A stretch of 64,000 bases of DNA from Planctomycetota bacterium (GTDB lineage: Bacteria > Planctomycetota > UBA8108 > UBA1146): assembly GCA_036338595.1 (NCBI GenBank), contig JAYZBV010000113.1, forward strand, positions 32,001 through 96,000, read 5' to 3'. Positions 1 to 64,000 of this stretch are shown piece after piece (position 1 is the first letter of the stretch; each line of letters opens with the position of its first letter). A model generated the notes under the pieces. The model saw only the letters and a program-made list of their open reading frames with translations, was not told where the DNA came from and did not search any database. A program made the position numbers and the translations under genes.

Positions 1-2
1 AT

Positions 3-278
3 GCGGCTTCGACTCCGGCAGTGTTCATTCGAGGAGATGCGAATCACGATGGAGTTGTCGATCTCTCGGATGGGATCGAATCTTTACTGGTGATCTTTGG
101 GATCACGAGCAGTTCCTGCCTGGAAGCTCTCGATGTCGATGACGATGGTCGACTGACTCTGTCGGATCCGATCAGGATCTTTGACCATGTGTTCGGGGAG
201 GGGCCTGCTCCCGGGACGCCGTATCCCGAATACGGTCCAGATCCGACTCCGGCGGATGGCTTTCCCTGTACTCCCTGA
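3..278 (+). CDS. C-terminal end of a protein with a planctomycete-type dockerin-like (twin EF-hand-like) domain; 5' end lies outside the window
   Basis: Frame is open from the window edge. FIRGDANHDGVVDLSD...C...DVDDDGRLTLSDPI...F..G..P..P....GPDPT pattern matches the tails at 46296 and 63288. Confidence 0.8.
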   Translation, partial: AASTPAVFIRGDANHDGVVDLSDGIESLLVIFGITSSSCLEALDVDDDGRLTLSDPIRIFDHVFGEGPAPGTPYPEYGPDPTPADGFPCTP

Positions 279-524
279 GGGGTTCTGGCACCATGTTGGC
301 GAGCGGGGTTGCATTCGGATGGCCGTCCATGTCATGATGGGTGGGTCCTGTTCCTCTCCGGGGGAACTTCACGACGATCCTCAATCGGGGATCGTAATGG
401 CGCCCTGTAATCCATCTCCTGAGAGGGATGAATAGTAGGACGCATTTCTACAGATGAACTGACCTCTCGCTCCTCATGTCAGGAACAGTGGAGAGTCGGT
501 ACCCCGAATCGAAGGGGGATATGA

Positions 525-1313
525 ATGGATAGCAAGGTCGATCCGGAGCACCAGATCGCCGTTTTCGTGGACCTTGACAACATCGCTATTGGAGTCAAGG
601 AAGCCAAACTCACCAGCCTGGACATCAAGAGAGTGCTCGACCGACTGGTCGAGAAGGGGAAGATCACGGTCAAGAAGGCCTATGCAGACTGGTCCAACTG
701 GACCCAGTACAAGCGTCCTTTTCACGAGTGTGCCATCGAAATGATCGACATTCCTCAAAGAAAGATGTCCGGAAAGAACAGTGCAGATATCAAGATGGTT
801 GTCGATGCACTGGAGCTTTCTTACTCGAAGCCCCATGTCGACACCTTTGCTCTGATATCCGGAGACAGCGACTTTTCGCCACTGGTATCCCAACTGCGCG
901 AGAATAACAAGAAGATCATCGGGTTGGGAGTGAAGCACTCCTCGAGCAATTTGCTCATCGACAATTGCGATGAGTTCATCTTCTATGAGGATCTGGTCAG
1001 GACCAGAAAGAAGCGCTCTCGAAAGACAACCAAGAAGGTGTCCAGGAAATTGTCCAAGGACCAGGTTGCGGCCTTCTCGCTGCTAATCAGTTCCATCGCC
1101 GCGTTGCAGCGCGAGAACTATGAACTGATCTGGGCGTCGATGGTCAAGCAGACGATGAAGAGAAAGCAGCCAACGTTCAGCGAGGAATATCACGGATACA
1201 CTCACTTTTCAAAGCTGTTGGTGGATGCAGAGAAGGAGAAGTTGATCAAGGTGCACAAGGATCAGAGAAGTGGCACCTACATCATCGATGAGTTGTTAGA
1301 GGACTACATCTAG
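525..1313 (+). CDS. NYN-domain (LabA/DUF88, PIN-fold) protein with C-terminal OST-HTH/LOTUS domain
   Basis: AVFVDLDN, KKAYADW, GKNSADIKMVVDA, LISGDSDFSPLV and CDEFIFYE motifs; C-terminal VKQTMKRKQPTFSEEYHGYTHFSKLL. Confidence 0.9.
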   Translation: MDSKVDPEHQIAVFVDLDNIAIGVKEAKLTSLDIKRVLDRLVEKGKITVKKAYADWSNWTQYKRPFHECAIEMIDIPQRKMSGKNSADIKMVVDALELSYSKPHVDTFALISGDSDFSPLVSQLRENNKKIIGLGVKHSSSNLLIDNCDEFIFYEDLVRTRKKRSRKTTKKVSRKLSKDQVAAFSLLISSIAALQRENYELIWASMVKQTMKRKQPTFSEEYHGYTHFSKLLVDAEKEKLIKVHKDQRSGTYIIDELLEDYI

Positions 1314-2134
1314 CACCGATCAGGAAGGTCCTCTGCCTGGCAGGGGACCTTCATCGTCTTTCCTGATCCCAGTGCGAATGCGATCAACTCGCCGCCATAT
1401 ACACACCCCGCATCGATGCTGATGTGTTGGCGATGTCGGTGCAATCCGAGAGAGGCCCAGTGCCCGGAGACGGTCGATTGGTCTTCCGTCTTGCGACCAG
1501 TCACCTGGAACCAGGGAGTCACCTCCGGCGGGAAGGAGGCGGGAGGGCCGGTCAGCCCATCCGCCAGTGAACCATCGGCATGGACACCTCTCATCCGGGT
1601 CAGTACCGCTGCTGTGAAACTTTCACGGCAGGAATCATCCTGGTACCAGGTCCAGTCAGCGGATTGAATCGCGAGTGACAGGTGCTCGGCGCGTTCGACC
1701 AGCTCGGACACGCTCCAGTCGGGATGGATGCCAGCGTGGGTGATGATGTGGTTGCGGGTATTGTCGCTTCTCTCGAGGCTGACCAGCGGTCTGCTGGCCA
1801 GCCAATCGGGCCAGTTCCATGGCAGCGTGTCGGCGAGTGCCTCTTCGAGCCCATCGCTGGCACGAGCGACCGACTGATCATGATATCGAGCCAGAAGATG
1901 CAGATCGTGGTTGCCCAGGATCACCTTCGCACAATCACCGAGTGCGTGTACCGATTCCAGGACAGCAAGACTGTCTCGCCCTTTACCGACGAGATCTCCG
2001 AGAAAAAGGAATCGAGCACTTTCTGATTCCCGTCGCAGATTCTCCAGCATCAATTGCAAGGTCCGATGGCAGCCATGAACATCTCCGATGACCCAGGTCT
2101 CGGTGAACTCTGGATCTGACGGTGAGTCACTCAA
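1310..2134 (-). CDS. apaH: symmetrical bis(5'-nucleosyl)-tetraphosphatase (Ap4A hydrolase)
   Basis: IGDVHGC, LGDLVGKG, LGNHDLHLL, HAGI, LTRMR, GHWASLG and DAGCVYGG motifs. Start set at TTG 2134 after GGAGG; the longer ORF would run through a tRNA. Confidence 0.88.
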   Translation of the reverse strand: MSDSPSDPEFTETWVIGDVHGCHRTLQLMLENLRRESESARFLFLGDLVGKGRDSLAVLESVHALGDCAKVILGNHDLHLLARYHDQSVARASDGLEEALADTLPWNWPDWLASRPLVSLERSDNTRNHIITHAGIHPDWSVSELVERAEHLSLAIQSADWTWYQDDSCRESFTAAVLTRMRGVHADGSLADGLTGPPASFPPEVTPWFQVTGRKTEDQSTVSGHWASLGLHRHRQHISIDAGCVYGGELIAFALGSGKTMKVPCQAEDLPDRC

Positions 2135-2240
2135 TGCGCCTCCAATGTCGACGTTGGCACCAGTGCTGGCAGCCAACCGGACAGGGTATTTGAACTCGTG
2201 AAGTCGCCTGGAAACAGTGGGGTACCCCCAGGCCACCGAG

Positions 2241-2277
2241 AAAAAGACAAGCACCGGGAGTGGTCGCTCCCGGTGCT
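2241..2277 (-). terminator. intrinsic terminator downstream of tRNA-Arg
   Basis: 11-bp stem AGCACCGGGAG/CTCCCGGTGCT (2250-2277), followed on the minus strand by TGTCTTTTT. Confidence 0.65.
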
Positions 2278-2285
2278 GATTCGAA

Positions 2286-2358
2286 TGACCCTGGCACGAT
2301 TCGAACGTGCGACACCCGGCTTCGGAGGCCGGTGCTCTATCCACTGAGCTACAGGGCC
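2286..2358 (-). tRNA. tRNA-Arg(CCG), CCA not encoded
   Basis: GGCCCTG acceptor stem, TAGCTCAGTGGATAGAGC D-arm, CCGGC-CT-CCG-AA-GCCGG anticodon arm, GTTCGAATC T-loop. Confidence 0.95.
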
Positions 2359-2484
2359 CTGGTGCATGAGGATCGGGTGTCAGAGGCAGAGCGCCCTGCA
2401 TCCCGACCAGTTTTCTAGCAGAAACGGTCACTGGAATCCACACGCACTGGTTCCACGACGAAAGTTCCTGCACAATCTTCACCC

Positions 2485-4092
2485 ATGGCTTCCCTCCCTT
2501 CCTCCATCCGGTTGTTTCTGGGACTGGCTGGCGCGATGGTGATGGGCCCCTGGTTTCTACGAGACTCCGGCAGTTCAGATTTACTGGTTGTCACGGTGAG
2601 TATCGGAGCACTCACAGTGGTCTCGCTCATCGACAGTATCGTTAGAATCCGCATCGGACGTTGGCGCGGAGCCGTGCCAGGCTTGCTGGTCTTTGGCCTG
2701 TGCATCGGAGCACTCACCTCCTCACGTGAAGTATTGATCATCCTGGCCTCTGTTCTTGCAGTTGGCTTCTCGATGCTCGAGGGGCTCTCCTATCTGCTCG
2801 ATCGGCTTCGACGCGGAGGAGTTGCGGTGATCCTGGGCTTCCTCATCGCTCCGGTACTGGTCGGATCCATATTGCTGATGCTTCCTCGATGTCAGGCCGG
2901 CGACGATCCTTTGACCTATTCCGATTCCCTGTTCACGGCGGTCAGTGCCGTGACAGTCACCGGTCTCACCGTCATCGATGTCGGTTCTCGCTTTTCACCT
3001 GAGGGGCACTGGGTACTGCTGGTGTTGATCCAACTGGGCGGACTGGGAGTCGTGAGTTTGTTCGCGATCTTTGCCCTGGTGCTGGGCAATGGACTGGGCA
3101 TCCGGCAAGGGCGAGCATTGCGCGACGCCCTGGATGGGATGGGTGGCGGTGAACTCCGAGGACTCTTGAGAATCATCGTGGTCTCGACTCTCGCCATCGA
3201 ATTGATCGGAGCACTGCTTCTACGACTTACGGGAGATTCCAGCGCATCCTTTGTCAGTTCGTTGTTTCATTCGGTCAGTGCCTTTTGCAATGCTGGATTT
3301 TCTCTTCATGAGAACTCCTTGCAGGGTTGGGGTGTCAGTTCGCAGGGCGTGATGGCGATCTTGATCTTGCTGGGAGGAATCGGTTTTCCGGTCCTGCTCG
3401 ATCTCTGGCGAAGATATGGCAGGCGTGAGACCTTGCGCTTGCAACTTCAGTCCAGATTGAACCTTTCGGTCAGTGTTCTGCTTCTCCTGGGAGGCACCTT
3501 TCTGCTTTATGTCACCGGAGCTGGAGCAGATTGCTGGTTCTGGTCAGTGACCGCAAGGACCGCCGGTTTCAACACCTCCTCCACGGGAATGTTGCCTCTG
3601 TCGAGTACCTTGATCTTGATGTTTCTGATGTATATCGGTGCTTCGCCTGGCTCCACCGGAGGTGGATTGAAGACATCGACCCTGGGAGTACTGTTCCTGG
3701 CGACCCGCGCCGAGGTACAGGGTTCGGGACAGGTGGTTGCCTGGAAACGTCTGATTCCAGATACAGTGATTCGTACTGCAGCGGTACTGACTCTCGTCGG
3801 CACGATGATGTGGTTGGTTCTGGTACTCTGCCTGCTCAGTGTGGAATCAACGGGTGGCACAGCGGCTGAATTTGGATTCATCGATTACGCCTTTGAAGTG
3901 ACGAGTGCGCTGGCAACGGTCGGTTTATCAAGAGGCTTGACTCCAGATGTCGGCGAATTGGGAAGAGTCATACTGGAGGTGGCGATGATCTTTGGCAGGC
4001 TTGGCCCCCTGGCACTGGTACTTGCAATGGCTTCCATTTCGCCGGTGGCAAGCAGGGGAGAACGTCCCACGGGGCGGGTCATGCTCGGCTAA
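2485..4092 (+). CDS. KtrB/TrkH-family potassium uptake membrane protein with extra N-terminal TM segments
   Basis: Four selectivity-filter motifs TVTGL, CNAGF, RTAGF and ATVGL; GASPGSTGGGLKT; GRLGPL. Confidence 0.9.
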   Translation: MASLPSSIRLFLGLAGAMVMGPWFLRDSGSSDLLVVTVSIGALTVVSLIDSIVRIRIGRWRGAVPGLLVFGLCIGALTSSREVLIILASVLAVGFSMLEGLSYLLDRLRRGGVAVILGFLIAPVLVGSILLMLPRCQAGDDPLTYSDSLFTAVSAVTVTGLTVIDVGSRFSPEGHWVLLVLIQLGGLGVVSLFAIFALVLGNGLGIRQGRALRDALDGMGGGELRGLLRIIVVSTLAIELIGALLLRLTGDSSASFVSSLFHSVSAFCNAGFSLHENSLQGWGVSSQGVMAILILLGGIGFPVLLDLWRRYGRRETLRLQLQSRLNLSVSVLLLLGGTFLLYVTGAGADCWFWSVTARTAGFNTSSTGMLPLSSTLILMFLMYIGASPGSTGGGLKTSTLGVLFLATRAEVQGSGQVVAWKRLIPDTVIRTAAVLTLVGTMMWLVLVLCLLSVESTGGTAAEFGFIDYAFEVTSALATVGLSRGLTPDVGELGRVILEVAMIFGRLGPLALVLAMASISPVASRGERPTGRVMLG

Positions 4093-4109
4093 GATGGCAT
4101 CAGGGCCGG

Positions 4110-4769
4110 TCAGGAACGGCTACCCAGTTGTTCAAGACGGTCCTTTGAACCGAGCAGGTACACCTGGTCAGTGGCCTCAAATGGCTTTTCAAGAGCAGGT
4201 GAGAAATCGGCGACGGAGTCACCTTCTCGGCAGACGCAGATGATATTCACCGCATGGTTTTGACGAATCCCGATGTCGGCGATGCTTCTACCCACCCAGG
4301 GTTCGGGAACCGTTACCTTCACGATGGCTTGATCTGCTGCCAGCGGTACGGAATCGACAGAATTGGGGACGGTCAACCTGAGGGCCATGTGCTCCGCTGC
4401 TTTTTGCTCCGGTGAAAATTGCTCCGTGGCTCCCAGTTTTTCGAGGATATAGCTGGCGGTGTCGCCGTGGCTTCGCACGAAGATCTCCTGAATACCCAGA
4501 TCCTTTGCAATCGTGGTCAAGAGAATGCCAGGCAGAGGTGTTTCTCCGATGCAGACCACCAGCACCTCGACACCTTCCAGATGGTCGCGGACAGCCTCCT
4601 CGTCCAGAATATCAAGGGTCATGGCATCGTCGCAATACTCGGAGACCTCCTGGATTTTTCGAGAATTCTTATCAATGGCGAGAACCTCGACCTTTCGATG
4701 GGCAAGATCGCGAACCAGTGATGACCCGAACTGTCCCAGTCCTATTACAGCGATCCGTTTATTTTTCAT
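4110..4769 (-). CDS. KtrA/TrkA-family RCK potassium uptake regulator
   Basis: IAVIGLGQFG Rossmann motif, LEKLGA, and a C-terminal TrkA-C-like region (GRSIADIGIR...NII). Confidence 0.9.
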   Translation of the reverse strand: MKNKRIAVIGLGQFGSSLVRDLAHRKVEVLAIDKNSRKIQEVSEYCDDAMTLDILDEEAVRDHLEGVEVLVVCIGETPLPGILLTTIAKDLGIQEIFVRSHGDTASYILEKLGATEQFSPEQKAAEHMALRLTVPNSVDSVPLAADQAIVKVTVPEPWVGRSIADIGIRQNHAVNIICVCREGDSVADFSPALEKPFEATDQVYLLGSKDRLEQLGSRS

Positions 4770-4784
4770 CCGTGGCTCCCTAGT

Positions 4785-5747
4785 TCAAAACCCAGTGCTC
4801 TTGACGATGTCCAGCTTCAAGAGGCGCAGTTCGCGGCTGATCTGAAGGTATCGTGTTCTGGATCGATATACCTGTGTTCCGTATGCATCGAGCCAGGATT
4901 GCCAGTTGTCTATCTCCTCGAGGATCTGGGGCCGCTGCTCGGTTGGCAATCCATCGCGAAGTAGCTGCCGGATCGACTTCTTCCAGCGAGTCAACTGGAG
5001 AGGCGTTTTGCCACCAGCACTGGCAACGACTTCACCACTGATCTCACCTGGCTTACTTCGGAGTAACAGTTCGAGTGGCCTGGCTCTGGCAGCAGGAAGC
5101 AAGTGGAGCAGCACCTCGGGGCCTCCATGCTGCAACCAGTGCCGCCATCGCGTGTCATCGATCGATTCGTTGCGGGAAAGGGCATCGAGGATGTCAAGAG
5201 TATCGGCGATGCCGCCACCCACGAGCAACGGGGTATCGACATCGTCGGGTGTGACACGGGTGGCGAGGATTTCAGATGCAGGAATCCGGACCACAGGACC
5301 ATCGGGCAAAACCACTTCGGCAAAACCCGATCGAAATCGCAGTGACCTGTGAGCGAGTAAGGAATCCCCTTTCAGACGAAGAAACCGGATCGGCTGCATC
5401 GAGGGAGTACGGTGATCCTTCAACTGCAGCAATTCACGCTGACAGATCACTTCGATGCGGAGACTCTCTTCTTGCTCGGTTCGAGGTCTCGGATCATCGA
5501 TCTCGAGGGAAGGATCGACCTGCGACCACGATTTCAGCTGTGCCGATAACTGTTGAATCTGGTCATCGGTCCATGCAGGAGCCATCGGATCCTCCTGTAC
5601 CGATACCGATTGGGATCCTGGTAAGGGATCGGTGCTCTCATTCCCCTCACCGGTCGTTGTGAACACGACCTCGGGGGGGCGGCCATGGAGAGCCTGTAGA
5701 AGTACCAGGGTCGCCAACAGGGCGCAGATGGTCAGCAGTCTTGTCAT
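4785..5747 (-). CDS. hypothetical exported protein
   Basis: N-terminal hydrophobic segment; ATGA overlap with the upstream GH113 gene. Confidence 0.7.
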   Translation of the reverse strand: MTRLLTICALLATLVLLQALHGRPPEVVFTTTGEGNESTDPLPGSQSVSVQEDPMAPAWTDDQIQQLSAQLKSWSQVDPSLEIDDPRPRTEQEESLRIEVICQRELLQLKDHRTPSMQPIRFLRLKGDSLLAHRSLRFRSGFAEVVLPDGPVVRIPASEILATRVTPDDVDTPLLVGGGIADTLDILDALSRNESIDDTRWRHWLQHGGPEVLLHLLPAARARPLELLLRSKPGEISGEVVASAGGKTPLQLTRWKKSIRQLLRDGLPTEQRPQILEEIDNWQSWLDAYGTQVYRSRTRYLQISRELRLLKLDIVKSTGF

Positions 5748-6823
5748 CGGTCGACCTGGCTTCCTCTCTGGAAGAAATCGTGGATCAACGTCTGAGCCGG
5801 TTTCCCCGCTGGAGTGTAACTCCGGTCATGCTCGCCGCCATCTTCATGCAGGGCGTAAAAGAAGGTCCCCGCAACAACAGGATCGCTGGAAAAGGTATCG
5901 ATGAAGGCCTGGTACCCGCGCGTCTGCATCGCGAGATCCACACCGTAATCTGAAACATGGTCCCAGGGGCGCTCGAGGCCGTGTGTGTGAGAAGGGTAGC
6001 CCAGCTCGCTGAAAAATATGGGGATCCCCGATAACCGGGTCCACCCATGAATCTGTCCTCGCACCGGTAGCCAGCGCGCGATCAGAGCCTCTCTGTGTAT
6101 TTCCGATCCGTCGCTCAGAGGTATGTAGCCATTGATACCGAGGGCGTCGAGATGCCTCGCAAAGGCAATCTGCTGCCAATCGTCCCAGTTCGCAGAGTAA
6201 CTGATCCAACCGGAGAAGATCTTGCGCACCTCATCGACGGTATGCTGCCACTGCATCGTGTGGCTCTGGAGTGAGGAGAGTTCACTGCCGACGAAGAGCA
6301 GATCAGCACCCGCGCGTTCAGAGAGGGCAGCGATGTTGCCGATCCACTGGCGATAGTACCTGAACCACCTCGCCAGATTCTGAGGATCGAGTTGGCCTCT
6401 CCAGTGCGGATCGGTCGGATCCTGAATCAGTAAGAGTGGGTGGATGGCGACCTTGAAGCCGAGCGCTTTTGCCGACAGGATCGCTCCTGAAATCTTTTCG
6501 TTGGATGGGGCGCGCCTGTCTGCGATCGGGAAACTGGCCGTGTCAAATCGCCGCTGGTAGGTGGGGAACGCGATCTGAATCCAGGTCGCGCCCATATCGG
6601 CGGCTATCTGTAAATTGTCAGGAAATCGAGCGGGAGGATCCTCACCCATCAACAAGATGGTGATGCCCTCGGGATGGGGCCAGGGATGTGTGTGCTGCTG
6701 ATCTGGAGCCGATGCGTGGCTCGACTTCATCAGATCACGAGGGGCCAGCGGAGAGACGATCAGGAGAATCAGCACGGGTGCCAGGGCCAGAAGTAATCTC
6801 GTCTGCACGAAAAATTCTCCCAT
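5744..6823 (-). CDS. glycoside hydrolase family 113-like TIM-barrel protein
   Basis: HWRGQL, WFRYY, VGSEL, SYSANWD, GINGYIPL and FSELGY motifs; N-terminal TM/signal; start uncertain (6808-6883). Confidence 0.8.
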   Translation of the reverse strand: MGEFFVQTRLLLALAPVLILLIVSPLAPRDLMKSSHASAPDQQHTHPWPHPEGITILLMGEDPPARFPDNLQIAADMGATWIQIAFPTYQRRFDTASFPIADRRAPSNEKISGAILSAKALGFKVAIHPLLLIQDPTDPHWRGQLDPQNLARWFRYYRQWIGNIAALSERAGADLLFVGSELSSLQSHTMQWQHTVDEVRKIFSGWISYSANWDDWQQIAFARHLDALGINGYIPLSDGSEIHREALIARWLPVRGQIHGWTRLSGIPIFFSELGYPSHTHGLERPWDHVSDYGVDLAMQTRGYQAFIDTFSSDPVVAGTFFYALHEDGGEHDRSYTPAGKPAQTLIHDFFQRGSQVDR

Positions 6824-7036
6824 TCCACTCGAGTCCACCGCCTCGCAGTTCGATCCGGGGGATGGACAGCAGCAGATCTCCAAGCCAGAAACAGGGCACG
6901 ATGACAGCGCCGTCGCTTCTCGGAGGAGAGATTCTGGTATCCAACGACCGGATCCAGGGTACAGATCGACGACTCCGTGGCCAGTGCTCTTCTGTCGTCA
7001 GGGTGGTGTGGATGGCCTGGAACTGGAAGGCATAAG

Positions 7037-8737
7037 ATGTACAAGACTGGACCCGTGGGCTTTCTGCCTCGTCACTTCATGGTGATCATGCTGCTCTTCT
7101 GTCTTCCAACCCTCTGCGATGCCCAGGGGCTAGAACAGTTGAAGGAAAAGTTCATCCAGGAGAGATCTCTGGATGTGATCGATCGAATCTCCACGATCCA
7201 GCAGATCGGAGAGATGGAAGGCCTGGAAGCCTCGGAGTTCCTGGCAAAGATCATCCGGGATCGGACAGAAGAAACCTCGGTCATCGAATCCTGCGTACGA
7301 CTCGTCGCATTACATGGTCACTCCGTGGGCCTCGAGGCGGTCGTTGAACAGGGGTTTCTGATCCTTCCGCTCCGTTCGTACTGGGTGATCAGGGACTGCT
7401 GGGATCGGGACCTGACCGCGGGTGAGCAGCAGTACCTCGCCCAGAAAGGATTGCTGAAGGTGCCCGGTCTCAAGGTGGAAGCACAGAACATTGTGCTCAC
7501 TCTTGCGGCGAGGGTGACCAGTTCAACTGCTGGCGAATCCGCCGCCAAACTGCTCGGCAATCGTAAGATCCCGGCACATAACCAGGCTCTCATCGTTGAT
7601 CTGCTCCGAATCCACTCGGTGACATCGGTCAACAAGAAGCTCGGCAAGTTGTTTCGGGTCAATGATGCCAAGCTGCAATGCGCTGTGCTCAAGGCGTTGC
7701 AGCAGCTGGAAGCGGAAGATCAGAGCCGCACCTTCCACAGGGCACTCAAGAGCCAGTTCTGGACGGTACGAGCCTGTGCCGTGGACATCTTCGGTGACAC
7801 TCATGATCCAGAGGTGGTCAAGGTGTTGCTGCCAATGCTCAAGGACTCGTTCGTCGAGGTTCAGGTCTCGGCAGTTCAAGCACTGCGAAAGATCGGCGGA
7901 AAGGAAGTCGTCTCTGCCCTCGTCAAACAGATCTCGAAGCAAGAGGGAAGGGTACTGGATGATATCTGCGATACGTTGATCTGGCTGACCGGTCAGGATT
8001 TCGGTCCCAGTAATGTTTCCTGGACGTCGTGGTGGGATCGAGAGGGGGAGGATGCAGAGATCCGTGGCATCTCCCGCGAGGAGTACGAGCGTATTCGAGC
8101 GGAAGCTTCCGACAGCACCACCGGTACTTACTATGGCCTCCGTGTCATCAGCCGGTTCGTGACCTTCATCGTCGATATCTCTGGAAGCATGGAAGAGCCA
8201 TACGAGGTAGACACCCGGAAGTTGCCGGGCGGGAGAATAGGCAGAAGTGGAACTGGTGTCGATGCGGATGCGGAAGGTGGGGGTAACAAGCGGGAGAAAC
8301 TGGCAAAGATCGAGGTGGCACGCCGGGAGTTGCTGAGGGTCCTCGATGGGATTCCAAAAGGAACACAGTTCAACATCATCGCCTTCGAGAGTACCTTCAC
8401 ACCCTGGAGACCAGCGCTGGTCGAGATGGATGACATGATCCGCAGCGACGCCATGGATTATGTAAGAAATCTGGGGCCACGGGGTATGACCAATGTCTAT
8501 GACACATTGATCTCGGCGCTGGACGATCCCGAAGTCAATACCATTTACTTCCTCAGTGATGGTTCGCCTACCATGGGCAAGATCGTCGAACCCGGAGGGA
8601 TTCTGGCAGCGGTTCGAGCTCGTAATGCTGCCCGTAAGGTCAAAATCCATACCATCGGATTTCATCTGGATCCGAAGGCATCGAGTTTGATGCGGTTACT
8701 TGCAGAAGAAAACCACGGCACCTTCGTCGAGAGATGA
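7037..8737 (+). CDS. exported HEAT-repeat + von Willebrand A domain protein
   Basis: Signal peptide, HEAT-like repeats (WTVRACAVDIFG; VQVSAVQALRKIG), LTGQDFG..WTSWW linker, MIDAS DISGSM, TNVYD, IYFLSDGSP. Confidence 0.85.
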   Translation: MYKTGPVGFLPRHFMVIMLLFCLPTLCDAQGLEQLKEKFIQERSLDVIDRISTIQQIGEMEGLEASEFLAKIIRDRTEETSVIESCVRLVALHGHSVGLEAVVEQGFLILPLRSYWVIRDCWDRDLTAGEQQYLAQKGLLKVPGLKVEAQNIVLTLAARVTSSTAGESAAKLLGNRKIPAHNQALIVDLLRIHSVTSVNKKLGKLFRVNDAKLQCAVLKALQQLEAEDQSRTFHRALKSQFWTVRACAVDIFGDTHDPEVVKVLLPMLKDSFVEVQVSAVQALRKIGGKEVVSALVKQISKQEGRVLDDICDTLIWLTGQDFGPSNVSWTSWWDREGEDAEIRGISREEYERIRAEASDSTTGTYYGLRVISRFVTFIVDISGSMEEPYEVDTRKLPGGRIGRSGTGVDADAEGGGNKREKLAKIEVARRELLRVLDGIPKGTQFNIIAFESTFTPWRPALVEMDDMIRSDAMDYVRNLGPRGMTNVYDTLISALDDPEVNTIYFLSDGSPTMGKIVEPGGILAAVRARNAARKVKIHTIGFHLDPKASSLMRLLAEENHGTFVER

Positions 8738-8757
8738 GCGGAGGTTCTGGCGTCGGC

Positions 8758-9219
8758 CTAGAAGTAAACCTCGCTACGACACTTCTCATATCGTGCGGCG
8801 AAAACGATGGTGATCAGAAACATCAGCATGGTTCCACCCAGCAACGAGTAGTTCATCGCAGCACCCAGTGCTTCTGGGCTTCCTGCCGAGTTCAACTGGG
8901 TGAGATAATACATTCCTATGCCGAGGAACAGGAACCCGGGGATGGTGGCAGAGATGAAGGCCTTCTTCTCGCTCGCCTTGGCCATGCCAATCCTGGCCAC
9001 TTCACTGGCGTCTGGAATCTGGCCGCTGTGCATGCACACGGGACACGAGGCTGTAGCCGATGAAGTTGCGGGCAAGAATATGAAGTCAGAGTAGCATTCA
9101 CTGCAAACGACAGGAATTCCGCCCGATGCTGGAGGTGCACTGGCAAGTCTCGGAGTGCTCCTCTTGCTGGAACCGCCTCGTCGAGATTTCCTTGCTGCGG
9201 GTTTTTTTCTCTTGGCCAT
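8758..9219 (-). CDS. small membrane protein with basic N-terminus, zinc ribbon and two TM helices
   Basis: CSEC...CPVC, two hydrophobic segments, AGAGGA RBS before the ATG. Confidence 0.7.
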   Translation of the reverse strand: MAKRKKPAARKSRRGGSSKRSTPRLASAPPASGGIPVVCSECYSDFIFLPATSSATASCPVCMHSGQIPDASEVARIGMAKASEKKAFISATIPGFLFLGIGMYYLTQLNSAGSPEALGAAMNYSLLGGTMLMFLITIVFAARYEKCRSEVYF

Positions 9220-9331
9220 CGGATCCTCTCGGGGTCAGTCAGGGATGTAAAATCCTAGCAAGAGAAGATGTGGGGTCAAGGGCACGAAGAGGCCAGTTTG
9301 AGGTGCCGGAGACCGATTCGTCCCGTTCCGC

Positions 9332-10357
9332 TCAGGCCAGGTGATCCAGGGGGCCCGCTACTTTGCCCGAATCGAGCAGGTGGCCGGGAGATCCCTCGAG
9401 TAAGGGGGATTCTGGAGCCCCTCGTTTATCCCGGCGCCGATCAAATTGTCCCCTCGATCCGGGATGTCCTCGGGGTGGTCGAGGCGACCCCTGTGGCCGA
9501 AGACGCGGCTTGTCTCCCGGCTCGGAATCCCCATCGACCCTGCCACCGCCACCAGGGCGAGCAGGTCTTCGGGGCCCCTGATCGCGGCCTCCCTGGCGCA
9601 ATCGGCGTTTCATGCGCGCCTCCTTGCCTTTGCGCAGCAACTTTCGAATCTGGTCCAGTTCCCCCGGATCGAGATGATCGATCGCTTCGATCAGGCGGTG
9701 TGGGCCACCCTGTTGAGTATCCTCCTCGATCCTTCCCGTCTCGATAAAGTGGCTCATCTGATCTCGATCCAGATGCCTGGCCAGATGCATGACACGGTGA
9801 GCAGCCCTGGATAGGGAAAGGGATTGATGCAACTTTCGACGCAGTAGCATCTCTCGTCGGCCGCCCTCTGGCAATTTCTCGATCTGCTTGCGTTCAGAAT
9901 CAGACAACTTCGAGACCATCTGGTCCATCCGGTCACTGATCTGTTGATCCAGAAAGGAACGACGCTCTTTTGGTGCCAATGCCTGGAAGCGCTTTCTGTC
10001 TTCCGGCTCCAGTTGGAAATCCCACAGTTGAAAAGCCGTGCGCCTGCGGCGGACATCCTTGCGGTGCTCTGCGGAGGAGTTCATGAATTTATGTAATCTC
10101 TGGATCAACTTCTTGGAGTCCTCCGGCGGCAGCTCCCTCAATCGCTGGATCAATTGTTTCCTTTGAGTTTCCGGGACAGCATTCAACGCCTTGTGGATGC
10201 GCACCAGTTCACGTCGTTTCTCGACGGAAAGAGCATGCCAGCGCTCGCGAGCGCTGATCTCTGTGGCGGCGTCATCGCGGACCTGTCCCGACAGGGTCAG
10301 TGGAAGTGTCGTTGCGGCGAAGACCAGCAGCAGGAATGCCAGAGTGACGAGTCTCAT
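9332..10357 (-). CDS. exported helical-repeat protein (DUF3106-like) in an ECF sigma cluster
   Basis: Signal peptide; repeated W/F-x-x-L-S/P-x-E-x-R units; ATGA overlap with the upstream gene. Confidence 0.7.
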   Translation of the reverse strand: MRLVTLAFLLLVFAATTLPLTLSGQVRDDAATEISARERWHALSVEKRRELVRIHKALNAVPETQRKQLIQRLRELPPEDSKKLIQRLHKFMNSSAEHRKDVRRRRTAFQLWDFQLEPEDRKRFQALAPKERRSFLDQQISDRMDQMVSKLSDSERKQIEKLPEGGRREMLLRRKLHQSLSLSRAAHRVMHLARHLDRDQMSHFIETGRIEEDTQQGGPHRLIEAIDHLDPGELDQIRKLLRKGKEARMKRRLRQGGRDQGPRRPARPGGGGRVDGDSEPGDKPRLRPQGSPRPPRGHPGSRGQFDRRRDKRGAPESPLLEGSPGHLLDSGKVAGPLDHLA

Positions 10358-10782
10358 CGATCCTCCTCATCCTGACTGACCAGCAGTTCGAGCGGCAACT
10401 CGGCAAGTGCGATGTCAAACCCCTCCACGGTGTCGAAGTGGGAGGGAGCCAGAGCTGCGACCATCTTCGGATCGAAGTCGGAGAGGAGTTCGAGAACATC
10501 CAGCTGCTCGAGCAACTCAGGACCTGGATTCATGACAAGAGAGTTTTCCGGCGATGGACCGGGGTTTTCAGAGGGCGGGGAAGACTGCCAGATCAGGGTG
10601 ATCACCAGCAGGGCAGCCGCTGCAGCAGAGATCGCCCTCCAGCGCCTCTGTCGCATACGGATTCGATGACGTAGCCGACTCAGGAAAGCGACGGAATCGA
10701 CGCTGATCCGAGACTCCGCTCTGGCCGCTTCATCCAGAAGCGACTGGAGAGGTTTGCTGACTTCATGATCGTCTTCGTGCAT
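10354..10782 (-). CDS. putative single-pass anti-sigma factor
   Basis: AGGAGG RBS; RRWRAISAAAAALLVITLIW TM segment; directly downstream of the ECF sigma gene. Confidence 0.65.
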   Translation of the reverse strand: MHEDDHEVSKPLQSLLDEAARAESRISVDSVAFLSRLRHRIRMRQRRWRAISAAAAALLVITLIWQSSPPSENPGPSPENSLVMNPGPELLEQLDVLELLSDFDPKMVAALAPSHFDTVEGFDIALAELPLELLVSQDEEDR

Positions 10783-10832
10783 CCGGCCTCCTGATCCCCA
10801 CGGCAAGAAGCAATGGGGTGGGTTTCGATGAA

Positions 10833-11435
10833 TCAAGATTCATCAGTTCTGCCATCGTTCATGTAGTTCTCCAGTTCTGAAAGCAATTTTCTCCTGGCTC
10901 TGAACAGAACCGATTTTGTCGCAGGAACCGTCAACCCGAGAGTTTCTGCAATACGGGTTACGGACCATCCTTCAAAGTTCTGCAACAGGATCGCTTGGCG
11001 AGCTGGTTCTTCAAGGCGCTCGATCGCTTCCTGAACTGCTTTCACACGCTCACCCTGTAGCAGGCCCTGGGATGGATCGATGGATCTGTCGGACCCTCCG
11101 ACCCAGTCGACTCCGACAATGGCATCGGGATCGCTCGAGAGAGAGGAGCGAGGTTTCCAGCGCTTTCTGGTACGAGTTCGCAATTCGTTGAGTGCAATCC
11201 TTGTCGTCATCTTGGAAATCCAACCTCTGAAAGAGATGGCTTCTCGGAAACGATCACGAGATTTCCAGATCCTGAGAAATACATCCTGTGCGACATCCTC
11301 TGCACCTGCGAGATCCTTGACATACCGTCTGGCCTGGCGAACCACTGCATCGAGGTTCCGTTCGACGAGCATGTCGAACGCGGAGGTATCTCCCCCCTGG
11401 AAGCGACGCATCAATTCTTCATCGTCTACTTCCAT
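10833..11435 (-). CDS. ECF-type RNA polymerase sigma-70 factor
   Basis: DEELMRRFQGGDTSAF, AEDVAQDVFLRIW, F.GWI, and region 4 IAETLG...TKSVLFRARRKL. Confidence 0.92.
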   Translation of the reverse strand: MEVDDEELMRRFQGGDTSAFDMLVERNLDAVVRQARRYVKDLAGAEDVAQDVFLRIWKSRDRFREAISFRGWISKMTTRIALNELRTRTRKRWKPRSSLSSDPDAIVGVDWVGGSDRSIDPSQGLLQGERVKAVQEAIERLEEPARQAILLQNFEGWSVTRIAETLGLTVPATKSVLFRARRKLLSELENYMNDGRTDES

Positions 11436-11544
11436 GCGGTGGGCGCTCCGACTTCATCATGACAACCCCGGGAATACCCCCAGGTCGCCTGGAAAAGGTG
11501 TATTCTGGCCTTGAGGGCCCGATTTTCCCAGGTAGGAGCCTCAA

Positions 11545-12636
11545 TTGCCCAGTAGACCTCAAGAATCAAGGCCTATCGACTTCCGGCCCACGGGGGAGCC
11601 GGTTCCATCGGTTTGCCTCTCCGCGGTCGATGACGCGGCCAGCATCATCGATGTGAGGTCGCCAGGGGAATTTGAAATCGATCATATTCCAGAATCGAAC
11701 AATGTTCCGCTGCTCGATGATGAGGAGCGAAGCACAGCCGGGTCCATCTACCGCAGCGAGGGCCAGGAGACGGCCCAGCAATGGGCGCTCCTGAGACTCT
11801 CATCTCGCCTCGAGAACTTTTTTTGCGCGCTGAAACAACAGGTCGGTGCCAGGACCCATCCGGTGATCTGCTGTGCACGAGGAGGCGCACGATCCGCTCA
11901 TGTGGTCCAGTTCCTGATCGGTCGCGGAATCGAGGCGAGGCAACTCGAAGGGGGCTACCGATCTTTCAGGCAGGGGGTCCGAGAAAACCTATCGACCTGT
12001 ACCCTGGCGAATCTGTTTGTTCTCGATGGGTACACGGGTGTCGGCAAGACGCGACTGTTACAGCGCATCGATGCCAGTCATCCTGGCCGGGTACTCGACC
12101 TGGAACAATACGCAGGCCATCGCTCATCTGTACTGGGAGACATCGGATTGAATCCGACCAGTCAAAAGTGCTTCGAGAGCCATCTGGTGGCCGCTCTCGT
12201 TGGACTCGATCCAGAATCACCCTGGTACCTGATCGAGGGCGAGAGTCGCAAGGTCGGCGACCGTCAGATTCCCCAGGCGCTCTGGGATCGGATGAGTCAA
12301 GCTCCCAGGATCGAGTTGATGGCAGGTCTCGAGAGGCGTGCTCGGATGTTGGTCGAGGACTACACGACCGATGCTGGTTGGCAGCCGGTCATCGATCGGA
12401 TCGAGACACTGCGCGGTTACGACAAGTTGGGAATCGGTGGTGTCGAGCGTGTGCAGGAGCTGCTGAGGGGGGGCCAGGCCATCGAAGCGGCAACCTATCT
12501 GCTGCAACACCATTACGACCCGAGGTACCGACATGGCGGCCAGCAGAAGCAGTTCCTGTTCGCCATCGAGAACCTGGAGACAGCGGCAGCGGCGCAGGAA
12601 CTGGTGAACCGGTTGGACCAGATGGTGGCCAGCTAG
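11545..12636 (+). CDS. mnmH: tRNA 2-selenouridine synthase
   Basis: Rhodanese IDVRSPGEF..HIP, CARGGARS, LEGGY, P-loop GYTGVGKT, DLE..AGHRSS, EGESRKVG, HYDPRY; start uncertain. Confidence 0.9.
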   Translation: MPSRPQESRPIDFRPTGEPVPSVCLSAVDDAASIIDVRSPGEFEIDHIPESNNVPLLDDEERSTAGSIYRSEGQETAQQWALLRLSSRLENFFCALKQQVGARTHPVICCARGGARSAHVVQFLIGRGIEARQLEGGYRSFRQGVRENLSTCTLANLFVLDGYTGVGKTRLLQRIDASHPGRVLDLEQYAGHRSSVLGDIGLNPTSQKCFESHLVAALVGLDPESPWYLIEGESRKVGDRQIPQALWDRMSQAPRIELMAGLERRARMLVEDYTTDAGWQPVIDRIETLRGYDKLGIGGVERVQELLRGGQAIEAATYLLQHHYDPRYRHGGQQKQFLFAIENLETAAAAQELVNRLDQMVAS

Positions 12637-12637
12637 A

Positions 12638-13387
12638 TCAGTCTGGGCGCGGCGCATCTGGCGAGAATTGACCATGGATCAGGAAGTGAATGATCTCCTG
12701 CTGTGTTCTCGCCCTCCAGAACACGAACGTGTGAGACCCTGGAAGTACGATCCGGTCCATCGCTCCCGCCAGTTCCGTACTCTCGATGGGCACCATGGCA
12801 TCGCTTTTTGCTGCAATCACACCGGTTTGAGCCCCTGGCACATTTCCCGCCGGAATCGGGCCGCCGTCTCGATTTGAGAGTTCCTCGAGCGAGAGGATCC
12901 AGGGGCCCACCAGGCCCTCAAAGGCCTTCGCTACGGGTGAGCCGCGATTGGGGGGGGAAATCTGGACGACTCTTCCTATTCCTGGAATCGCCGGGCTGGT
13001 GGCCTTGACGGCAATCACGGCCCCGAGACTGTGGCCGATGACATGAAGGGGTACATCGGGTTCCTGATCGACCTGCTCCAGCAGGTATTCTCGCAACTCC
13101 GTGGCCAGCGTTTCTACCGTCTGTTGAGTCGATGTATAGCGGTACTCGATCACATCGAAGCCAGCATTCCGGAGTGCCGGATGTAAGGGGCGCATCGCTC
13201 GCTGGGTGCGAAACAGGCCGTGAACCACCAGTACTCGCTGTCTGCTCGAAACTTCCAGCATCGTATCCTCCACGAGGTCCGGCAAACTGTTACACCCGGA
13301 CACGATCACCAGCAGCCATAATACACAACTGGCGAGGGTCAACCGAAGATGATTGCTGTACCGATGTGACACTGGAATTGGCGTCAT
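12638..13387 (-). CDS. alpha/beta-fold hydrolase (lipase/esterase-like), probable lipoprotein
   Basis: VVHGL, GHSLG nucleophile motif, PPNRGS, D..V and H triad positions; lipobox VSGC. Confidence 0.8.
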   Translation of the reverse strand: MTPIPVSHRYSNHLRLTLASCVLWLLVIVSGCNSLPDLVEDTMLEVSSRQRVLVVHGLFRTQRAMRPLHPALRNAGFDVIEYRYTSTQQTVETLATELREYLLEQVDQEPDVPLHVIGHSLGAVIAVKATSPAIPGIGRVVQISPPNRGSPVAKAFEGLVGPWILSLEELSNRDGGPIPAGNVPGAQTGVIAAKSDAMVPIESTELAGAMDRIVLPGSHTFVFWRARTQQEIIHFLIHGQFSPDAPRPD

Positions 13388-13526
13388 AGTCCTCCGGATA
13401 ACCAGCATCCCCGCATGGCACTCTCTCAACAAGTGGCGATCCGATTGAGGGGCACACATCGAGTGCTTCCGTCCCTTGAATGAAGTGAGGGGTGCTCGAA
13501 CAGAGTTCGGGCACCCCTGGAAATTC

Positions 13527-13602
13527 TGGTGGACCTGAGGGGGATCGAACCCCTGACCTCTGCATTGCGAACGCAGCGCTCTCCCATCTGAGCTACAGGC
13601 CC
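13527..13602 (-). tRNA. tRNA-Ala(CGC) with encoded CCA
   Basis: GGGCCTG/CAGGTCC acceptor stem with G3:U70, CTGCG-TT-CGC-AA-TGCAG anticodon arm, GGTTCGATCC T-loop. Confidence 0.96.
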
Positions 13603-13637
13603 ATTTTCTGTATTGTGCAAGCGCCCACTCGCCATCG

Positions 13638-13721
13638 TGCCGATAGGCTAGGACTCCCTGCCGATAGGCTAGGACTCCCTGCCGATAGGCTAGGACTCCC
13701 TGCCGATAGGCTAGGACTCCC
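13638..13721. repeat. perfect tandem repeat, 4 x 21 bp (TGCCGATAGGCTAGGACTCCC)
   Basis: Four identical head-to-tail copies with no spacers, intergenic between lpxD and tRNA-Ala. Confidence 0.97.
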
Positions 13722-13769
13722 AGACGGGCCCTTCACCTTATAGAGAGGAGGCGCGTCGACCTCAAGAGA

Positions 13770-14813
13770 TTACGAGGATGTCGATGAGTCGGTTTGCTGT
13801 TTCAACTGATGTTCCAGGTCACGGATCCGCTGACGCAATTCAGGCAATTGAGACATGATTCCGAAGATCTTGCGCATCTGTCGTGCGTCGTCAGCGGGGA
13901 TCCCCATCAGCAGTTGCTGTCCATCAAAACTGCGCATGATGGCAGATTTGGCTGCGACCCGGGTCCTGTCTCCGACCTCGATGTGTCCGATCATTCCACT
14001 CTGGCCACCGAACTCACAGCCGTCACCGATCGTGGAAGAGCCAGCAATACCGACCTGAGCTGCGAAGTAGCATCCGGATCCCACATCTACATTGTGAGCG
14101 ATATGTACCAGGTTATCGATCTTGCTTCCTTCTCCGATGGAAGTGTCCTCGAGCGCACCGCGATCGATGGTGCAGTTGCAGCCAATCTCGACATCTCGTC
14201 CGATCACGACACCTCCCCGGTGGGGGATCTTTCTGGGTCCGTCCTCGCCGGAAGCGTATCCGAAACCATCTCCGCCGATCACGCTGCCGGCGTGAATCGT
14301 TGTGCCGTCACCGATGGTTGTGCCCGCATAGATGACAACATTGGAATGCAGCACGACACCCGCACCGATACTGGAGGGGCCGAGGATCACGACACCGGGG
14401 TGAATCACAGCTTCCGCACTGATCTCCACGGCAGCATCGATGAATGCACCAGGAGCGATCGAGACTTCTCCTTCGATGGTGGCATCTGCATGGATCTGAG
14501 CATTGTCGCTGATGCCAGAAAAGGGTGGATCAGGTTCCGGATGCAGCAACAAGATGGCCCTGGCAAAAGCACTGTTGGAATTGTCATGTCGGATGATGGC
14601 TGGAACATCGCCCAGATGTTCTGAAGTTCTCTGCGCCCCGACGATGACAGCCGAGGCGGCGATTCCGTCAGGAATCGGGCGGTCATCGGCGATCCAGGCC
14701 AGATCACCATCTCCGGCGCTTTCTGGCGGCTGGACCCGATGGAGCACGATGTCCGGCTGGCCTTCGAGTTCGCCGCCGATCCTGTCGGCAATCTCCTGCG
14801 CTTCCATCGTCAT
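13770..14813 (-). CDS. lpxD: UDP-3-O-(3-hydroxyacyl)glucosamine N-acyltransferase
   Basis: Hexapeptide repeats, [34 protein letters not shown]. Confidence 0.95.
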
Positions 14814-15862
14814 CAGTTGCTCCGTATCCGAATCACGCCGAGTAGGTCGACCACAAGAGGCTCGCTCTCACCGGTATCGAGAGTCAGACTCAACTTACCA
14901 TAGATACCACCAGCAGTTGTTGGGAATGGATCTGCGATGTAAGCGCGTATCTCGACACTTCCATCCTCCTGCGGTTTGGTCGAGAAGGAAATGTCCAGGC
15001 CAGCTGGATTTCGGGTCAGTTCGAGCTGGGACCCGAGAACCTTCAGCGGTTTCCCATCCGCTCTTCGCAACTTCAATGTGCTTTCGGCGAATCCACTCTG
15101 ACTGACCTGATTCAGGTTCCATGACTGAGGTTGGTGAACAATCAGCCCGAAGGCACGTCCTCGAATGGGCATGACGAAGGGCAGACCATTGCAAAGGCCC
15201 TCGATCTGGCCCACGAAGCGCCCTCGTGCAATTCCCGCTGTGGCGGTCACTTCGATGCGCGCCCGACTTCCCTTCGGCTCGAGGAGCCTGACTTTGAAGT
15301 GCTGGGCGCTGCTCTTCAGATTCTCTATCGATGGGGGCTCGGTCGTGCCGCTCTGCGTCAGTTCAAGGATCCGAGAGGACTCTGCAATCGGGCCAGCGGT
15401 GGAGGTCGCCAGCACGAGATCGCGACTCGAGGGCCTCACAGATGGGTGGAAGTTTGCCTGTACAGGTAGCCGTACCACCGGCAGGTTCCCTACCAGCACC
15501 TCGACCTTCTTGGAGAAGTCGCCCCAGCCCCGTCCAAGACTCAGGTCGAACTGGAAGTTGCGCTTTTCCCCGGGACCCAGCGGTGTACGGACATCGTGAG
15601 GGCGCATCTTGATACAGCCACAACTGGGACGGATCGAAGAGATCTTGACGGGCTCCTTGGTCATGTTGACGATCTGGAACTCCAGCAATCGCTTGCCGCC
15701 ATGTCCGACCCTGCCCAGGTCGATGCTGGTCGGTTGGAGTGCGAGACTACTACTGGACGATTGAGCCTCGAGGATCGAGCCCAGAGGTACCAGCAAGACG
15801 AGCATCGTGGCGAGGATCCAGTTCCGTGCGGATCCGGGTTGACGGGTCGAGTTGCATCGCAT
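14813..15862 (-). CDS. exported DUF1573 / Ig-like domain protein
   Basis: Signal peptide, IDLGRV, F.I.N, RPSCGC motif; TGATG coupling to lpxD; AAGGAG RBS. Confidence 0.75.
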
Positions 15863-15994
15863 CGCTGGGATCTCCTTGATCACATTGTAACCGCCACGAA
15901 GTTCCTGTGGTGGGGATCTGGTGCTGGCTGCTGGCATGATCTATTTTCGGGGAAAATTGCAATGCACAGCGGTTGAGAGCGAGTAGGGGGAGAA

Positions 15995-16633
15995 ATGGCA
16001 GCCAGCACCATCGAGCAAGTCTGGGGGATTCCGCGCGAGGCGATGCTCCAGCAGGTCGGAGATTTCCAGGGATTCAGGGCGGATCCCGCGGATTTGCTGG
16101 CGCGTTGTCGTGATCTGGAGCCGCACGGGTCGTTTCGTCCACGCGATCAGGTCGAAGATGATCCGCACTGGAAACAGGTGATTCCGTACCTCGTGCTACG
16201 CCATCGAGACCGGGTGCTTCGTCTGCGTCGCCTTTCGACCCAGGGAGAGTCTCGGCTGCATCACCGGATTTCCATCGGTGTGGGAGGTCATGTCAATCCC
16301 GAGCCGGCGGGTCCAGAACCGCTCCTGATGCGCGGCATGAGGAGAGAACTGGCAGAGGAGGTTCGGCTGCTTCGCGCTCCCGGCCAGTTTCGATTGCTCG
16401 GCTGGATCAATGACGATGCGACAGATGTAGGACAGGTTCACCTGGGCCTGGCGATCGAGGCGACACTGGACCACCCGGCGCAGATCAGAGAGACGGACCG
16501 GATGGAGGGCCTGTGGCTGCCTCTGACGCAACTCTGTGCCACGGATCCTGCCTGGGAATCCTGGTCAGCACTGCTGATCCCCGTACTGGAACCCCATGAG
16601 CATGATCCGGCGGGTTCCAAAGCTTTGTCCTGA
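15995..16633 (+). CDS. NUDIX-fold phosphoesterase-like protein
   Basis: EDDPHWKQVIPY, E.RLH...SIGVGGHVN, RELAEEV, INDD...VG.VHLG, ESWS. Confidence 0.85.
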   Translation: MAASTIEQVWGIPREAMLQQVGDFQGFRADPADLLARCRDLEPHGSFRPRDQVEDDPHWKQVIPYLVLRHRDRVLRLRRLSTQGESRLHHRISIGVGGHVNPEPAGPEPLLMRGMRRELAEEVRLLRAPGQFRLLGWINDDATDVGQVHLGLAIEATLDHPAQIRETDRMEGLWLPLTQLCATDPAWESWSALLIPVLEPHEHDPAGSKALS

Positions 16634-16649
16634 AACCACTCCGGCTCGA

Positions 16650-16679
16650 TTGACGCTCCATCCGGTGCGGGGCTAGAAT
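16650..16679 (+). promoter_or_regulatory. sigma70-type promoter for the tRNA-Gln/glmU cluster
   Basis: TTGACG-N18-TAGAAT. Confidence 0.6.
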
Positions 16680-16744
16680 CAACCAGCGACGAGCAGGCGA
16701 CCCTTCGTTGGAGGGAAGTCCTCGTTCAGGGTAACGACTGTTGC

Positions 16745-16819
16745 TACCCGGTGGTGTAATTGGCAACACAACTGGTTTTGGTCCAGTCATTCGAGGTTCG
16801 AGTCCTCGCCGGGTAGCCA
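16745..16819 (+). tRNA. tRNA-Gln(TTG) with encoded CCA
   Basis: TACCCGG/CCGGGTA acceptor stem, ACTGG-TT-TTG-GT-CCAGT anticodon arm, GGTTCGAGTCC T-loop. Confidence 0.96.
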
Positions 16820-16907
16820 TTCTTAGTCACGACCAGTGGGCGCACGTATCGCAATAAAATCTGCACCCATCACCAGCCGGATGGTGCAGCAGGACAGGAA
16901 TGCTTCG

Positions 16908-18227
16908 ATGGACCCCAATTTCTCCGCCATCCTCCTGGCCGCGGGACGAGGGTCGCGAATGAAGTCACAGCGCCCCAAAGTTCTCCATGAAATCCTTGGT
17001 GTCCCGATGATCGAGGTGGTCACGAGAAATGTGCGCGATTCCGGTGCCGTTGACCTGGTAGTGGTCCTTGGGCATGGAGCGGAAGAAGTTCGTGGATGCC
17101 TTGACGATGGCAAGGCTCGCATTGCGATTCAGGAGAAACAACTCGGCACCGCCGACGCATTGCTGGCCGCACTTCAACAGCAGCCTCCCGCTCATCCGCA
17201 GGTACTGGTCGTCAATGGGGATCTGCCTGATCTGGACCCGACTCTGCTGTCTTCATTTGTAAGTGACCATCGGAACAGTTCATCGGCGTTTTCAGTGGCG
17301 ACCGCAACAGTGGCGGATCCGGCTGGCATGGGTCGCATTGTTCGCGATCAGACGGGTGGGTTCATTTCCATCGTGGAAGAGGAGCAAGCCTCCGAGCTCG
17401 AACGCGCCATACACGAGGTCAATCTTGGTCTGTACGTACTCGACGCCGAGATGGTGACACCAGTGATCGCTGAGATGGTGACGGAGGATCTGTCCAGCGG
17501 GGATCCCCCCGGAGAGAGCTACCTGACCCACCTGGTCGAGGTGCTGGTCAAGAGATCCATGCCCGTAGCTGCGATCGGTGTCGGAGTTGACCAGCAGTTC
17601 CTCCAGGTCAATGATCGGGTAGGACTGGCTCGAGTTTCCAGAAATATTCAGGACCGGTTGCAGCAGCAGTTTCTGGCGCAGGGCGTGACGATTGTCGATC
17701 CGGCCACGACCTGGATCGAATTCGAGGTATCGATCGGCCAGGATACCGTGATCCATCCCCAGACGATCGTGCGGCGAAATGTCCGGGTCGGGGCGAATTG
17801 TGAGATCGGCCCCTTCGCACATCTCAGAAGCGGCACCGTGATCGGTGACGATGTGAAGGTGGGCGACTTCGTGGAGATCAACAGGAGCGAGCTTGCCGAT
17901 GGAGTTCGAGCCAAGCATCTCGCATACCTCGGCGATACAAAGGTCGAACGGGGAGCCAATATCGGAGCGGGAGCCGTTGTGGCAAATTACGACGGTGTCA
18001 AAAAATCTCCGACGACCATCGGCGAGGACGCATTCATCGGCAGTGGCTCGGTCATCGTGGCGCCGGGCAATATCGGTGCTGGTGCAGTGGTCGCCGCAGG
18101 AGCCGTGGTTCCTCCCGGTAGGGAGGTGCGCCCAGGGACGACTGTCCTCGGTGTTCCTGCACGAGAGAGAAATTCGCAACAGGACCAAACAGGTGATGTT
18201 CGTGAGGATGAAAGAGAGATCCGATGA
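16908..18227 (+). CDS. glmU: bifunctional GlcNAc-1-P uridyltransferase / glucosamine-1-P acetyltransferase
   Basis: ILLAAGRGSRMKS..PKVLH, QLGTADA, NGDLP, GPFAHLR, KHLAYLGD, NIGAG...ANYDG. Confidence 0.93.
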   Translation: MDPNFSAILLAAGRGSRMKSQRPKVLHEILGVPMIEVVTRNVRDSGAVDLVVVLGHGAEEVRGCLDDGKARIAIQEKQLGTADALLAALQQQPPAHPQVLVVNGDLPDLDPTLLSSFVSDHRNSSSAFSVATATVADPAGMGRIVRDQTGGFISIVEEEQASELERAIHEVNLGLYVLDAEMVTPVIAEMVTEDLSSGDPPGESYLTHLVEVLVKRSMPVAAIGVGVDQQFLQVNDRVGLARVSRNIQDRLQQQFLAQGVTIVDPATTWIEFEVSIGQDTVIHPQTIVRRNVRVGANCEIGPFAHLRSGTVIGDDVKVGDFVEINRSELADGVRAKHLAYLGDTKVERGANIGAGAVVANYDGVKKSPTTIGEDAFIGSGSVIVAPGNIGAGAVVAAGAVVPPGREVRPGTTVLGVPARERNSQQDQTGDVREDEREIR

Positions 18228-19177
18228 GCCAGGAACTATCAGACCGCATGGTGGTCATCAGTGGAAACTCGAACCGAGCCCTGGCGAACAAGATCTGTTC
18301 AGAACTGGGGCTCGAAAGTGGCCATGCCAAGGTCACCCGGTTTCCAGATGGTGAGATCTCCGTGACTCTTGAGGAAGATGTCCGAGGTAAGGATGTGTTC
18401 GTGGTTCAATCCACATGTCCTCCGGTCAATGAGAACCTGATGGAACTGTTGGTGATGATCGACTGTGTCAAACGATCGTCCGCTGCGCGAATCACGGCAG
18501 TGATCCCATACTTTGGCTATGCCCGTCAAGACAGGCGTGAGCAGGGCGCACGGGTTCCGATCACCGCCAAACTGGTCGCCAACTTGATCGTCGCTTCAGG
18601 AGCAGATCGTGTCGTGACGATGGATCTGCATTGTGAACAAATTCAGGGATTCTTTGATATCCCGGTAGATCATGTCTACGCCGGTTCGATCATCATCGAC
18701 CACTACGCTGAGAAGAAGATGACGGACCTTGTTGTGGTGAGTCCGGATGTCGGGGCCATCAAGATGGCTCGCGCCTATAGCCGAGGACTCGGAGCGAGAC
18801 TGGCTACCGTCGATAAGCGTCGAGTGAGCGGAGAAGAGACCGAGATCGGTTTCATCATCGGAGAAGTCGCAGGGCTTCACGCGATCCTCGCTGACGATGT
18901 CATCGCCACGGGTGGTTCGATCACCAAGGCCGCCGATCTGATCCTTCAAAAAGGTGCGAAATCGGTATTTCTCGCCTGTACACATCCGGTGCTGTGTGGG
19001 CCTGCCGTGGAGCGGCTCCAGGCCAGCCCTGCGAAGGAGTTTGCAGTTGTCGATACCATTCCCGTGGACGGAAAGATATTCGATGATAGGGTAACGCTAC
19101 TGTCGTGTGCCCCGGCCTTCGCCAATTCGATCCGGCAAATTCACAAGTCAGCTTCGATTGGTCGAAACATTTTATAA
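18224..19177 (+). CDS. prs: ribose-phosphate pyrophosphokinase
   Basis: FPDGE, NENLMELL, PYFGYARQDR, DLH..QIQGFF, SPDVG, DDVIATGGS. Confidence 0.97.
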   Translation: MSQELSDRMVVISGNSNRALANKICSELGLESGHAKVTRFPDGEISVTLEEDVRGKDVFVVQSTCPPVNENLMELLVMIDCVKRSSAARITAVIPYFGYARQDRREQGARVPITAKLVANLIVASGADRVVTMDLHCEQIQGFFDIPVDHVYAGSIIIDHYAEKKMTDLVVVSPDVGAIKMARAYSRGLGARLATVDKRRVSGEETEIGFIIGEVAGLHAILADDVIATGGSITKAADLILQKGAKSVFLACTHPVLCGPAVERLQASPAKEFAVVDTIPVDGKIFDDRVTLLSCAPAFANSIRQIHKSASIGRNIL

Positions 19178-19220
19178 GTGACACGTCCAGGTTGCCTGGA
19201 CGCTGAAAGGCGACGAGACG

Positions 19221-19778
19221 ATGGACAAGTTCGTGATGGAGGGCAAGGTCAGAGATTCCTCCGACAAGGGGAGCCGTTCTGCGAGGAGCCTGAGAGCATC
19301 TGGCCAGATGCCGGTCAATGTTTACGGATCAGGGCAGGCCAATTCGATGCTGGCTGTCGATTCGACGGCCTTTTACCAGGCACTGGAAAATAGCCACAGA
19401 TTGTTCCAGATCGATTGTGATGGCCACTCGGAACTGGGCCTGATCAAGGAAGTGCAATACGACACCTTCGGTGATCATACCATTCATGCGGATCTGGCCA
19501 GGGTGAAGATGGACGATGTGGTCGAGACCACGATCCATATCCAGACGATTGGTATCGCCAAGGGGACTAGCGCCGGGGGAACTCTTGATATCGCTTACCA
19601 CCATATGCCAGTTCGAGGAAAGTTGAGCGATCTGACCAACAAGATGGTGGTCAATATCGAGAATATTGCTGCGGATGAATCCATCCGAGTGCGCGATCTC
19701 GACTTACCCGACGGTGTCGAGTCGACACTTCCAGCGGAAACACCCATCATCATGGTTCATGGGCGCCGCGGAGGCTGA
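19221..19778 (+). CDS. rplY: 50S ribosomal protein L25 (Ctc form)
   Basis: ARSLR..GQMPVNVYG, IKEVQYD, HADL, C-terminal beta domain; prs-rplY-pth synteny. Confidence 0.93.
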   Translation: MDKFVMEGKVRDSSDKGSRSARSLRASGQMPVNVYGSGQANSMLAVDSTAFYQALENSHRLFQIDCDGHSELGLIKEVQYDTFGDHTIHADLARVKMDDVVETTIHIQTIGIAKGTSAGGTLDIAYHHMPVRGKLSDLTNKMVVNIENIAADESIRVRDLDLPDGVESTLPAETPIIMVHGRRGG

Positions 19779-19810
19779 TTCCTCCCGGCTTCTGGTGAGG
19801 AAGGGCGCCG

Positions 19811-20449
19811 ATGAGACGGACTGGACCAGATCGGTCGCAACCCCTTGCCGTCATCGGCCTTGGCAATCCTGGTGATGAGTACATCGGAAGCCGTCACAAT
19901 GTCGGTTTTGCGGTTGCTGATCTGGTCGCGGATCACCTCAGAAAACCGGAAGCAGGTCGCGCCACCGGAGCCCAATTGTGGTCCGGGTCGTGGAAGTGGC
20001 GCAAGGCTCATGTCCTCAAGCCGATGCGGTTCATGAATCTCAGTGGCGAACCGGTGCGTCTGTTTCTCGAGTCGATGTCGATGAGTCCGGAACAGTGCCT
20101 GGTCGTCATCGACGATCTGGATCTGGACAGCGGTTCGATCAGAATCCGTGCGGGAGGCTCTTCGGGCGGGCACAAGGGGCTAGAAGATATCATCTCGGCC
20201 CTGGGAACCACGAAGATACCCCGATGCCGCATCGGAATCGGCCATCCCGGCACCTCGAGGGAGGTCGTGGACCACGTGCTGGATCGCCCGGTAGGAGCGG
20301 AGGGGGCGCTATTTGAACGGTCCCTGAAAAGAGCGTCCGAATCTGCACTTTGCTGGCTGGTTGAGGGTGTCACGAATGCGGCTCGTCGCTACAATGGGCC
20401 GCTTCCTGAACAGGCAGGCGAGATCCCTGATGGGGTCGAGGACAGTTGA
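19811..20449 (+). CDS. pth: peptidyl-tRNA hydrolase
   Basis: GLGNPG..Y..SRHNVGF, FMNLSG, DDLDL, GGHKG, RCRIGIG. Confidence 0.95.
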   Translation: MRRTGPDRSQPLAVIGLGNPGDEYIGSRHNVGFAVADLVADHLRKPEAGRATGAQLWSGSWKWRKAHVLKPMRFMNLSGEPVRLFLESMSMSPEQCLVVIDDLDLDSGSIRIRAGGSSGGHKGLEDIISALGTTKIPRCRIGIGHPGTSREVVDHVLDRPVGAEGALFERSLKRASESALCWLVEGVTNAARRYNGPLPEQAGEIPDGVEDS

Positions 20450-20539
20450 ACGAGTAATCATAGGGTGCGGCACTCGCAGAGATTCCCTGGCGGTCACCGG
20501 GGGAGCGGGGCTGCGGATCCAGATCTTAAGGAGATCATC

Positions 20540-21304
20540 TTGACCGAACGACTTTACGAGGGACTCTTCCTCGTCGATGCAGCAGTTGCTGCGACAGATT
20601 GGGCCGACATCGAAAAGCAGATTTCTGGCTTGATTGAACAGCAGGGCGCAACCATCGAATATTCAGAAAGGTGGCCGGAGCAACGGCTTGCCTATCCGGT
20701 AAAGGGTATCAAGCGAGGTGTTTACTTCCTCGCCTACTTTACCTCCAACACCGACGCTATCGCTGCGATTCGCAGTGATGGCCAGCTCAACGAGAATGTC
20801 CTGAGGATGTTGATCGTCCAGGAGGAATTTCTCGGTGTGGAGATGGCCAAGCGCAAGGAAGCCGCTGCACGCGCAGCCGCCGTGCCAGTTGCTGAGCCGG
20901 AAACGCAACCTGAATCGAAACCTGAATCGAAATCTGAATCGGACTCTGAATCGAAATCTGAATCCGATTCTGAATCGGATTCTGGTTCCGAAGGAGAGGG
21001 TGTTGTCGAGGATGCGATGGCTGCCAGTGAAGGTGACTCGCTCGATGCATCCCCCCCGGAAGCAGATGCGGACAGCGACGGCGAGGTCGCAGTCGAAACA
21101 GAGGCAGTCGAAACAGAGGCAGTCGAAACCGAGGCAGTCGAAACCGAGGCCGTTGACGCTGCGGCAGTTGACGCTGCGGAGTCCGAGCCCGAGGTTTCCG
21201 AATCAGAGGTTCCGGAGGAGGTCGCGACAGCAGAAGGCGACGAGGAGACACCGGTTGGTGATTCCGTTGAAGAAGTCGCCAACACCGAGGAAGAAATCAA
21301 CTGA
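20540..21304 (+). CDS. rpsF: 30S ribosomal protein S6 with long acidic low-complexity C-terminal tail
   Basis: LYEGLFLVD, W...RLAYPV, G.YFL, VLRMLI; AAGGAG RBS before TTG; rpsF-ssb-rpsR-rplI synteny. Confidence 0.92.
   Translation: MTERLYEGLFLVDAAVAATDWADIEKQISGLIEQQGATIEYSERWPEQRLAYPVKGIKRGVYFLAYFTSNTDAIAAIRSDGQLNENVLRMLIVQEEFLGVEMAKRKEAAARAAAVPVAEPETQPESKPESKSESDSESKSESDSESDSGSEGEGVVEDAMAASEGDSLDASPPEADADSDGEVAVETEAVETEAVETEAVETEAVDAAAVDAAESEPEVSESEVPEEVATAEGDEETPVGDSVEEVANTEEEIN
20912..20983 (+). repeat. 6 x 12-bp degenerate coding tandem repeat (GAATC.GA/AA..CT; ESKP/ESKS/ESDS) within rpsF
   Basis: Read directly from the sequence. Confidence 0.9.
21089..21178 (+). repeat. 6 x 15-bp coding tandem repeat (4 x AVETE + 2 x AVDAA) within rpsF
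   Basis: GCAGTCGAAAC(A/C)GAG x4, then GC(C/A)GTTGACGCTGCG x2. Confidence 0.9.
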
Positions 21305-21320
21305 ACGAGAAGAGGTCGTC

Positions 21321-21782
21321 ATGGAGATCAACAGGGTATTTATCGCTGGCAATCTGACCCGGGATCCAGAGTTGAGAATGACTCCGGGTGGCACGGCGGT
21401 CTGTGACCTCGGACTCGCATCCAATCGACGGTACCGCAAACAAGGCGATGAACAGCTTCAGGAAGAGACCTGCTTCGTGACCGTCACCGTATGGGGTCGG
21501 CAGGCAGAAAATTGCAATCAATATCTATCCAAGGGGAAGCAGGTCGTGGTCGAAGGGCGACTCAAGTACGACCAGTGGACCGACAAGGATAGTGGCAAGA
21601 ATCGAAACAAGCTGACAGTGGTCGCGGATCGTGTCCACTTCATGCCACGCTCCAGCGAGGGTGGATCGCCACAGGGTGGATCCACGCAGGGCGGCTACTC
21701 CGCAACGGGCGAGCAAAGTTCTGGAGGACAAACCGAAGGTTTTCCACAGGGCCAACCTTTCAATGATGAGGTGCCCTTCTAG
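21321..21782 (+). CDS. ssb: single-stranded DNA-binding protein
   Basis: NRVFIAGNLTRDPELR, WGRQAE, VEGRL, C-terminal DEVPF. Confidence 0.97.
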   Translation: MEINRVFIAGNLTRDPELRMTPGGTAVCDLGLASNRRYRKQGDEQLQEETCFVTVTVWGRQAENCNQYLSKGKQVVVEGRLKYDQWTDKDSGKNRNKLTVVADRVHFMPRSSEGGSPQGGSTQGGYSATGEQSSGGQTEGFPQGQPFNDEVPF

Positions 21783-21799
21783 GGCTGAAAGAGATAGCA

Positions 21800-22006
21800 A
21801 TGTTTGGACGCAGAGATAAGAAGTCCGTGGTCGCTGATATGGAATACATCGACTACAAGAATGTTGATTTACTTCACAAGGTCTTGACCGGCGGAGGGAA
21901 ACTGACCTCCCGGCGCCAGATCGGTTGTGATTCCCGGATGCAGCACCGCATCAAGCGTGCGGTGCACCAGGCCAGGTTCATGGCACTGCTACCCTACGGT
22001 CAGTGA
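21800..22006 (+). CDS. rpsR: 30S ribosomal protein S18
   Basis: IDYKNVDLL, GK...RR..G, AVHQARFMALLPY. Confidence 0.95.
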   Translation: MFGRRDKKSVVADMEYIDYKNVDLLHKVLTGGGKLTSRRQIGCDSRMQHRIKRAVHQARFMALLPYGQ

Positions 22007-22073
22007 ACACGTAATCAGTCGAAAATGAAGGAGTCGTCCAGTCGACAGACGGACGGCAAATGGAGACAAATCG

Positions 22074-22607
22074 ATGAAATTGTTTCTCAAGAAGACCGTC
22101 AGCGAGCTTGGCGAGATCGGTGACGTGATCGACGTCAAACCGGGATACGCTCGTAATTACCTGATACCCCAGGGCATCGGTGTCGAAGTGGGGCAGGCTA
22201 ACCTGCAATGGATTGATGCTCAAAAGCGTCGTCTTGAGCAGGAAGAGACGGAACGCAACATGGAGATGCGCTCACTCGCAGAGAAGATCGATGGAGCATC
22301 CTGCACGGTCATCGCCCGGGCCACCGAAGAGGGACATCTGTTCGGGTCAGTTACGGTGCAGACCATCTCCGATCAACTCGCTGCCGATGGTGTCGAGTTC
22401 GACCCGGACCTGATCGACCTCGAAAAGCCGATCAAGGAACTTGGTATTTATAACCTGACAGTACGAGTGCATCCGGAATTCGAAACTTCGATCAAGGTGT
22501 GGGTCGTCAAGGCAGATGAAGACGATATCGAAGATGATGCCCCAGCAGATGAGCAGGGGGAGGACGAAGATGATGGCGGTGGGTCCATTTCGTCCGATTC
22601 TGACTGA
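22074..22607 (+). CDS. rplI: 50S ribosomal protein L9 with acidic tail
   Basis: LG..GDVIDVKPGYARNYLIP, GHLFGSVT, PIKELG. Confidence 0.97.
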   Translation: MKLFLKKTVSELGEIGDVIDVKPGYARNYLIPQGIGVEVGQANLQWIDAQKRRLEQEETERNMEMRSLAEKIDGASCTVIARATEEGHLFGSVTVQTISDQLAADGVEFDPDLIDLEKPIKELGIYNLTVRVHPEFETSIKVWVVKADEDDIEDDAPADEQGEDEDDGGGSISSDSD

Positions 22608-22805
22608 GACGGCATCGAGTACGACCATGTCACTGAATTATCCCCAAGCCTTGCTCACAACGCGAGTTTGGTCCTCCTCTTTCGCGCTGGGCTCGGCTCC
22701 GGTAGGGTCAAGCGCTCGGCCCTTCGAGGGCCAGCGCACTGCTTCTGACAACAGAGCATGTCGTCTTCGTCGCCGATCAATCAGCGGGATGAAATCGAGT
22801 ATCAG

Positions 22806-24149
22806 ATGAACAAAGAGACGCCTGCGCAGCCCAGTTTACCTCACAATGTGGAAGCCGAAGTCAGTCTTCTCGGTTCCCTGTTACTCGGAGGAGCGAAGAG
22901 CCACTCGGTACTGGAGATGGTCAAGGCCCAGGACTTCTACCTGTCCAGGCACAGGGTGATCTTTGATGAGTTGCTCTTGCTGTGGGCAGACGACGGTGTC
23001 ACTGACGCGCTGATCCTGATCGATCGCCTGCGCGCTTCCGGGAAGTTGGCAGCAGCGGGTGGCGAAGAATATCTGGTAGATCTCACGAGCCAGATCCGGA
23101 CCAGTTCCAATGCCATCGAGTATGCAAAGATCATTCGCCAGGAAGCACAGAGGCGTCGACTGATAGAAACCTGCCAGGATCTCGAATCGAGAGCTCGATC
23201 AGGAACAGGGCGAGTGCGTGACCTGATTGATGATGCGGGTGCTCAGATACTCACTCTTGCAGAGGATGATGCCAGCCAGGGAGTTCATGGAATCAAGGAA
23301 AGTATCGATCAGGCGATCACAAACATCGAGGAGTGGGAAAAGGGCGTTGTTGGCGTCATGACCGGATTCAGGGAACTCGATGAGATGACCAATGGCCTTC
23401 AACCAGCCGACCTCATCGTGGCGGCGGGTCGTCCCTCGATGGGGAAGACCACATTTGCCCTGAATATTGCGCTTCATGCTGCGCTTACCAACAATACTCC
23501 AGTGGCCATATTCAGCCTCGAGATGGCCTATGATCAACTGGCGCTGAACCTCTTGAGCATGTCCTCGGGGGTCAGTGCCACGAAACTCAGAAAAGCTTCT
23601 CTCGATGATGCGGACTGGAAGAAGATCATCGCCCGCTGCGAGACGCTCAGGGACGCCCCGATTTACATCGACGATGCCCCCGGCTTGAACGCGATGTCGA
23701 TCCGGGCTCGCGCCAGGCGACTGCACCACCAGAAAAAGCTGGGTTTGATCGTCGTCGATTATCTTCAGCTGCTGGATATGGGGGGCCGTTCGGAAAATCG
23801 CCAGCAGGAGATCTCTCAGATCTCCCGATCGCTCAAACAACTGGCAAGAGAACTCCAGGTCCCGATCTTGACCATCTCCCAGCTGTCCCGGGCAGTCGAA
23901 TCTCGTGAAGGAAACAGGCCCAGGATGTCTGACCTCCGAGAATCGGGAGCCATCGAGCAGGATGCTGATGTGGTGCTGTTGCTGTATCGTGAGGAGTACT
24001 ACAAACCAGATGACGAGGACGCCAAGGGCAAGGCCGAAATTATCGTTGCGAAACAGAGAAAAGGACGGACAGGTTCAGTGAAGCTTGCATTCATTGCCGA
24101 CCAGTTGAAGTTTGGTGATCTGGCCTACGACCCGTTCTCCATCACTTGA
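22806..24149 (+). CDS. dnaB: replicative DNA helicase
   Basis: PHNVEAE, GRPSMGKTT, FSLEM, VDYLQL, SQLSR, SDLRESGAIEQDAD, AKQR; no intein. Confidence 0.97.
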   Translation: MNKETPAQPSLPHNVEAEVSLLGSLLLGGAKSHSVLEMVKAQDFYLSRHRVIFDELLLLWADDGVTDALILIDRLRASGKLAAAGGEEYLVDLTSQIRTSSNAIEYAKIIRQEAQRRRLIETCQDLESRARSGTGRVRDLIDDAGAQILTLAEDDASQGVHGIKESIDQAITNIEEWEKGVVGVMTGFRELDEMTNGLQPADLIVAAGRPSMGKTTFALNIALHAALTNNTPVAIFSLEMAYDQLALNLLSMSSGVSATKLRKASLDDADWKKIIARCETLRDAPIYIDDAPGLNAMSIRARARRLHHQKKLGLIVVDYLQLLDMGGRSENRQQEISQISRSLKQLARELQVPILTISQLSRAVESREGNRPRMSDLRESGAIEQDADVVLLLYREEYYKPDDEDAKGKAEIIVAKQRKGRTGSVKLAFIADQLKFGDLAYDPFSIT

Positions 24150-24159
24150 AAGAAGCGAA

Positions 24160-24750
24160 ATGACAGATCATCAGCATCGATACCACATCGTTCCAAAGTT
24201 GTTCGGACTGGCTCTGTGCGGAGCAGTCCTGACTCTGGTGCTGCAGGCTTCTCTGTCGGCAGTCGGAGTTCAGCTGGAATCACACCGTGTTGGCGTTTGC
24301 GATGTCCAGGTAGTTCTCGATCAAATACCGCAGGGCAAGCAGATCACCGTCGAATTCAATCAACTGAAGGTGTCGATGGAGCAGGAGATTCGAGACCGCG
24401 AAACTACATTGAGGCAGATTCAGCAGGAGGCGGAGCAGTTGCTCCCGGGTACCGATGGTCGCCGAGAAGTGGAAAAGCGCTTTACCCTCGCCAAGGCTGA
24501 ACTGGCCTGGATGCAGGAGGATCTCGAGCGAGAGTTCACCACACGCTTCAAGGAACGGCGTGATGGCCTGATCAAACTGGTCAGAGCTGCCATCGAGGAA
24601 GTTGCCGGAGAAAGAGAACTGGACCTGGTCCTCAACAATGTCGCCAGGGCCAGTGATTTCAAGGTCTACGTGAGTGTCTGGGCAAAGCCAGAACTCGACA
24701 TCACGGTAGATGTCATCTCGAGGGTTTCTGCCAAGGATGGTGATAATTGA
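24160..24750 (+). CDS. skp: OmpH/Skp periplasmic chaperone
   Basis: Signal peptide, VGVCDV, long coiled coil, LDLVL...DITVDVI; directly before lpxC. Confidence 0.82.
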   Translation: MTDHQHRYHIVPKLFGLALCGAVLTLVLQASLSAVGVQLESHRVGVCDVQVVLDQIPQGKQITVEFNQLKVSMEQEIRDRETTLRQIQQEAEQLLPGTDGRREVEKRFTLAKAELAWMQEDLEREFTTRFKERRDGLIKLVRAAIEEVAGERELDLVLNNVARASDFKVYVSVWAKPELDITVDVISRVSAKDGDN

Positions 24751-26051
24751 CTTCGGTGACCCAGCAAACTATCAGCGGGGAGACTGTGCTCAGCGGGTGT
24801 GGACTCCATCTCGGAGAGGAAGCGACGCTTCGGTTGCTTCCAGCCGACACCGATTCTGGAATCATCTTCATCCGGACCGATATCGATCCTGAACTGCAAA
24901 TTCCGGTAGGTCTCGACACGCTGAGAAAGCAGCCCCGACGCACCAGTTTTGGAGTAGGCAATGTCGAGGTTCATACCTGCGAGCATCTGCTTTCAGTGCT
25001 GCATGTGCTTGGAATAGAGAACTTGATCTGCGAGATCGATGGCCCCGAGATTCCAGGGATGGATGGCTCTGCCCTTCCCTTTCTCGAGGCGATCGGCGAG
25101 ACAGGCCTCGCCGATCAAGGAGCTCGCGGACGCACACTGGCTGTCACCAAACCGGTTGCAGCAGAGGAAGGGGATGCCAGTGTCGTGGCCTTGCCTTCCG
25201 AAAAACTACGAATCACCTACACACTTCAGTACAACGGAGATCCAGGATTCAGCCAGACGGTCGACCTGGAAATCGATGAGGATAGTTTTCGGGAACAGAT
25301 TGCGCCCGCCCGTACCTTTGTGCTCGAGAGTGAGGTCAAGGACCTTCAGGCAAGAGGACTCGGGAAGGGAGCCAATGAGAGCAATACACTTCTGATCGAT
25401 GAACGCGGGCTGGCCGCCAAATTCAGACTTCCCGACGAACCCGCCAGGCACAAGATCCTGGACCTGATCGGCGATGTCTATCTGTTACGGTGTGCTATCT
25501 CCGGACATATCATCGCTCACCGCAGTGGTCATGGCCTCAATGCAGATCTTGCATCGCGGATCGCCGAGGCTCATGTGAGGGAGAGAGAACTGGAAGATGT
25601 TCTGATCAAGGCGCCGCATGGCCTGGAGATCCGTGACATCCAGAAGTTGCTACCTCACCGCTATCCCTTCCTGCTCGTGGACAGGGTTCTCGAGGTGGAG
25701 CAGGGAGTCCGGGCCGTTGGTCTAAAAAATGTTTCCTTCAACGAGGAGTACTTCCAGGGCCATTTCCCGGGGCAGCCTGTGATGCCTGGAGTGCTTCAAC
25801 TGGAAGCTCTGGCGCAACTTTCCGGGGTTCTATTACTCAGGAGTAGTGCCGATTCCAATCGCATCGCCTATATTCTCGGGATCGACGATGTCAAATTTCG
25901 AAAGACGGTGGTTCCTGGCGACCAGTTGATCCTGGAGGCCGAACTGAAACGGTTTCGTGAGCGTACTGCTCAGGTCCAGGTCAAGGCGACCGTGGATGGA
26001 AAACCCGTTACTGAAGCGACCATCAGATTCATGATAGTGGATGCAGGCTGA
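24747..26051 (+). CDS. lpxC-fabZ: fused LpxC deacetylase / FabZ 3-hydroxyacyl-ACP dehydratase
   Basis: QQTI...GCGLHLG, TCEHLLS, DGSA, IAPARTF, HKILDLIGD; then LPHRYPFLLVDR, FQGHFP..PVMPGVL.LEALAQ. Confidence 0.95.
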   Translation: MTSVTQQTISGETVLSGCGLHLGEEATLRLLPADTDSGIIFIRTDIDPELQIPVGLDTLRKQPRRTSFGVGNVEVHTCEHLLSVLHVLGIENLICEIDGPEIPGMDGSALPFLEAIGETGLADQGARGRTLAVTKPVAAEEGDASVVALPSEKLRITYTLQYNGDPGFSQTVDLEIDEDSFREQIAPARTFVLESEVKDLQARGLGKGANESNTLLIDERGLAAKFRLPDEPARHKILDLIGDVYLLRCAISGHIIAHRSGHGLNADLASRIAEAHVRERELEDVLIKAPHGLEIRDIQKLLPHRYPFLLVDRVLEVEQGVRAVGLKNVSFNEEYFQGHFPGQPVMPGVLQLEALAQLSGVLLLRSSADSNRIAYILGIDDVKFRKTVVPGDQLILEAELKRFRERTAQVQVKATVDGKPVTEATIRFMIVDAG

Positions 26052-26063
26052 GGAGATGAACCG

Positions 26064-26849
26064 TTGATCCATCCAACCGCCCATATTGATCCAACTGCCG
26101 AGATCGGACCCGATGTGACCATCGGCCCTGGAGTTTTCATCGGGCCTCAGGTGACGATTGGAACTGGCTGCGTATTCCATCACCATTCTTCCGTGGTCTG
26201 CAACACACGGATCGGTGATCGTTGCGTGGTCCATCCTGGAGCAGTACTTGGCGGCGATCCACAGGACAAGAAGTGGAAGGGTGAGGAAACCTGGGCCGAG
26301 ATCGGATCTGACAACCTGTTCCGTGAGCACTGCACGATCAACAGGGGTACCGCCCAGGGTGGAGGAGTCACCAGACTGGGAAACGGCTGCTTGATTCTGG
26401 CCAGTTCACACGTCGCTCACGATTGCATCGTTGGCAATGAAATCATCATGGCGAATGGAGTGCTGCTCGGGGGGCATGTGGTTGTCGAGGATCAGGCTGG
26501 CTTCGGCGGATTGGCTGCTGTTCATCACTACGCCACCGTTGGCAGGTTGGCGTTCATCGGCGGCATGACCAGAGTCACAACCGATGCACCTCCCTATCTG
26601 ATCACGGAGGGCAACCCTTCCAGGGTCCGGGCCATCAACTCGGTGGGCATGAAAAGAGCCGGGATCAGCGAGGAAGTGTGTGCCTGGCTCAAGGAAGCTC
26701 AGCGGCTCCTGTACAACAACAACATGATTCGGAGAGAGGCGTTCGAATTGCTCGAACGTCGTGGGCACGTCCCCGAGGAGGGAATCCACCTCAGGTCGTT
26801 CCTGCGGTCCACAGAAGGTGGTCGCCAGGGCCGTGCTCGTCAACCGTAG
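26064..26849 (+). CDS. lpxA: acyl-ACP--UDP-N-acetylglucosamine O-acyltransferase
   Basis: IHPTA, GGDPQDKKW, RE..TINRGT, HVAHDC, LGGHV, N.VGMKR. Confidence 0.95.
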   Translation: MIHPTAHIDPTAEIGPDVTIGPGVFIGPQVTIGTGCVFHHHSSVVCNTRIGDRCVVHPGAVLGGDPQDKKWKGEETWAEIGSDNLFREHCTINRGTAQGGGVTRLGNGCLILASSHVAHDCIVGNEIIMANGVLLGGHVVVEDQAGFGGLAAVHHYATVGRLAFIGGMTRVTTDAPPYLITEGNPSRVRAINSVGMKRAGISEEVCAWLKEAQRLLYNNNMIRREAFELLERRGHVPEEGIHLRSFLRSTEGGRQGRARQP

Positions 26850-26862
26850 GAGGATGGGCCGT

Positions 26863-27867
26863 ATGCGTGTTGCAGTTGTTGGAGTCGGGCATCTCGGCAG
26901 TGCTCATGCAAGGATCTGGAACGAAATTCCGGATGCTGACCTTGTCGGAGTCGTTGATATCGATGGCGAAAGGGCGAATGAAATCGCCCAACTTCACGGG
27001 TGCGGATCTTTTTCGGACATCTCGCAAATCATCGACCAGGTCGATGCAGTCAGCATTGTTACACCAACGCCATTCCATCTCGAAACAGCCAGGCCATTTC
27101 TCGAGGCAGGGATTGCTGTTCTCGTCGAAAAGCCGCTCGCAGCAACCCTCGAAGAGGCAGATCAGATCTGTGATCTTGCCTCGACTTCTGGATCCGTACT
27201 CCAGGTGGGCCACATCGAGCGATTCAATCCTCTGATCAGATCTGCCATCGGCGTGATCGACCAACCACTATTCATCGAATGCGATAGAATCCATCCATTT
27301 ACGCTTCGGTCCACCGAGATCAGCGTCGTTCACGATCTGATGATTCATGACATCGATATCGCCCTTCATCTGATCGATGACGACCTCTCATCCGTGGATG
27401 CACATGGCTGCGCAGTGCTATCGCCGACCGAGGATCTTGCCCACGCCAGACTCAGTTTTTGCAAGGGTGCTACCGCTTTCGTCAAGACCAGCAGGGTCGC
27501 ATTGAATCGATCCAGAAAGATTCGAATCTTTGGCCACAGGCAGTACGTCAGCCTCGATCTGGTTCATCGGGAGGGATTTCGCGTGTCACTGGATGATTCC
27601 TACGATCCGGCCAAATTTCTCGATTCGCTGGGCCGCGTCGAGGCACCCGCAGGTGTGGAAGACTTTCTGTCCCGGCACCTGGATCAGGAACCGTTGACTT
27701 TTGCCGAGGAGGAGCCCCTCCGGGCAGAACTCGATTCCTTCCTCGAGGCCGCCAGAGGGAACTGCGATCCGGCCGTTACCGGTTCTCAGGGGCGCAGGGC
27801 AATGGAGGCGGCCTCCCAGGTCATCGAGAGCCTTCGAGGCCGCGGGCAGGCCCTGGAGAACGCCTGA
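26863..27867 (+). CDS. Gfo/Idh/MocA NAD-dependent oxidoreductase (GnnA-like)
   Basis: VAVVGVGHLG..HAR, VLVEKP, QVGHIERFNP, DLMIHDID; immediately after lpxA. Confidence 0.85.
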   Translation: MRVAVVGVGHLGSAHARIWNEIPDADLVGVVDIDGERANEIAQLHGCGSFSDISQIIDQVDAVSIVTPTPFHLETARPFLEAGIAVLVEKPLAATLEEADQICDLASTSGSVLQVGHIERFNPLIRSAIGVIDQPLFIECDRIHPFTLRSTEISVVHDLMIHDIDIALHLIDDDLSSVDAHGCAVLSPTEDLAHARLSFCKGATAFVKTSRVALNRSRKIRIFGHRQYVSLDLVHREGFRVSLDDSYDPAKFLDSLGRVEAPAGVEDFLSRHLDQEPLTFAEEEPLRAELDSFLEAARGNCDPAVTGSQGRRAMEAASQVIESLRGRGQALENA

Positions 27868-28026
27868 GACGAGAGCCTGGGGCTTCTCGAATCGATTGAT
27901 GGTCCCGTGCTGAAACGATACCTTGAGCGACTGTCGAGGTTCTCCCGGTGGGGAGCCGATACTTCTCCATCCGAGTCTCTGATTTCTACCGGACCTGCGC
28001 TGCGGGTCCTCGAATCAGCGGAGTGA

Positions 28027-28085
28027 AACACGTTTTCCGCGGGATACCTGTCGAGAGGCCCCCTGTGCGGAACAACGAAAGGAAG
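28027..28085 (+). promoter_or_regulatory. candidate rpsB leader hairpin (S2 autoregulatory element)
   Basis: CGTT-TTCCGC...GCGGAA-C-AACG stem just upstream of the rpsB RBS. Confidence 0.4.
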
Positions 28086-28091
28086 CCGGAT

Positions 28092-28979
28092 ATGTCCGGA
28101 ATGCAGATCAAGGAACTGATCGAGGCTGGAGTCCATTTCGGCCATCGCTCTAGCCGTTGGCACCCCGCCATGGCTCCATACATTCACCAGAAGCATAACA
28201 AGAACCATGTCATCGACCTGCGTCAAACGGTTCGTGGAATCGTTCGCGCAAAGCACTTCCTCGAGCACATCGTGGAGGCGGGACATGACGTTGTTTTCGT
28301 CGGAACCAAATCCCAGGCTCGGGAGGTGGTCCGGGAACAATCGGGTCGCTGCGGAATGCACTTCTGCGTCCACAGATGGCTGGGCGGAACGCTGACCAAC
28401 TACCAGACGATTCGAAGCCGACTGCGTCGTCTCGAAGAACTCGAGAAGGATCTTGCCGACGAATCGGCCGTACGAACCAAGAAAGAGCTTTCCAGGATGG
28501 AGAGGGAGCGCAGAAAGATATTCCGCAACCTCGAAGGTGTTCGAAACATGACTCGTCTGCCTGGGGCGCTGATTGCTGTGGATATTCGACGCGACGAGAT
28601 CGCCGTCAAGGAAGCTCGGGGATTGAACATTCCCATCATCTCGATAGTGGATACCGATTGTGATCCCAATCTTGTGGATCTCCCGATACCCGGAAATGAC
28701 GATGCATATCGCAGTATCGAGGTGATACTCAGCCAGCTCGCAGATTCGATCATCGCTGGTAAGGATAAGTTGCAAGCACGCCAGCAGGAGGAGGCCGCCA
28801 AGAAGGCCGCCGATGAGGATAGGGTGAAAAAGAAGGAGAAGGAGCGGACGGTGAGCCCGGAGGAGGCTCGGTCCAAACCCTACACACCTCCACAGCCCGC
28901 CCCTGGTGTAGACCAGGCTGAGGAAGCCAAATCCAAACCGAAGATCGTCGTCACTCCCGACAAGAAGAAAGATAGTTAG
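28092..28979 (+). CDS. rpsB: 30S ribosomal protein S2 with charged C-terminal extension
   Basis: LIEAGVHFGH, FVGTK, RWLGGTLTN, VDTDCDP, IPGNDDA. Confidence 0.97.
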   Translation: MSGMQIKELIEAGVHFGHRSSRWHPAMAPYIHQKHNKNHVIDLRQTVRGIVRAKHFLEHIVEAGHDVVFVGTKSQAREVVREQSGRCGMHFCVHRWLGGTLTNYQTIRSRLRRLEELEKDLADESAVRTKKELSRMERERRKIFRNLEGVRNMTRLPGALIAVDIRRDEIAVKEARGLNIPIISIVDTDCDPNLVDLPIPGNDDAYRSIEVILSQLADSIIAGKDKLQARQQEEAAKKAADEDRVKKKEKERTVSPEEARSKPYTPPQPAPGVDQAEEAKSKPKIVVTPDKKKDS

Positions 28980-28980
28980 T

Positions 28981-29571
28981 ATGAGTCAGATCAGCGCCAA
29001 GACCGTAGCAGAACTGAGGAAGAAAACCGGAGTCGGCATGATGGAGTGCAAGAAGGCACTCGGCGAAACCGATGGCGATATCGAGGGGGCCGTAGATTTG
29101 CTGCGAATGCGTGGAGCCCGGATGGCTGCGCAGAAGGCGGATCGCGCCACTAGCCAGGGGTGGATCGGGTCGTACATCCACTCCAATGGTCGAATCGGAG
29201 TTGTCGTGGAAGTACTCTGCGAGACTGACTTCGTGGCAAAGAATGAACATTTCCAGGTTCTCATCAAAGATATTGCAATGCACATCGCAGCGATGAATCC
29301 ACTGGCAGTGTCATCCGATCAGCTCGATCAATCCGATGTCGAGCGCGAGAGAGCCGTTTTTGAAGAACAGGTAAAAGACAAGCCCGAGAATATTCAGGGC
29401 AACATTGTCGAGGGTAAGTTGCAGAAGTACTACAGCGAGGTTTGCTTGCTCAATCAGGCCTTCATCAAGGATGACAAGAAGAGTATCGAGCAGGTGATTC
29501 AGGATGCCATCGCGTTGATTGGCGAGAACATCCAGTTGACTCGCTTCCACCGGCTAGAGATCGGCCAGTAG
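28981..29571 (+). CDS. tsf: elongation factor Ts (short form)
   Basis: V.ELR.KTG.GMMECKKAL, SYIH..GRIGV, CETDFVA, IGENI. Confidence 0.97.
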   Translation: MSQISAKTVAELRKKTGVGMMECKKALGETDGDIEGAVDLLRMRGARMAAQKADRATSQGWIGSYIHSNGRIGVVVEVLCETDFVAKNEHFQVLIKDIAMHIAAMNPLAVSSDQLDQSDVERERAVFEEQVKDKPENIQGNIVEGKLQKYYSEVCLLNQAFIKDDKKSIEQVIQDAIALIGENIQLTRFHRLEIGQ

Positions 29572-29613
29572 GCACCCGCGTTCCATGGCTCGGTCCGGAA
29601 TGGACAGGATTTC

Positions 29614-30342
29614 ATGGCAATAGATGTGGTCAGGCGGGTATTGCTGAAATTGAGTGGTGAGGCGCTCGGCGGTCCCTCAGGCACCGGGCTAGACCACCTG
29701 GCATTGACGGCCATTTCCTCCCAGATCGCCAAAGCCTCAGGATCCGTCGAACTTGCCATCGTTGTCGGAGCGGGCAACATCTGCAGGGGAGCCGACTGGG
29801 ATTCGGAAAGTTTCCACAGGACCGACGCCGATGCCATCGGTATGGCGGCCACCCATGTCAACGCACTGGCTCTCAGTGCCCATCTCGGATTCGCTGGACT
29901 CGATACGATGGTGATGGGCGCTGGTTCCCCGGTTCCCCAGGTCCGCCCCTTCGATTCGGGCCTCGCCAGGGAGGCGCTGGCTGCAGGGACAACCGTGGTA
30001 CTTTCAGGCGGCACCGGAAATCCATTTTTCACCACGGATACCTGTGCTGCACTTCGGGCTGCGGAACTGAACTGTACTGAACTTCTCAAGGGGACAAAGC
30101 ATGACGGCATCTATGATCGAGATCCTGCCGAGCACCCGGATGCTCGAAGACTGGATAGCACAACCTTTGACCACGTCCTGGAGCAGGGGCTCGAGGCGAT
30201 GGATGCCTCCGCATTCGCCCTTTGCCGAGATCAGCAGATTTCGCTTCGTATCTTTGACATGACCCGTGAGAATGCAATCCATGAGGCCCTGCGCGGCGAG
30301 CCCGTGGGGTCCTTGATCAGTCAGAAATCAGCAACATCATAG
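29614..30342 (+). CDS. pyrH: UMP kinase
   Basis: RVLLKLSGEAL, GAGNI.RG, D.IGMAAT..N, GTGNPFFTTDT. Confidence 0.95.
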   Translation: MAIDVVRRVLLKLSGEALGGPSGTGLDHLALTAISSQIAKASGSVELAIVVGAGNICRGADWDSESFHRTDADAIGMAATHVNALALSAHLGFAGLDTMVMGAGSPVPQVRPFDSGLAREALAAGTTVVLSGGTGNPFFTTDTCAALRAAELNCTELLKGTKHDGIYDRDPAEHPDARRLDSTTFDHVLEQGLEAMDASAFALCRDQQISLRIFDMTRENAIHEALRGEPVGSLISQKSATS

Positions 30343-30356
30343 CGTGGAGGTTCAAG

Positions 30357-30911
30357 GTGGAGGAAGTCATCATCGATGCCGAGGAGCGCATGACCAAGGC
30401 GCTGGATCATCTCCGTGTGGAGATGAGAAGCATGCGTACCGGCAGGGCACACCCCGGATTGGTCGAGTCAATCAGAGTCGATTACTACGGTACACAAACC
30501 CCATTGAAACAACTGGCCAACATCTCTGTCCCGGAACCCGACCAGATCGTCGTAAAACCATTCGATGCCAGCGCGATTGCAGACATCGAGAAGGGGATCC
30601 TCACTTCGGATCTGGGGATAACGCCACAGAATGATGGGAAGTTGCTCCGTTTGAAGGTTCCTCCCCTGTCGGAAGAGCGGCGCAAACAGCTCGTCTCCAG
30701 GGCGAAAGAGGTCGCGGAGGAGTCCAGGGTATCGATGCGCAACATCCGCAGGGATGCCAACAAGCACATCGATACCTCCAAGAAGGACGGGGATCTCTCT
30801 GAAGATGATCAGGCGAGGTTCAAGGATCAGATCCAGGAAGTCCTCAAATCAGTAGAGAAACAGGTCGATGAGGACCTGAAGCGAAAGACAGAAGAGTTGA
30901 TGGAGATCTGA
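30357..30911 (+). CDS. frr: ribosome recycling factor
   Basis: RTGRA, VDYYG..TPL.QLA, LGITPQNDG, PPLSEERRK, RNIRRDAN. Confidence 0.97.
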   Translation: MEEVIIDAEERMTKALDHLRVEMRSMRTGRAHPGLVESIRVDYYGTQTPLKQLANISVPEPDQIVVKPFDASAIADIEKGILTSDLGITPQNDGKLLRLKVPPLSEERRKQLVSRAKEVAEESRVSMRNIRRDANKHIDTSKKDGDLSEDDQARFKDQIQEVLKSVEKQVDEDLKRKTEELMEI

Positions 30912-30929
30912 TCAGAGAGAGGGAAGACA

Positions 30930-30958
30930 TTGACGGACCCAACGTGGGTCGGTACATT
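30930..30958 (+). promoter_or_regulatory. sigma70-type promoter for tRNA-Lys/tRNA-Glu
   Basis: TTGACG-N17-TACATT, 12 nt upstream of tRNA-Lys. Confidence 0.7.
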
Positions 30959-30970
30959 TCGTCGCTGCAC

Positions 30971-31043
30971 GGGAGCATAGCTCAGTCGGTAGAGCAACGC
31001 CCTTTTAAGGCGTCGGTCGTTGGTTCGAGCCCAACTGCTCTCA
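30971..31043 (+). tRNA. tRNA-Lys(TTT)
   Basis: GGGAGCA/TGCTCTC acceptor stem, ACGCC-CT-TTT-AA-GGCGT anticodon arm, GGTTCGAGCC T-loop. Confidence 0.95.
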
Positions 31044-31054
31044 CTTGAAATCGA

Positions 31055-31129
31055 GGCCCCATCGTCTAGTCAGGTCTAGGACATCAGGTTTTCATCCTGA
31101 GAACAGGGGTTCGAATCCCCTTGGGGTCA
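31055..31129 (+). tRNA. tRNA-Glu(TTC)
   Basis: GGCCCCA/TGGGGTC acceptor stem, TCAGG-TT-TTC-AT-CCTGA anticodon arm, GGTTCGAATCC T-loop. Confidence 0.95.
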
Positions 31130-31136
31130 AAAATGG

Positions 31137-31175
31137 AGGGGGTCGATGTTGTCCTGCATCGGCCCCTGTTTCTTT
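31137..31175 (+). terminator. intrinsic terminator after the tRNA pair
   Basis: GGGGTCGATG...CATCGGCCCC stem followed by TGTTTCTTT. Confidence 0.7.
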
Positions 31176-31365
31176 GCCGGAGCCACCCACGAGGCGAAAA
31201 ATCTGCTTCCCTGGCCGCTTCTATCGCGCTGCCTTCGCCAGGAGACGGTCGGATGCTCCACGGGCCCCAGGAATCAATTCTCGCGGAACCTATCCCTGTG
31301 TACCATCCAGATCCACGGGTCGAGAACCGCGTGGCAATTCGTCCAGTTATGGAGAGGGATATCCA

Positions 31366-32532
31366 ATGGAGCCTTTCGAGGGGTCTGACTTCTACAACCT
31401 GGATGATCTGTTCACGGAGGAGCAGCGCCTCATCCGGGATACGGTCCGTGACTTTGTCGAAGATCAGGTGATCCCCGTGATCGAGGATTGTTTCATGGAG
31501 GATCGCTTTCCAGATCAGGTCATTCCTGCCCTGGGCGAACTGGGCTTGCTCGGTGCCAATCTCCAGGGCTATGAGTGTGCTGGATTGGATAACATCTCCT
31601 ACGGATTGATCATGCAGGAACTCGAAAGAGGTGATAGTGGCTTGCGTTCCTTCGTGAGCGTTCAGGGTGGTCTCGTGATGTATCCCATCCATCGATATGG
31701 AAGTGATGAACAGAAACAGAAGTTCCTCCCCGAACTGGCTGCCGGGCGAATGATTGGTTGTTTCGGCCTGACAGAGCCGGACCACGGCTCCGATCCCAGC
31801 GGCATGATCACCCACGCTGTGCTGGATGGGGATGAGTACATTCTGAACGGCAACAAGATGTGGATTACCAACGGGTGCGTCAGTGACGTTGCCGTTGTCT
31901 GGGCCAAATTGGATGGCCGTATTCGTGGCTTTCTGGTCGAAAAAGGCACGGAGGGTTTTTCGACGACGAAGCAGGGCAAGAAGTTCTCACTGAGGGCATC
32001 GACAACATCGGAGCTGCACTTTCAGGATTGCCGAATTCCAGCGGAAAACCTGCTGCCTGGTGCCGACGGACTCGGCGGACCGCTCTCATGCTTGACGCAG
32101 GCGCGCTACGGAATCGCCTGGGGCGTGGTCGGATCCGCAATGGCTTCATTTGATGCTGCCAGGAAATACTCTCTGAGTCGCATCCAGTTTGATAAACCCA
32201 TCGGCAGTTTCCAGCTGGTACAGGCAAAGTTAGCCGAGATGCTCTCGGAGATCACCAAGGCTCAGCTGCTGTGCCTTCGTCTTGCCCAGTTGAAGGACTC
32301 CGGGAAGATGACCGCCCAGCACGTCTCATTGTCGAAACGTAACAATGTTTACTGGGCGCTAGAGATCGCTCGTTCTGCCAGAGATCTTCTCGGTGCAAAT
32401 GGGGTCACGCATGAATACCCGGTGGGTAGGCACATGCTCAACCTCGAATCGGTGAAGACCTACGAGGGCACTCACGACATTCATACCCTGATCCTCGGGC
32501 ACGAGATCACGGGAATACCCGCATACAAGTAG
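31366..32532 (+). CDS. acyl-CoA dehydrogenase, glutaryl-CoA dehydrogenase-like
   Basis: ELERGDSG.RSFVSVQ, GCFGLTEPDHGSDP, KMWITNG, CL..ARYGIAWG, TYEGTHDIH. Confidence 0.9.
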   Translation: MEPFEGSDFYNLDDLFTEEQRLIRDTVRDFVEDQVIPVIEDCFMEDRFPDQVIPALGELGLLGANLQGYECAGLDNISYGLIMQELERGDSGLRSFVSVQGGLVMYPIHRYGSDEQKQKFLPELAAGRMIGCFGLTEPDHGSDPSGMITHAVLDGDEYILNGNKMWITNGCVSDVAVVWAKLDGRIRGFLVEKGTEGFSTTKQGKKFSLRASTTSELHFQDCRIPAENLLPGADGLGGPLSCLTQARYGIAWGVVGSAMASFDAARKYSLSRIQFDKPIGSFQLVQAKLAEMLSEITKAQLLCLRLAQLKDSGKMTAQHVSLSKRNNVYWALEIARSARDLLGANGVTHEYPVGRHMLNLESVKTYEGTHDIHTLILGHEITGIPAYK

Positions 32533-32631
32533 TTCGAACGCACTGGTGGGTGTGACCTCTGAGTTGGATTCGGGTATCATTCTGGTATACCCGATCAGCG
32601 ATCTGGTATTGCCCAGAGGAAGCGGGGAAGA

Positions 32632-34875
32632 GTGAGCGCAGCATCTGATTTCATCAGTAAATTTCGACATACGTCTCTGGATAGATTCGAGGCCAGGCAT
32701 CGGCTGCGAAGTGTCACAGGTTTCATCGAGGATTTTCTATCGAGTCCGTATCCCTATCTGAGAAATTCTCCCCGATACCTCTGTGACATGTTCGAGTATT
32801 ACGGAACTGAGGAGGTTCAACGGGTCGGAATGATCGACCGTCGGTGGAAACTCTTCAATCTTGGCTTCTCTCGAGCAGAGGAGTCGCTCGTTGCGCAGGA
32901 AAGGGTCCAGAATTCGATCTATCTGAAGTTGCGACAGTTCGCCAGAAATGGGATCGCGGATCGGTTGATCTTGCTTCACGGGCCCAATGGATCCGCCAAA
33001 TCAACGACCATCCAGTCGATCATGCACGCCATGACTCACTACAGCACCCTTCTCGAGGGTTCGATGTACAGATTCAACTGGATCTTTCCGCTCAAATCGA
33101 GCGAGGCGGGCAAGATCGGATTTGAAGAGGATGAAGGTTCAGAAAGCGGCACCTACGCTTTCCTCAAGGCCGAGGATATCGGGTCCATCATTCGCTGCGA
33201 GTTGAAAGACTCGCCATTGTTCCTCATTCCAAGACAGGAGCGAAAGGAACTGATTGACCGAGCCATGGCTGCTCACCCTGAAATCGCCGAGATGGATCAA
33301 TTCAATTACGATTGGGCCATTCATGGTGACCTGAGTCAGAAGAGCAAATGGATCTACGAAGCGTTGCTGGCTGCGAATCAAGGCGACTGGAGCAAGGTGA
33401 TGCGCCACATCCAGGTCGAACGTTTCTTCCACTCAAAACGATACCGGCTTGGATGTATCAGCATTGAACCCCAGGGGAATATTGATGCCCAGACACGATT
33501 GATGGCATACGAAGGCAATGCTTTACCCGGCGTGCTTCATGGAATGCCCCTCTACGAGCTGGAGGGGGAACTGGTCGACTCCAATCGGGGACTGTGTGAA
33601 TACTCTGATTTCCTCAAGCGTCCTCCCGAGACCAATAAATACCTGCTCACCACATCAGAAAAGGGCACGATCCAACTACCCAATTACAGGGCACATCTCG
33701 ACATCGTACTGACCGGCACTGCCAACGAGAAACAACTCAATCTGTTCAAGAGAACTCCAGATTTCTCATCCTTCAAGGGAAGACTCAGCTTTGTCAGGGT
33801 TCCATACCTGTTGCAGTACTCCAGAGAAGCGGAACTGTACCAGCGTAATATTCAGACACATGCGATCGGAAAATCCGTAGCGCCCCATACCGCAGAAATG
33901 ACTGCACTGTGGGCCGTCCTGACCAGACTCAAGAGACCGTCTCCGAAGAATCACCACCCTGATCTGGCTCCGGTTGTCGCGCGACTGACGCCGATGCAAA
34001 AGGCACTCCTCTATGACCACGGCGAGACCCCATCCGAGTTCAAGGCCGATGATCAAAAATTGCTCAGTCAGAACATTCGTGCATTGCGAGAAGAACACGA
34101 GGAGGCAGAGGGGGAGTTTGAAGGAATTTACGGTTCTGAATACGAGGGGCGTAGAGGAGTTTCTCCTCGAGAGATGATCACCATGATAGCACTGGCGGCT
34201 GAGGACAGTACTCGATCATGTCTATCTCCGCTGACCATGTTCGAGGAGATCGAGAGTTTCATCAAAGAATCTAGCGTTCACGACTTTCTCAGGTTGCCAG
34301 TTGATAACGGATATAACGATTGTGCCCAGTTCATCGACCAAGTTCGCTCACACTATCTTGAAATCGTAAGACACGAGATATTTGATAGCATCGGACTGGT
34401 AGACGAAGCTGAGTTTGACAGGATCTTCGGTGATTACTTCAAGCACATCAAAGCGTTTGATACCGGCACCACGATCTATCATGAGTCTACTGGTGAGCAT
34501 GTCACAGCTTCTACAGATCTGATGAAGCGGGTAGAAGAGATGCTCGACATCCAGGTGAGTGTCCCCGAATTCCGCTCGGGGTTGTTGAGCAAAATAGGTG
34601 CCTATGCAACGGACAATCCTGATGTCGAGTTGAAGTTCAAGATGGTATTTCCGGATCTCTTCACCAAGCTCAAGAGCTCGATCTGGAATGAACGATCTTC
34701 GACAATGCTACGGATTCAACGCGATGTACTGAGGTACTTCACGGATGAGCGCAGCGCTCTGACCGAAGAAGAGATTGTCACTGCAGAGTCGGTGTTGCGG
34801 CGACTTCAAGAGCGTCACGGATACGACGAAGAGAGCGCCAAGGACATCATCGGGTTCGTGGCTACCAGCAGCTGA
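32632..34875 (+). CDS. PrkA-family AAA+/serine kinase protein
   Basis: LILLHGPNGSAKST, NRG..EYSD.LKRP, KYLL...E, FSSFKGR, VAPH, EGR.G.SPRE, YDEESAKD. Confidence 0.88.
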   Translation: MSAASDFISKFRHTSLDRFEARHRLRSVTGFIEDFLSSPYPYLRNSPRYLCDMFEYYGTEEVQRVGMIDRRWKLFNLGFSRAEESLVAQERVQNSIYLKLRQFARNGIADRLILLHGPNGSAKSTTIQSIMHAMTHYSTLLEGSMYRFNWIFPLKSSEAGKIGFEEDEGSESGTYAFLKAEDIGSIIRCELKDSPLFLIPRQERKELIDRAMAAHPEIAEMDQFNYDWAIHGDLSQKSKWIYEALLAANQGDWSKVMRHIQVERFFHSKRYRLGCISIEPQGNIDAQTRLMAYEGNALPGVLHGMPLYELEGELVDSNRGLCEYSDFLKRPPETNKYLLTTSEKGTIQLPNYRAHLDIVLTGTANEKQLNLFKRTPDFSSFKGRLSFVRVPYLLQYSREAELYQRNIQTHAIGKSVAPHTAEMTALWAVLTRLKRPSPKNHHPDLAPVVARLTPMQKALLYDHGETPSEFKADDQKLLSQNIRALREEHEEAEGEFEGIYGSEYEGRRGVSPREMITMIALAAEDSTRSCLSPLTMFEEIESFIKESSVHDFLRLPVDNGYNDCAQFIDQVRSHYLEIVRHEIFDSIGLVDEAEFDRIFGDYFKHIKAFDTGTTIYHESTGEHVTASTDLMKRVEEMLDIQVSVPEFRSGLLSKIGAYATDNPDVELKFKMVFPDLFTKLKSSIWNERSSTMLRIQRDVLRYFTDERSALTEEEIVTAESVLRRLQERHGYDEESAKDIIGFVATSS

Positions 34876-34892
34876 GGGATATCTCAGTCGAT

Positions 34893-35972
34893 CTACTTGA
34901 CCGCCTTGAAGTCTGGAGTTGTATCCGACAACTTCTCGAGCCATCTGCGTAAGAAGCCCAGTTCTCGAGATTCAATCCCTGGCATATCTCCATCGAGATC
35001 GCCGATCGATTCTCTCACCCGCTGGATGACGTCATCCTGGGTCAAGCCCTCTGCATCCGCGTGCACGCTGAGCACGATACGGTGACGTAGTGACGGCAGG
35101 ATCACCTCGTCCAGGTCTTCAGCGATCACCGTGTTTCTACCTCGCAATGCAGCCAGTGCCCTTGAAGTGGTGAGCATCGTCTGGATTCCTCGTGGGCCTG
35201 CACCATGAGACAGCAACTCCCTGGCCACATCGCTGCCGTCTTCTTCACCGGGGCGAGTGGCTCGCACCAGCCGTATCGCCCTGAGTAGAACCCAGTCCGG
35301 GATCTCAACCTTGCGGATCTCTTCGATCGCTTCCGTGATCCAGGATCCCGGAATCACCGGCTGAAGTGGTTCCTCGATGCGTGCAGTCGTGCTGGATACC
35401 ACATCCAGTTCCTCAGATGCGTCGGGGTAATCCAGCATCACCTGGAAGGCAAATCGGTCCAGCTGGGTCGATGGAAGCGCATAGGTGCCTTCCTGATCGA
35501 GCGGATTCTGTGTTGCCATGACGAAAAAAGGTACGGGCAGTTTGTGTCTACGGCCCATCACAGTGACCTGTCCCTCTTCCATCGCTTCCAGTAATGCGGC
35601 CTGAGTCTTGGGAGGTGTACGGTTGATTTCGTCGCCCAGCATCAAGTTGGCGAAGAGTGGCCCTTTCCTGAAACGAAAGCCCCGGTCCGATCCAGCGGAG
35701 TCTGCAGTCAGGATCGAAGTTCCGGTGATGTCCTGAGGCATCAGGTCAGGAGTGAATTGCACCCTGCTAAATTGCAAATCCAGAAGTTCAGAAAGTGACC
35801 GGATCATCAGGGTCTTGGCCAGACCTGGAACGCCAATCACGAGAATGTGTCCTCCGGCAAAGAATGCGGTGAGAATCTGCTGAATTGCGGAATCCTGGCC
35901 GATGATCCTCGTCGACAGTCCTTCCCGGATGCGCTGCTGGACCGCAGCCAGTCCGCCGTAATCAGCGTCCAT
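34893..35972 (-). CDS. MoxR-family AAA+ ATPase
   Basis: IIGQ, GVPGLAKT, RVQFTPDLMP.DITG, DEINRTPPKTQAALLEAMEE, ATQNP, QLDRF. Confidence 0.93.
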   Translation of the reverse strand: MDADYGGLAAVQQRIREGLSTRIIGQDSAIQQILTAFFAGGHILVIGVPGLAKTLMIRSLSELLDLQFSRVQFTPDLMPQDITGTSILTADSAGSDRGFRFRKGPLFANLMLGDEINRTPPKTQAALLEAMEEGQVTVMGRRHKLPVPFFVMATQNPLDQEGTYALPSTQLDRFAFQVMLDYPDASEELDVVSSTTARIEEPLQPVIPGSWITEAIEEIRKVEIPDWVLLRAIRLVRATRPGEEDGSDVARELLSHGAGPRGIQTMLTTSRALAALRGRNTVIAEDLDEVILPSLRHRIVLSVHADAEGLTQDDVIQRVRESIGDLDGDMPGIESRELGFLRRWLEKLSDTTPDFKAVK

Positions 35973-36780
35973 CGGTTTCCTCTTCCTCGCGTGCTTTTCC
36001 CTGCTGATACCATTCTTCCAACTGGTCAAGATCTGCGCTGATGTCGCCCCCGAGTTGTTCATCGATGTAAGAAAACCGATGACGAAAGCGCTCGAGGGAG
36101 TCGTTGAGCGCCTGCTCGGGATCGATATCCAGTTTTCTGGAGATACTGGAGGCCGCAAATAGCAGGTCTCCTATCTCATGGTGAATCGCACTCTGGTTCG
36201 CATCTCTCACCGCTTCCGTCAACTCTGCCACCTCTTCCGTCAACTTATCCAGTGCGCCACCCAGTGCAGGCCAGTCGAAACCGACCTCTGCCGCCATCTT
36301 GCCGACCCTGTCTGCTCGCGCCAGAGCGGGCAAGGAGGCGGGCAGGGTTCTGATTGTCGGAGAGTGTTGGTTCACCTCTCCCTTTTCCTGGCTCTTGATC
36401 TGATCCCAGTTCCTACGGACCGCATCGGGATCGTCGGCTACCCCATCCGCAAAAACATGAGGATGTCTTCGAATTAACTTTTCGGAAATTCCATGTGCAA
36501 TATTTTCCAGCGTGAACTCGCCGCTTTCTTCGCCAATACGCGCTTGTAGGTGGATGTTCATCAGAAGATCACCCAGTTCCTCGCAGATCCGTTCCGGGTC
36601 TCCCGAATGTATCGCCTCTGCCGCTTCGTGGGCCTCCTCCAGCAGGAATGGCTTCAGGCTCTCGGCGGTCTGCGCAAGATCCCATGGGCATCCTCCAGGA
36701 GATCGGAGCCGATCGATGATCCCCTTGAGTCGAGCCATCTCGAGCATCGGGGAAGGCTTCGGAAGATCTCTGGAGGTCAT
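35962..36780 (-). CDS. mazG: nucleoside triphosphate pyrophosphohydrolase (tandem domain)
   Basis: LRSPGGCPWD..QT, EEAHE, EELGDLL, KLIRRHPHVF, GFDW, EEVAE, EIGDLLF. Confidence 0.95.
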   Translation of the reverse strand: MTSRDLPKPSPMLEMARLKGIIDRLRSPGGCPWDLAQTAESLKPFLLEEAHEAAEAIHSGDPERICEELGDLLMNIHLQARIGEESGEFTLENIAHGISEKLIRRHPHVFADGVADDPDAVRRNWDQIKSQEKGEVNQHSPTIRTLPASLPALARADRVGKMAAEVGFDWPALGGALDKLTEEVAELTEAVRDANQSAIHHEIGDLLFAASSISRKLDIDPEQALNDSLERFRHRFSYIDEQLGGDISADLDQLEEWYQQGKAREEEETDGR

Positions 36781-37010
36781 GAGAAGACGCCTTTCCATTG
36801 CTGACCAGACCCGGACCCCGGACGACCAGTGTCCGGATGACTTTCCAGGATCGTACAGCAGCAGCACAGCATCAAGTCAACACGGGCACTGTATCGCGAG
36901 GTGCTGGACACGAAGGTAGCGGCATGGCGCTTGCAATCATTTCGTTGATCTCCGGGTGCACCGGGCACCGGAGGCGGTAACGGTTCCAGTCCTCACGGGG
37001 TGAAGGAAGA

Positions 37011-37193
37011 GGCGGGGAGGCGTCTCACGGTGTCATCTGGCACCACAGATCAGCTGTCCGGGGAGACGGGGAAGGAAGTGGTCCAACCCCGATGTCAGTA
37101 GAAGAGGGGATCGTCTCGCCAGTGGATCCACTCTCCCCGGTCACAGCTGCCCTGGATCTGGAGAGCCGAGAATCGCGTAGGAAGGGGCCCGCC
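37011..37193. ncRNA. candidate rod-shaped structured RNA (~180 nt); identity and strand unresolved
   Basis: Nested stems GGCGGG/CCCGCC, CAGAT/ATCTG, CAGCTGT/ACAGCTG and CCGGGGAGA/TCTCCCCGG in a ~430-bp gap with no convincing ORF. Confidence 0.35.
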
Positions 37194-37210
37194 GCTGATG
37201 CTAGTGCAGT

Positions 37211-37537
37211 TCACTCACGATCGATCACGATCGCTCTGGGAGGGACCTTGCCGCCTCTGAGGTCGACCAGCCGGATCTTCTTGTCGGTACCCTGAAATAC
37301 CAGCGTGTAGTTGCCCGATGTCCCGTTTGCATGCACCAGTTCCCCGAACTCGGTGGGGATCGTGCCTGCGTTGGTGAAATTCCAACGAGGAGCTTTTTTT
37401 GACTGTGCTGCTGCCGTGCCCTGATTCCGGGAGGAAAGGCCCATCGGGAGGAGCCAGATCACGGCCACAGCCAGTATCAGTGTCGTTCTCAGTAACAGTG
37501 CCGAGGAGCCGCCTGGACCCCTTTTGTGCTCTTGCAT
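37211..37537 (-). CDS. small hypothetical exported/membrane-anchored protein
   Basis: AAAGGA RBS, one hydrophobic segment, short beta-rich C-terminus (IPTEFGELV...LVFQGTDKKIRLV). Confidence 0.7.
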   Translation of the reverse strand: MQEHKRGPGGSSALLLRTTLILAVAVIWLLPMGLSSRNQGTAAAQSKKAPRWNFTNAGTIPTEFGELVHANGTSGNYTLVFQGTDKKIRLVDLRGGKVPPRAIVIDRE

Positions 37538-37675
37538 CTCGTATCCTTTCCTGCAGAAATCGCTCAATTCAGCAACGAGAGGGACTCCTCCGTCGGGAGC
37601 GTTTGATCCGCGTCCTATCTCCACTATAAAATGTGTCGGAGAGCAGACGTACAAATTTCTCGGTGGGAGGGTAGA

Positions 37676-39409
37676 TTGCGCCAATTCAGGCAACAGATCG
37701 GTGACAGGGTCGCATCCATCCTGGATCTGACGAGCACCGATCTGGCAGACTCCATGACCGATCCACCATCACAGGATCTGGGAGACCTATCTCTTCCGTG
37801 CTTTCAACTCGCCAAGCAGTTGAAAAAATCTCCCCCTGAGATTGCTACACAACTGGCCCAGGCGACATGGGATCTTCCCTGGTTGCAATCCGTGGACACC
37901 GCGGGGCCGTATCTGAATTTCAGGGTGAATCGTTCCGAGTTCGCACGATTGGCCATCGAACGAGTGTTGAAAGCGGGAGAAGGGTGGGGAAGCGGGGATA
38001 GTGGCGAGGACCAGACTGTCATCGTTGAGTACTCATCTCCCAACATTGCCAAGCAACTAGCAGTGCACCACCTTCGTTCGACGATGCTGGGTCAGGCGAT
38101 GGCAAATTTGCTACGTTGCGCCGGCCACACCGTCATCAGCTGGAATCACCTTGGTGATTGGGGCACGGGGTTCGGGATGTTGCTGGCGGCATGGGAAAAA
38201 TACAGGTCAACAGATGATCTTGATTCTCCACCGCTCGAGGAGCGTGAAGACCCGGTTGCCGATCTGAATCAACACTATGTCAGCTTCCATCAGGCCTGCA
38301 AGGAGGAGGAGGGGCTGGACGCGACTGCGAGAGAATGGTTTCGAAAGCTGGAAGCTGGAGATCCGCTCGCAGTTTCTCGTTGGAAACGTATTCGGGCCGT
38401 GTCACTCCACAAGTTCGATTCCATCTATGAACGCCTCGGAGTCCGTTTCGACGAGACGATCGGAGAATCTCACTACGAGCAGGGAATGGAATCGGTGATC
38501 TCTCAGCTGCAGGAGAAGGGACTGCTCGTGGAAAGTGACGGGGCAGAGGTGGTTCATGTGACGGACCAGATGCCCCCGATGCTCATCCGCAAGAATGACG
38601 GAGCCACTCTGTACGGTACGCGGGACCTCGCCAGTGCCATGGAACGGCACCGGTTGTACCCATTCGACCGCTGCCTCTATGTCGTCGATGCGGGACAGGG
38701 TCTCCATTTCAAACAGGTATTCGGGGTCCTGAAATTGCTCGGCAATGAGTGGGCAAGCCATCTCGAGCATGCTGAGTTCGGCGTGATGCGACTCAAGGTC
38801 GATGGTGGCTGGAAGAAGGGCAAGACTCGCGGAGGTCAGGTCGTGCTTCTCGAGGAAGTTCTCGATCAGGCGGTTCAACTCGCCACGACCACTGTGCGGG
38901 AAAAGAATCCGGATCTGGATCCTCAGCAGATCGAGGAGATTTCAGAAGCTGTCGGAGTCGGTGCCGTGATCTTCAGTGACATGAAAGCGGCGAGAAGGAA
39001 AGATGTGAACTTCGAGCTGGAAAAAATCCTCGCCTTCGATGGGGAAACAGGCCCATATCTGCAATATACACATGTGCGATTCTGCAGCATTTTGAGAAAA
39101 GCGGCTTCTCAGGATCTCGCTGCTGGTGACGGTCGACTTCTCGAAGAATCTGAAGAACTGGTACTGCTCAAGAGGATACTTCGGTTCCCCGAGGTGGTGG
39201 CCAGAGCCGCTCGTGATGCGGAGCCCTCACATCTGGCGCAGTACCTGCTTGAACTGGCCAGCGACTTCAACACCTATTACGCTCAACATCGGGTGCTGGG
39301 AGATGACTCATCCCTGAGTTCGGATCGGCTGGTACTGGTGGAGGCGTTGAAAAACACTCTGGGCAGGGGTTTGCGACTGCTCTGTATCCAGCCGCTGGAG
39401 CGAATGTAG
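37676..39409 (+). CDS. argS: arginine--tRNA ligase
   Basis: VEYSSPNIAK...HHLRST, NHLGDWG, DGATLY.TRD, KTRGG, GETGPYLQYTHVR, C-terminal LERM. Confidence 0.96.
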   Translation: MRQFRQQIGDRVASILDLTSTDLADSMTDPPSQDLGDLSLPCFQLAKQLKKSPPEIATQLAQATWDLPWLQSVDTAGPYLNFRVNRSEFARLAIERVLKAGEGWGSGDSGEDQTVIVEYSSPNIAKQLAVHHLRSTMLGQAMANLLRCAGHTVISWNHLGDWGTGFGMLLAAWEKYRSTDDLDSPPLEEREDPVADLNQHYVSFHQACKEEEGLDATAREWFRKLEAGDPLAVSRWKRIRAVSLHKFDSIYERLGVRFDETIGESHYEQGMESVISQLQEKGLLVESDGAEVVHVTDQMPPMLIRKNDGATLYGTRDLASAMERHRLYPFDRCLYVVDAGQGLHFKQVFGVLKLLGNEWASHLEHAEFGVMRLKVDGGWKKGKTRGGQVVLLEEVLDQAVQLATTTVREKNPDLDPQQIEEISEAVGVGAVIFSDMKAARRKDVNFELEKILAFDGETGPYLQYTHVRFCSILRKAASQDLAAGDGRLLEESEELVLLKRILRFPEVVARAARDAEPSHLAQYLLELASDFNTYYAQHRVLGDDSSLSSDRLVLVEALKNTLGRGLRLLCIQPLERM

Positions 39410-39415
39410 ATCCGT

Positions 39416-39703
39416 TCAGAGCAATTCCAGCAGTTGCAGGTTGATCCAGGCGAGGCGCCCATAGAGTTGAATCAGGTTCATTCCCTCGTTGATGTTCCAG
39501 ATCCAGTTCCAGCATTCATCCTGCAAGGAGGCCTCATTGGGCTTCTCTGCCTCGATCGACGCAACCAGCTGCCCGAAGCGTTTCAGGACCTGTTCAGGCG
39601 CAGGACGCGTCCCTTCCTGGACGATGCGATCCAGGCATTCTCGCTCCAGTTCGATGGTCTCCCTCATGAACTGGATCAATCTTTCCTCGGTGAGCACTGA
39701 CAA
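39416..39703 (-). CDS. small helical hypothetical protein
   Basis: AAGGAGG RBS before TTG; 95-aa amphipathic helical sequence ending MNLIQLYGRLAWINLQLLELL. Confidence 0.75.
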   Translation of the reverse strand: MSVLTEERLIQFMRETIELERECLDRIVQEGTRPAPEQVLKRFGQLVASIEAEKPNEASLQDECWNWIWNINEGMNLIQLYGRLAWINLQLLELL

Positions 39704-39770
39704 GGGGGCCTCCTTCTGGTCCCCGGTATAGGGAGAGTAGCCCGTCAGGTCAACGGTCACTCCAGTCTTC

Positions 39771-39799
39771 TTGCCTCCCGGGGGCAAGGTTTCTAGGAT
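39771..39799 (+). promoter_or_regulatory. candidate sigma70 promoter for glyQS
   Basis: TTGCCT-N17-TAGGAT. Confidence 0.4.
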
Positions 39800-39848
39800 G
39801 TCCAGGCAAGAAAGCGCAGTGGATCAACACCGAACCGTTGGAGGCCAA

Positions 39849-41477
39849 TTGAGCAACGATGACCTGGGAGTCATGCAAAAGATCGTATCGCTTTGCAAAC
39901 GACGCGGGTTCCTTTTTCAATCCAGCGAGATCTATGGCGGCATGAATGGCTGTTGGGATTACGGGCCACTTGGCGTGGAACTCAAACGCAATGTAAAAGA
40001 TGCCTGGTGGGCAGACATGGTCACTCACCATGATGATAGTTCCACTCCAGATGGCGCTTCCGAGGCGTTCGAGATGACGGGCCTCGACTGTTCAATTCTG
40101 ATGCATCCTCAGGTATGGAAATGTTCCGGCCATCATGATCTTTTCCATGACATGATGATCGACTGCAAGGAATCCAAGCGCAGGTATCGTCACGATCAGG
40201 TGCGTGGTCGATGGGCACTTCGTGGCGATCACCGGATATTCGTAACCGCCGTCTGTGAACCGGAAGAAGAGCAAGAGGTGCTGACCGCCAGGGCTCAGAA
40301 GCATTTTGGATTGCGCGCCAAGGACAGGGACCAGATCAGCTGGGACGGGGATGTTGTTTCGCTTGAGACGGTCTCGGATTTTTCGGAGGTTTTCGGCCCG
40401 GACGCCAAGGAGCCGGGAACCCTCACCGAGCCGCGAGAGTTCAATTTGATGTTCAAGACCCACATGGGTGCACTTTTCGATGAGGACAGCGTCGCTTACC
40501 TGCGCCCCGAGACTGCTCAGGGGATCTTCGTCAATTTCAAGAATGTGGTCGATTCCTCCAGGGTCAGGATTCCTTTTGGAATCGCTCAGATAGGCAAGAG
40601 CTTTCGCAATGAGATCACACCCAGGAATTTCACATTCAGAGTTCGCGAGTTCGAGCAGATGGAGGTCGAGTTCTTCTGCCATCCTGATTCGTCAAAGCAG
40701 TGGTATGGCTACTGGAGAGATCGGCGCATGAAGTGGTATCAGGAACTGGGCCTATCGAGCGATAACCTGATTCTCAGAGAACATGATGACGATGAACTGA
40801 GCCATTACTCCACCGGAACGGCAGACATCGAGTATGCATTCCCGTTCCTGCCGGACGGCGAATTCGGAGAACTCGAGGGAGTGGCTCACAGGGGAGATTT
40901 TGATCTCAGAAGCCACATGGAAGGGAAATTGAATCCCGCCACCAAACCGCTCGAAGTTGAACTCGGTGAAGATGGAAAGCCCGTCCATCGAGGCAGCGGA
41001 AAGGATCTTTCCTATCGCGATCCTGTGACCAACGAGAAGTACATTCCACATGTCATCGAGCCTTCTGCGGGTGCGGATCGAGCGGCACTTGCATTCCTCT
41101 GTGAGGCATATACAGAGGATATGGCTCCCGATGAAAATGGAAAGATGCAGGGCCGAGTGCTACTGAAATTCCATCCTCGTATCGCTCCGATCAAGGCTGC
41201 TGTATTGCCGCTGGTCAAGAAGGACGGCATGCCAGAGTGTGCCCAGGAGATCTATCGAGATCTCAAGCGAGAGCTGCCAGTATTTTATGACAGCAAGGGG
41301 GCCGTTGGCCGTCGATATCGCAGGATGGACGAAGCAGGAACACCCTATTGTCTCACCATCGATGGCCAGACCCTCGATGATGGAACGGTGACACTCAGGG
41401 AACGAGATTCGATGGAACAAACGCGGCTTCCAGTGGCTGAAGCGGCTCAGGCCATCCGGGAAGCGGTGCGATCTTGA
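39849..41477 (+). CDS. glyQS: glycine--tRNA ligase (alpha2 dimeric type)
   Basis: LCKRRGF..SSEIYGG, DYGPLG, FNLMF, LRPETAQGIF, GKSFRNEITP, REFEQME, PHVIEPS.G.DR. Confidence 0.96.
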   Translation: MSNDDLGVMQKIVSLCKRRGFLFQSSEIYGGMNGCWDYGPLGVELKRNVKDAWWADMVTHHDDSSTPDGASEAFEMTGLDCSILMHPQVWKCSGHHDLFHDMMIDCKESKRRYRHDQVRGRWALRGDHRIFVTAVCEPEEEQEVLTARAQKHFGLRAKDRDQISWDGDVVSLETVSDFSEVFGPDAKEPGTLTEPREFNLMFKTHMGALFDEDSVAYLRPETAQGIFVNFKNVVDSSRVRIPFGIAQIGKSFRNEITPRNFTFRVREFEQMEVEFFCHPDSSKQWYGYWRDRRMKWYQELGLSSDNLILREHDDDELSHYSTGTADIEYAFPFLPDGEFGELEGVAHRGDFDLRSHMEGKLNPATKPLEVELGEDGKPVHRGSGKDLSYRDPVTNEKYIPHVIEPSAGADRAALAFLCEAYTEDMAPDENGKMQGRVLLKFHPRIAPIKAAVLPLVKKDGMPECAQEIYRDLKRELPVFYDSKGAVGRRYRRMDEAGTPYCLTIDGQTLDDGTVTLRERDSMEQTRLPVAEAAQAIREAVRS

Positions 41478-42820
41478 TTCCGCTCCTATTTCTTGTTCTC
41501 GCCATGCCCGTCGCAGGTGACCGTGTGCTGGACCAGGCCATTGCTGACAGGGACACGTCTGCAGTGATGGTGAGGATCCAGGAGATTGCTCGTGAGCAGG
41601 GCGTCTCATCGATCTCGGTGCTCGCTTCCGCGGTGGCCCGTGTCGAGGAGGTGGCGGAGGGTCAGTGGCATTACTTTGATCGCCATCGGATTTTCGTGAC
41701 GGCCATCCGGGCCGTGCCATTTGTGCCTGCAGAAGCTGCAGCCAAGGAATTCCAGGCACTCATCCGTAAGAGCAAGAAATGGCCCGCAAGGTTATTTTTA
41801 CTGGAAGCATCTCTGCAGTCAGCCTCGATCGATTCGATCCAGTTGGCGCTGGCCACCATCGATGACAAGGCTCCCCAGGTTGTTGCGGTCGCTGCCAGGA
41901 TTCTTGGACGCAGTCAGGAAATCCTTGCGCTGGATCCTCTCGTACTCGCGATGTCCAGGTGGGAGGACTCCAAAACAGTCGATAAGGCAGTCCATGGAGG
42001 GCGAGAAGAACTGAGTCAGCTGCCTCAAGATCGCACCTGGTTGGCCTGCAGGGATGCTCTGCATCGTCTCACGGGACTTTCTCTTCACGGTTCTGATCAG
42101 TATAGAAACTGGATCGCGACTCACCGCGATGAAATCGACCCGAGCCGTACTGGCGACATCAAACCCAATCAGCCGGTGACGGGAACCGGTTTGTTTGGCC
42201 TGGATATCACGGGTAAGAACATCGTATTTCTTGTCGACATTTCAGGCTCGATGATGGCGACCGATCCACCATCCGAGGAGGCGATAGAGAAAGCTCGAAG
42301 AAGTACAGGAGTTGGTGAAACTGTCGAAGAGAAACTCCGGGAATTGATGGAGCATCGCAGAAGGATCTTGAGGGCACGCACTCAGGTCAGTAGAGCCATT
42401 CAAGGTCTGGGGGAGGACCGGCGGTTCACGGTCATCTCGTACTCGTCTGCCGTGACGGCCTGGAGTGGAGTTCTGCTTCCTGCCACGAAAAAGAATCGAG
42501 CCTCAGCGTCCCGGTTTGTCAGCGATTTCAAGGCCAGTGGAATCACCGTGACCGACGAGGCGCTCCACATGGCACTGACCGATCCAACGGTAGATACGAT
42601 TTACCTGATCACGGATGGAGCACCCACCCATATCGGCAGCCAGGGCAATCAATTGCCCGTGGACTCGCGGCGATTGATGAAACAGATTCTGGAAGAGACC
42701 AGGGCCAGAAACTACCTGCGTGGTATTCGAGTTTTCACGCTCGGTTTCATCGATGCAGAGGAAGAGTTCCTCCAGCAACTGGCGCAGGAAAATCTCGGGA
42801 AATATGTCAGGATTCGCTGA
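41474..42820 (+). CDS. exported HEAT-repeat + VWA domain protein (paralog of 7037..8737)
   Basis: Signal peptide, HEAT-like segment, ALHRLTG, FLVDISGSM, T..DEAL, IYLITDGAP. Confidence 0.82.
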   Translation: MIPLLFLVLAMPVAGDRVLDQAIADRDTSAVMVRIQEIAREQGVSSISVLASAVARVEEVAEGQWHYFDRHRIFVTAIRAVPFVPAEAAAKEFQALIRKSKKWPARLFLLEASLQSASIDSIQLALATIDDKAPQVVAVAARILGRSQEILALDPLVLAMSRWEDSKTVDKAVHGGREELSQLPQDRTWLACRDALHRLTGLSLHGSDQYRNWIATHRDEIDPSRTGDIKPNQPVTGTGLFGLDITGKNIVFLVDISGSMMATDPPSEEAIEKARRSTGVGETVEEKLRELMEHRRRILRARTQVSRAIQGLGEDRRFTVISYSSAVTAWSGVLLPATKKNRASASRFVSDFKASGITVTDEALHMALTDPTVDTIYLITDGAPTHIGSQGNQLPVDSRRLMKQILEETRARNYLRGIRVFTLGFIDAEEEFLQQLAQENLGKYVRIR

Positions 42821-42837
42821 TCCAGAAGGGGAATGAT

Positions 42838-44124
42838 TTGGCCAGGGAAGTAGTGATCGTCGATGGATCCCGCACTCCTTTTGTTCGTGCAGGGGAGGTG
42901 TTCAGGGATGTTCCCGTCGATGAACTGGCTCGCAGTTGCACCCGCGACCTTCTGGACCGCGTTGCCATCGATCCGGGAATTATCGACGAGTTGATCCTGG
43001 GATGCGTGGCACAGCCCCCCGATTGTGCGAACCCGGCCAGAGTTGTCGCCCTTCGCTCCGGACTCCCGCAGAGCACACCTGCGCAGACGGTTGCACGCAA
43101 CTGCGCCAGTGGAATGCAGGCGGTGTCGGATGCCTTTGATCGCATTCGTTCCGGGGCATCCGATACGGTGCTTGCCGGTGGATCCGAGTCGATGAGCAGG
43201 ATCCCGATACTGTTCCCGCTTTCATTCGGCTTCAAACTGGCATCGCTCTCTCGCGCTCGCTCGATCACCGAAAAACTTGCAGGGATCTTTCACTTCCGTC
43301 CCAGAGACCTCAAACCTCGAATCGGGTTGCTGGAAGGTTTGAGGGATCCGTTCAGTGGTGACATGATGGGAGACACGGCCGAACGCCTTGCGCGAGAGTG
43401 GGGGGTCAGTAGAGATGACCAGGATCAGTATGCGCTGGATAGTCATCGCAAGGCAGTCTCGGCACGAGACGCTCTTTCCGAGGAGATCAGCGCCCTGGCG
43501 ATTCCGCCACGGTTCGATGATGTGGTCAGGGAGGATATCGGACCCAGACCCGATGCTAAATTCGAAAAGATGAACCGGATGAAACCCTATTTCGACCGGA
43601 AACTCGGGTCGGTCACCATCGCCAATTCATGTGGAATCACCGATGGAGCATCGATGTTGCTCTTGATGGATTCTGAACGCGCTCATCAACTTGGCCTTTC
43701 GCCCATCGCCAGAATCCTCGGAACCACCTTCGTTGGATGCGATCCGCTACGGATGGGCCTCGGCCCTGTCTTCGCCATCTCGTCCGTCCTTGCCGGTTCT
43801 GGCCTCGAATTGAAGGATCTTGAACTGGTCGAGTTGAATGAAGCGTTTGCGGCTCAGGTGATCGCTTGCCAGCGAGCACTGGCCAGCGACAGTTTCAGCA
43901 GTGAGGCCGGTTTTTCATCGATTCCCGGCGAAATCGATCCTGAGCGCCTGAATGTACAGGGTGGTGCGATCGCACTGGGGCACCCTGTCGGTGCATCCGG
44001 TGCCCGGTTGATCTTCTCACTCGCACGGCAGTTGCAGCGTCGTGGCGGTGGTCATGGTATTGCAACGATGTGCGTCGGAGGTGGGCAAGGTGGGGCGGTG
44101 CTGCTGGAAGGGATCGCCTCATGA
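42838..44124 (+). CDS. acetyl-CoA C-acyltransferase (thiolase, FadI-like)
   Basis: RTPF, NCASG, GGSESMS, NS..ITDGA, ELNEAFA, GGAIALGHPVGASG, MCVGGGQG. Confidence 0.93.
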   Translation: MAREVVIVDGSRTPFVRAGEVFRDVPVDELARSCTRDLLDRVAIDPGIIDELILGCVAQPPDCANPARVVALRSGLPQSTPAQTVARNCASGMQAVSDAFDRIRSGASDTVLAGGSESMSRIPILFPLSFGFKLASLSRARSITEKLAGIFHFRPRDLKPRIGLLEGLRDPFSGDMMGDTAERLAREWGVSRDDQDQYALDSHRKAVSARDALSEEISALAIPPRFDDVVREDIGPRPDAKFEKMNRMKPYFDRKLGSVTIANSCGITDGASMLLLMDSERAHQLGLSPIARILGTTFVGCDPLRMGLGPVFAISSVLAGSGLELKDLELVELNEAFAAQVIACQRALASDSFSSEAGFSSIPGEIDPERLNVQGGAIALGHPVGASGARLIFSLARQLQRRGGGHGIATMCVGGGQGGAVLLEGIAS

Positions 44125-46289
44125 GTCAATGGAAGTTGATCCGCTCATCCGGATGGTCTGCAGCAATACCTGCTCCTGATCCAAAGGGTCGTTGGTTGCA
44201 CCTGGTCATCGATGCAGAGACCAGCGCCAATGTACTGAGCGAGGCGGTGTTGACGGATCTATCCCGGCAGATCGATGACATCGAAAGCCATCAGGGCGTG
44301 GACGCCGTGATCGTGTCCAGCGCCAAGAAAGATCATTTCATCGCCGGTGCAGATGTCAACGCCATAGGATCTGCAACAAATGTTGATCAGGTTGTGGATG
44401 CCTGTCGGAAAGCCCAGGACCTGTTCGGCAGATTGAGTTCTCTTTCCGTTCCGACGATCGCGGTCATCAGAGGAACATGTCTCGGAGGCGGCCTCGAGTT
44501 ATCGTTGGGATGTACGGCTCGCATCGGAGTGTCCGATGCCAGGACCCGCATCGGCTTTCCAGAGGTCAATCTTGGAATCATTCCCGGATTTGGCGGCACT
44601 GTACGCGCGACCAGGTTGCTGGGCCTGCGCGCTGCTCTCGGCTGGATACTGCCGGCCAGCAGGCTTCCCGCCCAGGTGGCCCATCGCAAGGGATTGCTCG
44701 ATGCCACCGTGCCCCCTGAAGGGTTTCGTCAGCTCTCACTACAGTTGATCGAGCAGATGGTCTCCGATGGTTTTCGGACGGTTCGCGCTCGCCGAAAGAA
44801 ACGACGGAAGGGAATCATTTCATTCCTTCTCGATGAGACGACCCTGGGTCGTTCCATCGTTTGCAAGAAGGCGATCAAAACCGTACGTGCTCGTACTCTG
44901 GGACACATGCCCGCTCCTGAGAAGGCCATCGAAGTGGCCAGGCTTTCTGCTCACATGGATGAGCGCCATTGCCTGGAGCAGGAGGCGATCGCCGTATCTC
45001 ATCTGGCCACGGGACCGGTCTGCAGGAATCTGGTATCGATTTTTCAGGATTCCGAGCGGGTCAGGCGCGGCACCGATGGCGACCCCGACGGGCAGTGGCC
45101 AGAGCAGAGAAGCCTCGTGATTCTCGGTGCAGGAGTCATGGGCTCCGGGGTGGCTACACTCGCCATAGAGAAATCCATCCCCGTCAGGCTGCGTGACATC
45201 TCTCTGGAGTCGCTGGATCGAGCTCTGAAGATCATCGGTTCTGCGATAGATCAGAAGAGAAAAAAGCGTCGTATCACCAGGTATCAACAGGCAGAGATTC
45301 TGTCCAGGCTCGGACATGGAAAAGAACTCGACGGTCTGAGTCGTTGTGCGGGAGTACTGGAAGCTGTTGTCGAACGCCTGGATGTGAAACGATCCGTTCT
45401 TGCCGAAGTAGCACCACTGCTCGGTGCTGAGTCGATCTTTGCAACGAATACTTCTGCACTGAGCGTCACGGAGATCCAGGATGGAAGTCCGATCGCCTCC
45501 AGGGTGGTGGGTTTGCACTTTTTCAATCCAGTTCCGAGGATGCCTCTGGTCGAGGTGATTCCTGGACAGCAAACAGCTCCTGAAACGGTCGGGATCGCCC
45601 TGGCACTCGCCAGGAAGCTTGGCAAGTATCCCGTACTCGTGAAGGACTCTCCCGGATTCCTTGTCAACAGACTGCTTCTTCCCTATCTGGATGCAGCTTC
45701 TCGATTATTGCTCGATGGACTCAGCGGGTCCCATATCGATGCTGTCGCTCGAGGACATGGATTACCGATGGGTCCCTTTCGCCTGATGGATGAAGTGGGG
45801 CTCGATATCGGAGTTGAGGTTCAGGAAACCCTCCACGCTTCCTTCGGAGAGAGAGCAGCGGCTTCACCGATGCTACATAAAATGGTCGAGAAGGGCTGGC
45901 TCGGGAAGAAGGCAGGAATCGGATTTTACCTGCACAGGGGCAGTAGTTTGACCTGGAATCACCAGGTCAAATCGATGATCAAGGCGTCTTCTCGAACGAT
46001 GTCGTCCGTCGAGATCATCTCTGCCTTGCTCGACCCGATGGTCGATGAAGCCGCTCGCTGTCTTGAAGAGAAAGTTGTTCAAGACGCTGGGATTCTCGAC
46101 CTGGCGATGGTGATGGGGACGGGATACCCACCTCACCTTGGAGGACCACTTCGTGCGGCGGATGCAGAGGGTTTGCCGGCAATTGAAAAAAGGCTTCGTG
46201 CCGCCCATGAAGCCGGGTCAGCACGAAGCCCCTGTGGTCTTCTCGTGGAACTCGCCAGCAAGGGTGCCGGCTTTCATTCCGTCAAGTAA
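44121..46289 (+). CDS. fadJ: multifunctional enoyl-CoA hydratase / 3-hydroxyacyl-CoA dehydrogenase (FadJ-like)
   Basis: FIAGAD, CLGGGLE, PEVNLGIIPGFGGT, LGAGVMG, EAVVE, ATNTS, GLHFFNPV..MPLVE, PGFLVNR, PMGPF.L.DEVG. Confidence 0.88.
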   Translation: MSQWKLIRSSGWSAAIPAPDPKGRWLHLVIDAETSANVLSEAVLTDLSRQIDDIESHQGVDAVIVSSAKKDHFIAGADVNAIGSATNVDQVVDACRKAQDLFGRLSSLSVPTIAVIRGTCLGGGLELSLGCTARIGVSDARTRIGFPEVNLGIIPGFGGTVRATRLLGLRAALGWILPASRLPAQVAHRKGLLDATVPPEGFRQLSLQLIEQMVSDGFRTVRARRKKRRKGIISFLLDETTLGRSIVCKKAIKTVRARTLGHMPAPEKAIEVARLSAHMDERHCLEQEAIAVSHLATGPVCRNLVSIFQDSERVRRGTDGDPDGQWPEQRSLVILGAGVMGSGVATLAIEKSIPVRLRDISLESLDRALKIIGSAIDQKRKKRRITRYQQAEILSRLGHGKELDGLSRCAGVLEAVVERLDVKRSVLAEVAPLLGAESIFATNTSALSVTEIQDGSPIASRVVGLHFFNPVPRMPLVEVIPGQQTAPETVGIALALARKLGKYPVLVKDSPGFLVNRLLLPYLDAASRLLLDGLSGSHIDAVARGHGLPMGPFRLMDEVGLDIGVEVQETLHASFGERAAASPMLHKMVEKGWLGKKAGIGFYLHRGSSLTWNHQVKSMIKASSRTMSSVEIISALLDPMVDEAARCLEEKVVQDAGILDLAMVMGTGYPPHLGGPLRAADAEGLPAIEKRLRAAHEAGSARSPCGLLVELASKGAGFHSVK

Positions 46290-46295
46290 GGGTGA

Positions 46296-49121
46296 TCAGA
46301 TTTCACATGAACCGCAGTTGGTCACTGGAGCAGAGTCGGGACCGCCTCCAAACAAGAACATCAACTGATGGACCACGTCGCCGAGATTCAACATTTGATC
46401 TCCATTTACATCTCCAGATTTCGGACAGGGAAGGGCTCCACCTGTTCCGAACAGGTAGAGAACCAGGGTGATGGGATCAGAGGTGTCCTCCGATCCATCG
46501 GCATTGACGTCTCCCATCGACAGCACCTTGACCTCGTTGTTTCTTGTCATCGTCGAGACGGTTCCGCAGGTTCCGTATGCATCCAGCGTCACGCTGAAGA
46601 AACCCGGTGAATCGTAATTGAACGAGGCGTTTCCGTTATTCTGAACGGTGGCTCCGTCTCCAAAATCCCAGAGCAGGTGATCGATGGTTCCACTCGACAG
46701 GTTCTGGAATTCGGCGCAATAGGGAGCGATACCGATCCAACTGGACAGATCGAAATCCGCAACTGGTGCTTCACAGACGATCACGGATAGCTGAGAAAAT
46801 GCAGTTCCGCACGGGTTCTCCACCGTCAAGCGTACATCGTAGGTACCGGGGAGCGCGTACAGGTGCACAGCATTCAGGTCTGGAGACCCGGTGCCATCGC
46901 CGAAGTCCCAGTACAGAAGGTCAGCAGCGCTGCCGCCCAGTGTTCCAGAGAATGCGATCGGAAACGGGATATCGGTAACCAGTGAAGAACTGGTCGCGAT
47001 CACGGTGGGGGCCACACAGGGCGCATCATCACCATGGATGACCAGACCCACATCGGTCAGCCAACCCTGGTTACTGGCGAGATTGTCCTGAACCCTCAGG
47101 GTCCAGATTCCCTGCATCGATTCACCGATGAACGCCTCGAGCAAGCCTGCGGGTTGCATTCGGAGTCCATCTGCAACGAGCGTCTCGTCGTAGGCAATAC
47201 CGCTGATGTCATAAACAGAGTCGATCGCTGTACCGGCATATCCTCCGAAGCCCTCAAGAATCGCAATGGATCCCTGTGGCGAAATCAAAGTGACATGGAT
47301 CTGATCGATCGATGGATGGGTCAGTTGTAACTCAACCTCGATGTCGGTAATCGCGATGTTCTCCTGAACTTCGATGCTGAACTCCATCGGATTTCCACCT
47401 GAGTTGAGGAGAACAGGTTCCAGTAGGTCCAGACTCCAGCTCTGAAGAATGCCGTCGTCGCTGGTCACGCTATCGTCCACCTGAAGAGTCCAGTTTCCGT
47501 CGATGGCTTCTCCCAGGAAATCGTTCAGCGCCCCTGGACCTTGAGGAGCCATCTGTTGCCCGGTGGGTAGATTCTCGGTGGCAAACGGGATTCCCTGGTG
47601 ATCAAAGGTAGTGTGAATCTCTCCAGCAGTAGCCGGCCCCTGTCCCAGCAAGGTCACCTCTGTACCCAGCGGGCTGGCGATTTTGATGGCCAGGTCCGAT
47701 AGAAATCCATGGATCAGGTCAATTCCGACATCCAGGTCGATGGCACTGAAGGTGTCAGAGATGGCGATCGCATCCAGGATCGGAATCGACTGACTGACCG
47801 CCTGATTCTGTGTTCCCTGGGCATGGAGCACCGAAAAGACCCCGCGGTGGATGCGCTTCGTTGCTTCATCGATTCTGACGCACCAGTTCGAGAGAGTTCC
47901 ATCGGAACCAGGGTAAGGGTCGGCGACCGTCAGGATCCAGTTGCCTTGAATCTCCTGGCCATCGAAATCATCCAGCGATCCGGGGCCATCTGGTTGGATC
48001 CCCTGGCCGTCCGAGTCAAAAACCAGCCCCCACAAACTTCCGCTGTACTGTGTTTCTGTGAGCAGGCTTACCGTGGTTCCTGCAGGACTGGTGATGTTGA
48101 CGGTGATATCCGCAGGAAAATCATGATCCATCTCGATGTAGACGTCTACATCACGCACCGTTCCGTAGTGGTCAAAGTGGACCATCTCCAGAATCAGGGA
48201 GGTGTCATTGATGGGGTTCAAGCCAACTGGCCCACAGATTTCGAACTCATGTTGTCCACTGAGTTGAGGGGCAGGACACGCAGGTTGAGATTCCAGTTCA
48301 TAGATACGATTGAGAGATGCGTCGACAAGGAACACCGATGGAACTGCCTGAGAGCCACTTGAAACGTGGGCGATCCCGTTGATGAATCCTCCAAGCGAAG
48401 AGATATCCGTCTCGGCTCTGATCACTCCTGACGAATCCATTGTGCTGATGGCGCTGACACTGGTAGCACCGGGTACATTATGCGGAACAAGCAGCAGGTT
48501 GCAGTCATTGCGATAAGCGATGCTGTTGCCAGCGCCGCTACCAGCAGGATGACCAATTATCGATCCAGAAAATTCACCCGTGAGTAGGTGGCTGCTGTAC
48601 TGATCATTTGTGACATCCACAGCCCACATCGTTTGATCCGAAGTGATGCAGATGTCTCCGACGATGCCTCCCCCTGGAAGAGCCAGGTTCCCGACAATTT
48701 CCGGATTGGTTCCGTCCTTGAGGGATCTCCAGAGATTTGGCGATGATCCTGGAATAGCCCAGTAGATGTGCTGACCCGAGATGGCGATTCCATTTGTCGA
48801 GACATTGCCGGCAGGATTGGGAATTGTGGAAACCACCCCAGCTGACAGGTCGTCGATGCTGTAGAGATGCGTGGTGCCGCTGAAGAGATCGCAGACATAG
48901 AGAAGTCGTTGAGGTTCATCCACACAAATTCCCAGTGGATTGCTGCCGCCATGTCCTACAGACTGGATGACATCTCCCGGAATCATGGGGGCGGATGTGG
49001 ATCCAGCAGGGGGTGCCAGTGCCCCTGAGGTCTGCGATACGGAGCCAGGAGTCTGAGACTGCGCCTCGACCTGAGAGCAACACAGGAGCAGCATGAGGGT
49101 CGGAATGAGTTTCGAATGCAT
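46296..49121 (-). CDS. large secreted protein: beta-propeller-like N-terminus, 3 proprotein-convertase P-domains, 2 PKD domains, C-terminal dockerin-like domain
   Basis: Signal peptide; three ..H....D..I...SP.GT...L...F.G....G.W.L.V.D....G.L..W units; two WDFGDG motifs; GDVNADG...C....DVNGD tail. Confidence 0.85.
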   Translation of the reverse strand: MHSKLIPTLMLLLCCSQVEAQSQTPGSVSQTSGALAPPAGSTSAPMIPGDVIQSVGHGGSNPLGICVDEPQRLLYVCDLFSGTTHLYSIDDLSAGVVSTIPNPAGNVSTNGIAISGQHIYWAIPGSSPNLWRSLKDGTNPEIVGNLALPGGGIVGDICITSDQTMWAVDVTNDQYSSHLLTGEFSGSIIGHPAGSGAGNSIAYRNDCNLLLVPHNVPGATSVSAISTMDSSGVIRAETDISSLGGFINGIAHVSSGSQAVPSVFLVDASLNRIYELESQPACPAPQLSGQHEFEICGPVGLNPINDTSLILEMVHFDHYGTVRDVDVYIEMDHDFPADITVNITSPAGTTVSLLTETQYSGSLWGLVFDSDGQGIQPDGPGSLDDFDGQEIQGNWILTVADPYPGSDGTLSNWCVRIDEATKRIHRGVFSVLHAQGTQNQAVSQSIPILDAIAISDTFSAIDLDVGIDLIHGFLSDLAIKIASPLGTEVTLLGQGPATAGEIHTTFDHQGIPFATENLPTGQQMAPQGPGALNDFLGEAIDGNWTLQVDDSVTSDDGILQSWSLDLLEPVLLNSGGNPMEFSIEVQENIAITDIEVELQLTHPSIDQIHVTLISPQGSIAILEGFGGYAGTAIDSVYDISGIAYDETLVADGLRMQPAGLLEAFIGESMQGIWTLRVQDNLASNQGWLTDVGLVIHGDDAPCVAPTVIATSSSLVTDIPFPIAFSGTLGGSAADLLYWDFGDGTGSPDLNAVHLYALPGTYDVRLTVENPCGTAFSQLSVIVCEAPVADFDLSSWIGIAPYCAEFQNLSSGTIDHLLWDFGDGATVQNNGNASFNYDSPGFFSVTLDAYGTCGTVSTMTRNNEVKVLSMGDVNADGSEDTSDPITLVLYLFGTGGALPCPKSGDVNGDQMLNLGDVVHQLMFLFGGGPDSAPVTNCGSCEI

Positions 49122-49301
49122 CGAAAACCTCCGGGAATTATCGAGTGAAAGGTGCGAAAATGACAGGTGAGGGCAGGGACCCTTCCTGACTAACAAAGGT
49201 AACTATCTGTCTATTGTAAACCTTGTAAGGTCCGCGTCTACCCATCCAGTGGTTGGGAGACGGCGGCATTGACCTGTAATCTGGCGCCAGGAAGGGCTCT
49301 C

Positions 49302-50732
49302 ATGTTGTTCCAGCGAGGTACTTTTCTACTGATCGCCGCGGTATTGGTGTTCGGCGCGCCTCTCGCCGGGGATGAACCCGGAAAAATTGACCGACAACGA
49401 GCAGATCTTCTCCGCGACCTGCAGGCTTCCGAGCCTCCCACTCACAAGCGTGCGATGGAGCAAATTCTGCTCAACCGGGATGCAGCGCTACTCCCTGAGC
49501 TGGAGAAACTACTCACCCTGAAAGATTCTTCCCTTCGCAGACGAATCACGATGCTGGTGCTACGAGCTTTTCCCGACCAAGCGTTCGACTTCTTCGGGCG
49601 CTGCCTCGCCGCCGACAATGTCCATAGCCAGGAGGCTGCTGCACACGGTTTCGGCTTCATTTCGGATCTACGTGTCGCGGCGATTCTCGAGCCACTCCTC
49701 GGGAGCACCAATCGGGTTCTGAAAATCGCAGCCTTGCGCGGATTTCAATCCCAGATCATGCCTCTTGCTCAAAGCGCTTTCCGCCGCGTCGCCGGCGGGG
49801 AAGCGCAGGACACTGCCAAGATGATCGAGTGTAGTAATGCGGCACTCGCCGCCATCGAGCGGGCCCACCAGTCCAAACCTGCGGATGGAGATCTCTCCAG
49901 GATGCGACTGCGGCTGCTCGATTCGAAAAATAGTTCCAGCGCCAGGGAAAGTTGGCTCTCTGCAACTGCTGAAACTGGCAAGGACGTTGCCGGTTTCAAG
50001 AAATTATTCAGTGCTAATGATTCCTGGATCGGTCGAGCACGGCCACCTGCACGGCTCGACTACAACTTTTCGATGGTGAATTTTGCTTCCGATTCCAACA
50101 AGGAGATTGAGATCCACTCCACGGTAGAGGATATGGAATCGCTCCGGATGATGGGCTACGACCTGGATCGTGTCATTCACCTTCGAACGGCATCAGACCT
50201 GCTGTTTTGCACCCCTTCCGGAACTCAGCCCGAGATGGTTTCGGAATCCGGTTCCGCCAACGGTGTGATTCGCCTGCAGATCTCCAGCTTCCCATTTCGT
50301 CATGCAGGGATCGGGCTTCTGAATATCTCCTACTGGGAAGGGACCATCCGTGGCGCCGACCATGCCCACATCCAGTTCGATCTCGATTCTGGTCGAATCA
50401 TCGAAGAGTCCATCTTTGATGAATCTGGAAAACTGCTGTGGAAACTGGTAGTGCAGTCCTGGCTTCCGGGTCACCGCTATCCGGCTCAACTGCTTCTCGA
50501 CATGCCAGGCGGGAGAAGTGGGGCTCGTGCTGCACATCTACGTTTCGAGTTGACCTATCAACTCGCCAAGGAAGCGTGGGTCCTCAAGGAAGGGACCACG
50601 AGCGAGGTCGTTGACGCTGTGGCTGAGATCCGCGCTCACGGTGAGGTTGCGCTCTTGCCCGCTCCAGAAGCGGTGGAGTCTGCTGAGGATTCTTCGGGCC
50701 AGGGTTCGGATGCTGCGACTCCCCGGGAGTAA
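49302..50732 (+). CDS. exported HEAT-repeat protein with beta-rich C-terminal domain
   Basis: Signal peptide; HEAT-like helices (EAAAHGFG; KIAALRG). Confidence 0.7.
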   Translation: MLFQRGTFLLIAAVLVFGAPLAGDEPGKIDRQRADLLRDLQASEPPTHKRAMEQILLNRDAALLPELEKLLTLKDSSLRRRITMLVLRAFPDQAFDFFGRCLAADNVHSQEAAAHGFGFISDLRVAAILEPLLGSTNRVLKIAALRGFQSQIMPLAQSAFRRVAGGEAQDTAKMIECSNAALAAIERAHQSKPADGDLSRMRLRLLDSKNSSSARESWLSATAETGKDVAGFKKLFSANDSWIGRARPPARLDYNFSMVNFASDSNKEIEIHSTVEDMESLRMMGYDLDRVIHLRTASDLLFCTPSGTQPEMVSESGSANGVIRLQISSFPFRHAGIGLLNISYWEGTIRGADHAHIQFDLDSGRIIEESIFDESGKLLWKLVVQSWLPGHRYPAQLLLDMPGGRSGARAAHLRFELTYQLAKEAWVLKEGTTSEVVDAVAEIRAHGEVALLPAPEAVESAEDSSGQGSDAATPRE

Positions 50733-52240
50733 AGGGTCCGGTTGCCGCTGAGTCGGCTGGCTATGTCATTGCGATCCGCGCTGCGAGCCGCCTCCAGTGC
50801 TGCGTCTTGCCACTGGATCGCTTCCTGGAAGTTTCCCTGTGCTGCGAGCAACATCGCCTTGGTCTCTACCAGTTCGAGCGTGGTTTGAACCTGCAGCAGT
50901 GCCTCGATCTGGGCCAGATAGGAGACCAGTTGCTCGCTCGCAGGGTCTGGATCGGTGGCTGCCAGTCGTGCCGCCAGGCTGATCAATCGGGCGTCATTTC
51001 CGGTGGCGATTCGGCCAGCGAGACAGGCTTTGAGAGCAGCATCCCTGTCCCCGATTCGCAGGTGACAAACCGCTTCTGCAAGCCAGGCAGTGGCGTTGCC
51101 CGGGCGAAGTGTGCGAACCTTCTTCATCTCCATCGCTGCTTCCCAGAAGTGCCCCAGCCTGCGCAGGGCGTTTGCTCTGTTGAATCGAGCTTCAGTATTG
51201 TCAGGATGGATGAGCAGTGCCTGGTCGTAACAACGAATCGCCTCCGACTCCTGATTCTGCGCGGCATGAAGTACACCCAGATCAAACCACGCGATCGTCG
51301 AGGCCGGGTCGAGCAGAATCGCTTCTTCGTATTCTTCAATCGCTTCTGAAATTCGTTTCAACTTGGCCAGCGCAGAACCCAGGTTGAGGTGTGCCGTGGC
51401 GGATTCAGGCGCAACGGAGCACGCCTTCGCAAACTGCTCCCGGGCCTGCTCAAAAAGGCCCTCCTGGAAGAGCGTGGTTCCCCGATTGAGAGCGATCCTG
51501 GCCCCGACTGGACGGTTCTTCACCTCGTCTAGCCAGGGGTCTGCGACTCTGGGATAGGCATCTCCGCGCGCTTTCATCTGTACCATGGCGCGAGCGTTGT
51601 GACCGAGATCGCGAAGAGCCAGACCCAGGGGGTAACGCAATCCGGAAGCAGCGGGCGAGAGAGTCAGAGCATGCTCGAGGTATTCGAGGGCGAGTTGTGG
51701 TTGCTTTTCCTCCAGTGCAATCTTCCCCAGGGCTGCCAGTGCGGGCGCACTGTTGGGCTGAAGATCCAGCAACTTCATGTAGTAGGTTCTGGATATTTCA
51801 GGTTCACCGAGTTCAAGGTAGAGGTCTCCCAGGGCAGCCAGTGATGGTGGATGAGCTGGAATCAATTCCAGCACCTCCACAAGTAGCCGGGAGGCCTCGG
51901 CCTCCATCCCCAGTTGCACCTGGATCATCGCCCGCAGGTACTTCCACTGAGCAGAATCGGCATCCAGATCCAACGCCCGCTGATAGCAGGAGTGTGCGGC
52001 AATCGGTAAATCATAGGCATGATAGGTGATGGCAGCATCGCCGTAGGCCGCCGCCAGTTCTACCCCCTCAAGACTCTCGTGTGCCTGCTCAAGTGTCTCG
52101 TGGGTTTGATCCAGATGCTCGACGACCCCTGCCTCCAGCCCAACCAGGTCTGGTGGCTCGGGAGGCTGAATGCTCGAATCGCATCCAGCCAGCGATAGCC
52201 CGGCCGTCATCAGTAATGTGCGAGGCAAACTCGATCTCAT
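50636..52240 (-). CDS. tetratricopeptide-repeat lipoprotein
   Basis: Lipobox LAGC; many TPR units (A...LG..., A...Y..AL.L.P); ATGA coupling to the upstream gene. Confidence 0.88.
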   Translation of the reverse strand: MRSSLPRTLLMTAGLSLAGCDSSIQPPEPPDLVGLEAGVVEHLDQTHETLEQAHESLEGVELAAAYGDAAITYHAYDLPIAAHSCYQRALDLDADSAQWKYLRAMIQVQLGMEAEASRLLVEVLELIPAHPPSLAALGDLYLELGEPEISRTYYMKLLDLQPNSAPALAALGKIALEEKQPQLALEYLEHALTLSPAASGLRYPLGLALRDLGHNARAMVQMKARGDAYPRVADPWLDEVKNRPVGARIALNRGTTLFQEGLFEQAREQFAKACSVAPESATAHLNLGSALAKLKRISEAIEEYEEAILLDPASTIAWFDLGVLHAAQNQESEAIRCYDQALLIHPDNTEARFNRANALRRLGHFWEAAMEMKKVRTLRPGNATAWLAEAVCHLRIGDRDAALKACLAGRIATGNDARLISLAARLAATDPDPASEQLVSYLAQIEALLQVQTTLELVETKAMLLAAQGNFQEAIQWQDAALEAARSADRNDIASRLSGNRTLYSRGVAASEPWPEESSADSTASGAGKSATSP

Positions 52241-54012
52241 CGTCGAGGAATCCCTTCGCCACGGCGCAGCGTGTGATACCGGCGCAGTGCCAGATCATCG
52301 AAGACCTCAATCAAGCCGTCGAACCAAAAAACTGTGACTTCGCAGTTTTCCGTCCCTTCTCCCAGGCCCACCGAAATTCGTGGATCATTACTGCACAGAT
52401 AAGATCCTCCCCGCCTGGATCGACGCGAGATTACCGTTCTCTCGCCCTGTCGGATCTCACACCTGATCCCTGCCTCGACCCTTCCTTCAGCCTTGCGGAC
52501 ATCGAGACCGATCCAGGAACTGCTGGAGCCGATCCTGTTCTGAAGAAGACGGACAGTCCCACAGTTATTACTGACCAGAATATCAATGTCTCCATCGTTG
52601 TCGATGTCCCCAAATGCTGCACCTCGACCGACCGCTTCCTCCTGCAGCACCGTTGCTCTGGCAGCATCGAGTTCTTCGAAGTGAGTTCCGTCCCGATTGA
52701 TGAACAGCTGATCGGGTTGATCCAGTGGATAGGGATCGCCCGCAGCAACTCGTTCTTCCATCCGCTTCACCGCTCCGTTGGTCACGAACAGGTCGAGAAA
52801 CCCATCATTCTGCAGATCAAACCACGCCGTCCCGAATCCAGTCCAGCGGCGACTGGGAACGCCGAGTCCCGACTGTGCAGACTCATCATCGAATACACCC
52901 TTACCGTTGTTGGTGTAAAGGGTGTTGGTTTCTCCGGTCAGATGTGTGACAAAGATATCATCGTCTCCATCCCCATCGAAATCAGCAAGGTCTGCTCCCA
53001 TCGATGCCTCCGGGCGGCCATCCCTGTTGTATGCGCAACCAGCAAGTAGGGCTGTATCCTCGAATACGAAGGGGGCGACCTGCCGCCACAGCCGATTGGC
53101 CATGCCATCGTTGGCGACATAGAGGTCCAGCCTTCCGTCTGCATCGAGATCTGAACTGACAACGCCGAGGCCTGCACCCGGGTGCGCTCCAATGCCACTG
53201 GGTGAAGTCATGTCGTCAAAGGTTCCGTCTCCACGGTTTCGGTAGATGCGATCAGGCAACGGGGGATAGGAACTGGGCCCGCAGTACTCAACAGCACTGC
53301 TGTCGGAGAAGCAGGGCTTATGATTCTTCAGCGTGAAATCGATGTAGGAGCAAACATACAGATCATCATCTCCATCGGCGTCGATGTCGATGAAGAGGGC
53401 GCTGGTAGTCCAACGAGCATCTCCCAGGCCCGCCGCCTCGGTTCCATCGATGAATGTGCCGTCACCTTGATTGACCCACAACTGATCGTCGCCGAATTGT
53501 GTCAGGTATAGATCGAGATCGCCATCACCCTCGATATCACCCACTGCGCACCCCATACCGTAGCCCTTCGCTTCGATCCTGGATGAGCGGGTCACATCGA
53601 TGAATTGTGGGATCCCCACATCATCCACTCCCTCGTTTCGATACAATCTGGCGCCCGTCGGCTGCCCAGCAGGGGGAGAAAAGATCCGGTTCGAATCGTG
53701 CTTGGTGTCTCCCAGCAATCTCCCCTGGGCGAGAAAGATATCGAGATCCCCGTCACCATCAAAATCCAGGAACGCTGAGCCTGGGCCGACCGTCTCACAG
53801 AAGTAGAGCTCCCCGGTCATGCCATTGTCATGCCAGAACTGGATCCCGGATTCATCCGTGATATCCACCAGAACCTGTGGTGTCGACGACGCAGCAACAC
53901 ACCCCGACAGAGCCAGGCAGAGAAATGCCACCGGCAGAGACAACTGCCGATCTGGAGCGCAACGCAGCACCCTCGGAGGGGTTAGATCGATGGGGTCGGG
54001 GCAGCAGGACAT
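52237..54012 (-). CDS. CRTAC1-family FG-GAP repeat protein with ASPIC/UnbV domain, probable lipoprotein
   Basis: Repeated DFDGDGDLD/DIDNDGDID motifs, GRGAAFGD, GGSYL.S......GLG; lipobox LSGC. Confidence 0.9.
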   Translation of the reverse strand: MSCCPDPIDLTPPRVLRCAPDRQLSLPVAFLCLALSGCVAASSTPQVLVDITDESGIQFWHDNGMTGELYFCETVGPGSAFLDFDGDGDLDIFLAQGRLLGDTKHDSNRIFSPPAGQPTGARLYRNEGVDDVGIPQFIDVTRSSRIEAKGYGMGCAVGDIEGDGDLDLYLTQFGDDQLWVNQGDGTFIDGTEAAGLGDARWTTSALFIDIDADGDDDLYVCSYIDFTLKNHKPCFSDSSAVEYCGPSSYPPLPDRIYRNRGDGTFDDMTSPSGIGAHPGAGLGVVSSDLDADGRLDLYVANDGMANRLWRQVAPFVFEDTALLAGCAYNRDGRPEASMGADLADFDGDGDDDIFVTHLTGETNTLYTNNGKGVFDDESAQSGLGVPSRRWTGFGTAWFDLQNDGFLDLFVTNGAVKRMEERVAAGDPYPLDQPDQLFINRDGTHFEELDAARATVLQEEAVGRGAAFGDIDNDGDIDILVSNNCGTVRLLQNRIGSSSSWIGLDVRKAEGRVEAGIRCEIRQGERTVISRRSRRGGSYLCSNDPRISVGLGEGTENCEVTVFWFDGLIEVFDDLALRRYHTLRRGEGIPRR

Positions 54013-54128
54013 ACGCTGTGGCCTTCACTCTCCCTGGCTGGGGGCCCTCCAGTTGGGAAATCCACTGGTAACTTCAGTTGCCAGGGGGAGAATCAGTCTG
54101 GCGCCTGTTCGTGGAAGGATACCCGCTC

Positions 54129-55184
54129 ATGAGCCAATCATCAGCAGCACAACTCACCACTCCTTCCAGAGGAGTGCGCATCCTGGCGATGGCGCTGGGA
54201 GTGTTGCTGACATTGTCTCCTGTCGAGGTGGGTTTTGCCGACATCTTCCATCTCAAGGACGGCCGGGTCATCGATGGGGCCGTACTGAGAGAGATCGGAG
54301 ACCTGATCAGCATCCGATCGAGCGATGGAGCAGTGATTACCATCGATCGGAGCGAGATCGTCAAGACAGAGAAACAGTTGACTCCCATCGACCAGTATCG
54401 CACCCGGCTCGACCAGTTGGATCCCTCAAGTCTTGCAGATCAACTGAGCCTGGCTCGCTGGTGTGACTCGGTCAATCTCACTCCTCAGGCGATGAAGCAC
54501 TGGAAGAGAGTGATTCAGATCGATCCCGATCACGATCAAGCCCGTTCCGTTCTGGGATATGTTTGGATCGGTGGTGACTGGTTTCTTCGAGGGTCCGATG
54601 ATGCGAAGAAGCGACGGGCTGAACTCGAGCTCGATCCGGCTACTCCCGCAAAGGTGATCCCGGAAGAATTGAGACTTCCCGAGTGGGAACGACCTGACTC
54701 CGGTGTCATCCCTGAGTTGCCCCCCTTGCCCACCCTGGGAGTGGATCGCGTGGTCGTGACGATGGACGAGAAACTTGGGAGATCCGGGCCAGAGCGTTCT
54801 GGAATGACTTATCACCTCCGTCGAATGGGTGGAAAACTCCAGTTCGTGGAAGGCAAAGATGATGGAAAAGTACCGGTAGTCCTGAAGATCAGGATTCGTT
54901 GCTACTTCGTCAGGCTCGAAACGTTTTATGGAGCCCCCATCGCCAATATTTTTCAGGGCGAAGCCAGGGCGCAGTTCTTCGAGCGAAATTCAAAGGGTGA
55001 CATGGTGCTTCGAAAGACCACAAAGATGCGTATTCCCTTCTCCTCCAGTGCACAGCGGCCAAAGGAGCAGGCGTTACAGTACACCTACTATGTCACTCTC
55101 GAGACAATCGCCGCCAGGATCTCCCGCTGGAGTTGGATGAAGCAACGGGGATCCAGATCGTTGCCGATGCCGGACTCTCCTTGA
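54129..55184 (+). CDS. exported hypothetical protein with TPR-like segment
   Basis: Signal peptide ending in ADIFHLKDGRVIDG; LARWC...L...A..HW..VI.IDPDH..AR..LGYV. Confidence 0.75.
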   Translation: MSQSSAAQLTTPSRGVRILAMALGVLLTLSPVEVGFADIFHLKDGRVIDGAVLREIGDLISIRSSDGAVITIDRSEIVKTEKQLTPIDQYRTRLDQLDPSSLADQLSLARWCDSVNLTPQAMKHWKRVIQIDPDHDQARSVLGYVWIGGDWFLRGSDDAKKRRAELELDPATPAKVIPEELRLPEWERPDSGVIPELPPLPTLGVDRVVVTMDEKLGRSGPERSGMTYHLRRMGGKLQFVEGKDDGKVPVVLKIRIRCYFVRLETFYGAPIANIFQGEARAQFFERNSKGDMVLRKTTKMRIPFSSSAQRPKEQALQYTYYVTLETIAARISRWSWMKQRGSRSLPMPDSP

Positions 55185-55414
55185 TGACTTCCGAGGGGTT
55201 CTCCGCTGCCACAAATACGCCGGCTGGGCTGCCTGAAGCCGGGACAGAGGCAAAGCGGATCGTCATGTGGCAACTGCTCTCAGGCCTTGCTCAGGGGCTG
55301 ATCGGAATGCTGAGATTCCCGGTCTTCTTGCTTCGACGTCATGCCATCTCTGCCAACATCGCAAGAATCATTCAGGATGAATCCGAGTCATCGATGAAGA
55401 GTGAACTCGAGTAG
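55184..55414 (+). CDS. small hypothetical protein (76 aa)
   Basis: TGATG stop/start overlap with the upstream gene; central hydrophobic stretch. Confidence 0.5.
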   Translation: MTSEGFSAATNTPAGLPEAGTEAKRIVMWQLLSGLAQGLIGMLRFPVFLLRRHAISANIARIIQDESESSMKSELE

Positions 55415-55599
55415 ATTTGCCGGCAGTAGTGTCCCCCTGACGGGAACTCTCAGAGCCTGGCCATGACCTTGCTCCACCCCGACAACAGGCTCTCGACAAG
55501 GTGCCGTACTGGATCGAGAATCGAGGCCCTTTCCTGGTGCGGTGCTGGTTGCTAACCTTCGCCAACAAGAATTCATCGTCTGCTGAAGGGCGGTCGAGG

Positions 55600-56793
55600 T
55601 TGCGTTCCATTGCCGAGTTATTGCCACTGCTGGCACCTGGTGACCCGGTGTTGCTGCGTGCCGATCTGAATGTTCCCATCGATTCGGGGACCATCACCGA
55701 TAGCAATCGAATCGAGGCACTGCTGCCTTCCCTCAAGGCGTTGCAGGTGGCTGGTGCCAGGATCGTGCTGGTCTCACATCTGGGACGGCCAGCGGCTGTC
55801 GATCCGGCATTTTCCACCGCAGTGGTGGCCACTTCCCTGCAACAGCATCTGGAAACCGAAGTGGTTCATGTCTCCGAGATTCCTGCTGGTGCCGTGGCAG
55901 CACGAGAACTGGAATCGCTAGCTCCTGGTGGCGTCATGATGCTGGAAAATCTCCGCTTCGATCCCGGTGAAAAATCCAACGATGCTGACTTTGCCCGTTC
56001 ACTGGTGACTGGTTGCCAGTATTTCGTCAACGACGCGTTCGGGTGCTGCCATCGTGCGCATGCTTCCGTCGATGCAGTGGCGGATCTACTTCCATCCTAC
56101 GCAGGCTATCTTGTCGAGCGAGAAGTCGCCGTACTGACTCGACTCCGTATGGATGCGCAGCGTCCCTTCTGGATCATCGCAGGTGGCGCCAAGGTGCGTG
56201 ACAAGATCGGTGTTCTCGCTCACCTCTCTGGCCAGCTCGATGGCATCATCTGTGGCGGTGGACTCGCCAATACCTTGCTGGAAGGAGAGGGCGTGGATGT
56301 GGGGGCCTCGGCGACCGAACCTGAAGCGCTATCGAAGGTCAAGGATGTGCTGCTCGGGGGGCCAGAACTGGTGCTTCCCGTCGACTTCATTGCAGGTGAC
56401 CAGCTCGCAAGACCGACCAGGACCGAGATCGTGGCAGCGGGAACCTCTCCCGATGAGGGAATGATGTTTCTGGATATCGGTCCGGAGACCGCTCAACTCT
56501 TCTGTCAGAGACTCGAAGATGCCAGGACCATCTTCTGGAATGGCCCGCTCGGGGTCTTCGAGACGCCTGAGTTTCGAAGTGGGACCGCCTGCATCGCATC
56601 CTTTCTTGCAGCGCATCCGGGACTGGTCGTTGTGGGAGGGGGGGACAGCGCTGCTGCTGCCCGCCAGTTCGGCATCGCGGATCGTGTCCATCATGTATCT
56701 ACAGGTGGCGGCGCTGCTCTGCAGTTCCTGGAGGGCACAGAACTGCCAGGAATCGCTGCTCTCGAGCGCTCTGCAGGTGGGGAAGTGACTTGA
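55600..56793 (+). CDS. pgk: phosphoglycerate kinase
   Basis: RADLNVP, SHLGRP, LENLRF, VNDAFG..HRAHAS, GGAKV.DKI, WNGPLGVFE, GGGDS, STGGGA. Confidence 0.96.
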   Translation: MRSIAELLPLLAPGDPVLLRADLNVPIDSGTITDSNRIEALLPSLKALQVAGARIVLVSHLGRPAAVDPAFSTAVVATSLQQHLETEVVHVSEIPAGAVAARELESLAPGGVMMLENLRFDPGEKSNDADFARSLVTGCQYFVNDAFGCCHRAHASVDAVADLLPSYAGYLVEREVAVLTRLRMDAQRPFWIIAGGAKVRDKIGVLAHLSGQLDGIICGGGLANTLLEGEGVDVGASATEPEALSKVKDVLLGGPELVLPVDFIAGDQLARPTRTEIVAAGTSPDEGMMFLDIGPETAQLFCQRLEDARTIFWNGPLGVFETPEFRSGTACIASFLAAHPGLVVVGGGDSAAAARQFGIADRVHHVSTGGGAALQFLEGTELPGIAALERSAGGEVT

Positions 56794-57548
56794 GTAGCGC
56801 AGACGAACTCGAACCTCGCCGAGAATTCGGACAGCGGATGATTGCCATCCTTTCTCGGCTGGTCGTGGACAGATTCAAGGATGGGTTGCCTGCAGACATC
56901 GAATCTGAACAACTCTTTCGGGACCAGCTCTGCGCTACATTTCCGGATGATCTGGTCGCCGGTGAGGAACTGGGAATGGACGCGGGAGCCGATCAGCAGG
57001 GCTGGCTGATTGATCCACTCGATGGCTCGACCAATCACGGCCATGGGATTCCCCTGTTTGCCGTTTCCATCGCCTACATACGCAACGGGACGGTGATTCT
57101 GGGGTGGGTCGCTGACCCGGTCAGAGGAGAGTGGTTCGAGGCGTGGCGCGGCCACGGAATCCAACTCGGGGGGCCGAGTCCCTCACTCGCCAGTTCGATC
57201 GAGGTACCGATGCTGTCGCTGTCCGATCACTGGAGGAGACGCTATCCCGACTGGCGGTCACAGTTTCCCCCATCGATCAAGGCCAGATCGATCGGATCGA
57301 TCGCTCTGGAGATGGCCTGGATCGCCTCCGGTAGGCTTCAGGGGGGCGCCTGGTACAGGACCCAGCCATGGGATGTGGCGGCGGGCGAGTTGTTGATCAG
57401 CGAGTCCGGTGGGACAGTGACGGTGGTCCCGGACGGCGGGCCCGGGGAGCGATTCGCCCTCTCCTCGGCATCCAGTTCCCTGCTGCCCTGCTTTGAAGCG
57501 GCGCTGGCTGGACACGGGATGGATGCACATCAAATCGATCCCGATTAG
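56790..57548 (+). CDS. inositol monophosphatase family protein
   Basis: GEE, WLIDPLDGSTN, R..GS.AL, PWDVAAG.L...E.GG. Confidence 0.88.
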   Translation: MSSADELEPRREFGQRMIAILSRLVVDRFKDGLPADIESEQLFRDQLCATFPDDLVAGEELGMDAGADQQGWLIDPLDGSTNHGHGIPLFAVSIAYIRNGTVILGWVADPVRGEWFEAWRGHGIQLGGPSPSLASSIEVPMLSLSDHWRRRYPDWRSQFPPSIKARSIGSIALEMAWIASGRLQGGAWYRTQPWDVAAGELLISESGGTVTVVPDGGPGERFALSSASSSLLPCFEAALAGHGMDAHQIDPD

Positions 57549-57587
57549 AATCCTGGAGCGAGTGACTGAACCCGACGAGAGGCGACG

Positions 57588-58088
57588 ATGACAGAACACA
57601 TCATCGAGGTGGCGATCGATAAATTGATCGGGGTTTCCCCGGAAGGAGCCGCTGTATTCCTCAGATGCTCCGAAAAGACCTTCGTCATCTTCATCGGACC
57701 TACCGAGGGGGAAGCGTTGGCACGCGCTCTTCAAGAACAGGACACTCCGCGGCCCCTGACTCACGACCTCTTGCGATCGATCCTGATTGGATTCGATCTC
57801 AAGATCACGAAGATGGTCATCTCCGAGATCCTCGATAGCGCCTTCTGTGCCACCCTGGTCCTGGTTCACGAGGGAACCGACAAGGATGAAATGAGAGCAG
57901 AGGTGCGTATCGACTCGAGGCCCAGTGACGCATTCGTTCTTTCAGCCAGAATAGGCTTCCCGATATTTGTATCGAAAAAGGTACTCGATCAGGTCAACGA
58001 TGTGACCGATCTGAGGATCTCCGATATCCCCTTGCCAGACTTCCCACCGATGTCTGAAATGGATCCCTCGGAAGATGAGGAAAACTGA
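57588..58088 (+). CDS. bifunctional nuclease family (DUF151) protein
   Basis: IFIG..EG, PRPLTHDLL, F.A.L, DSRPSDA...A.R...PIFV. Confidence 0.9.
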   Translation: MTEHIIEVAIDKLIGVSPEGAAVFLRCSEKTFVIFIGPTEGEALARALQEQDTPRPLTHDLLRSILIGFDLKITKMVISEILDSAFCATLVLVHEGTDKDEMRAEVRIDSRPSDAFVLSARIGFPIFVSKKVLDQVNDVTDLRISDIPLPDFPPMSEMDPSEDEEN

Positions 58089-58090
58089 CG

Positions 58091-58558
58091 ATGGCGAGGA
58101 CGACCGCCCGATCGAGTGCGCTTTGCTGCATCTACCTGCTGTTTGGTGGGTGTTGCCATGTCCCTGACGTGGATCGCCACTTCAGCACCGACGGTCCCTA
58201 TGAGACGGTTCGTTACTTCCGGTACGCCATCGATGCGGGGCAATACCCGGCTGCCTATCGTTGTCTAACTGGCACGAGTCAGGATCGAGTTTCTGCGCTC
58301 GCCTTCGAGGCGATGTTGCGATTCGCGGATGTACCACAACTGGGGGACATTCCCCTGAAGGAACTGCTGGTCTATTCCAGCATCGATCCTGTCACTGAAC
58401 CGATCTCGGCTGGTGAGCCCGATCAGTGGGTCACTCTGATCTGGTCTTCCGAGGAGCAACTCATCGAGTACTCCTTGCTGCTTCAACCCGACTCCACAGG
58501 CCAGTGGCAGATTGATCTGCTCCTGACCCGAGGTGTCGATCTCGGTGGAGCGATGTGA
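58091..58558 (+). CDS. hypothetical lipoprotein
   Basis: Lipobox-like FGGC; P.ETV..F..AI..G.Y..AY..L segment; operonic spacing. Confidence 0.65.
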   Translation: MARTTARSSALCCIYLLFGGCCHVPDVDRHFSTDGPYETVRYFRYAIDAGQYPAAYRCLTGTSQDRVSALAFEAMLRFADVPQLGDIPLKELLVYSSIDPVTEPISAGEPDQWVTLIWSSEEQLIEYSLLLQPDSTGQWQIDLLLTRGVDLGGAM

Positions 58559-59697
58559 TGGACTCGGTCTATCTCGATTTCAATGCAACGACACCCATCC
58601 ATGCTGAGATTGCTCACCAGATGTCCGGTTGGCTCCTTGCCGGGGAACCATCCAACCCATCCAGTTTGCACAGTCACGGCAGGGAAGCGCGTCGGTTTCT
58701 CGAGGAAGCGCGCCAGCGACTTGCTACCTATCTGCGTGTGGATCCTGCAGAACTACACTTCACCAGTGGTGGCACCGAATCCAACAACCTGGCGATGTTC
58801 GGGCTGGCACCTACCGATGCTCCGCTTCATGTCGGCGCCACCGAACACCCTTCGATTCTCGAACCTGCGAAACAGCAGTGGCAGAAGGGCCGCCCCGGAG
58901 GCTTGCTCGAGGTGGATCGCTTCGGGCGCATCCAGGAATTCGAGGTGGTGGAGGGCGCCCTCTACTCGATTCAATGGGTCAATAACGAGACCGGGATCAC
59001 TCAGGACATTTCAGCCCTGGCGACACGTATTCATGATGGTGGGGGCCGGTTACACATCGACGGGGCTCAGGGATTTTTCCGCCTCGACCCGACGCTGGCT
59101 GAACTCGGCGTCGACTCCGCATCGATCACAGCGCACAAATCCTTTGGTCCGATCGGTGTCGGCGCACTCTGGGTCAGAAGCGGAATGCTCATCGAACCGG
59201 TGATCCGAGGGGGACCCCAAGAGAAGAAGATCAGACCCGGTACCGAGAACCTTCCAGCCATTCGAGGACTTGGACTGCTCGCAGAAATCGCCGGGCGAAC
59301 TCCCCTCTGGAGTCTTGACCAGCTGAGGGATTCCAGAGCCGCTCTGGTCGCCAACCTGGAGTCGGTTCCCGACACACGCATCGTCGAGCACCAACCACAG
59401 GACTGGCCCGGCTGTCTGCACATCGGATTTCTTGGCATCCATGCCGAAACACTACTGGTCAGGCTCGATATGGCAGGGATATCCGCTTCCAGCGGTTCTG
59501 CATGCTCATCCGGAGCAAGGGAGCCGAGCCATGTACTGGCGGCGATGGGTGTCGAGCACGAATGGATCCGTGGCTCCATTCGCCTGTCGCTGGGGCCGAC
59601 CTGCAGTGTTGACCGGATGGCCAGTGTGGGATCCCAGCTGGCACGAATTGTTTCAGAGCTGCGTCAAAGAGATCTCCAGTCTCCTCCCATCGCATAA
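58555..59697 (+). CDS. cysteine desulfurase (IscS/NifS group I)
   Basis: YLDFNATTP, NPSSLH, FTSGGTESNN, VNNETG, H.DGAQ, TAHK, RPGTEN, SSGSAC. Confidence 0.93.
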   Translation: MMDSVYLDFNATTPIHAEIAHQMSGWLLAGEPSNPSSLHSHGREARRFLEEARQRLATYLRVDPAELHFTSGGTESNNLAMFGLAPTDAPLHVGATEHPSILEPAKQQWQKGRPGGLLEVDRFGRIQEFEVVEGALYSIQWVNNETGITQDISALATRIHDGGGRLHIDGAQGFFRLDPTLAELGVDSASITAHKSFGPIGVGALWVRSGMLIEPVIRGGPQEKKIRPGTENLPAIRGLGLLAEIAGRTPLWSLDQLRDSRAALVANLESVPDTRIVEHQPQDWPGCLHIGFLGIHAETLLVRLDMAGISASSGSACSSGAREPSHVLAAMGVEHEWIRGSIRLSLGPTCSVDRMASVGSQLARIVSELRQRDLQSPPIA

Positions 59698-59733
59698 AAA
59701 ATACACCGGGGTCTCGACGTATCGAGACCCCGG
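59695..59733 (-). terminator. intrinsic terminator of the actin-like operon (possibly bidirectional)
   Basis: Perfect 12-bp stem CCGGGGTCTCGA-CGTA-TCGAGACCCCGG, followed on the minus strand by TGTATTTTTT. Confidence 0.8.
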
Positions 59734-59767
59734 CAGAGAAGGGGGGGAGTGCATTGGAATCTTCGGA

Positions 59768-60865
59768 TCACTTTCTCATCTGGCTCCAGTACTCTTCTGG
59801 CATCTCCTGGGCCAGTTTCAGTGCACCTTGCGCACCTGCGTAAACCGGATCGTCGACAATCATGACTCGGCCTCCGCCGAGTGCTTCCAGTCCCTGTTCG
59901 AGGGCTTCCTGGAGGCCAAAGACTTGCGATCCTCCGCCGCTGACGATGATCCTGTTGCGGATACGATGCTGGAATTCTGGATCGAAGGAGGCTACCAGGG
60001 ATTGAATCCCTTGTGTAATCCACGGGACCAGTTCCTCGACGGCACTTCGTAGTTGCGGAGTGATGTCGATCTTGGTTGGGCAACCGGCCACGGGAAAGGT
60101 CACCAGAGCGCGATTTTCGGTATCGACCACGCTGCTGAAACGCTCCTTGGCGGTCTTGATCATGTTCGTTGTGAATTGAACCTGGGGGTGGGCCTCACGT
60201 ATCAATTCTGCGAGCCGTTGATCGACATAATTTCCGGCCCGAAATACGGTGACCTGGTCTTCTACTCCGGGCAGGCTGCCTGCCATCCGGCACAGGTCGA
60301 TGGTGCCAGCACCGATGTCGATGACGATGGCATTCTCCAGAGCACCGACGGCGTATGCGACGGAAAAGGGTTCTGATACCACCATCACACCATCGATGCC
60401 TGCGTCCCTGGCCAGATCCACGATCGCCTGCTTGTTCGCGCGTGTGGCTTCGGCTGGCGCACCGATCACGGCACAAACCGCCTGATCGGGCCTCGGATTA
60501 CTGGCCTTTCGCAACTGGGCCAGAAGCGTGACACCCGCCTTTCGCGACGCTTCCCTTTCGTTACCGCTCAACTCGGTGAACGCAAGATTTCCTGCGCTCA
60601 ATGGGTAACAGGTATTGAGTGCCAGCCGATTTTCCAGCACAGCGTCGCCCACAACGATGCTGGCGCCCAGTACCCTGGCAGATACCGAGTCCTTGGGCCA
60701 ACCGACCAGGCTCGCCATCACTTCACGGGCACCATTGGAACTGGCGATGGCGCTTCGGCTCGTCCCCAGATCGATTCCAACATGCAAGATACTCGTCTTG
60801 CTGCTGACCCATGGGGCGGCCACATCTTTGTCACTGTCTTGTTGCATCTTGTTTTCCGGGGTCAT
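59768..60865 (-). CDS. MamK-family actin-like ATPase
   Basis: GIDLGTS, VGWPKD, VVGD, YPL..G, AVIGAPA, VVSEPF, DIGAGT.DLC, EDQVT...AGNYVD, KE.FS, PEFQ, GGGS, GAL.LA.E.P..YW: collinear with MamK as recalled, not MreB. Confidence 0.88.
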   Translation of the reverse strand: MTPENKMQQDSDKDVAAPWVSSKTSILHVGIDLGTSRSAIASSNGAREVMASLVGWPKDSVSARVLGASIVVGDAVLENRLALNTCYPLSAGNLAFTELSGNEREASRKAGVTLLAQLRKASNPRPDQAVCAVIGAPAEATRANKQAIVDLARDAGIDGVMVVSEPFSVAYAVGALENAIVIDIGAGTIDLCRMAGSLPGVEDQVTVFRAGNYVDQRLAELIREAHPQVQFTTNMIKTAKERFSSVVDTENRALVTFPVAGCPTKIDITPQLRSAVEELVPWITQGIQSLVASFDPEFQHRIRNRIIVSGGGSQVFGLQEALEQGLEALGGGRVMIVDDPVYAGAQGALKLAQEMPEEYWSQMRK

Positions 60866-60867
60866 GA

Positions 60868-61569
60868 CTACCTTCCTTCTCGGTCCTGTGATCGTGTTTC
60901 TCCGGTTGCTGAGTCTTCTGCAAGGGATCGAAGAGCCACATTTGCCTGAAACAGTTGATCCAGGAGTTCTGATTTCTTGTTGTCAAAGGGGGACTTCACT
61001 TCTAACTCGTCGATCGCTGGATCGCCCTCGCTGGCGAGAGCGTGATCGGTCGCCTGAAGTGCAAGCGTCAATTCTTCGATCCTCATTTCGAGCCTTTCGA
61101 CCTGAGTGCGTTGGGAATCTCTTACCGTGGCCAGCTCGGATCTCCAGTCGCGCGCAATCAGCCGCGACAGTTGCACGAGCAGCGCCTTCTCTCTCTGTCC
61201 AAGCGCTCCAGTGGAGGCACCTGTCGAGGGCCGTGGTTGCTGTGCTTGCGGCGCCTCGGTGGGCGCAGCAATTTCTCTCGATGGGACGGCCACTTCCGGC
61301 AGATCCGCAGGAGGCGGCGGGGGGCTGGTGGGGGGAGCCATCAGATAGCTCTGGGCTCGATCCAGCAACAGTTCCCGTTCCTCGACACTGATCTGGATCT
61401 CTTCTAGCAACTCGGTCAGCGCTCTCGCGAGTGCTTTCCTGGCCGTGTCTCGCAACTGGCTCGCAGAGACGACTCGCAACTTGTGGATGCCCTTCTTCTG
61501 AAGGTCTTGCAGTTCGTGCATGGAACTGGCTCGAAGCGACCAGGGGCTATCACTGGCTTCAGGAGTCAT
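60868..61569 (-). CDS. hypothetical cytoplasmic protein: helical N-terminus, Pro-rich linker, coiled coil, amphipathic C-terminal helix
   Basis: GAAAGGA RBS; stop 2 nt before the actin start; no TM or signal peptide. Confidence 0.8.
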   Translation of the reverse strand: MTPEASDSPWSLRASSMHELQDLQKKGIHKLRVVSASQLRDTARKALARALTELLEEIQISVEERELLLDRAQSYLMAPPTSPPPPPADLPEVAVPSREIAAPTEAPQAQQPRPSTGASTGALGQREKALLVQLSRLIARDWRSELATVRDSQRTQVERLEMRIEELTLALQATDHALASEGDPAIDELEVKSPFDNKKSELLDQLFQANVALRSLAEDSATGETRSQDREGR

Positions 61570-61968
61570 CTCGGTCCTTTCTGCTGCAGCCGCGGGAGTA
61601 CCGCAGTGCTGGTGGAGGGGAGGCAAACGGCGTGCCCGCAACCGATCGAGGTTCCCGGCAGGATCGCCGCACCTCCCGACCCCAACTCCGTACCGATGGC
61701 GACCCGTGTGTCCCGGTTGTTGACAATCGGCAGCCTGTGTCCTATCCGAGGTGAGGGGGGGGGTGCCGAAAAGAGGGATCGGGTGCTACAATAGGACCAT
61801 CTGACACGGATTCCGCGCTGGAACGGTCGTCAGTGCGAGGATGCGGTGAGTCCCGATTCGGGTCCCTCGCCACCAAACGGGCCTATAATCAGTCCCGGTG
61901 CCATCCTCTGGATCGAGTTACCAGTCGATCCTCGCCCAGGATGTGCGCGCCCGAACAGGAGTCTACTC

Positions 61969-63288
61969 ATGGTTCACCTTCGTACCCCGGTGCTTTTCAT
62001 CGGCCTGCTCTTGCTGATGGTCATCTCGACACCACTCGCAGCACAGAATCCTGATTACATCTTTCATTTTGATACCAGTAGTTCAGGTCCTTCCGGTGCT
62101 GTCGTCACCACCCGAGCGTTGATCGATAACAACGGTGGAAATCTTGCAGGCTGGTCGATCGCCATCTGTCACGATTCCGCAATGGAGGTGATCGAGGCGG
62201 TCAGTGGATCCGCACCCAATACAGCCAACGCCGGCAGCCCAGCAGATTTCGATGAGCTGAGCCTGTTTCCCGGTTTTGGAGTGCGGCAGGGTGTTGTGAT
62301 CAATTTTGTCGGACAAAATGATCTTCCCATCAACACGGACCATGAGGCGATCGTGATGCAGGCACAGTTGCTGGGACCGGACGACACCTTTGCAGCCATC
62401 GATTACTGCACTGCGATTTTTCCAGGTGACTCTTCAGAATCGGAAAATCTGGCAGTGGCTCCCGGTGGAGTGGCCATCGAACCGACGACCATCGATGGAC
62501 TCATCGAGATCGGAGGATTGCTTCCTTTCGAACTGAGCGCCTCGCCCTCAGCGAGTAGCGTCGAGCAGGGACTCGATGTGGATGTCCAGATGCTGCTGGA
62601 TGCTCCCGTTGAGAATTACGGATTTTCCTTTGGCTTCGCCCACTCTGGCGAGGCGTTGATCCTACTGTCTGCCGAGGCTGGTGCCGCCCTCACAGCTCTC
62701 AATGGTGGCGACGGACCGGAATTCCTGGCCCTGGATATCGATCCGGTGGGAGCAGACGGCCTGATCGCCGCTTGTCTCTACTCGGTCTCCGATCTGACGA
62801 CGCTCCCTGCGGGCAATGGCCAGGAGTTGATCATCGGCCACTATCAGGTTGCCGACACGGCACCGATCGGCAGCACCGCTCTTGATTTCACCGATACCCT
62901 GGTGCCGCAGGTTTCTTCACCTCCGACAGCCATCGTGGTTTCGCTCGGCCTGTCCGGATCCGTTGTCCAGACATCGGGCACCAGTATCGAGATCCTCGAG
63001 GGGGTCGTCGGTGTCCAGTTCATGCGCGGCGATTTTGATGGAAACGGCGCTCTCAACCTGGGCGATCCGGTGAATCTGCTCGATTACATGTTCAGCGGCG
63101 GAGCCGCCTCCGCTTGCGAGAAGAATGGCGATATCGATGACAGTGGCAGCATCGTGCTGGGAGATCCGGTCCTGCTGCTGACCTACATGTTCTCGGGAGG
63201 AGAGCCTCCTGCTGCGCCATTTGACGAATGTGGAATCGATCCCACCGAGGATGATCTCACCTGCGAGCAGTTTGACGCCTGTCCCTGA
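61969..63288 (+). CDS. secreted protein with two cohesin-like beta-sandwich domains and a C-terminal dockerin-like domain
   Basis: Signal peptide; two internal repeats (GWSIAICHD / GFSFGFAHS ... P.F..L ... LP....E ... ID/DF ... G.IEI); FMRGDFDGNG..NLGD...C....DIDDSG...LGD...CGIDPT.D.L.C tail. Confidence 0.75.
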   Translation: MVHLRTPVLFIGLLLLMVISTPLAAQNPDYIFHFDTSSSGPSGAVVTTRALIDNNGGNLAGWSIAICHDSAMEVIEAVSGSAPNTANAGSPADFDELSLFPGFGVRQGVVINFVGQNDLPINTDHEAIVMQAQLLGPDDTFAAIDYCTAIFPGDSSESENLAVAPGGVAIEPTTIDGLIEIGGLLPFELSASPSASSVEQGLDVDVQMLLDAPVENYGFSFGFAHSGEALILLSAEAGAALTALNGGDGPEFLALDIDPVGADGLIAACLYSVSDLTTLPAGNGQELIIGHYQVADTAPIGSTALDFTDTLVPQVSSPPTAIVVSLGLSGSVVQTSGTSIEILEGVVGVQFMRGDFDGNGALNLGDPVNLLDYMFSGGAASACEKNGDIDDSGSIVLGDPVLLLTYMFSGGEPPAAPFDECGIDPTEDDLTCEQFDACP

Positions 63289-63352
63289 GGCGACCGGGAC
63301 TTTCCAGCGCATGTGGTGTCTTCTAGGATAACTGCGAGAGGGGCACGCGCAG

Positions 63353-63730
63353 GTGGTGGAGCCGGGAGCAATCGCGATCCAATTTCCTGAGGGGGCTCGA
63401 CCCGCCTCCGCACAGACGGTGCGGGAGGCCCCTCGGGATTCTCAAACCGCCACCCGGATTCCAGCGCCGGGGTCCGTCATATCTTCAGATCCTTCTCAGG
63501 ACGCCGCTGAGGTCCCCACGGTAGCGACCTTGATGCAATGGCGAGTGCGTGCGGGAGATACCGTCGAGGAGGGCCAGGAGTTGCTGCTGGTGGCTCTCGG
63601 AGATCAACTCCACGCGGTTCCCTCTCCGGTGGCGGGTATCCTTCTCGTTCACTGGTCAGAAGCGGGCGATCCGATCGGCTCCGGGGAAACCCTGGGCTGG
63701 ATCCGACCGCGGCTGGCGATCCAGGACTGA
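63353..63730 (+). CDS. stand-alone biotinyl/lipoyl-carrier-like domain protein lacking the acceptor lysine
   Basis: QW.V..GD.VEEGQ.L..V......VPSP.AG.L......GD.I..G..L..I pattern; start uncertain. Confidence 0.6.
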   Translation: MVEPGAIAIQFPEGARPASAQTVREAPRDSQTATRIPAPGSVISSDPSQDAAEVPTVATLMQWRVRAGDTVEEGQELLLVALGDQLHAVPSPVAGILLVHWSEAGDPIGSGETLGWIRPRLAIQD

Positions 63731-63984
63731 ACACGTGAGGGAGCAGTGGTGGGTGGTTTCTATCCACAATTGCCGAGATGCCGGGTGCCATCGGACAATT
63801 TCCAACCGCAGTCGTAATCCCTGACTTCTTAGCACCTTAGAGTCTTGGTCCTGGACCCCATGCGAGACACTGGCCAGTATCTGATCACTCCGTCCATCTC
63901 CTGCCTCGCCCACGGTTTCCGCTAAATCGTCCTAAACTCGTTCCAAGAAGTGGCTTGGGGTGTCGTGGATGGGGAGTCGTCCGA

Positions 63985-64000
63985 TTGGCACGGACAATGC
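63985..64000 (+). promoter_or_regulatory. sigma54 (-24/-12) promoter candidate for a gene beyond the window
   Basis: TTGGCACG-GACA-ATGC: GG-N10-GC spacing, one mismatch from TGGCACG-N4-TTGC. Confidence 0.55.

Follow-up and report, generated by a model that had tools for sequence, protein, structure and literature searches.

A two-gene unit in a non-magnetic marine planctomycete, uncultured on the available evidence, combines an actin-like ATPase of the saltatorellin type with a coiled-coil protein that is a candidate adaptor. The unit lies in a 64,000-nucleotide stretch of DNA (the window), where we observe an actin fold with intact nucleotide motifs, membership of a planctomycete clade, near-constant pairing of the two genes, and a head-linker-coil-tail layout in the partner. 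We propose, with a probability of about one half, that the tail of the partner docks onto the actin and that the adaptor anchors or controls the ends of the predicted filaments. An earlier, sequence-only reading of this DNA presented the actin as stand-alone and undescribed; the undescribed component is instead the gene in front of it, which that reading called unknown and passed over. This new part, the partner, points to a candidate, so-far-undescribed way to control a bacterial cytoskeleton. To our knowledge, only a handful of proteins are known to regulate prokaryotic actins directly, and we know of little that explains what MamK-like actins do in bacteria that are not magnetotactic.

The actin gene (59768–60865, minus strand) encodes 365 residues, and the phosphate-1 (IDLGTS, position 31), catalytic Glu (SEPF, 164), phosphate-2 (DIGAGT, 183), and adenosine (GGGS, 310) motifs reported from the sequence are all present on an actin fold. 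The AlphaFold model (pLDDT 89) matches the MamK filament subunit 5ljv with a TM-score of 0.96 of the target and an rmsd of 1.3 Å, and the best match in the PDB is likewise MamK (E 3e-82). Residues 1–20 are predicted to be disordered, with M7 as an alternative start. Against the NCBIfam models, the protein scores 392.7 bits for MamK (NF040964; cut-off 400), a model that is not magnetosome-specific and whose cut-off is passed by 97 of 401 planctomycete genomes. The MreB model gives 71 bits against 293, both trees keep MreB apart, and the gene lies outside the mreBCD-pbp2-rodA context, so that an MreB identity is rejected and the earlier call of MamK type over MreB is borne out. The six signatures on which that call relied occur in neither the genome's MreB nor 13 BeeR-like proteins. 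One of them, PE[FY]Q, is nevertheless found more often in the planctomycete clade (62/69) than among the proteins on the side of magnetosome MamK (20/120).

Rather than branching within MreB, the window actin falls in a planctomycete clade with the saltatorellin of Saltatorellus ferox, from which MamK, BeeR, and MreB stay apart in both trees, which are quick trees without bootstrap (91 and 66 rows kept, near-duplicate and short rows left out). In one of these trees, 39 planctomycete rows are set off by a branch with SH-aLRT 99, and 21 other MamK rows stand apart (93); the latter include no MamK of Nitrospirota, Omnitrophota, or magnetotactic planctomycetes. The window actin is 45% identical to S. 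ferox saltatorellin over 357 columns, with identity at 14/14 catalytic and nucleotide positions checked; its mean identity is 44% to other planctomycete members and 39% to magnetosome-side MamK. It falls in a different subclade from saltatorellin and may not be its one-to-one orthologue. Judged by sequence, it is nevertheless of an already named kind, outside the magnetosome MamK clade, and the family is present in 149 of 401 Planctomycetota genomes. BeeR of Verrucomicrobiota (PMC11929497) is similar: it too is an actin related to MamK, comes from PVC bacteria that are not magnetotactic, and has an N-terminal extension that is disordered; a BeeR identity is rejected, however, by a score of 165 bits against a cut-off of 530 (NF053558) and by the separate clade that the BeeR-like genes of relatives form in both trees, and the tail module of the partner is found at 0/13 BeeR-like loci.

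Saltatorellin was named in S. ferox Poly30 by Wiegand et al. (bioRxiv 10.1101/817700), who found that the S. ferox protein assembles into filaments when expressed in E. coli, as a fusion, or in M. gryphiswaldense and who offered a role in shape-shifting, pseudopodium-like locomotion as a hypothesis. The main text of that paper, to which our search was confined, mentions no operon, upstream gene, or coiled coil. The window genome fits the same setting, that of a non-magnetotactic planctomycete with a MamK-related actin beside a separate MreB and without FtsZ, and a tail-bearing gene lies upstream in S. ferox too. The lineage had been taken generally to lack FtsZ, and FtsZ is indeed absent from 5/5 genomes tested (control 13/14). 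Unlike S. ferox, which has one MamK-like and no volactin-like gene, the window genome has two MamK-like genes and one volactin-like gene in addition to MreB. The description of the actin as stand-alone is not supported.

It is highly improbable, and largely refuted, that the gene belongs to a magnetosome cytoskeleton or is left over from a magnetosome cluster in a region missing from the assembly. MamK is the closest solved structure, the genome is 88% complete, and magnetotactic Planctomycetota exist (PMC7602337); against this, 16 Mam queries, 15 of which matched in control operons, returned only the two MamK-like genes and, on separate contigs, matches of a generic kind to HtrA, CDF, ArsB-like, and TPR proteins. 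The one CDF reaches 150–160 bits against a cut-off of 350, MamB scores above its cut-off in 0/401 Planctomycetota genomes, and the MamI and gas-vesicle searches were empty, as were their controls, which makes them uninformative alone. No mamA/B/E/I/M/P/Q cluster was found in the 88%-complete genome, which supports the earlier reading, and the actin branches outside magnetotactic MamK in both trees. The MamK system with MamJ/LimJ in Magnetospirillum still shares its fold and motifs and likewise pairs the actin with an upstream linker gene, whereas the partner module is found in 0/8 magnetosome operons, all of the alphaproteobacterial type.

The partner gene (60868–61569, minus strand; 233 residues) runs from an ATG at 61569 to a TAG at 60868–60870 and, as first noticed, ends 2 nt ahead of the actin start at 60865. 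Translational coupling is suggested by this gap and by a GGAAGG ribosome-binding-like site that overlaps the partner gene end (together 60866–60876); a second such site, AAAGGA (61575–61580), lies 5 nt ahead of the partner ATG. The closing 12-bp terminator also stood up: the terminator-like hairpin with its U-rich tract (59694–59735, minus strand) contains a perfect inverted repeat (59706–59717/59722–59733), is followed by the tract on the minus strand, and folds at −28.1 kcal/mol (z −5.5; 0/200 shuffles as good). It separates the actin gene from a convergent cysteine-desulfurase-like gene (58555–59697, plus strand). One oligo-dT RNA run yielded six short contigs of 90–99% likeness, which are spread over genes and intergenic DNA and therefore cannot show transcription or an operon; three further runs gave no usable result. 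Across 71 loci in 18 family labels, many with only 1.5 kb of flank, the pair has no other conserved neighbor, the widest cluster covering three labels.

No mam, mre, or par gene flanks the pair inside the window, as had been stated, yet an mreB-mreC-(mreD)-pbp2-rodA run (C113:96213–102024) lies just past its end, the last gene, rodA, ending at a distance of 213 nt. We assigned mreC and mreD from position and from our reading of the sequence, the mreC candidate having no NCBIfam match, and the run contains the genome's true MreB (483 bits, 8 kb away). Such closeness was seen at no other locus examined (flanks of 1.5–10 kb).

The partner is predicted to be soluble and to consist of a small head, a disordered linker, a coiled coil, and a conserved tail helix. 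The head (residues 16–77; 61339–61524) is modeled as beta-alpha-beta-alpha-alpha, a strand followed by helices, and has a basic patch; its pLDDT is 60–83 as a monomer, and the pTM of the whole model is 0.28. The long helix, a predicted coiled coil of 60 residues (122–181; 61027–61206), has a pLDDT above 90 along most of its length. The tail (residues 199–214; 60928–60975) carries the motif K..LL..LF..N..LR, a candidate actin-docking element whose Asn is invariant in 38/38 aligned rows. No family match to the partner was found in Pfam, NCBIfam, or the PDB, and no usable one in the ESM Atlas; Foldseek returned no match to the model at E ≤ 0.001 and none to a DNA-binding domain, and a partner profile run against PDB sequences found generic coiled-coil matches only (best E 0.004). 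The family comprises ≈1,078 clusters at 50% identity without a Pfam model, and we found no description of it in the literature searched, which did not extend to subscription journals or bioRxiv supplements.

The tail module tracks the actin family closely. A tail-bearing gene lies directly upstream in 65/65 unique MamK-like loci of one set (L001–L087), the same loci that shaped the tail motif. Among 30 later loci, a prebuilt HMM matches the tail at E < 1e-3 in 15, or in 12/27 once three repeats of training loci are removed; together with a relaxed motif, loosened after those 30 loci had been inspected, it finds the tail in 27/30, two of the three misses being contig ends. At the level of genomes, among which kin are not independent, the module is present in 128/149 with the actin family and in 2/252 without it, both of the latter marginal; some of the 21/149 actin-positive genomes without a match have a diverged tail. 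Within the window genome, the motif is confined to a few of the 11,538 six-frame ORFs, 2 in its strict and 5 in its relaxed form. No natural partner-actin fusion was seen among the loci examined, and conserved adjacency argues for shared function, not for contact.

A second line of evidence comes from the paralogues. The genome encodes three partners. Each immediately precedes an actin gene, and of these genes two are MamK-like and one is volactin/Mad28-like. The head of the window's partner recurs in the partner of the second MamK-like actin. The last of these actin genes (C85:39–1238) scores 293 bits against the volactin profile (PF25216; cut-off 35) and contains the two motifs reported for Mad28, S-x-G-x-G and x-E-x. 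Any similarity to volactin of Haloferax volcanii (PMC10869688) belongs to this third actin, which unlike volactin follows a paralogue of the window's partner, and not to the window gene. Its partner has the same head and a different conserved tail: a head HMM built from MamK-like partners only recovers it in 29/30 loci at E < 0.01 (shuffles 0/1160). The modules also combine in varied ways, with the head found in 39/96 longer partner representatives and lost or replaced in many partners, and with the tail fused to degenerate GGDEF domains (5/78 scanned), PilZ (1/78), or an FHA-like domain (1/78). In five loci of one family the tail is repeated two to three times, each copy Gly-capped and within a disordered region, and S. 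ferox has four tail-bearing proteins against one saltatorellin, including a degenerate-GGDEF version (C1, ≈3656821–3657855).

These observations bear on the possibility, less likely than sequestration (below), that the partner is a self-assembling coiled-coil scaffold whose tail is a homo-oligomerization zipper and whose link to the actin is indirect or through shared expression. The tail is heptad-like: with Leu at −7, −4, and +3 around the invariant Asn at 0, which would take a core position, it is also compatible with a short zipper that pairs with itself; the hydrophobic moment is low (0.18, with 1379/2000 of the tail's own shuffles as high), the long helix spans 60 residues, and coiled-coil Mad proteins of deep-branching magnetotactic bacteria self-interact (PMC12748827). 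A zipper does not account well for tails that differ between the two actin families on a common head, nor for Gly-capped tandem tails that resemble short docking motifs. Direct binding of the tail to the actin is probable. A model for it may be found in crenactin/arcadin-2 and ParM/ParR, in which the co-encoded actin is bound by a conserved helix at the C terminus that follows an unstructured linker (PMC5173319), although we found no sequence or fold similarity to these systems and no centromere-like repeats here.

Binding could also mean that the partner sequesters monomers or depolymerizes filaments, as arcadin-2 would, and so sets turnover without tethering a cargo. Arcadin-2 has the same layout, in which a non-conserved linker leads to a conserved helix at the C terminus of a protein encoded together with its actin (PMC5173319); saltatorellin filaments form in E. 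coli without the partner, so that no nucleator is needed; and translational coupling would give near 1:1 amounts. We nonetheless consider this reading unlikely: the conserved head, coiled coil, tandem tails, and fusions to varied domains fit multivalent tethering better. If the tail does bind, we therefore lean toward anchoring or nucleation over pure inhibition.

A DNA segregation pair of the ParMR or salactin kind, with the head on DNA and the tail coupled to the filament, would be suggested by the operon of an actin with a small adaptor, by the basic patch and strand-then-helices order of the head, and by salactin, which, as PMC10869688 states, aids DNA partition. It appears improbable. No centromere-like repeat array was found upstream at the window locus, its paralogue, or S. 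ferox (≈600–1000 nt around three promoter regions), chromosomal ParB is present in 5/5 genomes tested, and the head, where a ParMRC-type adaptor would carry a ribbon-helix-helix domain, has no Foldseek match to a DNA-binding domain and is missing from many partners. The adaptor gene precedes the actin gene, and the locus is vertically kept, with two copies in most family members; a plasmid search gave weak MreB-type matches only.

In the end-anchoring mechanism that we favor, the window actin would form ATP-driven dynamic filaments, by analogy with MamK and with the saltatorellin fusion in E. coli. The partner would dimerize through its predicted coiled coil and present two tail helices, which may enter the groove between subdomains IA and IIA, a mode of binding known from ParR with ParM and from arcadin-2 with crenactin. 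Because the head also occurs on the partner of an unrelated volactin/Mad28-like actin, it would fasten the adaptor to a landmark in the cell that both systems share, most likely at the envelope, and because the partner family has no membrane segment, that link would run through another protein. Filaments anchored at their ends would result, and in planctomycetes that lack FtsZ these would shape the cytoplasm or partition it without dependence on the MreB elongasome. The cellular job of the pair is the weakest step of this proposal; the earlier idea of a filament that positions a cargo is plausible, with no cargo identified.

The pair bears on how FtsZ-less planctomycetes organize, reshape, and divide their cells, and a partner family that fronts two different actin families provides named candidates and a 16-residue peptide. 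It also bears on the origin of the magnetosome cytoskeleton. In Desulfovibrio magneticus RS-1, two actin types, MamK and Mad28, work with the coiled-coil proteins Mad20/23/25/26 (PMC12748827), an arrangement that the gene set of the window genome suggests as well. More speculatively, and with considerable doubt, one modular adaptor family might run a planctomycete multi-actin cytoskeleton. Its shared head would anchor both MamK-type and volactin/Mad28-type filaments, actin-specific tails would be counterparts of WH2 motifs with tandem copies as nucleators, and versions with c-di-GMP-binding degenerate GGDEF or PilZ-like domains would act as switches. Such a system could drive shape change and cytoplasm partition without FtsZ and could have supplied the MamK, Mad28, and coiled-coil parts of the magnetosome skeleton.

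Two smaller observations concern the actin and a long partner paralogue. The actin clade is marked by 22 specific positions, of which R47, R193, and F298 are invariant in 69/69; they may lie at the groove, a placement by general actin topology that is not counted as evidence. The profile of short partners matches the long paralogue weakly (E 0.043, probability 1.2%), a point against the proposed adaptor reading, and the N terminus of that paralogue falls at 0.90 with a PilZ-containing cluster of the ESM Atlas (32% of members), which we regard as a lead only.

Although the actin encoded in the window is already known by name, the candidate adaptor family that accompanies it, and the use of that family with two actin families, appear to be new, in that we found no description of either in the literature searched. 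The locus is laid out as the sequence-only reading had it: a 365-aa ORF with all four actin motifs (59768-60865, minus strand) begins 2 nt after a 233-aa ORF (60868-61569, minus strand), hereafter the partner, and is followed by a 12-bp hairpin and a U-rich tract (fold z -5.5; 0/200 shuffles as good). That reading was also right that the actin is MamK-type rather than MreB. Its NCBIfam scores are 392.7 bits for MamK (cut-off 400), 165 for BeeR, and 71 for MreB, its AlphaFold model overlays a MamK filament subunit with an rmsd of 1.3 Å, and MreB stands apart in both of our quick trees. The actin itself, however, is not undescribed, contrary to what had been suggested. Judged by sequence, the window actin belongs to an already named group, since it shares a clade with saltatorellin and its family is common in Planctomycetota. 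Saltatorellin is the name given to the MamK-related actin of the Saltatorellus clade, for which a shape-shifting role was proposed and whose mCherry fusion forms filaments in E. coli and in an M. gryphiswaldense mamK mutant (Wiegand et al., bioRxiv 10.1101/817700). The accessible main text of that paper makes no mention of an operon, an upstream or neighboring gene, or a coiled coil; its supplements may bear on the partner. Planctobacterial MamK is also mentioned in PMC7203096.

We recovered the saltatorellin gene of Saltatorellus ferox Poly30, whose product is 45% identical to the window actin. Both fall in one planctomycete clade (70 rows, SH-aLRT 98 in the first tree; 39 rows, 99 in the second), separate from BeeR-like proteins, MreB, and the magnetosome-side MamK of several phyla, in trees that sample deep-branching and planctomycete magnetosome MamK thinly or not at all. 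The family occurs in 149 of 401 Planctomycetota genomes (E<=1e-60; a few of the weakest matches may be BeeR-like), with a patchy distribution that takes in all members of some families (16/16, 23/23, 14/14) and none of others (0/24, 0/19). Named homologs of actin and partner are all from Planctomycetota, except one actin match labeled Ca. Paceibacteria. BeeR-like actins, of which none was found in the genome of the window, were seen in Planctomycetota at L053-L065 (e.g., G009:C31:9062-10144), one at 413 bits against a cut-off of 530; a different long gene precedes them, and in G009 a ParB-like match lies ~2.8 kb away.

The genome (2.9 Mb, 88% complete) holds a second, 42% identical MamK-like gene (C33:45334-46362). 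No magnetosome gene set was found elsewhere in the genome either: our queries matched only these two MamK-like genes and, on separate contigs, generic HtrA, CDF, ArsB-like, and TPR proteins. The 16 queries came from eight metagenome operons, with 14 Mam labels confirmed by NCBIfam, MamJ and MamL below its cut-off, and mamR and mamS labeled by position only; 15 of the 16 were detected in two control operons. MamB exceeded its cut-off in none of the 401 genomes, below which a diverged planctomycete MamB could score. That the actin is a magnetosome relic is thus scarcely credible. CDF transporters at L120-L122 (G399, G197, G055), in genomes lacking a MamK-like match, reach 231-240 bits to the MamB model.

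The partner has no notable match in Pfam, NCBIfam, PDB, Foldseek, or Atlas. Its model (pTM 0.28) runs from a small head (residues 16-77) through a disordered linker into a helix of 60 residues and then a tail helix with the motif K..LL..LF..N..LR, in which the Asn is invariant in 38/38 rows. The tail profile matches 1,078 clusters at 50% identity, taxonomy not given, and the best 150 matches contain no membrane-like segment. Each of the 65 unique loci from which the motif was derived has a tail-bearing gene directly upstream of the MamK-like actin. At 30 later loci, the prebuilt HMM found the tail at E<1e-3 in 15 (12/27 without repeats of training loci) and gave six further weak, correctly placed matches; relaxing the motif after seeing these loci raises the count to 27/30. 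The tail was absent from all 13 BeeR-like loci and all eight magnetosome operons examined. Among the 401 genomes, 130 have the tail module, 128 of them together with the actin family (the other two matches are marginal), 21 have the actin without a module match, and 250 have neither.

Five nucleotides separate the end of a third partner paralog (C85:1244-1939, minus strand; head HMM E 1.4e-7) from the volactin-family actin gene that follows it (C85:39-1238, minus strand; PF25216 293 bits, cut-off 35). This actin carries both motifs given for Mad28 (PMC10653835). The paralog is present in 37/41 relatives, and the head HMM, made solely from partners of MamK-like actins, matches 29/30 of its loci at E<0.01 and 0/1160 shuffles. 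Added to the two MamK-like pairs, this shared head indicates from sequence that each of the three actin genes detected in the genome besides mreB follows a member of one partner family. The tail of the volactin-type partner is unlike the MamK-type tail; within this genome, the family thus appears to have a common head and a tail matched to actin type. Volactin-like genes occur in 133/401 genomes. At 30 such loci, the head is upstream (E<0.01) in 19 and head or tail in 27; outside this genome's class, the counts are 4/14 and 11/14. S. ferox and its apparent family have no volactin-like gene, so co-occurrence of the two actin types is not universal. Tandem volactin-like pairs were seen at L184 (G350:C75) and in several other genomes, some genomes have volactin-like open frames of 600-1100 aa that may be fusions, and a conserved TPR lipoprotein-like gene precedes the C85-type pair of partner and volactin-like actin in most relatives.

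We consider it likely that the partner is an adaptor for the actin. The actin would polymerize with ATP. The partner would dimerize through its coiled coil and insert its tails into the actin IA-IIA groove, in the manner of the arcadin-2 and ParR C-terminal helices (PMC5173319), and its head would tether the ends of filaments to a shared landmark. Volactin filaments attach to the membrane by their tips (PMC10869688), which is consistent with, but does not prove, such anchoring. In Desulfovibrio magneticus RS-1, MamK, Mad28, and coiled-coil proteins jointly organize magnetosomes (PMC12748827), a parallel for which we claim no homology. Weighing against an adaptor are the tail's failed amphipathicity test, the lack of partner-actin fusions among the loci examined, and the possibility that the tail is a self-pairing zipper; the last would suit an independent scaffold, a role we regard as quite unlikely. 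A regulator that sequesters the actin is also unlikely, if worth keeping in mind. A DNA segregation pair is improbable given that ParB is already present in 5/5 genomes tested and no repeats were found in three promoter regions (window locus, its paralog, and S. ferox). FtsZ, which the lineage was said generally to lack, was found in none of five genomes tested (control 13/14).

The tail also occurs on other architectures. Among 78 longer tail-bearing representatives, five have a GGDEF, one a PilZ, and one an FHA-like domain, one has a sub-cut-off coiled-coil match, and 70 have no match. In the GGDEF forms, the active-site motif is gone; 7/9 of those inspected keep an RxxD five residues before its position, a motif that binds c-di-GMP in known receptors. 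At five loci of one family (L093, L095, L101, L103, L114), the partner has its tail helix in two to three tandem, Gly-capped copies. Against a single saltatorellin, S. ferox encodes four clear tail-bearing proteins. One is the saltatorellin neighbor, another combines head and tail and is encoded elsewhere, a third, 6 kb away, contains a degenerate GGDEF domain, and the fourth is more diverged. In the second MamK-like pair (C33:45334-47645, minus strand; L001:10335-12646), the partner is longer and its N terminus looks like a degenerate PilZ barrel.

An mreB-mreC-(mreD)-pbp2-rodA run holding the true MreB (C113:96213-102024, same strand) ends 213 nt beyond the window, 2.6 kb from the partner start, a closeness seen at none of the other loci examined. 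A Walker-A protein, which we take from its sequence to resemble CpsD/CapB-type tyrosine kinases, adjoins the partner gene at six loci (L110:3649-4029, L091, L092, L099, L104, L086); its 127-aa fragment has no match in the genome of the window. A 480-aa secreted-looking protein (61846-63288, plus strand) has no Pfam match and a presumably dockerin-like, Ca-binding C terminus, and its type recurs near such loci within the class.
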